DNA of 37,515 bases from Bradymonadia bacterium (GCA_046290225.1 JBKAGE010000015.1:1-37515), one strand, 5' to 3'; shown: positions 1 to 37,515, counted from the stretch's first letter. Made by a program: numbers and translations. The notes: generated by a model not told the origin, from the letters alone.

Positions 1-57
1 CATGTGTTAAGCACGCCGCCAGCGTTCGTTCTGAGCCAGGATCAAACTCTCCAGTTG
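1..57 (-). rRNA. rrs: 16S rRNA gene, 5' end only (continues beyond the window edge)
   Basis: The reverse complement reads CAACTGGAGAGTTTGATCCTGGCTCAGAACGAACGCTGGCGGCGTGCTTAACACATG. The universal 27F site AGAGTTTGATCCTGGCTCAG lies at 50-31. The mature 5' end is estimated 7 nt upstream of it. Confidence 0.98.
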
Positions 58-232
58 AATCCTTGCTGTATGAAGAGACTCACCAAATATAAAGCAGGTT
101 GTCTCAACACAGGCTTGCCCACAGACAGACACTCTCTATTAGAGGGTATGTTCGACAGAAGCCGAGTCGTCTGCGAGCTGATAAATAAATGTTATCAGGG
201 CGCCCGCTCAGTTTTAGCTTGCGTTCAACCAA

Positions 233-246
233 GTTTTCAAAGAACC
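233..246 (-). promoter_or_regulatory. rRNA leader antitermination boxA
   Basis: Minus strand GGTTCTTTGAAAAC between the promoter and the 16S gene matches the boxA-type sequence of rrn leaders. Confidence 0.75.
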
Positions 247-371
247 GACCCGAAAGATAATTCTGTCGGTTGCTGCCGTAGGGCTCCCTGGGGTGTAACC
301 CCTTTCAACTCGGTGAGTTGTTTTTGGGAGCCGCCGGGGCGGTTTGTTTTCCGCGTCGGCAACGGAGGCGG

Positions 372-400
372 TTTATACGGACCTGCCCGGCGAGGTTCAA
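372..400 (-). promoter_or_regulatory. sigma70-type rRNA operon promoter
   Basis: Minus strand TTGAAC (400-395), 17-nt spacer, TATAAA (377-372), then a GC-rich discriminator CCGCCTCC. A/T tracts upstream (about 404-430) resemble an UP element. Confidence 0.8.
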
Positions 401-583
401 CGGAAAAAAACACCGGCCTGCGTTTTTTCTTCCCGAAAGAGGCTCATCCCCTATCTTTTCAAACACTTACTGTTTCGATTTTTTTGACCACCGTATCGTG
501 TCTCCACTGTAGGCAGCCCGATAATTCCCCCTCATAGGGTGCCGTGGAGCCCGCATTTTTCGCCTCGGATTGGAGCCCCTATA

Positions 584-589
584 TATAAT
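584..589 (+). promoter_or_regulatory. possible -10 element firing into the structured intergenic region
   Basis: Perfect TATAAT in an AT-rich patch (CTATATATAATACTG) of otherwise GC-rich DNA. No good -35 is seen. Confidence 0.35.
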
Positions 590-942
590 ACTGTCTATTT
601 CCACGGTTTTCGTTCACTCGCATCGGCCGTGTGCAGAGCAGCGGAAGAGGGCACACGTGCACAGCACACCTCTTTGTCAGGTGCACGGGCCAGACTGACC
701 TCATGAGACGACTTCACGTGTTGAACAGGACTTCGCATTTGGGAGGCCAGTGAAGCGTACTCCCTGCTGCTGGCCTCAAGTCGACCCACCAGGCTGGCTG
801 TCCTCGCTTGCACAGGCTCAGTACGGCATGAGGTACTCGTCGGCTTGTTCAGAGCGCTTGTGGGCCATCTGAATGCCCTACGTATGCTCCGTGCCTCTGG
901 TTCGGTGTGCGGGGATGCACGGGCCTTCAGGCGTCAGATGTA

Positions 943-1188
943 GTTTGAGCGTTATGCGGAACAACCTGCCACACCAGACTCGCCCATCGACGAGATCTCG
1001 AACTCAGAAATGCTCGGTGCTTCTTCAGAGCCTGCCCTTCGGGCGCTTCTGCGCTCCGCCGGCTTTGCCTCTGTCGGCTCCGAAGCGTCTGGCCTCAGGC
1101 CAGACAGGCTCCCTGCGTTTTCTTCCCTCGACCTCTCACCGATGTTCTCTGTCTGCAGCGTCAGTTTCTTCCGCATAACGCTTTAAAC
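943..1188 (+). ncRNA. candidate structured ncRNA or IR-bounded cassette (unknown family)
   Basis: Perfect 14-bp inverted repeat AGCGTTATGCGGAA (948-961) / TTCCGCATAACGCT (1169-1182). Nested helices: CAGAC 975-979 with GTCTG 1151-1155, TCGGTG 1014-1019 with CACCGA 1137-1142, GAGCCTG 1028-1034 with CAGGCTC 1105-1111. Apical hairpins include a C(UUCG)G loop. G-U pairs favour the + strand. Confidence 0.4.
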
Positions 1189-1296
1189 ACGGCGTTCGAC
1201 CGCCCCATTGCTTGATCCTGAGCAGTGGTGATGCTATCGGATACCGCCCTACGGCGCGGCGAACGCGCCCAAATTGACTCTCAAGGAGGTCGTTTC

Positions 1297-2520
1297 ATGT
1301 TCTCGATGACCTGGCGCATGACGCTGACCGGCCTTCTGGCGGCTCAGCTGGTCGCTTGTGGCGGTAAGAAAGACGGCAACGACGGCAAGAAGCCTGCTGC
1401 CGACAACACCAAGAAGGCGGCCACCGAGGCCCCCAAGACCGACCCGAAGGCCGACCCCAAGGCAGATCCCAAGGGGACAGCAAAGGCTGATCCGAAGGCC
1501 GACCCCAAAGCGGACCCCACGGCGAGTGGCGATAAGGCCCCCGCCGTCAAGGCTCTCACTGGCCCCATCGCCAAGGTGAACGGTGTCACGCTCGAGAGTG
1601 ACGAGTTCAACCGCAAGTACGAGAAGATGACCAAGGCCTTCACCACGCGGAACAAAGAGATTCCGCCGAACCTGGCCAAGCGCTACCAGGAGTCGATCCT
1701 GAAGCAGCTCGTGGAGAAAGAGCTTCTCAAGCAGAAGATCAAGTCCGAGAGCATCGCCATCTCCGACGAGGAGATCGCCACCGAGTTCGAGAAGTACAAG
1801 AAGATGTTCCGCACCGAGGAGAACTTCCAGCGGTACCTCAAGAGCTCGCAGATCAGCGAAAACCAGATCAAAGACAACGTGCGTCACAACCAGTCGGTGA
1901 CCAAGCTGCTCGAGAAGGTGGAGGACGTGAACGTCTCCCCCGACGAGGCGCAGAAGTACTACGAGGAGCACAAGGACCGCTACGCCGTGAAGGAGCAGGT
2001 CCGCGCCAGCCACATTCTGCTGAAGGTGGCCAAGAACGCCGACGAGGCTGCGGTGACCGAAGCCAAGAAGAAGGCCGACAGCATCTACAAAGAGGCGGCC
2101 AAGAAGGACGCTGACTTCGCCGCTCTGGCCAAGCAGCACTCCCAGGGCCCCACTGGCCCCCGCGGTGGCGATCTGAGCTTCTTCCCCAAGGGCCGCATGG
2201 TGCCCGAGTTCGAGAAGGTGGCCTTCGAGATGAAGGTCGGGGAGATCTCCAAGCCTGTGAAGACCCAGTTCGGCTGGCACATCATCAAGGTGACCGACAA
2301 GAAGGAAGCCCGTCAGCGCCCCTTCGACGAGGTCAAGGAGCCCATCGAGAAGAACATCAAGGCCCGCAAGACCCGCAAGGCGAAGCAGACCCTGCTGGCC
2401 AACCTGCACAAAGAGGCCAAGATCGAGGTCCTCGTCGATGGCATCAACCTGCCGGCCCCCAAGGCCAACGGTGCCACGCCTCCGAAGCTGGCCCCCAAGG
2501 CTGTCCCCGGCAACAAGTAA
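1297..2520 (+). CDS. PpiC/parvulin-type peptidyl-prolyl isomerase lipoprotein (PrsA/SurA-like foldase)
   Basis: RBS AAGGAGGT at 1283-1290 before ATG 1297. Lipobox LVAC, SurA-like N domain (IAKVNG...ILKQLVEKELL), and parvulin motifs VRASHIL, FAALAKQHS, GGDLSFF, MVPEFE, PVKTQFGWHIIKV. Confidence 0.93.
   Translation: MFSMTWRMTLTGLLAAQLVACGGKKDGNDGKKPAADNTKKAATEAPKTDPKADPKADPKGTAKADPKADPKADPTASGDKAPAVKALTGPIAKVNGVTLESDEFNRKYEKMTKAFTTRNKEIPPNLAKRYQESILKQLVEKELLKQKIKSESIAISDEEIATEFEKYKKMFRTEENFQRYLKSSQISENQIKDNVRHNQSVTKLLEKVEDVNVSPDEAQKYYEEHKDRYAVKEQVRASHILLKVAKNADEAAVTEAKKKADSIYKEAAKKDADFAALAKQHSQGPTGPRGGDLSFFPKGRMVPEFEKVAFEMKVGEISKPVKTQFGWHIIKVTDKKEARQRPFDEVKEPIEKNIKARKTRKAKQTLLANLHKEAKIEVLVDGINLPAPKANGATPPKLAPKAVPGNK
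1441..1518 (+). repeat. 12-bp coding tandem repeat (DPKA)n in the lipoprotein tether
   Basis: GACCCGAAGGCC / GACCCCAAGGCA / GATCCCAAGGGG / ACAGCAAAGGCT / GATCCGAAGGCC / GACCCCAAAGCG / GACCCC. Confidence 0.9.
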
Positions 2521-2619
2521 TCCCCTCCTCTTCTCTCCTGCCTCAAATCCCTTTCTCTTAAGCTTCAGGCCACTTCGGACGATGTCCTGGCGAGCAGCCG
2601 GACTCGATGAGGTGGCACT

Positions 2620-3384
2620 GTGGATATCTCAACACTCCTGGGACTGGTCGGCGGCTTCGGCCTGATCATCGTCTCCATTCTCATGGGCGGCGAGCTGGGC
2701 CTGTTCATCAACATCCCCTCTCTGACCGTCGTCATCGGAGGGACGATCGCGGCCCTGCTGGTCAGGTTCTCGATCCCCGAAACCATCCGTACCCTCGGCC
2801 TCATCAAGATGTCGCTCTTCTTCTCTCTGAAGACGAAGGAAGAGGTGATCCAACAGTTCGGTGAGCTCGCTCAGATCGCCCGTAAGGAGGGCTTGCTGGC
2901 TCTGGAGCGGATCGAACTGGATGATCCCTATATGGCCAAGGGCATCGCGTTCTGCGTCGATGGGGCGGAGACACGCCAGATCGAGGCGATCCTCACGAAA
3001 GATATTCAGTACATGAAGGCCCGCCACGACGCCGGACAGGAGATCCTGCGGGCGGTGAACACGTCGGCGCCGGCCTTCGGCATGATCGGCACCCTGATCG
3101 GCCTGGTGCAGATGCTGGCGAACATGGAAGACCCGGCGAGCATCGGCCCCGCCATGGCTGTGGCCATCTTGACCACGCTCTATGGCGCGGTGGTGTCAAA
3201 CCTCATCGCCACGCCCATCGCTGACAAGCTGATGTATCGCAGCGCCGAAGAGGTGGATCTGAAGATGCTGATGATGGAGGGGATCCTGGGCCTGAAGAAA
3301 GGGGAGAACCCCCGCATGCTCGAGGAGCTCCTCCACACCTATGTACCACCGGCGACCCGAGAGGGCCTGCGCTCAGCGGCCTGA
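2620..3384 (+). CDS. motA: MotA/PomA-family stator A subunit
   Basis: GTG start after GAGGTGG. MDISTLLGL N-terminus, ARKEGLLALE charged motif, APAFGMIGTLIGLVQML, IGPAMAVAILTTLYGA, GENPRML. Confidence 0.95.
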   Translation: MDISTLLGLVGGFGLIIVSILMGGELGLFINIPSLTVVIGGTIAALLVRFSIPETIRTLGLIKMSLFFSLKTKEEVIQQFGELAQIARKEGLLALERIELDDPYMAKGIAFCVDGAETRQIEAILTKDIQYMKARHDAGQEILRAVNTSAPAFGMIGTLIGLVQMLANMEDPASIGPAMAVAILTTLYGAVVSNLIATPIADKLMYRSAEEVDLKMLMMEGILGLKKGENPRMLEELLHTYVPPATREGLRSAA

Positions 3385-3402
3385 TGTCTCTGGGGTAATG
3401 TC

Positions 3403-4182
3403 ATGGAAGACGAAGCAGATCAGGGTGATGGCGGAGGCGGGCTCGAGGAGGAGCTCGTATGTCCTGAAGGTGCCCCTGAGTGGCTGGTGACGTTCGGCGA
3501 CATGATGTCGCTGCTGCTCACCTTCTTCATCCTGTTGTTGTCCTTCGCCAACATGGACGCCCTGAAGTTCAAGCAGATCTCGGGCTCGATCAAGCAAGCC
3601 CTCGGCGTGGAGCAAAAAGAGCAGGTCATCATCGTACCGAAGGCCCAGAAGGTCATCCCGATCAAGTTCAGCATTGATTACAACGCGATGAACATGTCCC
3701 AGAAGCTCAAGCGCGAGATGGATCCGCTCTCGAACTCGAAGAAGAAGGGCAAGGTCAACATCCAGGTCTACGAGACCTATCGAGGGGTGACGGTCCTGAT
3801 GCCGGCCCACGACATCTTCGAGGCAGGTACGGACACGCTGAAGCCTGTTGCCTTGCCCATACTGGCCTATCTGGCTCAGGAGGCGGCGAACTCACCCAAC
3901 GAGCTGGTGGTGGAGGTCCGCGCACCAGAGGACGCCCCTCGGGCGGTCCGCTTTTCGGATCACTGGGAGCTGACGACCGCGCAGGCGGTGGTGGCGGCCC
4001 GATACATTCGCAGCTCGGCGGAGACACAGGGGTATACGCTCGGCGCGGCGAAGGTGCACGCTGTGGGCCGAGGCTCGGCGCCATTGCTCGAGCGCAGGGA
4101 GGATGGCTCAATCCCGGCCCTGGAAGGGCCCGCGGTGAACTTCCTGTTCTTGTCGAATCCCCTCAACCCTGGCAGGCGGTGA
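3403..4182 (+). CDS. motB: MotB/PomB-family stator B subunit, copy 1 (degenerate OmpA-like domain)
   Basis: CPEGAPEWLVTFGDMMSLLLTFFILLLSF TM segment with the conserved Asp. The C-terminal OmpA-like fold is recognisable (IFEAGTDTL, HWELTTAQA, AVGRG) but lacks HTD and NRRVE. Confidence 0.88.
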   Translation: MEDEADQGDGGGGLEEELVCPEGAPEWLVTFGDMMSLLLTFFILLLSFANMDALKFKQISGSIKQALGVEQKEQVIIVPKAQKVIPIKFSIDYNAMNMSQKLKREMDPLSNSKKKGKVNIQVYETYRGVTVLMPAHDIFEAGTDTLKPVALPILAYLAQEAANSPNELVVEVRAPEDAPRAVRFSDHWELTTAQAVVAARYIRSSAETQGYTLGAAKVHAVGRGSAPLLERREDGSIPALEGPAVNFLFLSNPLNPGRR

Positions 4183-4193
4183 GGGGGTGATCG

Positions 4194-4988
4194 ATGGATG
4201 ACGAGCTGCTCGACATCGAAGAGGAAGAGTCGGCGGAGATGCCCGCGGACGAGAAGTGTCCGGAGGGTACCCCTGAGTGGCTGGTGACGTTCGGCGACAT
4301 GATGTCGCTGCTGCTCACCTTCTTCATCTTGTTGTTGTCCTTCGCCCAGATGGAGAAGGTGAAGTACCAGATGGTCTCCGGGGCGATGATGCAGGCCTTC
4401 GGGGTGCAGGAGAAGGTGAAGGCCTTCAACCGCCCTCAGGGACACAACGTGGTGGCCACTGAGTTCTGGTCCACGACGTCGAAGAGCATGATGAACGGGA
4501 TGCGTACGGCGGCGAAGAAGCACGCCCGTCGCAGCGCGCCAGGTACAGTGGACGTGGCGGTCTTCGAGGACTACCGCGGCATCGTCCTGCAAATCGGCGA
4601 AGAGGCGATGTTCGAGAAGGGGCGCTCGCAGCTGAGACCTGCGGTGTGGCCCTTTCTCGACGAGGTGCTCGAGATCGCGCTGAAGAATGCGTCCTTCATT
4701 CGGGTGGAAGCGCACACTGACAGCTCTCCTATCCGGACAGCAGAGTTTCCGAGCAATGATCACCTCTCCGGCTCTCGGGCGGTGTCGGTGGTCCGCTACT
4801 TCCAAGGGCGGGCACAGACGCTCGCCGCGGGCCTGCCTGGAGATGCGCGCCTGGATCCTCATCGTATGGAGGCTGTGGCCATGGGGGCGACACACCCCAA
4901 GGTGCCCAACACCTTCCGTGCTGGCCGACGACGCAATCGCCGTGTAGAGATCGTCTTCGAGGAGCTGCCGCAAGATTACCGGCGGTGA
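4194..4988 (+). CDS. motB: MotB/PomB-family stator B subunit, copy 2 (intact OmpA-like domain)
   Basis: Same TM motif. OmpA-like domain with MFEKGRSQL, VEAHTD, NDHLSGSRAVSV and RNRRVEIVF. Confidence 0.93.
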   Translation: MDDELLDIEEEESAEMPADEKCPEGTPEWLVTFGDMMSLLLTFFILLLSFAQMEKVKYQMVSGAMMQAFGVQEKVKAFNRPQGHNVVATEFWSTTSKSMMNGMRTAAKKHARRSAPGTVDVAVFEDYRGIVLQIGEEAMFEKGRSQLRPAVWPFLDEVLEIALKNASFIRVEAHTDSSPIRTAEFPSNDHLSGSRAVSVVRYFQGRAQTLAAGLPGDARLDPHRMEAVAMGATHPKVPNTFRAGRRRNRRVEIVFEELPQDYRR

Positions 4989-5012
4989 TGAGAGCAAGGC
5001 ACGGGAGCGTCC

Positions 5013-5822
5013 ATGGCTGGAGAGTTCGGGGGTAAGCAGTCACGTGAGGGGCTGACGGGCTGGGTGATTGGCCTGTCGCTGATCGTGCTCATGATCCTCG
5101 CTGCGTGGTGGTGGCGACAGAGTGATCCTCGACGGCCCTCGGTGCCCCTCGCGGAGATGTCGCTTCAACAGTTCGAAGGCTGGCGTGCGGGCCGGTTGCC
5201 TCCTTCCAAGGCCGACATCGAACGCCTGCAGGATCTCCCGGCGTGGGTCAAGGGCCAGCGCATTGAGCTGGAGCTCCCTGGCGACTACCTCGAGATCAAC
5301 GGCCCCATGCCCTCGATGCCCATGGCGGTGGATGGGGTGCTGACGACCAAAGTGGGCAAACACCCCACGGCGGTGGTCATCCTCGGTGATGGTCAGAACA
5401 TCGCGTTGTTGTCGGTCTTCGACTCGACGGCGCAGGTGCTGCTGGGATCTGATCGGCGCCGCCTGATGGACGAATGGAGCCACTTCGGCTTCAACACCGG
5501 CGAGCTTCGGGTCTACATCTGGAAACGCCGGGACAACATCTTCTCGGTGGTGACGACGGAGGCCCAGAGCACGACGAGCCTCACAGATGATCCGATCGCC
5601 TGGATCGGAGAGCTGTTCGAGGACGAGAGGCCTTTGAGCCGCCCACTCTGGCTCCCTCCGCCCACGACTGGCCGCCCCAACCGCCTCGGTGAAGGCTTCG
5701 AGCCAGGTGTGGTGTTACCGCCCCAGGGAGTGGCAGATCCATCGGCCGGTCAACTGACCCCGGCTGGCGGCAAGCCCATCATCGTTCAGCCAGACCTGCC
5801 CCCATCAACCTTCGAGGAATGA
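5013..5822 (+). CDS. hypothetical single-pass membrane protein with Pro-rich tail
   Basis: GGGAG RBS, one N-terminal TM helix (WVIGLSLIVLMILAAWWW), a beta-rich central domain and a low-complexity C-terminus. Starts 24 bp after motB2. Confidence 0.75.
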   Translation: MAGEFGGKQSREGLTGWVIGLSLIVLMILAAWWWRQSDPRRPSVPLAEMSLQQFEGWRAGRLPPSKADIERLQDLPAWVKGQRIELELPGDYLEINGPMPSMPMAVDGVLTTKVGKHPTAVVILGDGQNIALLSVFDSTAQVLLGSDRRRLMDEWSHFGFNTGELRVYIWKRRDNIFSVVTTEAQSTTSLTDDPIAWIGELFEDERPLSRPLWLPPPTTGRPNRLGEGFEPGVVLPPQGVADPSAGQLTPAGGKPIIVQPDLPPSTFEE

Positions 5823-5902
5823 TCTTTGCTTTCAACGGGTGTGCGCCCTTGTGTACCCTGTCGAGACACTGAAGGCGCTCCCTGAAGAGTTGGAGGTAGA
5901 TC

Positions 5903-7441
5903 ATGGCCAGAAGAGTTGATGTTCGGCACTGGTGCTGGCTGCTGGTGTTCGCTCAACTCGCCGGCTGCGCTTCGGCGAATCAGGCGGAAGAGGATCCTGA
6001 AGAGCTTCAATGCCGCGAAGGCTACACCGTCGGTGGTGACGGGGAGTGCTCTATCCCCTCGCTCGCCCCTGCGGAGGATGTCGAGACCCCCGACATGCCC
6101 TTCGAGGAGCCCACGATCATTGAGGATCAGGCCTCCTGGTTTATGAACCAGGAGGGGGACGGGGAGTACGAGGTCTACGTTGGCGAGTCCCTCGACATCC
6201 GCGTCCGCGTCACCAATGGCTACGGTGAGCCCGCCCCTGACCGCCAGGTGAACTTCGAGCTGCTCCCCGTAGACAGCAGCGATGTCTTCGGCTCTGCCCT
6301 GGCGGTGCGCCGCGCGACGACGAACGAGTTCGGTGTCGCCGAGGCCACAGTGGTGGCCGGTGATCGGCCGGCCTACTTCAAGGTGGAGATGACCTCCCCC
6401 GACACTGAGGGGATCCCCTACTTCATCAGCGTGATTCAGCGACCCGAAGGCGATCCGCTCCAGCCTCCGGGTGAAGGCGGGATGATCCCCGGTGGGGGCA
6501 TCAGCGGCGCATGTCTGGGCACCAAGGGCGTGTACTCGGTGACCAACCTCTACGAGCCCGCCGCTGCGGTGGATCAGGGCGTCTTCGAGGTTCTCGACGA
6601 CATCTACGAGGCGGTGAGCAACCCCGGCCGCTTTGCCGGCCGCTACATCGAAGATCGCATCGACGGCTTCTGGGGCTCGGTGATCCGGGCGGCCATCGAG
6701 CCGGTGATCAACTTCGTGGTGGATTACGTGCTCAATAACTACGCCCCGGACTGGGTGCGCTGGACACTCCTGGTGGTCGAAGACGTGACGGCGATCCTCA
6801 CCAACCTCGAGATTCAGGGCACGCTGGAGCTGGGCGATCCGGAGCCGATGGAGTGTCGGCTCCGAGGGGCCCACACCTGGGACACCCTGGTCTTCATCTG
6901 GCGCGCTGGCTGCCCTGCTGGGAACGACATGTGCGGCCGCTACCCGGTGGAGATGAACCGCATCGGTGTCGACCTGTCCCGCAGCGAGTTCGATGCCCGT
7001 CTGACTCGGACCATCGGTCCGGTGGCGGACATGGAGATCGACGCCCACCCCATGAACCTGAACCTGGCGGTGGCCATCATCTGGTTCGTGGAGAACTATG
7101 TGCTGCCTCAGCGCCTGAACGTGAACAGCTTCGGCGAGCTGCTGGGGCTGATCATCCCCTGTGATGCGGTGGGTGACGTGGCCCGCGATTACCTCAGTGG
7201 GGTGCCCTTCGTGGGCTTCGCTGTGGGGCCCTTCGTGGAGCGTGCTTGTGAGCGTGGTCTGGAGGCGGCAGGCAACTACCTGACCCGTCAGCTGACCGAT
7301 AGCCTCAACGTGAGCGTCTTCGAGATCTCGGGGACGGCGAAGCTGCGAGACACGACGGGGAACCAGTTCGCCGACAAGATCTCCGAGGGTCGCTGGGAAG
7401 ACGGCCTGCCCGGTGACTTCACGGGTGAGCGCCGCCAGTAG
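5903..7441 (+). CDS. hypothetical lipoprotein with an Ig-like (Big_1-like) domain
   Basis: RBS GGAGGT and lipobox LAGC. Ig-like segment IRVRVTNGYGEPAPDRQVNF...TTNEFGVAEATV, then a Cys-containing C-terminal domain. Codon usage is strongly coding-like. Confidence 0.85.
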   Translation: MARRVDVRHWCWLLVFAQLAGCASANQAEEDPEELQCREGYTVGGDGECSIPSLAPAEDVETPDMPFEEPTIIEDQASWFMNQEGDGEYEVYVGESLDIRVRVTNGYGEPAPDRQVNFELLPVDSSDVFGSALAVRRATTNEFGVAEATVVAGDRPAYFKVEMTSPDTEGIPYFISVIQRPEGDPLQPPGEGGMIPGGGISGACLGTKGVYSVTNLYEPAAAVDQGVFEVLDDIYEAVSNPGRFAGRYIEDRIDGFWGSVIRAAIEPVINFVVDYVLNNYAPDWVRWTLLVVEDVTAILTNLEIQGTLELGDPEPMECRLRGAHTWDTLVFIWRAGCPAGNDMCGRYPVEMNRIGVDLSRSEFDARLTRTIGPVADMEIDAHPMNLNLAVAIIWFVENYVLPQRLNVNSFGELLGLIIPCDAVGDVARDYLSGVPFVGFAVGPFVERACERGLEAAGNYLTRQLTDSLNVSVFEISGTAKLRDTTGNQFADKISEGRWEDGLPGDFTGERRQ

Positions 7442-7462
7442 CCTGCCGCCCTTCTTCCGTAG

Positions 7463-7488
7463 CTCTCTCGCTGGCCTCTCTCGCTGGC
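7463..7488. repeat. 2 x 13-bp tandem repeat CTCTCTCGCTGGC
   Basis: Two exact adjacent copies. Confidence 0.85.
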
Positions 7489-7560
7489 CCCTTCAAATGT
7501 ACTGATTGTCGTGATGGCCTGTTGTGCCTGTTGGCCGGCCCTTTTGACTTGAGCTGTTTG

Positions 7561-7638
7561 CTGAGTCTGTTTGCTGGGCCTGCTTGCTGGGCCTGCTTAC
7601 TGAGCCTGCTTACTGGGCCTGCTTACTGGGCCTGGCTC
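7561..7638. repeat. 6 x 13-bp tandem repeat, consensus CTGGGCCTGCTTA
   Basis: Units at 7561, 7574, 7587, 7600, 7613 and 7626, plus a degenerate unit at about 7548. The array overlaps the stop codon of the lepB-like gene. Confidence 0.92.
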
Positions 7639-8300
7639 TGAGTCGCGGGCTGGTCGACTCTGGCCTTGCCCAGCCACAAGGGTACGCCGACGACGCCGAC
7701 GATGGCTGACTCGGGCACGGCGAGCCCAGGCGGACCATCGGGACAGATGGGACGGTTGTCGCACAGGATGAAGACGTGCCCGGGCGGCACGGTGATGGGC
7801 TCGAAGTTCAGCGCCCAGGGACGCACATTGCCCACGTGATCACCGAGCACATGGTAGAGCAGCGCATCTGCAGCGCCTTCTCTGATGAAGTGCTGACGCC
7901 TTGGTGGCATCTCTGCTTCTTCAAGCTCCTGGTAGGCGAAGGAGCCCACCTTGCGCGCCTCGATGGGCTGACCATTTCGGATCAACCGGCCATCCTCGGT
8001 CTGGATCACGTCACCGGCGCTGCCGAGGATCCGACGGACCACGGCACCGGCCTCTTCGGTGTCGATGAGCACGACATCCCCGAGCTTGGGCGGGCGACTG
8101 CGATGGATAAGGACCACGTCACCGTCGAGGGCTGTGGGGGCCATGGTGTTCCCCCGGATCACGACGAGCTCGAAGAAAAAGAGCCGCGCGACGACGAGTC
8201 CGATGATCGCGAGCAGGATGAACACCCGGGCGGTCTTGCGCCCTCGCTGGGGCGGCGGCCGATGGGGGCCGATGATGAGAGCGCCGGTCTTGAGCTTCAT
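7623..8300 (-). CDS. signal peptidase I (S26) homologue with substituted catalytic residues
   Basis: Start taken as ATG 8300 (MKLKTG), since the longer ORF overlaps nusB. TM helix, then VIRGNTMAPT, LGDVV, VVRRILGSAGD, TVPPGHVFILCDNR, VPESAIVG. These are SPase I boxes B-E, but with S>T and K>R. Confidence 0.85.
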   Translation of the reverse strand: MKLKTGALIIGPHRPPPQRGRKTARVFILLAIIGLVVARLFFFELVVIRGNTMAPTALDGDVVLIHRSRPPKLGDVVLIDTEEAGAVVRRILGSAGDVIQTEDGRLIRNGQPIEARKVGSFAYQELEEAEMPPRRQHFIREGAADALLYHVLGDHVGNVRPWALNFEPITVPPGHVFILCDNRPICPDGPPGLAVPESAIVGVVGVPLWLGKARVDQPATQSQAQ

Positions 8301-8326
8301 GGGGGATCTGGCCTCGAGAGTCGGCC

Positions 8327-8836
8327 TCAGGCCTTGGCCTCGAGCTCCTGAGCGATGTGATCGAGGATGCCGTTGACGAACTTGCCGCTGTCTTCGGTGC
8401 CAAACCGCTTGGCGAGCTCGATGGCCTCGTTGAGGGTGACGCGGGTGGGGATGTCGGACTCGAAAGCGAGCTCGTAGGCGGCGAGGCGCAACACGTTGCG
8501 ATCGACACGGCCCATCCGCGAGATCTTCCAGTGATGGGAGCACCGACCGATGAGCTCGTCGAGGGAGGTCATGTGACCCATGACCCCACGGACGAGCCGC
8601 TCGGTGAACTGCCAGATACGGGCCTCGCCATCGAAGATGGACTGGGCGCGCTCGATGAGGCTGTCTTCGGGCGCGTCGGGATCACCCCCGAGCAAGTGGG
8701 CCATGGCCTCGCCGTCACCGGCGAAGACTGCCTGGTAACGCTCGAGGGCAGTGCCGGCGTCGTCTTCCTGGGCGAGGTCGAGGGCGAACAACATCTGTAG
8801 AGCCGCCTCACGGGCGGTATGGCGGGCGGAGGACAT
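8327..8836 (-). CDS. nusB: transcription antitermination factor NusB
   Basis: RHTAREAALQMLF, WKISRMGRVDRNVLRLA, NEAIELAKRFG, FVNGILD. Follows ribH. Confidence 0.97.
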   Translation of the reverse strand: MSSARHTAREAALQMLFALDLAQEDDAGTALERYQAVFAGDGEAMAHLLGGDPDAPEDSLIERAQSIFDGEARIWQFTERLVRGVMGHMTSLDELIGRCSHHWKISRMGRVDRNVLRLAAYELAFESDIPTRVTLNEAIELAKRFGTEDSGKFVNGILDHIAQELEAKA

Positions 8837-8839
8837 GGC

Positions 8840-9418
8840 TCAGGCCTCTTCTTCGCTCTCGGACGCCTCGGCGCCGGCGCTGATGTAGGGGTTGTCGGCG
8901 GCGATCTCTACAGCATTCTCAGTGCTGATCTCTTCAGTGGAGAGATCGAGCTGCTCGTAGAGGTCGACCATCTCGATGGCCGAGGTGGCGGCTTCCCAGC
9001 CCTTGTTGCCGGCCTTGGTCCCGGCGCGCTCGATGGCCTGCTGGATCGTGTCGCAGGTGAGCACGCCGAAGGCCACGGGCAGATCGGCGTCGAGGGACAC
9101 CTGGGCGAGTCCCTTGGCGCACTCCCCGGCGACATAGTCGAAGTGCGGGGTGGCCCCTCGGATGACGCAGCCGATGGCGATGATGGCGTCGAAGTCGCCT
9201 CTGGCGGCGACGCGCTTGGCCACCATGGGCAGCTCATAGCAGCCCGGGGCCCGCACGATGACGATCTGCTCGGGATCACCACCGTGACGCACCACAGCGT
9301 CGATGGCCCCCTCGACGAGCCGGTCGACGATGAAGTGGTTGAAGCGGCCGGCGACGATGGCGAAGCGCCGGCCGTCTGCCTTCATGTGTCCTTCGATGCT
9401 GGTGGGCGAGGCCGTCAC
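8840..9418 (-). CDS. ribH: 6,7-dimethyl-8-ribityllumazine synthase
   Basis: [49 protein letters not shown]. Carries an acidic C-terminal extension. Confidence 0.98.
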
Positions 9419-10581
9419 TGGCTTTCTCCTGGATTCTCTTTGGTCGGAATCTGAATGTGCTCGACGACCTGGATACCATAGCCCTCGATGCCTTTGATCT
9501 TCGATGGGCTGGTGGTCAGCAGTCGCAGCTGCTTCACCCCGAGGTCGAGCAGGATCTGGGCCCCGATGCCGAACTCTCGCAGATCGGGGGGCAAGCCGAT
9601 GGCCCCAGGCTCGGGCTCACGAGGCTTCACCGGGCCTCCAGCGAGCACCTTGAGCTCTTGAGACATGCGCGGCGCGGGCTTTTGCAGATAGACCAGCACA
9701 CCACAGCCCTCGTCGTGCATGGCCCGCAAGGCGAACTCGAGTTTGCGCCGACTGTCGGTCTGAGCGCACCGGAACACATCGCCGATGACGCTCTCCTGAT
9801 GCACACGGCCCAACACAGGCTCGTCTTCTACGGGGCTGCCCTTGACGAGGGCGAGGTGCTCGAGGCTGTCCACGTGGTTCCGATAGCTCACGGCCTTGAA
9901 CTCGCCGATGCCGTCGAGATTCACCATGACCTCGCTCACGCGCTCCACGAGGCTCTCTCGAAGCAAACGGTAACGGATGATGTCGGCGACGGAGACGATC
10001 ATGAGATCATGACGCTCGGCGAAGACCTCGAGCTCGGGGCGCCGGGACATAGTGCCGTCGTCGTTCATGATCTCGCAGATGACACCGGCAGGCTTGAGGC
10101 CTGCGAGGCGGGCGAGATCGACCGAGCCTTCGGTCTGGCCGGTGCGCACCAGCACCCCACCGGCCCGGGCCCGCAGCGGGAACACGTGGCCAGGGCGAGC
10201 GAGATCGGAAGGCCGGGCATCATCGTTCATGGCCACCTTGATGGTGTGGGCCCGATCAGCAGCGCTGATGCCGGTGGTGACACCCTCGGCGGCTTCGATG
10301 CTGATGGTGAACGCGGTGCCGTACTTGCTGCGGTTCTTCGACACCATCAGGGGCAGATCGAGTCGATCGCACCGCTCAGGGGTCAGAGCGAGGCAGATGA
10401 GGCCTCGGCCTTGTACGGCCATGAAGCTGATGGCTTCGGGGGTGATCTTCTCGGCGGCCATGACGAGATCGCCCTCGTTCTCACGATCTTCATCGTCGAC
10501 GAGGATGACCATGCGGCCGTCGCGAATGCGCCCCAGGGCCTGCTCGACCCGGGCGATGATCTCAGCGTCTTCTCGCTTCAT
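9415..10581 (-). CDS. ribB: 3,4-dihydroxy-2-butanone-4-phosphate synthase fused to a degenerate GTP cyclohydrolase II domain (RibBX-like)
   Basis: RibB motifs [45 protein letters not shown] and GVICEI. The C-domain reads [19 protein letters not shown] instead of RxHSECxTGDxxxSxRCDC. Start set at ATG 10581 (GGAG RBS). Confidence 0.93.
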
Positions 10582-10622
10582 GGCGTCTGGCTCCGCAGAT
10601 CTTGTCGGTGAACTCTCGTCGA

Positions 10623-11300
10623 TTACGTGTTGTCGCCGGAGGGCCATACGCCACCCCGGACGAGGGCCTCGAGATCGACACCCCCATGCTCGGCTTCTGC
10701 TCGGCCCTCTCGGACGGTGAGCAGGCGCTCGATGTACTTGCCCAGGATGTCCATTTCAAGGTTAACCCGCTCTCCCACCCGCCGAGTGTGCAACTGCACG
10801 ATGTCCTGGGTGTGGGGGATCAGCACGACAGAGAAGCCCTGGTCATCGACTTCGTTCACCGTGAGGCTGATGCCATCGATGGTGATCGAGCCTTTGGGGA
10901 CGAGGTAGCGCAGCAGATGTCGGGGCACGTTGAAGTGCATCTGCTGGGCCCGACCGAGGGGCGTGATGGTGCGCACGGTGCCCGTGGCGTCGACGTGACC
11001 GCTGACGATGTGACCACCGAGACGATCGCCCACCTTGAGGGCTCGCTCGAGGTGTACGCCGTCACCCGCCTGACGATCGCCGAGGGTGGTCTTGTCGAGG
11101 GTCTCTGCTGAGGCCTCTACCTCGAAGGCATCGCCGCCAAAGTGGGTGACCGTGAGACAGGCGCCGTCGACGGCGACGCTCTCGCCGAGGGTCAGCTCGC
11201 TCACCATGGAGCGAGGGGCCTCGATCACGAGGGTGGCGCCGAGGCCGGTGTGGGTCTTGCGTCGCAGGCGTCCGGTGACCTCGATGAGCCCGGTGAACAT
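10623..11300 (-). CDS. ribE: riboflavin synthase (alpha chain)
   Basis: Signature N-terminus MFTGLIE at ATG 11300. GESVAVDGACLTV, LERAL, RLGGHIVSGHVD, KGSITIDGISLTVN, VNLEMDILGKY. Confidence 0.98.
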   Translation of the reverse strand: MFTGLIEVTGRLRRKTHTGLGATLVIEAPRSMVSELTLGESVAVDGACLTVTHFGGDAFEVEASAETLDKTTLGDRQAGDGVHLERALKVGDRLGGHIVSGHVDATGTVRTITPLGRAQQMHFNVPRHLLRYLVPKGSITIDGISLTVNEVDDQGFSVVLIPHTQDIVQLHTRRVGERVNLEMDILGKYIERLLTVREGRAEAEHGGVDLEALVRGGVWPSGDNT

Positions 11301-11325
11301 GGAGTGCTCCTTCTCGTGCGCATCC

Positions 11326-12420
11326 TTATGATGCGGAAGATGGCCTCTGGATGATGCCTGCCACCTTGACGTCGCTGCCGAGGATGCTGATCTCTGGCGC
11401 GTCGAGCTGCCACCCCTCGGGGATGGTGGCCACTGAAGGCAGCGCCACCACGGGGCGCCCTTCACCGATGATCTTGGGAGCGATGTAGATGCGGGCTTCG
11501 TCGGCGAGGCCTGCCTCGAGCAGGCTGCCATGGAGCACGCCGCCCCCTTCGACCATGATCGAGACGAGGCCTCGCTGATGCAGATGCCCCATGACAGCGT
11601 CGAGATCGAGGCGACCAGGGGCCACCTCGTCGACTTGCAGCATCTCGGTGCCTGTGGCGGCGAGGGCAGTCACTCGACTCTGCTCGGCACCAGGGCCATG
11701 AAAGATGATGGCCTGAGGTCCGAGCAACGCTGCTTCAGGACTCAGGCTCAACGCAGGATCGAGCACGATGCGTTGTGGGTTTTCACCTGGCACGCCCCGC
11801 ACAGTGAGACGGGGATCATCTGAACGGGCAGTGCCGGCGCCGATCATCACCCCATCGACCTGGGCTCTGAGGCGGTGGACGTCGGCCCGGGCCTCAGGAC
11901 CAGTGATCCACTGGGAGTGCCCCTCTGCTGTCGCGATGCGGCCGTCGAGAGTGACTGCGGCCTTGAGGATAATCCAGGGTCGCTTGTGCAACATGTATCG
12001 ACTGAACGGCGCGATGGCCCAGGCGCAGGCGCCCGACTCAAGTCCCACGTGCGTCTCGATGCCGGCGGCTTCGAGCAGGCTGATGCCTTTACCGGCCACC
12101 AACGGGTTGGGATCGATCACCCCTGCCCAGACCTTCTTGATGCCCGCGGCGATGATCGCGTCGGTGCATGGCGGCGTGCGGCCATGATGGCAACAGGGCT
12201 CGAGGGTGACGAACAACTCGGCTCCCCGTGCCTGCGCACCAGCGTCGAGCAAGGCCATGGGCTCGGCGTGGCGACCACCGACGGCTTGCGTCACGCCCTC
12301 GCCGACGATCTCGCCGTTCTTGACGATGACGCAACCCACACGGGGGTTCGGGCTGGTGCGGTGTGTCGCCTCTCGGGTCAGCTCAAGGGCCCGCCGCATG
12401 AAGCGTGCAGGATCGCTCAC
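11326..12420 (-). CDS. ribD: bifunctional pyrimidine deaminase/reductase RibD
   Basis: [53 protein letters not shown]. Confidence 0.98.
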
Positions 12421-12887
12421 TCCGGCCTGCCCTTCCCATGGTGCAGGAACCGGTCGAGCTCCTGCATAAACTCATTGACGTCTCTGAAATCTCGATAGAC
12501 GGAGGCGAAGCGTACATAGGCCACGCCGTCGAGATCTTTGATGCCCTGCATCACCACCTCACCGATCTCGGTGGAGTTGACCTCTTTGTCTCCCTTGCCG
12601 GCGAAGACCCGCTCGACGTCGTCGACGAGGGCGTCGATGGCGTCCACAGAGACCGGACGCTTCTCACATGCCCGGGCGACACCCCGTCGGATCTTCTCGC
12701 GGTCGAAGGGCTCTCGGTTGTCGTCTCGCTTCACGACCACGGGCAGCAGGGCCTCGACCCGCTCGTAGGTGGTGAACCGGCGCCCACACGTCTCGCACGC
12801 GCGACGGCGCCGGGTGGCGTTGGCGTCACGGTTGAAACGGGAGTCGACGACTTTGGTCTGCTCAGATCGACAGAAGGGGCAGCGCAC
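12417..12887 (-). CDS. nrdR: transcriptional repressor NrdR
   Basis: [32 protein letters not shown]-cone, [13 protein letters not shown]. Confidence 0.98.
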
Positions 12888-12938
12888 GGGACCTCGTATT
12901 CTGAGGAGAGGGATCTCCTGAAGGGGGCCTGAACAGGC

Positions 12939-13403
12939 TCAGGCGCGCTCGGGGGTGTGGATTTTAGCGACGCGGCCGGCGTGTCGGCCACCTTCGAATG
13001 CCGTGGAGAGAAACTGCTCCACGATGGATTTGGCCACCTCGTCTCCGACGACCCGGGCACCGATGCACACGATCTGGGCGTCGTTGTGGGCCCGCGCCAT
13101 GCGGGCGGTGACGTCGTCGTGCACGAGGGCGGCCCGGATACCGGGGACCTTGTTCGCCGCGATGGAGATGCCGATGCCGGTGCCACAGATGAGGATGCCA
13201 AAACGGGCACGCCCTTCGATGATGGCGTGGCCCACAGCTTGACCATAGTCGGGGTAGTCCACCCGATCGGCGCTCCCAGGGCCCAAATCGAGGATCTGTT
13301 CGAAGCCGAGGGCTTCGAGGTGGGCCACAAGGGCTGTCTTGAGGGCAAAGCCGGCGTGATCGGAGCCAATGGCCACGACCTCGTGGGTGACGAGGCTGCT
13401 CAT
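12939..13403 (-). CDS. rpiB: ribose-5-phosphate isomerase B
   Basis: IGSDHAGFALK, VDYPDY, GILICGTGIGISIAANKVPGIRAA, ARAHNDA, FEGGRH. Confidence 0.98.
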   Translation of the reverse strand: MSSLVTHEVVAIGSDHAGFALKTALVAHLEALGFEQILDLGPGSADRVDYPDYGQAVGHAIIEGRARFGILICGTGIGISIAANKVPGIRAALVHDDVTARMARAHNDAQIVCIGARVVGDEVAKSIVEQFLSTAFEGGRHAGRVAKIHTPERA

Positions 13404-14653
13404 GAGACGTCTCCTCGGCGCAACGCGATCGTGGCGTTGGTGCCGCCAAAGCCAAAGCTGTTGGTCAACGCGATCTCGAACGACCCCTCTCGGGGGCCCT
13501 CAGAGAGGTAATCGAGATCGCACCCCTCCCCTGCCTCGGTGAGGTTGATGGTGGGGGGAGCGATTTGATGATGCAGGGCCAGGGCGGTGTAGGCAGCCTC
13601 CACAGCCCCAGCGGCACCGAGCATGTGGCCGGTCATCGACTTCGTGCTGCTCACCCATACATGGCCCGCGTGCTCACCGAGAGCCCGCTTGATGGCCTGC
13701 GTCTCGGCGAGATCACCTTCGGGTGTGCTGGTGGCGTGGGCGTTGATGTAGCTCACCTGCTCAGGGGCGACACCAGCATCTGCCAGCGCAGCGGTCATGG
13801 CCCGAGCGGCCCCTGTCCCCCCAGGCGCAGGCTGGGTGATGTGATGGGCATCACTGCTTTGGCCAAAGCCAGCGATCTCGGCATAGATGCAGGCCCCGCG
13901 GGCCCGTGCGAGTTCGAGCTCTTCGAGAATCAGAACGCCAGCGCCTTCAGCGCAGACAAAGCCATCCCGGCGGGCATCGAAGGGTCGGCTGGCGCTCTGT
14001 GGCTCATCATTTCGGGTCGAGAGCGCCTTCATCGCGGCGAAGCCTGACACCCCGATGGGGGTGATGGTGGCCTCGGCGCCCCCGGCGAGCATGATGTCGG
14101 TCTCACCCCAGGCGATCATCCGGGCGGCGTCGCCAATGCAGTGGGCCCCAGTGGCGCACGCGCTCACAGTCCCGAAGTTGGGCCCCTGGGCGCCGACGTG
14201 AATCGACACCTGCCCTGCGGCGAGGTTGGGGATGAGTCGAGGGATCGTGAGGGGGCTCACCCGACGGGGACCGCGGGTGGCGAGGGTGCGAGCGGTCTCT
14301 TCCAGGGTGGTGAGGCCGCCGAGGCCAGCGCCGATGATCACCCCCACCCTCTCGGGATCGACGAAAGGCTGAGGGAGCCCGCCATCTTCGATGGCGAGGG
14401 CAGAGGCGGCGATGGCGTATTGGATGAATGGGTCACAGCGGCGAGCATCTCGAGCGCTGCCCCACCGGGTGAAGTCGAAGTCTCGAACCTCACCGGCGAT
14501 GCGCGCGCTGTACCCCTCTGTGTCGAAGCGCGTGATGGGGCCCACACCAGAGCGGCCTGCCAGGAGGGCAGACCAGTTGGCCTCTCTCCCGAGGCCGAGG
14601 GGGGTGATCAGACCGATGCCGGTGATCGCCACCCGCCGAGGGCCGTACCGCAT
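13400..14653 (-). CDS. fabF: beta-ketoacyl-ACP synthase II
   Basis: RRVAITGIG, SACATG (catalytic Cys), SRPFD, YINAHATST, STKSMTGHMLGAAG, NSFGFGGTN. Start is ATG 14653 or GTG 14671. Confidence 0.97.
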   Translation of the reverse strand: MRYGPRRVAITGIGLITPLGLGREANWSALLAGRSGVGPITRFDTEGYSARIAGEVRDFDFTRWGSARDARRCDPFIQYAIAASALAIEDGGLPQPFVDPERVGVIIGAGLGGLTTLEETARTLATRGPRRVSPLTIPRLIPNLAAGQVSIHVGAQGPNFGTVSACATGAHCIGDAARMIAWGETDIMLAGGAEATITPIGVSGFAAMKALSTRNDEPQSASRPFDARRDGFVCAEGAGVLILEELELARARGACIYAEIAGFGQSSDAHHITQPAPGGTGAARAMTAALADAGVAPEQVSYINAHATSTPEGDLAETQAIKRALGEHAGHVWVSSTKSMTGHMLGAAGAVEAAYTALALHHQIAPPTINLTEAGEGCDLDYLSEGPREGSFEIALTNSFGFGGTNATIALRRGDVS

Positions 14654-14698
14654 GAGAACCTTCGGGCCCACTGTACATTCAGGCGATCGCCCGAACGC

Positions 14699-14938
14699 TC
14701 AGCGAGCGTGCTCCTGCACGTAGTTGATGGCGTCTTGCACAGTGCGGATGTTCTCAGCCTCTTCATCGGGGATTTCGATGTCGAAGGCGTCTTCCATGGC
14801 CATGACCAGCTCGACGATGTCGAGGGAGTCCGCACCCAAATCATCGACAAAGTTGGTCTCCGGAGAGAGCTCTTTGTCATGCACATCGAGCTGCTCGATG
14901 ATGATTTGTCGTACTCGTTCTTCGTTTTTTCTGGCCAT
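14699..14938 (-). CDS. acpP: acyl carrier protein
   Basis: [41 protein letters not shown] at 14938 preceded by GGAG. Confidence 0.98.
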
Positions 14939-15109
14939 CACGACTCCACAGAATTCACTGCGCCAGCGCTTGAAACGTTTCGGCTCCAAGCGCATCGGCC
15001 CACAGTGCCTCAGCTCCGCTTTCGAGCCCATTGAGTATGGGACCACAGCGCCTGGGACCACCGGCCATGGGTATCAGCGATGGGCCTGTGTGTCAACGCG
15101 ACGCACCTT

Positions 15110-16306
15110 TCACGACCCACCTCCAGAATGCGCGCCCGTGGCCCGGGTGATGGGCAGCTCGGCGGTGGTCAGAGGCTCCCCGTCACCGGGTGTGTTGAGC
15201 AGGGCTGCCCTCAGGGCGCTCACCAGATCAGCCTCGTGGTGACGGCGGGCCATCTGCACAGCGCGAACCACTGAGATCTCGGCGGCCTGGCCATGGATGG
15301 CAACGGCGACGCCTTCGACCCCGAGCAGGGGTGCAGCACCGGTCCGGGCGTCATCGAGGGCCTCTCTCACCCGACGCATGCTCTTCTTGAGCAATCGGGC
15401 CCCGAGGGCGCCGATCCAGTCACCGGTGATGCTCTGACGAATCCGACCCATCAGGGCCTTCGCTGCGGCCTCAGCCACCCTGGCAGCGATGCGGCCGGTG
15501 AAGCCGTCGGCCACGACGACATCGACCTCGCCCTTGAGCATGCTCTGGGCATCGAGAGGTCCGAGGTAGTTGAGATCGGCGCCGACGAGCAGTCGGTGGG
15601 CTTCGCGATGGGTCTCGGTGGCCCAGGAGAGTTCAGTGCCGCCGGAGAGCAGGCCCACCCGAGGACGCTCGAGGCCGAGCTCGTGTTGAGCAAAGGCTGA
15701 TCCCATGAGGGCGAACTGCATCAGGTGGCTGGCGCGGCACTCCTGGTTGGCCCCGACGTCGAGCAGCACGATGGGATCCCGCTCGGTGGGCAGGCAGCCC
15801 ACGACGGCCGGCCGATCGCACTGGGGCACCCGCCTCAAAGTCAGCAGAGCCGAGGCGAGCAGGGCGCCGGTGTTCCCTGAGGAGATCATGGCGCAGGCGT
15901 CGCCCTGCTGTACGGCCCTCAAGGCCACGTGAATCGAGCTGTCGGTCTTGGTGCGCGCGGCGCGGCCAGGGTGCTCACCGGCGCCGATCATCTGCGGCGC
16001 GTCGACGAGGGTGAGCTGTCCGCGGATCGCATCGGCGTCACGAACCTGACCGAGCAAGCGGTCGAGATCTGCGCTCAGCTCTGCTTCTCGGCCAACGAGC
16101 AGGATCGGACCATGGCCGTCACGGCATGCGCGGATGGCACCCCGGATCAGGACTTCTGACCCAGGACCACCCATTGCGTCGAGGGCGACGGGCAGGCGCT
16201 GCAGTGAGGATGGATGCAGTGTTGAAGAGTTCTGCGCTGAAGGCTTTTGGGGCGATGGGGTGCTGGACCCCTGAGCAGCCCCCGAGGCTTCGGGGGCGCC
16301 GGCCAT
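15110..16306 (-). CDS. plsX: PlsX-family phosphate acyltransferase homologue (divergent)
   Basis: ALDAMGG, SSGNTGA, DRPA, LLDVGAN, PRVGLL, DVVVADGFTG, APLLG. Lies directly after rpmF. Several normally conserved residues are replaced. Confidence 0.9.
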   Translation of the reverse strand: MAGAPEASGAAQGSSTPSPQKPSAQNSSTLHPSSLQRLPVALDAMGGPGSEVLIRGAIRACRDGHGPILLVGREAELSADLDRLLGQVRDADAIRGQLTLVDAPQMIGAGEHPGRAARTKTDSSIHVALRAVQQGDACAMISSGNTGALLASALLTLRRVPQCDRPAVVGCLPTERDPIVLLDVGANQECRASHLMQFALMGSAFAQHELGLERPRVGLLSGGTELSWATETHREAHRLLVGADLNYLGPLDAQSMLKGEVDVVVADGFTGRIAARVAEAAAKALMGRIRQSITGDWIGALGARLLKKSMRRVREALDDARTGAAPLLGVEGVAVAIHGQAAEISVVRAVQMARRHHEADLVSALRAALLNTPGDGEPLTTAELPITRATGAHSGGGS

Positions 16307-16506
16307 CAGGCCTCGACCTCGACCACGGGCAGGATGTAGCGGCCCTCTTCACGGGAGCCGTACCAGCCACAGGTGTTGCAGACCCGGTGGGGGCGCTTGG
16401 GGGCGCCACACTGAGCACACTCGTTGAACACGGCGGCGCTGATCTTGTGGGTGGCGCGACGGCTGTCACGCTTGCTCTTGGACTTGCGCCTCTTCGGGAC
16501 TGCCAT
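16306..16506 (-). CDS. rpmF: 50S ribosomal protein L32
   Basis: MAVPKRRKSKSKRDSRR, CAQCG, RPHRVCNTCGWY (zinc-binding form). RBS GAGGAG. Confidence 0.98.
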   Translation of the reverse strand: MAVPKRRKSKSKRDSRRATHKISAAVFNECAQCGAPKRPHRVCNTCGWYGSREEGRYILPVVEVEA

Positions 16507-16577
16507 GATATCTCTCCTCAGTGAGCTGAATAGGTTTCAGTCGTTTGAATGACCGCCGAGATCACCCGGCGGCGTGA

Positions 16578-17189
16578 TCAGTCTTTGCTTTCCTCACCCT
16601 CGTCGCTCTCGGCCTCCATGGCGGCCTTCATCGCCGCCAGGGGTGCCCAACGAGGGTCCACCTGCTCTTGCTGCTGTTGCTCCAAGGCCTCGAGGGCCGC
16701 CTTGCCACACTCACCGGGCATGATGCCCTCTGACTCGCAGGAAGGGTTCATGGGCATCTCGAGCACGATGTACTCGAGCAGCAGCTCTTCGAGCTTGACC
16801 TCATCGCCTGTGTAATAGGCCATGTCGGTGTCTTCGACGCCGTCCTCGACGGTGATCTCGCCCTCTTCGGGCACGCCACCTTCGGGCTCGGGGGCGATGA
16901 CCACGTGCACGCGCTGAGAGACGGACAGAGCCCGGCCGTTGAGGCAGCGCACGCAGTCGAAGCCGACTTCGGCTTTGATCTGCGCGTCGATGACCACCTC
17001 TTTCTGGGCGAGGTAGGCCATGCCCTCGGCGCTCGCAGGGCCCACGACACGATACCCCAGCTTGCCCACCAGGCCGCTCACGCGCAGGCCCACCTTCTCG
17101 GCATCGAGCTCACCCTTGAAAGGGCAAGCCCCCTCGGCGAGGTCGTGCAGGGTGAAGTTCAGTGGAAGGGTACGCATGTGCTCTGCCAT
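16578..17189 (-). CDS. yceD: YceD/DUF177 family protein
   Basis: CVRCL, LEMPMNPSC, terminal DPRWAPL. Conserved position upstream of rpmF. Confidence 0.92.
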   Translation of the reverse strand: MAEHMRTLPLNFTLHDLAEGACPFKGELDAEKVGLRVSGLVGKLGYRVVGPASAEGMAYLAQKEVVIDAQIKAEVGFDCVRCLNGRALSVSQRVHVVIAPEPEGGVPEEGEITVEDGVEDTDMAYYTGDEVKLEELLLEYIVLEMPMNPSCESEGIMPGECGKAALEALEQQQQEQVDPRWAPLAAMKAAMEAESDEGEESKD

Positions 17190-17207
17190 GGGTCGAAAAG
17201 CCGCGAG

Positions 17208-17236
17208 ACCTTACCGGCGAGGTCGACGGATGTCAA
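17208..17236 (-). promoter_or_regulatory. sigma70-type promoter of the yceD-rpmF-plsX run
   Basis: Minus strand TTGACA (17236-17231), 17-nt spacer, TAAGGT (17213-17208). Confidence 0.65.
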
Positions 17237-17278
17237 TGGGGTGCGAAGTCCGGCGTAAAGCAGCTCAGGCCAGGGGTT

Positions 17279-18763
17279 TCACAGCTGGGGTGTGGGGGCC
17301 GCCAACAACAGAGACTGCAGGTCGTCGTCGGTGAACTCGATGCCGATGCCGATGAAGCCCCCGCGACGCTCGGGGTTCAGGATCTCGTCGACACCACCGG
17401 CGATGAAGATGTGAGAGAAGAAGGTGTACGAGGCCCAGGTGCGCATGCGGGGCGCTGCGGCCTCTTCGAGGTCGAAGAGATCGGTGCTGATGAAGAGCTT
17501 GTCGTCGAAGAAGTGCATGTCGAGGCCGATGCCCCCGTTGCTCTCCATGATGCCGATGCGGCCGGTGACGAAGTGGAACCGCTTGGCGAACTGCAGCGAG
17601 AACTTGAAGGCGCTCTGGGTGACGGTCTCCTGCTCTCGCACCACCGGATCGGTGTCAGAGGCCGTGGAGTTGGTCACCCGCTCGCGAAAGATGGTGGACC
17701 CACGCGGATCGTCCACGAGCTGCAGCAGGTAGTACTTGTCGGGCCGGGGCTGGATCTTGAGGCTGAAGTAGTTCTTCGTGGAGTTGTCGGCGAGGTAGAG
17801 CTCGCTGCGCAGAGCCACCACCATCTGCAATCGAGTGAATCGGCGGATGAGCGTGCCGGTGTCGTCGACGACGTCGTTGATACTGGTGATGAGCTTGTCG
17901 TCGTTCACCAGCCGGCCCAGCGTACCCTTGCCGTCGTCGATCTTGCCGGTGATGGACTCGGTGTTCTCCAAGGTGCCGTCGAGCTTGTCGAGGGCGGTGT
18001 TCAGGCGCGAGACCGCCCCCTTCACCCCTTCGAAGCCCTCTCTCACGTCGCCCTTGTTCTCGCCGACGATCTGCTTCACCTCACCGACGATGCGCTTGGC
18101 GTCGGTCATGATGACCCGGGCGTCGCGGCGGAACTCATTGGTGAAGAGTCGCGCGTTGCGACTCACCTCGACGACGTTGTCGAAGACCACGTCCACCTTC
18201 CGGGCGTTGGCGGCGACGATGTCGTTGATGCGGGCCACCGTCTCGTTCACCTCGGTCATGATGGCCACGAGGCGGCGCTCACCCTCGTCGGAGACCACCC
18301 GCTTGAGGCTGGCGGTGATCTCCTTGACGTTCTCCACGATCTCCTTCGACTCATTGATCAAGTCGGAGGTAGACGCGTCATAGAGCACGTTGGAGATCTC
18401 AGCGCCGTCCTTGAGCGGCTCGCCGAGCTTGCCGGGGGTGAGCTCGAGGTAGTACTCGCCGAGCAAGCTGGCCTGCCGCTTGGCGATGGTGGCGTCGCTC
18501 TTGAGAGGGGTGTTCACCAACAACCACACCCGGGCCTGACGGCCCACGAGCTCGATGCGGTCGATCTGGCCCACGTTGATGCCAGCGATGACCACACGGG
18601 ACTTCTCCACGAGGCCGCTGACATCTTTGAAGGTGGCGCTCACCTTGTAACCCGAGGGGTCGTCGCCGATGCCCTCTTGCACCTTGCCGAACATGAAGGT
18701 GAAAGCCACGAAGCCGGTGATGACCACCAGCCCCACTTTGAAAGGAGTCAAGAACGCGCTCAT
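17279..18763 (-). CDS. mlaD: MCE/MlaD-family protein with long helical region and beta-rich C-terminus
   Basis: ATG 18763 overlaps the mlaE stop (ATGA). FKVGLVV TM, MCE domain FKDVSGL...VVIAGINVGQID...SLLGEYYLELTPG, and GKGTLGRLVND. Confidence 0.92.
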   Translation of the reverse strand: MSAFLTPFKVGLVVITGFVAFTFMFGKVQEGIGDDPSGYKVSATFKDVSGLVEKSRVVIAGINVGQIDRIELVGRQARVWLLVNTPLKSDATIAKRQASLLGEYYLELTPGKLGEPLKDGAEISNVLYDASTSDLINESKEIVENVKEITASLKRVVSDEGERRLVAIMTEVNETVARINDIVAANARKVDVVFDNVVEVSRNARLFTNEFRRDARVIMTDAKRIVGEVKQIVGENKGDVREGFEGVKGAVSRLNTALDKLDGTLENTESITGKIDDGKGTLGRLVNDDKLITSINDVVDDTGTLIRRFTRLQMVVALRSELYLADNSTKNYFSLKIQPRPDKYYLLQLVDDPRGSTIFRERVTNSTASDTDPVVREQETVTQSAFKFSLQFAKRFHFVTGRIGIMESNGGIGLDMHFFDDKLFISTDLFDLEEAAAPRMRTWASYTFFSHIFIAGGVDEILNPERRGGFIGIGIEFTDDDLQSLLLAAPTPQL

Positions 18764-19566
18764 TCGAACATCGCCGCTGTGAGGAAGTAGTCTGCAATCA
18801 GAATGAGGACGCTGGAGACCACCACGGACTGCGTGGTGGCCAGGCCCACGCCACGGGCGCCCCCCTTGGCGTAGAAGCCTTTGTAGCACCCTACAAGGGT
18901 GAGGATGACTCCGAAGACCGCGGCCTTGATCATGCCGCTGTTGAGATCAGCCGGATCGACGAGCCAGTAGGTGTTGGCGAGGAACTGCCCCTCGTCGATG
19001 TTGAGCAACACCACGCCGACGAACCACGCCCCGAACATGCCCACGATGGTGAACAGCGCGCACAACGCCGGCCCCATGATCAGCCCGGCGAGCACCCGAG
19101 GTACCACGAGATACTGCACGGGATTCACCGCCATGGTCTTGAGGGCGTCGATCTGTTCGGTGACCCGCATCGTGCCCAGCTCGGTGGCGATGCCGCTGCC
19201 GGCTCGTCCGGTGACCATGAGGCCCATGAGCACGGGGGACAGCTCTCGGGTGAGCGACAAACCCACGGTGGAGCCCACGAGGCTCTCGGCGTTGAACAGC
19301 CGGAAGGCGATGGCCCCCTGCAGGGCGAAGACGGCCCCGGTGAACAGCCCCGTGAGCAACACGATGAAAAGGCTGCCCACGCCGACGAACTCCATGGCCT
19401 GGAACAGCAAACGGAACCGGTACGGGGGCCGGATCGTCCAAGCGAGGAAGTTGCCGAAGAAGATGGCTGACTGCCCGATGCCTTCGGTGAGCCCGATGAC
19501 CCAGGCGCCGATGCCTTCCACAGCCCCCTTCGTGCTGGTGGTCATCCGCTGGAAGATGCCGCTCAC
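18760..19566 (-). CDS. mlaE: MlaE-family ABC transporter permease
   Basis: GVGSLFIV, RELSPVL, GRAGSGIATELGTMRVTEQIDALKTMAVNP, LVVPRVLA, GARGVGLATT. Confidence 0.97.
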   Translation of the reverse strand: MSGIFQRMTTSTKGAVEGIGAWVIGLTEGIGQSAIFFGNFLAWTIRPPYRFRLLFQAMEFVGVGSLFIVLLTGLFTGAVFALQGAIAFRLFNAESLVGSTVGLSLTRELSPVLMGLMVTGRAGSGIATELGTMRVTEQIDALKTMAVNPVQYLVVPRVLAGLIMGPALCALFTIVGMFGAWFVGVVLLNIDEGQFLANTYWLVDPADLNSGMIKAAVFGVILTLVGCYKGFYAKGGARGVGLATTQSVVVSSVLILIADYFLTAAMFE

Positions 19567-19823
19567 CTGTGCCTTACCGTGTGTGTGGGGCCGTTCAACG
19601 ATGGCGCTCGGGGTTTCATTCTCACAGAAATCACAGCCCCACTCTCACAGGGGGTCTGCCGTGCGATGGCCGGTTGTCGCAGTCTGCCTGCGTGGCGTCA
19701 ACCACCTCTTTCATGGCGAGAGAGCCGCAGTTGTCAAGGCACAGTGTGGAGGCGCTGGGTCGTTGCCCATAGGGCTCAGGGGTGTTAGAGCAGCGAAGAC
19801 TTTGAGCGAGCGAGGGTGAGGCG

Positions 19824-21191
19824 GTGCGCATCATCATCATCGGAGCGGGCGAGGTGGGCTTCAACATCGCCGCGCGGCTGGTGACCGAAGGTCACGACGT
19901 GCTCATCGTCGAGCAGCAGGAGGCGATCCTCGATCGCATCTCCGAGGCGCTCGACATTCAGGCGATCCGCGGCCACGGTGCCCGACCATCGGTACTGCAG
20001 GAAGCGGGCATCGAAGACGCCGAGATGGTGATCGCCGTCACCGACTCTGACGAGGTGAACATGGTGGCGTGCCTCAACGCCGCCATCTTCGGTCGATCCG
20101 ACGTCATCAAGATCGCTCGCGTGCGCGATCCGGCCTATCTCGACGAGCGCTTCTTCAACGACGAGCGGGTCACCATCGACCGGGCCATCAACCCCGAGCG
20201 GGTCACCGCGGACAAAATCGTGGGCCTGCTCAAGTACCCCGCCATCACCGAAATCGCCGAGTTCTCCAAAGGGCAGGTGCAGCTGGTGCGATTGCCTATC
20301 ACGGGAACCAGCCCGCTGGCGGGGCTGCGCTTCGTCGATCTCGCGGAGCGGTTCCCCAAGACCCAGCTGCTCATCGCCGCCCTGCATCGCGATCATCAGC
20401 TGATCATCCCCACAGGCTCTGACGTGATCCTGCCCGGTGACGAGGCTTACATCGTCACCCAGCCCAACCAGTGCCAGGTGATGCTGGAGCGGGTGGGCAT
20501 CAAGGGTCAGAGTACCTCTCGGGTGATGATCGCTGGGGGCTCGCGCATCGCCCGCTTCATCGCCGCTGATCTCGAGGCGGTGGGGGTGCAGGTCAAAATC
20601 GTGGAGCCCAACGCCCGCCGGGCGCAAATCCTCGCGGAGGAGCTGCCCCACACGGTGGTGATCCACGGGGAGCCCACCGACGCGGAATTGCTCAAAGAAG
20701 AGAACATCCACGAGATGCACGCCTTCATCGCCGTGGGCCAGGACGAAGAGCTGAACATGATGTCTGCCCTGCTCGCTCGACGCCTCGGGGCGCCGCGGGT
20801 CATGGCCACGACGAACCGGGGGGCATACCTGCCGATCCTGTCGGCCATCGGCATCGACGTGGGCATCAGCCCCCGCATGGTGGCGGTGAACTCGATCCTG
20901 CACTTCGTGCGCCGGGGTCGGGTTGTGGCGGCGAGCATGCTCGGCGAAGAGGCCGACGCCGAGGCCATGGAATTCGAAGCGGTGGCGGGCTCCGATGCCG
21001 TGGGGGTGCCACTGCACGCTCTGAAGATGCCCAAGGACAGTCTCATCGCCGCGATCCAGCGAGGCGACGAGGTGATCCTGCCCACGGGCCAGACCCGCAT
21101 CGAAGCAGATGATCACGTGCTGGTGGTGGCCCTCGAGCCTGCGGTGGCTGCCGTGGAGCGACTGCTCCAGCGCCGAGTGGACCGGGAGTAA
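19824..21191 (+). CDS. trkA: Trk system potassium uptake protein TrkA
   Basis: MRIIIIGAGEVG, AVTDSDEVNMVAC, KIARVR, INPE. Two RCK-N/RCK-C repeats, 455 aa. Confidence 0.96.
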   Translation: MRIIIIGAGEVGFNIAARLVTEGHDVLIVEQQEAILDRISEALDIQAIRGHGARPSVLQEAGIEDAEMVIAVTDSDEVNMVACLNAAIFGRSDVIKIARVRDPAYLDERFFNDERVTIDRAINPERVTADKIVGLLKYPAITEIAEFSKGQVQLVRLPITGTSPLAGLRFVDLAERFPKTQLLIAALHRDHQLIIPTGSDVILPGDEAYIVTQPNQCQVMLERVGIKGQSTSRVMIAGGSRIARFIAADLEAVGVQVKIVEPNARRAQILAEELPHTVVIHGEPTDAELLKEENIHEMHAFIAVGQDEELNMMSALLARRLGAPRVMATTNRGAYLPILSAIGIDVGISPRMVAVNSILHFVRRGRVVAASMLGEEADAEAMEFEAVAGSDAVGVPLHALKMPKDSLIAAIQRGDEVILPTGQTRIEADDHVLVVALEPAVAAVERLLQRRVDRE

Positions 21192-21194
21192 CCC

Positions 21195-22790
21195 ATGCAG
21201 CTGCTGCACCTGGGCCACCTCGTGGGGGTGCTGCTGTTGATCCTCGCCGGGGCCATGGTGCCCTCCTGGGTGATCGCGGCGCTGGACAATGGTCCTGATC
21301 TCGCGGGCCTGTCTTCAGCGGTGCAATGGACGACGGTGGTAGGCCTGGTCCTGTTCCTGGGCACGCGCCGCCAAGCGCGTCAGCGCTCTCTGAGCCACCG
21401 GGCGGGCTTCTTGATCGTGGGCGTGGCCTGGCTGGTGGCAGGCCTCGTAGGGGCCCTGCCCTTCTTCTTGTACGCCCATCTGTCGCCAGAGGGCATCTGC
21501 GAGGCAGCTGCGCAGGTGGCCGCACTCGGTGAGGGCCGCCTGCCCATCGGCGGAGAGTTCTGCAGCTTCACCGACGCCGCCTTCGAATCGATCAGCGGGT
21601 TCACTACGACAGGCTCGAGCATCCTGACCGACGGCCTCTGGGACGGCCCGGGCACGATGATGGCGGGGGATCGCCCGGGCCTGCCCCGAGGCGTGCTGCT
21701 CTGGCGCTCGATGACCCATTTTCTCGGGGGCATGGGCATCGTGGTGCTCGGTGTGGCGATCCTGCCCCTGCTCGGCGTCGGCGGCATGGAGCTGTTCAAG
21801 GCCGAGGTGCCCGGGCCCACCACCGACAAGCTGGCTCCCCGGGTGGGCGAGACGGCGAAATTACTCTGGAAGGTCTACCTGCTCTTCAGCGGCATCATGT
21901 TCTCGCTGCTGATGATCGGGGGCATCGACGCCTTCAGCGCGGTGAACCACACCATGGCCACCATGGCCACCGGAGGCTTCAGCCTCTACAGCGGCAGCGC
22001 AGCTTCGTTCCAGAGCCCTTATGTGGAGTGGGTGTTGATCCTGTTCATGTACATGGCGGGCATCAACTTCAACCTGCACTTCGTCGCGCTGCGCGGTCGG
22101 CCTCTCGCCCCCCTCAAAGACCCGGAATGGCGGGTGTACACCTTCATCTGCGTGGCCTTCACGCTGATCATCGCCCTGGCCTTGACCTCAGGGGCGGATC
22201 AGGCCCCCGAGGGCCACGCCCACGGCTTCGGCACCAACGTGCGCATCGCGGCGTTCCAAGTGCTGGCCACCATCACCACCACGGGCTTCGCCAGCGCCGA
22301 CTTCGAAGCCTGGACCTTCGCGCCAGCAGCCCTGGGCTTCTTGATGTTGTTGTTCTTCTTCGGAGGCATGGCGGGCTCTACCGGTGGGGGCGTGAAGGTG
22401 GTCCGTCACATCCTGCTGGTGAAGCAGTGGGTCCGTGAGCTGTTCTTGCTGATCCACCCTCGAGGTGTGCGACCGGTGCGTCTCGCGGGGCGCCCGGTCC
22501 CCCCGGCGGTCATGCGCGGTGTGTTCAGCTTCATCGGGGCCTACATCGCCCTGCTGGCCATCGGCACTCTGTGTTTCGCTCTCGACGGGCAAGACATGGC
22601 CACGGCCTTCACGGCGTCGGCCTCTGCACTGGGAAACGTGGGCCCGGGCCTCGGCGACATCGGGCCCTACGACAACTGGTCGGTGCTCGGTGATGCTGCG
22701 AAGTGGATCGCGGGATTGCTGATGCTGCTCGGGCGGTTGGAGATCTACACGTTGTTGATTTTGCTCTCACCGCAGTTCTGGCGGCGGTGA
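21195..22790 (+). CDS. trkH: Trk system potassium uptake membrane protein TrkH
   Basis: FESISGFTTTGSS, LLWRSMTHFLGGMGIVV, MATGGFS, TTTGF, GGMAGSTGGGVKV, LGNVGPG, MLLGRLEIY. Confidence 0.97.
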   Translation: MQLLHLGHLVGVLLLILAGAMVPSWVIAALDNGPDLAGLSSAVQWTTVVGLVLFLGTRRQARQRSLSHRAGFLIVGVAWLVAGLVGALPFFLYAHLSPEGICEAAAQVAALGEGRLPIGGEFCSFTDAAFESISGFTTTGSSILTDGLWDGPGTMMAGDRPGLPRGVLLWRSMTHFLGGMGIVVLGVAILPLLGVGGMELFKAEVPGPTTDKLAPRVGETAKLLWKVYLLFSGIMFSLLMIGGIDAFSAVNHTMATMATGGFSLYSGSAASFQSPYVEWVLILFMYMAGINFNLHFVALRGRPLAPLKDPEWRVYTFICVAFTLIIALALTSGADQAPEGHAHGFGTNVRIAAFQVLATITTTGFASADFEAWTFAPAALGFLMLLFFFGGMAGSTGGGVKVVRHILLVKQWVRELFLLIHPRGVRPVRLAGRPVPPAVMRGVFSFIGAYIALLAIGTLCFALDGQDMATAFTASASALGNVGPGLGDIGPYDNWSVLGDAAKWIAGLLMLLGRLEIYTLLILLSPQFWRR

Positions 22791-22806
22791 GCTGACACCA
22801 GCCCCC

Positions 22807-25110
22807 TCAGCGTACAACTAGATCTTCGAGCCAGGGCAACTCGACAGCACCTTCCTGGTAGTACCTCTCAGCCCAGTCCCCGTCGGTCAGCCGCTCGAAG
22901 TTCTCGGTGACGAAGTTGTGCGTCGAGTACACCGGGCCAGCATATGCGCGGGGGCCGGTGCAGCTCTCTACCGTGACCACCATCAGGCGTGGGAAACCCG
23001 TAGCCATGTGCATCACCTTGCCCACCAAAGCACCCATCTCGTCGGTGGGCTGCGTGTGGATGTCTACAGTGAGCAGATCGCTTGTATAGGGGTCTCCATT
23101 GTCGAGCACCAGGAGCAGCTTGCCGTACCAACCGCCGGTGACATAGCCGACATAATCATCAGGTCGGATGTCCACGGCCTGCTCCAGCCACATGACCTGC
23201 GCGTCGGTGAAGGGCTCGCCGGTGACCTGCTGCTCCGCGAGCACCTTCAGCTCGCTGGCCACCATGTGCATGTGTTGCCACCAGTCTCGGTAGAACGCCC
23301 CCCCTTCCGGATCGAGCGCCGCGAGGGGGCCTTCGCTGACGGCCAGCCCCATCTCGGCAAGTTGTATGAGGACCCCATAGAACTCAGGCACGGGATCAAC
23401 ATAACCGTCAGGGTAGTCGCAGCCCTCACCACCGGTGTAGCTGGGCTTGGCGTACAGCAAATTGTCGTGGCGCAGCTCGCTCCAGCTCCCGAGCTGTGCG
23501 TTGAGCAGACGACGGCCGAAGGCTTCGGTGCCCATCACCGCCGGTCGACCATGCCCTGCGGGATCAGCAGCGATCTCCGGATCAGGAGACAGTGCGCGTA
23601 GCGCGTTGATCCATCCTGAGTAGAGGTCCTCGGTCCACGCGTCTTTGGGGCGATCGTCCATCAGCGCCCGCATGGCTGCCAGATGACCCGGATAGTCTCC
23701 ATATGCCCGCAGCTCGTCTTCGAGCAGAGAAGCTGCCTGACTGTTGCCCAGTGCTGCGAAGGCCACATCGAGCGGATCAGGCATCATGCGAGGCGCTTGG
23801 AGCGAGTCCCAGACCACGTTGCTGAGCACCTCGCTGTCAACGATGTAGCGTTGACCGAAGAGGGTGAAGCTCACGGGGAGTGCGGTCCGCTTGTTCTCGC
23901 CGAGCCCTCCTCGGAAGAAGTCACCGCGGATGCGCTGCACATTGAAAGCTGCCGTAGTGAGCGTCTCGATGAGATCAGCATCTTCAGCGTCGCTGAGAGA
24001 CTGAGCTTCTCCAGGTAGGGCATCCCGCAGCGCCTCGAGCGTGTCCACGGTGACGAAATCTTGAGGTCCGACGAAGCTGCGCAGCACGGCCTCGATGCGG
24101 GCCCAATCCGCCCGCGCCGACGCGTCGATGAGCTTGTCGATCACCAGCGCTGCGGCGATGGCCCGACGATGCACCTGCCAGTCGCCGCTCTGATCGAGCT
24201 CGATGAATCGCAGATCGATGCGCCCGAGCCACATCATCGCTCGAAAATACTGCTCCAGCTCCTGGATTGAGGCGTAGTGACCACGAGGCTTGAACTGGCT
24301 CATGTCGGTCCGGCGCTGAGCGCCAAAAAGAGTGATCCCCTTGATGCCCTCAGCAGCCTCTGCTGCCTGAATCAACGCCTCTACTGTGTCAGCATCCCCA
24401 CCGGCCTCCGGCGGGATGAATCGGCCATTGAGCAGGCTGCGGGCCACGGCAAAATAGACGTCGAGGTCAGCGATGACCTCGGGACCCCAGTCAGCGCCTT
24501 CTCCCTCAGCAAGCCGCCCGTGCAGATGACTCAGCCAGCGATTCATCGCAGGCTTCAGGGTACGGACCTCCACACTCTTCAAAAGGGTGCCGTAGGCTCG
24601 ATGAAGCGCGTGGAGCAGACTGTCAGCGCTGATGTAGACCGGTAAATCAAAGTTGTAGATGCGCTCGTAGAGGCCAATGAAAGAGGCCTCGCTCTGCCGC
24701 GCGCTGATGACGAAGCCGCGGGCTTCCAACACGGCGAGCTCGTCATCATTCAGCGCATATGGGCTGGCCTGGATGATCTCGAGGTTCTCGGCGTCGAGGG
24801 GGTCGTATCCAAGATCGTCTGCGAAAGGCACCTTGAAGCGCTCGAGCACCCCATCCGCGTCGAGCGCCAGGCTGTCATCGACGAGATTGTTCAGCCGTTG
24901 CCGCTCGGCCTGTGCCTCCGCTGGCTCTGGCAGAGGCGCGTTGGGTAAGACCTCTTCAAAGGCTGGGGGTGCATCATTCACAGCCCCATCAGGCTGAGCG
25001 GGCATCTCACCGGAGCCTCCCCCACCTGATGGGCTGACTGATGGGCTGACACCATCGTCGGCGTCACACGCGGCGAGACACAGTGCAGTGAGAATCAGGA
25101 TCGAACGCAT
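22807..25110 (-). CDS. DUF3160-like lipoprotein
   Basis: Start ATG 25110 (MRSILILTALCLAAC lipobox). Motifs recalled for DUF3160: PVYISADSLLHALH, DMSQFKPRGHY, YFRAMMWLGR, FTLFGQRY, LGSWSELRHDNLLYAK, GYVDP. Confidence 0.88.
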   Translation of the reverse strand: MRSILILTALCLAACDADDGVSPSVSPSGGGGSGEMPAQPDGAVNDAPPAFEEVLPNAPLPEPAEAQAERQRLNNLVDDSLALDADGVLERFKVPFADDLGYDPLDAENLEIIQASPYALNDDELAVLEARGFVISARQSEASFIGLYERIYNFDLPVYISADSLLHALHRAYGTLLKSVEVRTLKPAMNRWLSHLHGRLAEGEGADWGPEVIADLDVYFAVARSLLNGRFIPPEAGGDADTVEALIQAAEAAEGIKGITLFGAQRRTDMSQFKPRGHYASIQELEQYFRAMMWLGRIDLRFIELDQSGDWQVHRRAIAAALVIDKLIDASARADWARIEAVLRSFVGPQDFVTVDTLEALRDALPGEAQSLSDAEDADLIETLTTAAFNVQRIRGDFFRGGLGENKRTALPVSFTLFGQRYIVDSEVLSNVVWDSLQAPRMMPDPLDVAFAALGNSQAASLLEDELRAYGDYPGHLAAMRALMDDRPKDAWTEDLYSGWINALRALSPDPEIAADPAGHGRPAVMGTEAFGRRLLNAQLGSWSELRHDNLLYAKPSYTGGEGCDYPDGYVDPVPEFYGVLIQLAEMGLAVSEGPLAALDPEGGAFYRDWWQHMHMVASELKVLAEQQVTGEPFTDAQVMWLEQAVDIRPDDYVGYVTGGWYGKLLLVLDNGDPYTSDLLTVDIHTQPTDEMGALVGKVMHMATGFPRLMVVTVESCTGPRAYAGPVYSTHNFVTENFERLTDGDWAERYYQEGAVELPWLEDLVVR

Positions 25111-25199
25111 ATGGGCCCCCAGTCTTGTGTGCTCTACCCGAAGGGAAAGTGGGGGCGATCTTACATGCGTTGCATATTTAGAGGTCCTCACAGAGCAGC

Positions 25200-26903
25200 T
25201 CAGCGCCGCGTCATGCGCATATCTGCCCTCGGAGCGCGGCGATGTGAAGATCTAAGCGAGATGTTCACCGTATGAGCCCCGGAGTCGTCGACACACCTCA
25301 CGAAGCCCTTCATCGCGTCGGTGCCAGCCATGCACAGCGCCCCTTCGTCGTTGACCGCGGCGTCCAGCACAGAGGCGCGTTGACCCAGCCTGTGCGTGTG
25401 TACTCGACCCTTCCGCTCGCCGTCTCGGCTCACTCGTGCCCAGCTCATGCCCACCACCCTCCACGTGTTCTCGGCGACATCGAGTCGGCGCTGATGCCCC
25501 ACCAGCCACGCCTCGCGGCCGGCAGTGGCCAGCCGTTTGAAGACCACACCCTGATGGCTGTTCGCGCCACCGCCCGCGTAGTGTTCGATGGCCTGGCGCC
25601 GCCCAGCGGCAGAATATCGAACGAAGGTGCCGCCTTTGATCGTCGGGCCCACCCCGGCGACGAGCAACGCGTCCCCCTGGCGCTTGATCGACTGGTAGGC
25701 GTTCCGGTCTTCACTCAGTCGGGTCCAGCGGTGCTTGCCCGAGGTGCTCAGGGCCATGACGAACCCTGAGGGCGCGCCGCGATTGCGCTTGCCGTGCAGG
25801 GCGCCATACGTCTCACCGACGATGACCGGCCTGCCGCGGGCATCCAGGGCAATGTCGTAGCCCTCGTCTGCGGGCAGTTTGTCGCCTCGCCAGACGTGGG
25901 TGCCGTAGGTGCGATGCCACTTCACCTTGCCGTCGGGGGCCAGCTTCATGGCCAGGATGTCGTAGGCATCGTGGGGCAACTTGCGACGCAGCTCAGAAGG
26001 GAGATCTCGAGTGGAGCGACCGGTGATGTAGATCATGCCCTTGGCATCAACGGCGACACCGTGTGCTGCTTCTGTGTGGGGGCTGCCCACTTGAGTGTGC
26101 ATGGTCGGGCGTCCGTCGAGGCTGTAGGTGCGCACGAAGACGTCTCGCTCACCTTTGCTCGACGAGCGGGGCATCGCTCCATCGGTGTAGCCCACCACCA
26201 CGACCCCCTTGGGACCCAAGGCCAGGTCGAGGGCTGCGTCTGCTTGGGGTGTGCCGAACTGTTTGCCCCAGAGCAGCTCTCCTCGGGCGTCGTAGCGGGC
26301 GATGAAGGCATCCTCTTTGCCTTTGCTCCGGGTGCCTTCCAGTGCGCCGATGACTTCGCCGGCGACGAAGTATCCCCCTGCTCCGTCAGACTCCACGGCA
26401 TGCACGAGCACCCGGGCCTTGGGCCTCGTGTAGAATGACCATTCGAAGGGCCGCCTCATCTGCACGCCGTTTCGCCCGCGGACGTGGCTCGGGTTCAGGC
26501 TCACCTTCACCTGTCGCTTCTCGTCAATGGGCCGGGCGAGTCGAATGGTGAACGTCTGGTCATCGCGGGTGCTGATCTTGCCCCCGGGGCAGCTTGAGAT
26601 CGATTTGCTCAGCTCCACCTGCACGGTGAAGGTCTGCTCTTCGAAGAACGACGGGTGACACACGACGTAACCGCTGTGATCGTTGATCTTCACCCGCCCT
26701 CTCTCGATGGGCTGGTCGAAGGTGACACGGATCGTGCGCACCGCGCCGTCTGCGGTGCCATCCGGGGTGACCTCGACGACACGAGGCGCACCACGTGCGC
26801 CCCGATCGGGCGGTGGATGACGCCGCGCTTCTGCTGCGGTGGTGCTCAGAATGAGGAGGGTGGAGAATGCGAGGCAGGTGCGTCGGGGGGAGCTCAAGGG
26901 CAT
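25200..26903 (-). CDS. secreted protein with Ig-like domain and SBBP-type beta-propeller repeats
   Basis: Signal peptide LAFSTLLILSTTAAEA. Big_5-like VVEVTPDG...IRVTFDQPI...FEWSFYT. Repeats DAFIARYDARGELLWGKQFGT, AHGVAVDAKGMIYITG, DILAMKLAPDGKVKWHRTYGT. Start is 26903 or 26960. Confidence 0.8.
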   Translation of the reverse strand: MPLSSPRRTCLAFSTLLILSTTAAEARRHPPPDRGARGAPRVVEVTPDGTADGAVRTIRVTFDQPIERGRVKINDHSGYVVCHPSFFEEQTFTVQVELSKSISSCPGGKISTRDDQTFTIRLARPIDEKRQVKVSLNPSHVRGRNGVQMRRPFEWSFYTRPKARVLVHAVESDGAGGYFVAGEVIGALEGTRSKGKEDAFIARYDARGELLWGKQFGTPQADAALDLALGPKGVVVVGYTDGAMPRSSSKGERDVFVRTYSLDGRPTMHTQVGSPHTEAAHGVAVDAKGMIYITGRSTRDLPSELRRKLPHDAYDILAMKLAPDGKVKWHRTYGTHVWRGDKLPADEGYDIALDARGRPVIVGETYGALHGKRNRGAPSGFVMALSTSGKHRWTRLSEDRNAYQSIKRQGDALLVAGVGPTIKGGTFVRYSAAGRRQAIEHYAGGGANSHQGVVFKRLATAGREAWLVGHQRRLDVAENTWRVVGMSWARVSRDGERKGRVHTHRLGQRASVLDAAVNDEGALCMAGTDAMKGFVRCVDDSGAHTVNISLRSSHRRAPRADMRMTRR

Positions 26904-26965
26904 CGAGTCGGGCCTTTCGTCGAAATCCGTAGACTCCCGACGCCGGCCCCTCCATGCCATTCATG

Positions 26966-29900
26966 TCACTTGCAGTCGAAGTACCCGTAGCAGGGATCGA
27001 TCTTCAGCTCTTTGCCCCCGCTGACCATGAAGTCCCCCATCATGTCGAAGAGGAACACCGCGATGTCGAAGAACTGCGAAGGATCACAATCGCAGGTCTC
27101 CCCTTCCGGACAAGCCGCCTCGCAGGCCCGTACGTGGTCGTCGATCATGGCTCCGGGGTTGTCGAAGCCGTGGGCGCCGCCCGGGTCGGTGTAGGGGAAG
27201 ATGGCTACGGAGTAGCCACCGAGCTTGTCTTTCTTGTCGAAGCCTGCCCTCAGCGGCGGATCGAGACGGGGCACGTCGCCGAAGGTGTCCATGCCGTTGG
27301 AGAAGTTCTCGATGTCGATGTGGACCGGCCTGCCGTCAGGGCCAGTGAAGCGGCCCAAGGTGTCCACGGCCTCTGCAGTGTAGGTGTTGATCACCTGCTG
27401 GTTCATCGGCACCCCATAGCGCTCGTCCACCTCGGTGAACGGAATGATGCCTGCGTTGCGGCCCGCACTCAGACCCGTGCTCGCCGGCACGTTCATGTCA
27501 CCCATGGTGGTGATGATCATGGCGTGGGTGCCCGTGGTCTGCCCAGTACCGGGGTAGGTCATGGGCTCTTCCGACATGAAGCGCAGGTAGGAGCCCGGAT
27601 CGCCGGGATCGAGGACCAGCTGGGCCAGGCCCAGGAACCGCCGGAACTCCGGATCGGAGCGGCGCAGCCCCAGACCCTCGGCGAGGGCCACCAGGGGGGA
27701 CCCGGCCTCGTACATCTTCGTCTGGAACTCCACAGCCTCTTCGAAGGTGTCCACCACCACCGAGGGCTGCACACCTTCTTTGATCTCGCACTCTTCGCTG
27801 CCGGTGACGAGCTGAGGGCCAGAGTAGAAGGTGATGCGGATCGGATCGCCGACGTCGGTGGCCACGTGGGCTCGGGTCTTGCCTTCGCCGTTGAGGTAGC
27901 CACAGCCCACCTCTTCAGTGCGCAGGTTCTCCACCTTCATCGTGTCCCAGGGCTTCACCCCGTCGACGACGGCGAGGGTGCGCGAGGCGTCGTCGTTGAG
28001 CTCGGGCACGATGGTCTCCACCTGGGTCATGCCCGTGGCGGCATCGTGGGTGGCGAGGAACAGCGGGCCCATGGCCCGCAGGATCACCGCCTCGCGCACG
28101 CCGCCCTGCTTGCTGCGTACGCCGACATCGCCGAGGCCGCCACCACCGGCGATGGGGATCGCCACTGACAGCTCGGGCTCGAGGCTGCCCATGAGCAACG
28201 CCATGATGCCGCCGAGGGAGCCACCGCTCATGCCGATCAGCGAATCCTTGCCGATGTCCACCACGCCGTCGCCGTCGAAGTCTCCGGCGAGCTCGTTCTC
28301 GCCGTCGCCGTCGATGTCGAAGTTGAAGCGCTTCGTGCCGTCCCAGCTGCGGACGATGCGGATGAGCTGCATGTAGTCGAGGCCGCACTGCCGCACCACG
28401 TCGCGGGTGTGGAACACGTAACCGGTCCAGAAGTCGGCGCCGGAGTCCTTCACCCCATCGCCGTTCTGATCCAGAGCCCGATCGGTGAACACCGCTTCGA
28501 ACAAAGCGGCCAGGCCGAAGTTCCCCAGGATACGGGTGGCGATGTCTTTGGTCTCCTGATCGACGTTGAGGCCGTGGGAGACGCAGTCGATGGCCAGAAC
28601 CGCCATGCCCTTCGAGGTGAGGTAGCCGCCGTAGCCCGCGATGTCATTGAAGCGGTTCGAAGTGTAGCCATGGCCCATGATCATCACGGGCACGTGCTTG
28701 CCCTCGGCCCGCAGCGACACGTCTTTCTTGGGCATCATCAACCAGAAGTGCACATCCTCTCGCCGAGTGGGGGCAGGCTTCCGGCTGAGATCCACAGGCC
28801 AGGCCTGATCGTCGAGGGGCAGGAAGTTCCCCTCCTCGTCGTACCGCTCGAAGAGCTGAGGCGACTCGAAGGTGCCCTCGACGAGGTAGTCACCGGTGAG
28901 CATCGTCTCCTCGAACTTCTGGAAACTCGGCGCCGTGGCATCCTGCTCCAGAATCGTGGTGGCGATGAGGCGGTACGCCGGGATGAAATCCTCGACGAAC
29001 ATGATGTAGGGGTTGGAGCGATCGCTGAAGTTGCTGTGATCGAGGTCGAGCGAAGGCATCAGCCCCTTCACCACCGGCGGGAACTCTTCACCGATGTGCT
29101 TCTGCACGCCGTGGCCGTAGAGGCCGTCACGGACCGCCTGCCAGTCAGACTCCATGGTCTGGGTGGTGAAGCTGAAGGCGAAGGCCACGTCGCTCAAGGC
29201 CAGGCCTTCGGGGAGTACCTCCTTGAGGGGCATCAGGTCCTGCGTCTGGCCATCGTGGTTGATGAAGGGGTACGGGGATCCCACGGGGTTGCCCTCGGCG
29301 TCCTTCAGCCGACGGGTCACCACCACGCCGTACTTCGTGCGCTCCTTCAAGGGCACCATGGGCCGCAAGATGAGGGTGTTCGTCTGACGCTCGTAGAAGG
29401 TCATGAGGGCGTCGGCGCGGCCGGCGAGATCATCCATGGCGGGGTTGGCGCCCGGGTACCAGTTGGGCTGGTCGAGCACGCCGTCGGCGTCGGTGTCCTC
29501 TGGGGGATCGAGCACGCCATTGCCGTTGAGATCCTCGCCATCGTCGAGGGTGCCGTTGCCGTTGAGATCTTCACCGTCGTCAAGCACACCATCGCCGTCG
29601 AGATCCTCGTTGATCTCTTCGAAGAAGATGTTGTTGCTGAAGCCTCGGGGATCGTTGCGCCAGTAGCCTGAGTAGTCCTCGAGCACCACGGGGTAGTTCC
29701 CGTTGCCCACGTCGAGGTGGTGCACCTTGCCGAACTCCGCAGAGTCCCGATCGATGTTCACCAGATAGACCACGTCGTTGCTGAGATCGTAGTCCGCGTC
29801 CCGGTGGCCTTCGAGGATCGACTCGATGCTCAAAGGCCCGGTGAAGGGGATCGTGATGGGCTGCAACACCCCCCACCCGTCGAGCTCGTCGATCTTGGTC

Positions 29901-30148
29901 CGGGTGCGGACCTCCATCTCGGTGGGGGCCACCATCGAGGCGTTGATGCGGCGCTTCGTGGGCGAGGTCTCGTCGTAGCGCGTGGCGATGTCGTTGGGCA
30001 GCGGGATCTCCGGCAGCGGGCGGGCTTCGAAGTCGAGCTTCACCACCGTCTGCGCCGTGGGGGCCGGTGCCAGGCCCTCGGGGGCATCGGAGAAGCAGCC
30101 GGAGATCGTCAGAACACCGGCGAGGCACATCATCGAGCGTGCGTTCAT
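26966..30148 (-). CDS. large alpha/beta-hydrolase (lipase/esterase-like) lipoprotein
   Basis: RBS GAGGAG before ATG ATG ATG (30154-30146) and lipobox ISGC. N-terminal PLPND...LDGWG resembles extracellular Pla-1/VolA-type lipases. HGY oxyanion motif, AIDCVSHG, nucleophile elbow GGSLGG, and candidate Asp (GDMNVP) and His (AHGF). Confidence 0.82.
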   Translation of the reverse strand: MNARSMMCLAGVLTISGCFSDAPEGLAPAPTAQTVVKLDFEARPLPEIPLPNDIATRYDETSPTKRRINASMVAPTEMEVRTRTKIDELDGWGVLQPITIPFTGPLSIESILEGHRDADYDLSNDVVYLVNIDRDSAEFGKVHHLDVGNGNYPVVLEDYSGYWRNDPRGFSNNIFFEEINEDLDGDGVLDDGEDLNGNGTLDDGEDLNGNGVLDPPEDTDADGVLDQPNWYPGANPAMDDLAGRADALMTFYERQTNTLILRPMVPLKERTKYGVVVTRRLKDAEGNPVGSPYPFINHDGQTQDLMPLKEVLPEGLALSDVAFAFSFTTQTMESDWQAVRDGLYGHGVQKHIGEEFPPVVKGLMPSLDLDHSNFSDRSNPYIMFVEDFIPAYRLIATTILEQDATAPSFQKFEETMLTGDYLVEGTFESPQLFERYDEEGNFLPLDDQAWPVDLSRKPAPTRREDVHFWLMMPKKDVSLRAEGKHVPVMIMGHGYTSNRFNDIAGYGGYLTSKGMAVLAIDCVSHGLNVDQETKDIATRILGNFGLAALFEAVFTDRALDQNGDGVKDSGADFWTGYVFHTRDVVRQCGLDYMQLIRIVRSWDGTKRFNFDIDGDGENELAGDFDGDGVVDIGKDSLIGMSGGSLGGIMALLMGSLEPELSVAIPIAGGGGLGDVGVRSKQGGVREAVILRAMGPLFLATHDAATGMTQVETIVPELNDDASRTLAVVDGVKPWDTMKVENLRTEEVGCGYLNGEGKTRAHVATDVGDPIRITFYSGPQLVTGSEECEIKEGVQPSVVVDTFEEAVEFQTKMYEAGSPLVALAEGLGLRRSDPEFRRFLGLAQLVLDPGDPGSYLRFMSEEPMTYPGTGQTTGTHAMIITTMGDMNVPASTGLSAGRNAGIIPFTEVDERYGVPMNQQVINTYTAEAVDTLGRFTGPDGRPVHIDIENFSNGMDTFGDVPRLDPPLRAGFDKKDKLGGYSVAIFPYTDPGGAHGFDNPGAMIDDHVRACEAACPEGETCDCDPSQFFDIAVFLFDMMGDFMVSGGKELKIDPCYGYFDCK
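29471..29608 (-). repeat. 4 x 36-bp coding repeat EDL(N/D)G(N/D)GxLDxx, putative Ca2+-binding DxDxDG loops
   Basis: EDLDGDGVLDDG-EDLNGNGTLDDG-EDLNGNGVLDPP-EDTDADGVLD. Confidence 0.88.
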
Positions 30149-30159
30149 CATCATTCTCC

Positions 30160-31713
30160 TCACAACCGGATCTGGCCGATGAAGCGGCCGCCCATCACAG
30201 GATCAGGGGTACCACCCGTGGCGTCGGTGAAGGCCGAGCCCGGGGCGAAGTAGCCCCCTTCGAGGCCGAACATCATCCGCGCGAAGCCGATGTTGGTCCG
30301 GTAGCGGATGCCCAGGTCGAACTCGGTGCCGAGGTACACCCCCGGCGTACCGCCCAGAGCAGTCTGAGGATCGCCACCGTTCAGGCGGGTATTGCGCGGA
30401 TCAGCAGCCTGCACCTCGGAGAAGGCCACCAGAGGGCCGCCGTAGAGTTCGATTTTGGCCACGCGCCACCAGAAGCGCGGGAACACCAGGGCGGTGTTCG
30501 ACACCGAGCCCCGAGTGGGGAAGCGATCGAGATCTTCGTTGGGCACACCGAGCAGATCAGGATCAGAAGCGCGGGTCACCGCCCGGGCCGTTGCCGCAGC
30601 GTTCATCTGCCGGAACAGGATCAGCCCCATCTCCAGGTTGGGATCGAGCTTCAGGGCGTTTTGCTGATCATCGTCGAAGTTCTGATCGCCAGTGGCGTAG
30701 AGCATGTCGGTGTTCACACCGAAGCTGCCCCAGCTCAGGTTCAGGCGCAGAAGGCCACCTGCCTGCCGCACGTCGTGGGTCTGCCGGTTGACGGTGGGGG
30801 CCCACTCGGTCTCACCGGTGATGTAGACCCCTTCAAATGCGGTGTCGATCTGCACGTCGTCGAGGCGGGTGCGGTAGCGCAGGAACACGTCGACGGCGGT
30901 GACGTCGGTCACCTGCTCGTCGATGGCGGTCTGCTCGCGGAAAGCCGCGTAGGCGCCCATCTCCAAGCGGGTGGGGTTGGGGCCCTTGCCGAACTGGTCG
31001 TCGTACTTCACCGCCACCACGAACTGGTTGGCTTCGTCATCGCCCACGAGGATGTCGTCGTCTTGCACCTCGTCGTAGGCGAAGAACACCTTCAGAGGCA
31101 GGATGTCGTCGGGCAGCCCCGTGCCCAGGGCGTAGCGCAGCACCCGATCCCCAGAGCGAGGATCACCAAAGTAGGCGCTGCCCGGGGTCCAGCCGTGGGC
31201 GCCGTCGTTGGACAGTAAACCCAGACCCCAGTGGCTGGTCTGGAATCCTGCGGTGACCCGTGCCCAGGGGGTGGTCAGCTCACCGTAGGCCTTTCTCAGC
31301 TCATCGTCGGGCTGCTGCTCGTCGTTCGGCAGCCCCGTGGCCTCGAGATCAGTCTCTCCGCCGCTGGCGACGCCGGTGTAGACATCGTGCTCGTAGACCG
31401 CCTTGAGCTTGAAGGCCTTGTGCAGGTTGAACCCCGCCTCGGCGCCCAAACGCAGCTGAGTGTTGATCGCCGCGTCCGGGTCATAGGTGTTGCCGTCCGG
31501 ATCCACCACGATCGCATCGAAGGCTTCATAGCGCCCCGTGGCCAGGCCATTCGCCATGATGTAGAAATCAGCGTTCCTGGCCTCGAGCGGGCTGCTGGCG
31601 CTGTCTTTGAGGCGATTCGCCTCATCGGGGGCTTGTGCGAAGCTCTGTCCGGACCACAACCCGACAACGAGGGGCGTGGCGAGCAGAGCAGATGTGCGTC
31701 GTGTGCGATGCAT
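30160..31713 (-). CDS. putative outer-membrane beta-barrel protein (alginate-export-like pattern)
   Basis: Start ATG 31713 with a signal peptide ending SFA-Q. ELRKAYGELTTPWARVTAG-Q-SHWGLGLLSNDG, many alternating beta-strands, GTEFDLGIRY, GYFAPGSAF, terminal strand GRFIGQIRL. Confidence 0.8.
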   Translation of the reverse strand: MHRTRRTSALLATPLVVGLWSGQSFAQAPDEANRLKDSASSPLEARNADFYIMANGLATGRYEAFDAIVVDPDGNTYDPDAAINTQLRLGAEAGFNLHKAFKLKAVYEHDVYTGVASGGETDLEATGLPNDEQQPDDELRKAYGELTTPWARVTAGFQTSHWGLGLLSNDGAHGWTPGSAYFGDPRSGDRVLRYALGTGLPDDILPLKVFFAYDEVQDDDILVGDDEANQFVVAVKYDDQFGKGPNPTRLEMGAYAAFREQTAIDEQVTDVTAVDVFLRYRTRLDDVQIDTAFEGVYITGETEWAPTVNRQTHDVRQAGGLLRLNLSWGSFGVNTDMLYATGDQNFDDDQQNALKLDPNLEMGLILFRQMNAAATARAVTRASDPDLLGVPNEDLDRFPTRGSVSNTALVFPRFWWRVAKIELYGGPLVAFSEVQAADPRNTRLNGGDPQTALGGTPGVYLGTEFDLGIRYRTNIGFARMMFGLEGGYFAPGSAFTDATGGTPDPVMGGRFIGQIRL

Positions 31714-31822
31714 CTGCGAACTCTCGGGGGCGTGAATTTGGGGGGCCATATAAGCCCGAAGCCCACGAATGTTGCAACGCTCTCTCTGAAAGCGCGTCAC
31801 CTCGCTGTCACGCAGACTCTGG

Positions 31823-32344
31823 CTACAACAACCCCATCAACGCCTTGCGCCGAGCGTCGAGCAGACGAATCGACAGCCCCTCGGCGTCGATGTCCATGCA
31901 CTCCGTGCTCACCTTGAAGGTGCCCACCTCGGGCAGGTCAGTGGCCACGACGAGACGTTGTTGTTTCTGCTCAGCGGTGATGGCGTCGATGGCGCGCCAC
32001 GGCACCACCAGGATCTCTCCCCCCGCCTCTCGCCGGAGCAGCCCGTCGAGGCGTACGCCGACGCAGGTCTCGTTGCTCAGAATACGCACCGTGAGGATCA
32101 CCACCCTCAGCATGCTGTAGAGGATGATCGCGAGGCCCACGCACAGCGCCGCGAGCCTGAGCGGATCATTGCCATCGATGAGGCCCTTCACACCAAAGCC
32201 CGAGATCAAGAGCCCGAGGGCCATCCAGAGAGAGTTGTGGGTCCACAGTGGGTAGAGGCGACTGCGCGGATCAGGGCGGAACCACTCGATGTCTTTGTCG
32301 AGTTGCAGCTCTTCTTCAGTGGCGAGGCCCCAGGGGCGACTCAC
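31823..32344 (-). CDS. hypothetical membrane protein (2 TM plus small soluble domain)
   Basis: RBS GAGGAG before GTG and two hydrophobic helices. The C-terminal DGLLRR...VVPWRAIDAI pattern resembles bacterial PH-like domains. Confidence 0.75.
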   Translation of the reverse strand: MSRPWGLATEEELQLDKDIEWFRPDPRSRLYPLWTHNSLWMALGLLISGFGVKGLIDGNDPLRLAALCVGLAIILYSMLRVVILTVRILSNETCVGVRLDGLLRREAGGEILVVPWRAIDAITAEQKQQRLVVATDLPEVGTFKVSTECMDIDAEGLSIRLLDARRKALMGLL

Positions 32345-32475
32345 AGCATCTCCTCACGTCGCTCGTGTAGGGTATAGATGCCTCAGTGCCTCACAGGCCG
32401 CCAGAGTCTGTCTTCAGCTGAAGAGATCGAGGGCCTCATACACCTTCGAGGGCTGAGTGGGTATGCCAGACCAGC

Positions 32476-32949
32476 TCAGCCTCCGATCTGCTGCAACACC
32501 TCACAGGCCCGATCGCACTCTTCGATGCACTCACCGTTGAACTCGAAGGAGCCGTTCACCGGGGTGCCGTCGCAATCACACATCAGCTCGGGGCACTCTT
32601 CCCCACCGCCACCGCCACCGCCGCCGTTGCCACCACTGCCGATGACGATGCCACACACTGCCTCACCGCTGGCGATCTCGCCGAGCAGATCGTCACAGCT
32701 CTTGGCTTCGGCACAGGACAATTGCTCCTCTGTGGGCGCAGCGTCACAGACATCGCCACAGTAGGGGGTCGCCAGCTGGCTGCCCTGACCGCAATCGTCC
32801 ACGAGCTTGGCCTCGCAACGCGACTGGCAGTTCGCCGCGGCGCCGTTCCCACCAGAGCTGCCGGAATCGCCGTCATCGTCGTCGCAAGCGGTGAACGCCA
32901 GAGCGCCCAGAGTCAGGGCGAAGAAGGGTACGAGGGTGTGACGCAACAT
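32476..32949 (-). CDS. small Cys-rich lipoprotein
   Basis: RBS AGGAG, signal peptide with lipobox FTAC, 14 further Cys, poly-Gly linker. Confidence 0.85.
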   Translation of the reverse strand: MLRHTLVPFFALTLGALAFTACDDDDGDSGSSGGNGAAANCQSRCEAKLVDDCGQGSQLATPYCGDVCDAAPTEEQLSCAEAKSCDDLLGEIASGEAVCGIVIGSGGNGGGGGGGGEECPELMCDCDGTPVNGSFEFNGECIEECDRACEVLQQIGG

Positions 32950-33276
32950 GTCGTGTATCTCCTGAGTGAACGTACGGGGCCATATACTGTCCCCGCGCCC
33001 TGGAGATTCAAGAAATGTGCACCTTCACGGGCCGCTCTGGCCAAAACCGCCCTGCACCTCACACACGCGCTCGCACACCTCCGCCTCTGGTGGGCAGAAC
33101 GCGTCCCCCCCAGGGGCAATGAGCAGGACAGAGATGACCTCGAAGGGCCCATCACCACAAGTGAGCCACCCCAGGTGACCCAGGCGCGTCAACGGGCTCA
33201 TCGTCTGCCCCCCATGTTCCACACGGCCTCAGAATACATTCATCAGGAGAAATGAGGCAGCCTGTCGCGCAGATTG

Positions 33277-33305
33277 CTGACGCCTCAGTTTACTGTGCAT
33301 ATACT
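33277..33305 (+). promoter_or_regulatory. putative ileS promoter
   Basis: CTGACG, 17-nt spacer, TATACT, about 60 nt upstream of the start codon. Confidence 0.5.
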
Positions 33306-33367
33306 GCGGCGCGTTTTTGCGAGCCTGCCGACGCAGGCCGAACCCCAGCGCGAAAGGAGCGCCCACA

Positions 33368-36300
33368 ATGACGATCTTCGCCCCCATTCAGCTCGACACC
33401 CCATTCCCCACCATCGAGCGCGAGATCATCGACCTGTGGGCGCGCCTCGACGCGTTTCAGAAGTCGGTGGACCAGCGCCCGAAGGACAGCGCCTACGTTT
33501 TCTATGACGGACCACCCTTCGCCACCGGGCTCCCGCACTACGGGCACCTCGTGGCGAGCACGCTCAAGGACATCGTGCCCCGATACTGGGCCATGCGCGG
33601 TCATCGGGTGGAGCGCCGCTTCGGCTGGGACACCCACGGCCTGCCCATCGAGATGCTCATGGAGAAGAAGCTCGGCCTGAGCGGCCCTTCGAGCGTCCGC
33701 GAGTACGGGGTGGCCGAGTTCAACGAGGCCTGCCGGGCCAACGTGCTCAAGTACACCGAGGAGTGGCGGCAGGTCATCACCCGCCTCGGCCGCTGGGTGG
33801 ACTTCGACCACGACTACAAGACCATGGACGCCTCGTTCATGGAGAGCGTCTGGTGGGTGTTCAAGCAGCTCTGGGACAAGGGCCTCGTCTACCAGGGCAT
33901 GCGGGTCATGCCCTACTCGTGGCGCCTGTCGACGACGCTGTCGAACTTCGAAGCGAACATGGACTACCGCGACGTGCAGGACCCCGCCATCACGGTGCGC
34001 ATGCCCCTCGACGGCGATCCTGACAACGCCTCGCTGCTGGTCTGGACCACCACCCCCTGGACCCTGCCAAGCAACCTCGCTGTGGCTGTGGGCAACGACA
34101 TCACCTATGTGCGGGCCCGACCCAAGGGCAGCGACGAGGTGGTCATCGTCGCCGAGGCGCTCGTCGAAGCCACCCTCGGCAAAGAGGCCGAGGTGTTGTC
34201 CAGCTTCCCCGGCAGTGAGCTCGTGGGCCGAGGTTACACGCCCCTGTTCCCCTACTACGCCGATCTCAAAGAGAAGCCTCAGGGCAACGGCGGTGCTTTC
34301 TTCGTGATCGCCAGCGGCCACGTCACCACCGACAGCGGCACCGGCCTGGTGCACATGGCCCCGGCCTTCGGTGAGGACGACTACACCGCCAGCACTGCCG
34401 CAGGCATCCCCGTGGTGGACCCGGTGGACGAAGAGGGCAAGTTCACCGCCGAGGTACCCGACTTCGCCGGCCAGAACATCAAAGAGGCCGACAGGGGTAT
34501 CATCCGGGCCCTCAAAGACAGCGGCCGTTTGTTCAAGCAGGCCACCATCGACCACAGCTACCCCTTCTGCTGGCGATCGGGCACGCCCCTCATCTACAAG
34601 GCCATGCCGGTCTGGTTCGTGAAGGTCACCGCCCTCAAAGACCGCATGGTGGAGCACAACAGCAAGATCCACTGGGTGCCTGAATCCGTGGGCGGCGGCC
34701 GGTTCCACAACTGGCTCAGCGACGCCCGGGACTGGAACGTGTCCCGCAACCGCTTCTGGGGCACGCCGCTGCCCATCTGGAAGTGCAACGACTGCGATCA
34801 CACTGAGTGCATCGGGTCCATCGACGATCTTCAGAAGGCCAGCGGGGCAGAGATCGACGACATCCACCCCCACAAGATCGATCACCTCACGGTGCCCTGT
34901 AGCGCCTGCGGTGGCGAAGCGCAGCGTATCTCCGACGTCTTCGACTGCTGGTTCGAGTCGGGCTCCATGCCCTATGCCCAGGGTCACTACCCCTTCGAGG
35001 GGGCTGAGCAGTTCGAGGCGAACTTCCCCGCGGAGTTCATCGCCGAGGGCCTCGATCAAACCCGCGGCTGGTTCTACACCTTGCTGGTGTTGTCGACGGC
35101 CCTCTTCGATCGGCCGCCGTTCAAGAACGTCATCGTCAACGGCATGGTGCTCGCCGAGGATGGCGAGAAGATGTCGAAGTCCAAGCAGAACTACCCGCCT
35201 CCGGAGGAGGTGATGGAGTCCCTGGGCTCAGACGCCATCCGGGCCTACCTGATCAACTCTCCCGTGGTGCGGGCCGAGCCCCTGAAGTTCAGCGAGCGCG
35301 GCGTACGCGAGGTGGTGCGCACGGTGCTCATGCCTCTGCGCAACGCGTGGTCGTTCTTCGTGCAGTACGCCAACATCGACGGTTGGCACCCCGGCACGGG
35401 CTTCGAAGACGTCGCCACGCCCGATGCCGCCGATCGCCCGGAACTCGATCGCTGGATCTTGTCGGTGATGCAATCGCTGGTGAAAGAGGTGAACGCCCAG
35501 ATGGAGGGATACTACCTCTACCAGGTGATCCCTCCAATGCTGGGCTTCATCGATCACCTGACCAACTGGTACATCCGCCGCAGCCGCCGGCGGTTCTGGC
35601 GCAGCGCCGCCGATCAGGCCGCTCGGGTCGACAAGGCCTCGGCCTACGCCACCCTGTACGAGGTGCTCGTCACCTTCGGCACCGTGATGGCGCCGGTGCT
35701 GCCCTTCATCACCGAGGCCCTCTACCAGAGCCTGGTGGTCGAGCCCGGCGTGGCCGCAGAGGGCAAAGACTCAATCCATCTCTGCGATTACCCCCAGGTG
35801 GACGAGTCCCGCATCGACGCCGCGCTCGAAGCGGCGGTGGCGGTGACCCGTCAGGCGGTGGGCCTCGGCCGCGCCTTGCGGGAGCATCACAAGCTCAAGA
35901 CCCGCCAGCCCCTCGGGGAGCTGACGGTGGTGCATCACGATCAGGCCACCCTCGCGGCCCTGCGCACCCACAGCGAGCTCATCGCCGAGGAGCTCAACGT
36001 GAAGTCGGTGGTGATCACCGACGACGACGCGGGTCTGGCCACGCTGAGCTTCAAGGCCAACTTCAAGACCCTGGGCCGCCGTTATGGCAAGCAGATGAAG
36101 GCCTGCGCTCAGGCCATCGGCGCCCTCACCCGGGCGGACTTCGAGGTGCTGCAGGGCGGTGGTGAGATCGACGTGCTCGGTCAGCCCATCACCCTCGGCG
36201 ACGTGATGGTGACCCGAGCCCCCAAGGGCGAGGTGGTCATCGAGACCGAGGGCGCCCTCACGGTGGCGGTGGATACCCACCTGACCCCGGATCTCATCGC

Positions 36301-36562
36301 CGAGGGGTTGGTCCGTGAGGCCATCAGCAAGATCCAGCGTATGCGCAAAGACGGCGGGTTCAACGTCACCGATCGAATCAACGTGGCGCTGTTCACCGAT
36401 GAAGACGCTCTGACTCAGGCGCTCACGGCCCACGAGGCCTACCTCGCCAAGGAGGTCCTGGCGGCCTCGGTTCAGCTCGGCGCATCTGCCGACGCCTCCG
36501 AGGGCTCAACGGCTCTGGAGCTCGAAGGCCATCAGATCTCGGTGCACCTCGAGAAGGCCTGA
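33368..36562 (+). CDS. ileS: isoleucine--tRNA ligase (type 2, IleRS2)
   Basis: RBS AAGGAG before ATG 33368. FYDGPPFATGLPHYGH, GWDTHGLP, WTTTPWTLPSN, GTGLVHMAPAFGEDD, DWNVSRNRFWGTP, KMSKS, LTNWYIRRSRRRFW. C-terminus lacks the IleRS1 zinc finger. Confidence 0.98.
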   Translation: MTIFAPIQLDTPFPTIEREIIDLWARLDAFQKSVDQRPKDSAYVFYDGPPFATGLPHYGHLVASTLKDIVPRYWAMRGHRVERRFGWDTHGLPIEMLMEKKLGLSGPSSVREYGVAEFNEACRANVLKYTEEWRQVITRLGRWVDFDHDYKTMDASFMESVWWVFKQLWDKGLVYQGMRVMPYSWRLSTTLSNFEANMDYRDVQDPAITVRMPLDGDPDNASLLVWTTTPWTLPSNLAVAVGNDITYVRARPKGSDEVVIVAEALVEATLGKEAEVLSSFPGSELVGRGYTPLFPYYADLKEKPQGNGGAFFVIASGHVTTDSGTGLVHMAPAFGEDDYTASTAAGIPVVDPVDEEGKFTAEVPDFAGQNIKEADRGIIRALKDSGRLFKQATIDHSYPFCWRSGTPLIYKAMPVWFVKVTALKDRMVEHNSKIHWVPESVGGGRFHNWLSDARDWNVSRNRFWGTPLPIWKCNDCDHTECIGSIDDLQKASGAEIDDIHPHKIDHLTVPCSACGGEAQRISDVFDCWFESGSMPYAQGHYPFEGAEQFEANFPAEFIAEGLDQTRGWFYTLLVLSTALFDRPPFKNVIVNGMVLAEDGEKMSKSKQNYPPPEEVMESLGSDAIRAYLINSPVVRAEPLKFSERGVREVVRTVLMPLRNAWSFFVQYANIDGWHPGTGFEDVATPDAADRPELDRWILSVMQSLVKEVNAQMEGYYLYQVIPPMLGFIDHLTNWYIRRSRRRFWRSAADQAARVDKASAYATLYEVLVTFGTVMAPVLPFITEALYQSLVVEPGVAAEGKDSIHLCDYPQVDESRIDAALEAAVAVTRQAVGLGRALREHHKLKTRQPLGELTVVHHDQATLAALRTHSELIAEELNVKSVVITDDDAGLATLSFKANFKTLGRRYGKQMKACAQAIGALTRADFEVLQGGGEIDVLGQPITLGDVMVTRAPKGEVVIETEGALTVAVDTHLTPDLIAEGLVREAISKIQRMRKDGGFNVTDRINVALFTDEDALTQALTAHEAYLAKEVLAASVQLGASADASEGSTALELEGHQISVHLEKA

Positions 36563-36570
36563 CCCGCCGC

Positions 36571-37059
36571 CTACTCTGGCCCCATCCCTGCGGCGATGAG
36601 CCGCTCTCTCAACCCTGCCAGCCCCTCGCTGAGGACCTCCATGTCCTCAGTGGAGACCCCACCGAAAGCCTCACTCAGAAACTGCTTGGACACCTCGACC
36701 AAACGGGGCCGCGTCTCGTGAGCCTGCTCGGTGAGATGAATCAACCAGGTACGTTTGTCTTCAGGGTGCTGCTCTCGCCGAATCCAGCCATGTGACATGA
36801 GCGCTTTGACCAGCCGGCTGACAGTGGCCCCGGATAAACTGAGCGCCCGGGCGATGTCTCGGGCGCTCATGGGGCGCTCTGCTTTGTAGAGAACCACCAA
36901 CACATTCGCCTGAGAAGATGTGAGATTCTCGAGCCCTGCCATACGAAACAATACGGATACCCGCCCCTCGATGAGTTCACGAATCCGCTGAATATCCAGC
37001 CAGATGGCAGTCTGGGTATTGCGTTGCCTCTCGAGATCATGTTCCGATATGGGACGCAT
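36571..37059 (-). CDS. MarR-family transcriptional regulator
   Basis: LTSSQANVL, ARDIARALSLSGATVSRLVKAL, GWIRREQHPEDKR, IHLT. Start set at ATG 37059. Confidence 0.93.
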   Translation of the reverse strand: MRPISEHDLERQRNTQTAIWLDIQRIRELIEGRVSVLFRMAGLENLTSSQANVLVVLYKAERPMSARDIARALSLSGATVSRLVKALMSHGWIRREQHPEDKRTWLIHLTEQAHETRPRLVEVSKQFLSEAFGGVSTEDMEVLSEGLAGLRERLIAAGMGPE

Positions 37060-37073
37060 GCGATTTTTCCGCC

Positions 37074-37102
37074 TTGACAATCCTTGGCGACTCGCCAAGA
37101 TT
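37074..37102 (+). promoter_or_regulatory. putative promoter divergent from marR
   Basis: TTGACA (37074-37079), 17-nt spacer, AAGATT (weak -10). The spacer carries the inverted repeat CTTGGCGA-C-TCGCCAAG (37083-37099). Confidence 0.45.
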
Positions 37103-37109
37103 GGGAATC

Positions 37110-37123
37110 GTTAGCTTGCTAAC
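37110..37123. promoter_or_regulatory. putative MarR operator palindrome
   Basis: GTTAGC-TT-GCTAAC, 50 bp upstream of the marR start. GTTAG-N4-CTAAC dyads are a common MarR-type operator form. Confidence 0.6.
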
Positions 37124-37515
37124 CATCGACCCCATACGATGGTCGTCAGGCAAACAATCAACGAGTCTTCAAATTTTGAGGCTCGTATCGAATATCTACT
37201 CACCATCCGCAGTTTGCAATGGTGAGTCCGTCACCTTCCCCCGGTGACGCAGCGACCCCTCGGGGGGTCTGGCCGATCGCTTTACGAGCCACACCCAGTC
37301 CGGCTCGTATCCTCCCCTCCCCCTCAGCCCAAAGATCAGCCAGATCCCCCGAATTTTTTGCTCCGCCGCTACGGCGGCGTCAGCCGCCGTGAGGCCCACG
37401 ATCCTCCGCACAGACATCACGAAAAGCCAGTCGCCGTAGCCGCTGGCTCTGATCGTCCTACACATCTTTTGGTGTAGTGGTGGATTGGTTAGCGGCGAGC
37501 CAGCCCAGCTCGAAC

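Follow-up and report, generated by a model that had tools for sequence, protein, structure and literature searches.

One motA with two divergent motB genes in a Bradymonadia bacterium: a probable flagellar stator operon with a predicted mixed B dimer

The window, that is, the whole stretch of DNA analyzed (37,515 nucleotides; Bradymonadia bacterium, GCA_046290225.1, JBKAGE010000015.1:1-37515), corresponds to the entire contig C15 of an 8.58-Mb genome that is assembled into 83 contigs and is 99.4% complete. It contains three stator genes in a row, which are listed here together with their surroundings.

1225..2520, + strand: PPIase, a PrsA/SurA-type foldase gene with Rotamase and SurA_N matches, 5′ of motA
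2559..2585, + strand: putative sigma-28-like promoter site, TAAG-N15-GACGATGT, 61 bp 5′ of motA
2620..3384, + strand: motA, a PomA-like stator A subunit of 254 aa (Pfam MotA_ExbB, 6.7e-25)
3403..4182, + strand: motB1, 259 aa (MotB_plug, 2.5e-17; without an OmpA match), with ion-binding Asp33
3472..3546, + strand: membrane-helix tract of motB1, differing little from the motB2 tract
4194..4988, + strand: motB2, 264 aa (MotB_plug, 1.4e-16; OmpA, 3.2e-10), with ion-binding Asp35
4269..4343, + strand: membrane-helix tract of motB2, near-identical to that of motB1
5013..5822, + strand: membrane protein with one predicted helix and no match in Pfam or NCBIfam
5903..7441: ORF with only a weak Ig-like Pfam match

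All three stator ORFs are intact and are separated by spacers of 18 bp (motA to motB1) and 11 bp (motB1 to motB2). The ORF coordinates, the spacers, and the Pfam matches bear out the tight linkage and the flanking genes described in a first-pass annotation of this DNA. The two B proteins share 36% identity across 189 residues. The foldase gene, the true start of which likely lies downstream of 1225, precedes motA in 16 of 19 loci that were cut with 1.5-kb flanks; it is probably transcribed separately from motA, with the sigma-28-like site lying between the two. On the 3′ side, the membrane protein at 5013 was rejected as a component of the system, as relatives occur in just 6 of 31 genomes of the order, the genome of the window included, and only here does the gene adjoin the stator genes; in the other five genomes it is found about 5 kb 3′ of them. 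The ORF at 5903 has paralogues on contigs C43 and C36. Elsewhere in the window, four large minus-strand ORFs form a run at 22807-31800 (one DUF3160, two Ig-like, and one without a family). At four loci of relatives (L125, L127, L128, and L129), motB2 is directly followed by about four conserved, clustered genes in the opposite orientation. The window has no such cluster at this position; judged from its sequences, the cluster may comprise microcompartment shell and aldehyde dehydrogenase genes. None of the 31 ORFs of the window scanned by Pfam is a fli, flg, or che gene, as had been stated before. Because the window is a whole contig, however, this absence is uninformative about the genome, the flagellar genes of which sit on contig C75.

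The site at 2559..2585 was called against the sigma-28 consensus, using a pattern that was widened and chosen post hoc, once the motA site was known, and that has 67 matches genome-wide. The second box of this site also precedes the flgM and fliS genes of the same genome, and a flagellin gene is preceded by a near match. Similar sites are located 5′ of motA in G003, G007, and G008, the site being clear in few relatives only. A sigma-70 promoter scan returned 0 sites.

The MotA protein aligns with Vibrio PomA without gaps (E 1.3e-65). The accessible text of PMC10374538 names R88, E96, D114, and R232 of PomA as rotor-contact residues and T158, T185, T186, G154, and A182 as residues of the Na+ site. 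All nine are invariant among 19 of 19 relatives, and position 89, a Lys in the FliG-contact set of PomA, is either Lys or Arg among them. The sodium-type signature of PomAB and MotPS (T158/T185/T186) is therefore present in the window MotA, and the coupling ion of this stator is likely Na+.

A full flagellar gene set is found in the same genome. Both FliG and FlhA have matches on C75. NCBIfam was run on 49 proteins, of which C75 encodes 39; although some matches fall under the curated cut-off, it recovered FlgB, C, D, E, F, G, A, H, I, J, M, K, and L, together with FliE, F, G, H, I, J, M, N, O, P, Q, R, S, W, D, and A, and FlhA, FlhB, FlhF, CsrA, and flagellin, with rod, hook, ring, and cap proteins among them. 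FlgN and FlaG were identified by Pfam, FliL is also present, and there are 6 CheW matches. Flagellin_N has 8 matches, one of which is FlgL, leaving seven flagellin-type genes on three contigs; at C78:534039-540715, three such genes alternate with two ORFs without a known family that resemble each other and are each about 320 aa long. The flagellar clusters of this genome contain no mot or other stator genes. Genome-wide, MotB_plug has 3 matches, the two Bs of the window and one protein on C14, and the window motA is the only close PomA/MotA-type gene. Rotor and filament genes thus reside in the same cell as the operon, with no other stator to serve them.

The distribution of motA follows that of flagellar genes. 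At E <1e-40, exactly one motA is found per genome in 21 of the 31 genomes of the order. The order motA-motB1-motB2 is kept at 20 of 20 loci read (20 of the 21, G267 being left out), which span two families, and motB1 is intact in all of them. FliG accompanies the three genes in 19 of these 20 genomes and FlhA in the 20th, and 8 of the 10 genomes lacking a close motA had no FliG match; as the genomes of the order are kin, these co-occurrences are not independent samples. The remaining two, G018 (87% complete) and G266 (75% complete), have FliG and no match to motA.

The first-pass annotation had raised the idea of a non-flagellar ion motor and had proposed searching the genome for fliG, fliM, fliF, and flhA, all of which were found. 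That the trio powers some other envelope machine is in some agreement with its position away from the flagellar clusters and beside a foldase gene, and with the two incomplete genomes that have FliG without motA. It is contradicted by the full flagellar set with this motA as the only PomA-like one, by the lack of another stator in the flagellar clusters, by the invariant rotor-contact residues, by the co-occurrence with FliG or FlhA in 20 of 20 genomes, by the sigma-28-like site 5′ of motA, and by the presence of a separate aglRQS-like cluster for gliding. A non-flagellar role is very improbable and was rejected; the operon almost certainly serves the flagellum. Its job is an ordinary flagellar one, and its build is unusual.

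Two further motor loci were observed in this genome. At C46:38776-50679 (L132), an aglRQS-like cluster comprises one TolQ/ExbB-type gene and two small ExbD-like genes with gltG- and gltE-like neighbours; judged from its genes, this cell may be equipped for gliding as well as for swimming. At C14:29230-41424 (L007), a divergent motA-motB pair encodes a MotB with both plug and OmpA matches and a MotA that is 26% identical to that of the window, the match stopping at residue 204 and leaving E96 unmatched. This pair is surrounded by about eight genes without a Pfam family and one TPR protein. An adjoining 605-aa gene occurs in 9 of the 31 genomes of the order at 55-61% identity and adjoins a motA match in seven other genomes, including G009, G014, and G022, in which FliG was not found. 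The C14 pair, and not the window operon, is a candidate for a non-flagellar MotAB motor of this genome.

Both B proteins have one membrane helix, the ion-binding Asp (19 of 19 sequences each), and a plug region. The periplasmic domains differ. The HTD and NRRV motifs, the residues of which bind the wall peptide, are absent from all 19 B1 sequences; of the 19 B2 sequences, 15 carry HTD or FTD and 16 carry NRRVE. In the window, the wall-binding motif of B2 is intact (H174-T175-D176, R195, and N248-R249-R250). Mutation of this motif abolishes motility, according to the available text of PMC9093738. In a profile search of 1.84 billion proteins, the best 14 of the 150 matches listed lack HTD and NRRV, and HTD is present in 120 of those 150. 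A complementary pattern is seen for a Trp that follows an SN motif: it is conserved in 17 of 19 B1 and 67 of 81 other MotBs and is found in 0 of 19 B2, 14 of which have Asp at this position (189). Based on these alignments, B1 and B2 appear to have undergone complementary losses, of the wall motif in B1 and of the Trp at the predicted dimer face in B2. This split is not clean, as neither B has the wall motif in G002, G017, and G024. In these three members of genus g3 (loci L029, L031, and L030, respectively), motA and FliG are intact, and the helices of B1 and B2 have diverged to 10-12 of 25 identical residues.

The loss of the wall motif and a long branch could indicate that motB1 is a functionless, decaying duplicate. 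This explanation is hardly credible. The gene is intact at 20 of 20 loci in two families, and the periplasmic domain of B1 has dN/dS values of 0.18, 0.22, and 0.30 in three of six pairs, the other three being saturated; judged by these substitution rates, B1 is under purifying selection. The fold is kept as well, with a predicted pLDDT >90 in the core and Foldseek matches at 1.6e-9 to the periplasmic domains of MotS, PomB, and MotB, and B1 has conserved motifs of its own. PomB is the best solved-structure match of both B1 and B2. An ExbD match of B1 falls below the cut-off, and both Bs are of the MotB type. Decay of motB1 was rejected on the predicted fold and the purifying selection.

The membrane helices are nearly the same. 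The tracts at 3472..3546 and 4269..4343 are equal at 73 of 75 bases, and 20 of 21 synonymous codons are identical where 10.5 are expected (P 3.7e-6). This excess suggests that gene conversion took place recently in this genome. Across the order, the 25-residue helix segments of the two paralogues are identical at 24-25 of 25 positions in 13 of 19 genomes and at 10-19 of 25 in six. In those 13 genomes, a subset picked on helix identity, the segments agree at 99% within a genome and at 94% between genomes. Some lineage-specific changes are shared by both copies: V to L in the genome of the window, V to I in G007 (absent from its congener G019), and, in G004 and G006, V to M accompanied by M to L. 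An excess of synonymous identity at P <0.05 is observed in only 6 of 19 genomes.

Two distinct, conserved B genes per motA are present at 20 of 20 loci, where a homodimeric stator would have a single B gene. The first-pass annotation had called for a survey of this gene plan across genomes, and tandem sets were also found elsewhere. An alignment scan of named genomes identified 3 tandem A-B-B loci among the best 80 of 544 loci, two of them in Myxococcota and one in Latescibacterota; two further flagged loci were excluded, their Bs lying on opposite strands, and a single-protein scan of named genomes gave no match. In the Latescibacterota locus (L071:3240-5647), the three genes lie between flgE and fliO/fliP, the helix starts match, and both Bs have the OmpA motif. 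In G241, which belongs to another family of the phylum, the set is followed by fliL-fliM (L124:3515-6138) and the helices match; OmpA matches the first B only, one wall domain being degenerate. This was the one tandem pair among the matches listed in a survey of 251 genomes of the phylum. A quick tree of 121 periplasmic domains, with SH-aLRT support only and with L044, L045, and the Aquifex sequences left out, recovers a B1 clade (99), a B2 clade (93), a group of B1, B2, and one single MotB (90), and, separate from these, the Latescibacterota pair (97); the G241 rows are long and of uncertain placement. The motB duplication is likely older than the split of the two families of the order, and tandem Bs likely have more than one origin.

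In a competitive structure prediction, the periplasmic domains of B1 and B2, two copies each, were modelled jointly, and B1:B2 pairs were scored against 3 controls. Judged from the contacts listed, the model built two B1:B2 pairs that use the same faces on both copies, with a score of 0.72 versus 0.00 for the best control. In a calibration that is rough for this type of job, 116 of 157 solved complexes attain this mark, as do 2 of 215 mismatched pairs. In the mixed-pair runs, at least 43% of contacts agree and the partner pLDDT is at least 77. Under the same scoring, 10 of 12 colicin pairs, which are close cousins, pass as well, and the pass at 0.72 may be due to likeness to solved MotB homodimers. 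Among the predicted contacts are those of B1 188 with B2 197 and 227, of B1 200 with B2 189, and of B1 223 with B2 226. Of 19 genomes, 14 combine Arg at B1 223 with Glu at B2 226, which is replaced by Ser in the remaining five. The earlier suggestion that the system may assemble as A5:B1:B2 gains from the conserved and selected motB1, the complementary losses, the concerted helices, and this mixed-pair model, which stop short of a demonstration. Of the combination that was named as speaking against it, a complete flagellar system with an unconserved or decaying motB1, only the complete flagellum was found.

On balance, the operon probably encodes a Na+-driven MotA5:B1:B2 stator in which a mixed B dimer is the main working unit and which has one wall anchor. 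In the proposed mechanism, FliA would transcribe motA, motB1, and motB2 from the sigma-28-like site. Five MotA subunits would encircle one B1 and one B2 helix, and the two Asp residues would alternately take Na+ from the T158/T185/T186 site. Such alternating use needs two equivalent helices, and selection together with gene conversion would therefore keep them identical. A review describes the motor as stepping between symmetrically equivalent states (PMC9389320, in the part available), from which we infer a need for equal helices. The periplasmic domains would pair through the usual MotB dimer face, made asymmetric by contacts of B1 W188 with B2 V197 and A227, of B1 R200 with B2 D189, and of B1 R223 with B2 E226. 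B2 alone would likely grip the peptidoglycan. In the least supported step, the freed surface of B1 would dock on a component of the motor, for example FliL or a basal-body ring, and set the facing of the unit. R88, E96, D114, and R232 of MotA would drive FliG.

Several observations weigh against a mixed dimer. With near-identical helices, B1:B1 and B2:B2 would be accommodated by the MotA ring equally well, the helices share only 10-19 of 25 residues in six of 19 genomes, D189 and R201 of B2 could pair within a homodimer, and the Latescibacterota pair, with the OmpA motif in both Bs, indicates that tandem Bs need not divide labour. Among the alternatives, A5:B2:B2 could be the working stator, with B1 an optional modulator that forms weakly anchored, fast-exchanging units as B1:B2 or B1:B1 for torque tuning or as a brake. 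B2 does resemble a normal MotB in its Asp and wall motif, B1 evolves faster (stem 1.27 versus 0.53, and a higher dN/dS in each scored pair), and identical helices permit any pairing. B2 lacks the usual Trp at the predicted dimer face, however, B1 is present at 20 of 20 loci with a spacing of 11-18 bp that suggests joint expression, and the model picked mixed pairs. An optional B1 is unlikely, if still worth serious attention. It is more doubtful again that one MotA serves two homodimeric stators, A5:B2:B2 on the wall and A5:B1:B1 on a protein ring, that are swapped according to load or condition. Each B has the full helix, plug region, and folded periplasmic domain that this improbable arrangement would require, and an anchoring of Vibrio PomB on the T ring is suggested in the accessible text of PMC9093738; the identical helices speak against different ion use, and both the complementary interface residues and the competitive model favor mixed pairs.

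If the mixed-dimer reading holds, this operon would offer an experimental handle. The solved stators that were matched have B homodimers, in which one B chain cannot be altered without the other. A natural mixed dimer would make it possible to ask whether one wall anchor suffices, whether both Asp sites must fire alternately, and whether the unit always faces the rotor in one way. In Borrelia, the two MotB copies are reported in situ to be unequally placed, one of them contacting a collar protein (bioRxiv 10.64898/2026.10.14.759253, in the text available), and the present system may have fixed this inequality in its genes. The literature searched, mostly without subscription journals, contained no proposal of a MotA5:B1:B2 stator.

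Known systems share parts of this arrangement. The Myxococcus gliding motor AglRQS likewise has one A-type and two B-type subunits (PMC11761067 and PMC9389320, both in part), and an AglQ:AglS heterodimer in AglR5:Q:S is a prediction in the accessible text of PMC11761067. In contrast to the window genes, AglRQS belongs to the TolQR family and has neither an OmpA-like domain nor a FliG partner, and the window Bs are not of the ExbD/TolR type that marks AglRQS, TolQR, and ExbBD, which is without an OmpA-like domain and linked to transducers of the TonB/TolA/GltG type. The likeness to AglRQS is an analogy only, because a separate aglRQS-like cluster is encoded on C46. Vibrio PomA5PomB2 (8BRD/8BRI; PMC10374538, in part) is similar in its ungapped MotA alignment, Na+ site, and FliG-contact residues. 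In PomA5PomB2 and other MotA5MotB2 stators, the B dimer consists of two copies of one protein, each with the wall motif, whereas here the wall motif and the dimer-face Trp are split between two genes. The closest resemblance in gene plan is to Aquifex aeolicus, with a motA-motB1-motB2 operon whose B proteins are 97% identical in the N-terminal and helix region and 23% identical in the periplasmic region, as given in the available text of PMC4525482 and PMC4987623. The corresponding values of the window pair are 24 of 25 helix residues and 31 of 131 periplasmic residues, such that the Aquifex-type trait of tandem Bs with a near-identical N-terminal helix and divergent periplasmic domains is found here. 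Both systems have one motA with tandem motBs, lie apart from most flagellar genes, and are of the Na+ type; they differ in phylum and in the position of the intact B, which is first in Aquifex and second here. In Aquifex, GHTD is present in MotB1 and lost from MotB2, according to a visual reading of the corrupted Fig. S2B text in PMC4525482. The accessible text of that study describes that native pairs of MotA with either B did not restore motility to E. coli, that chimeras with the E. coli periplasmic region restored it using Na+, and that the failed complementation was attributed by the authors to a poor match to the E. coli wall; Table S1, in the version available, lists no three-gene plasmid. 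In the part of PMC4987623 available, Aquifex MotB1 did not copurify with MotA and MotB2 alone was insoluble. A mixed B dimer is neither proposed nor tested in the available portions of these two papers, and an obligate mixed dimer would explain the same Aquifex results. The operon plan has thus already been published for Aquifex, and the mixed dimer is a model-based prediction made here. More tentatively, at a shade below even chances, the design may be an obligate A5:B1:B2 flagellar stator, with helices kept alike by conversion, one wall anchor, and a B1 that docks on the motor and orients the unit; it would have arisen separately in Aquifex and G241 and would explain the single-B failures of Aquifex.
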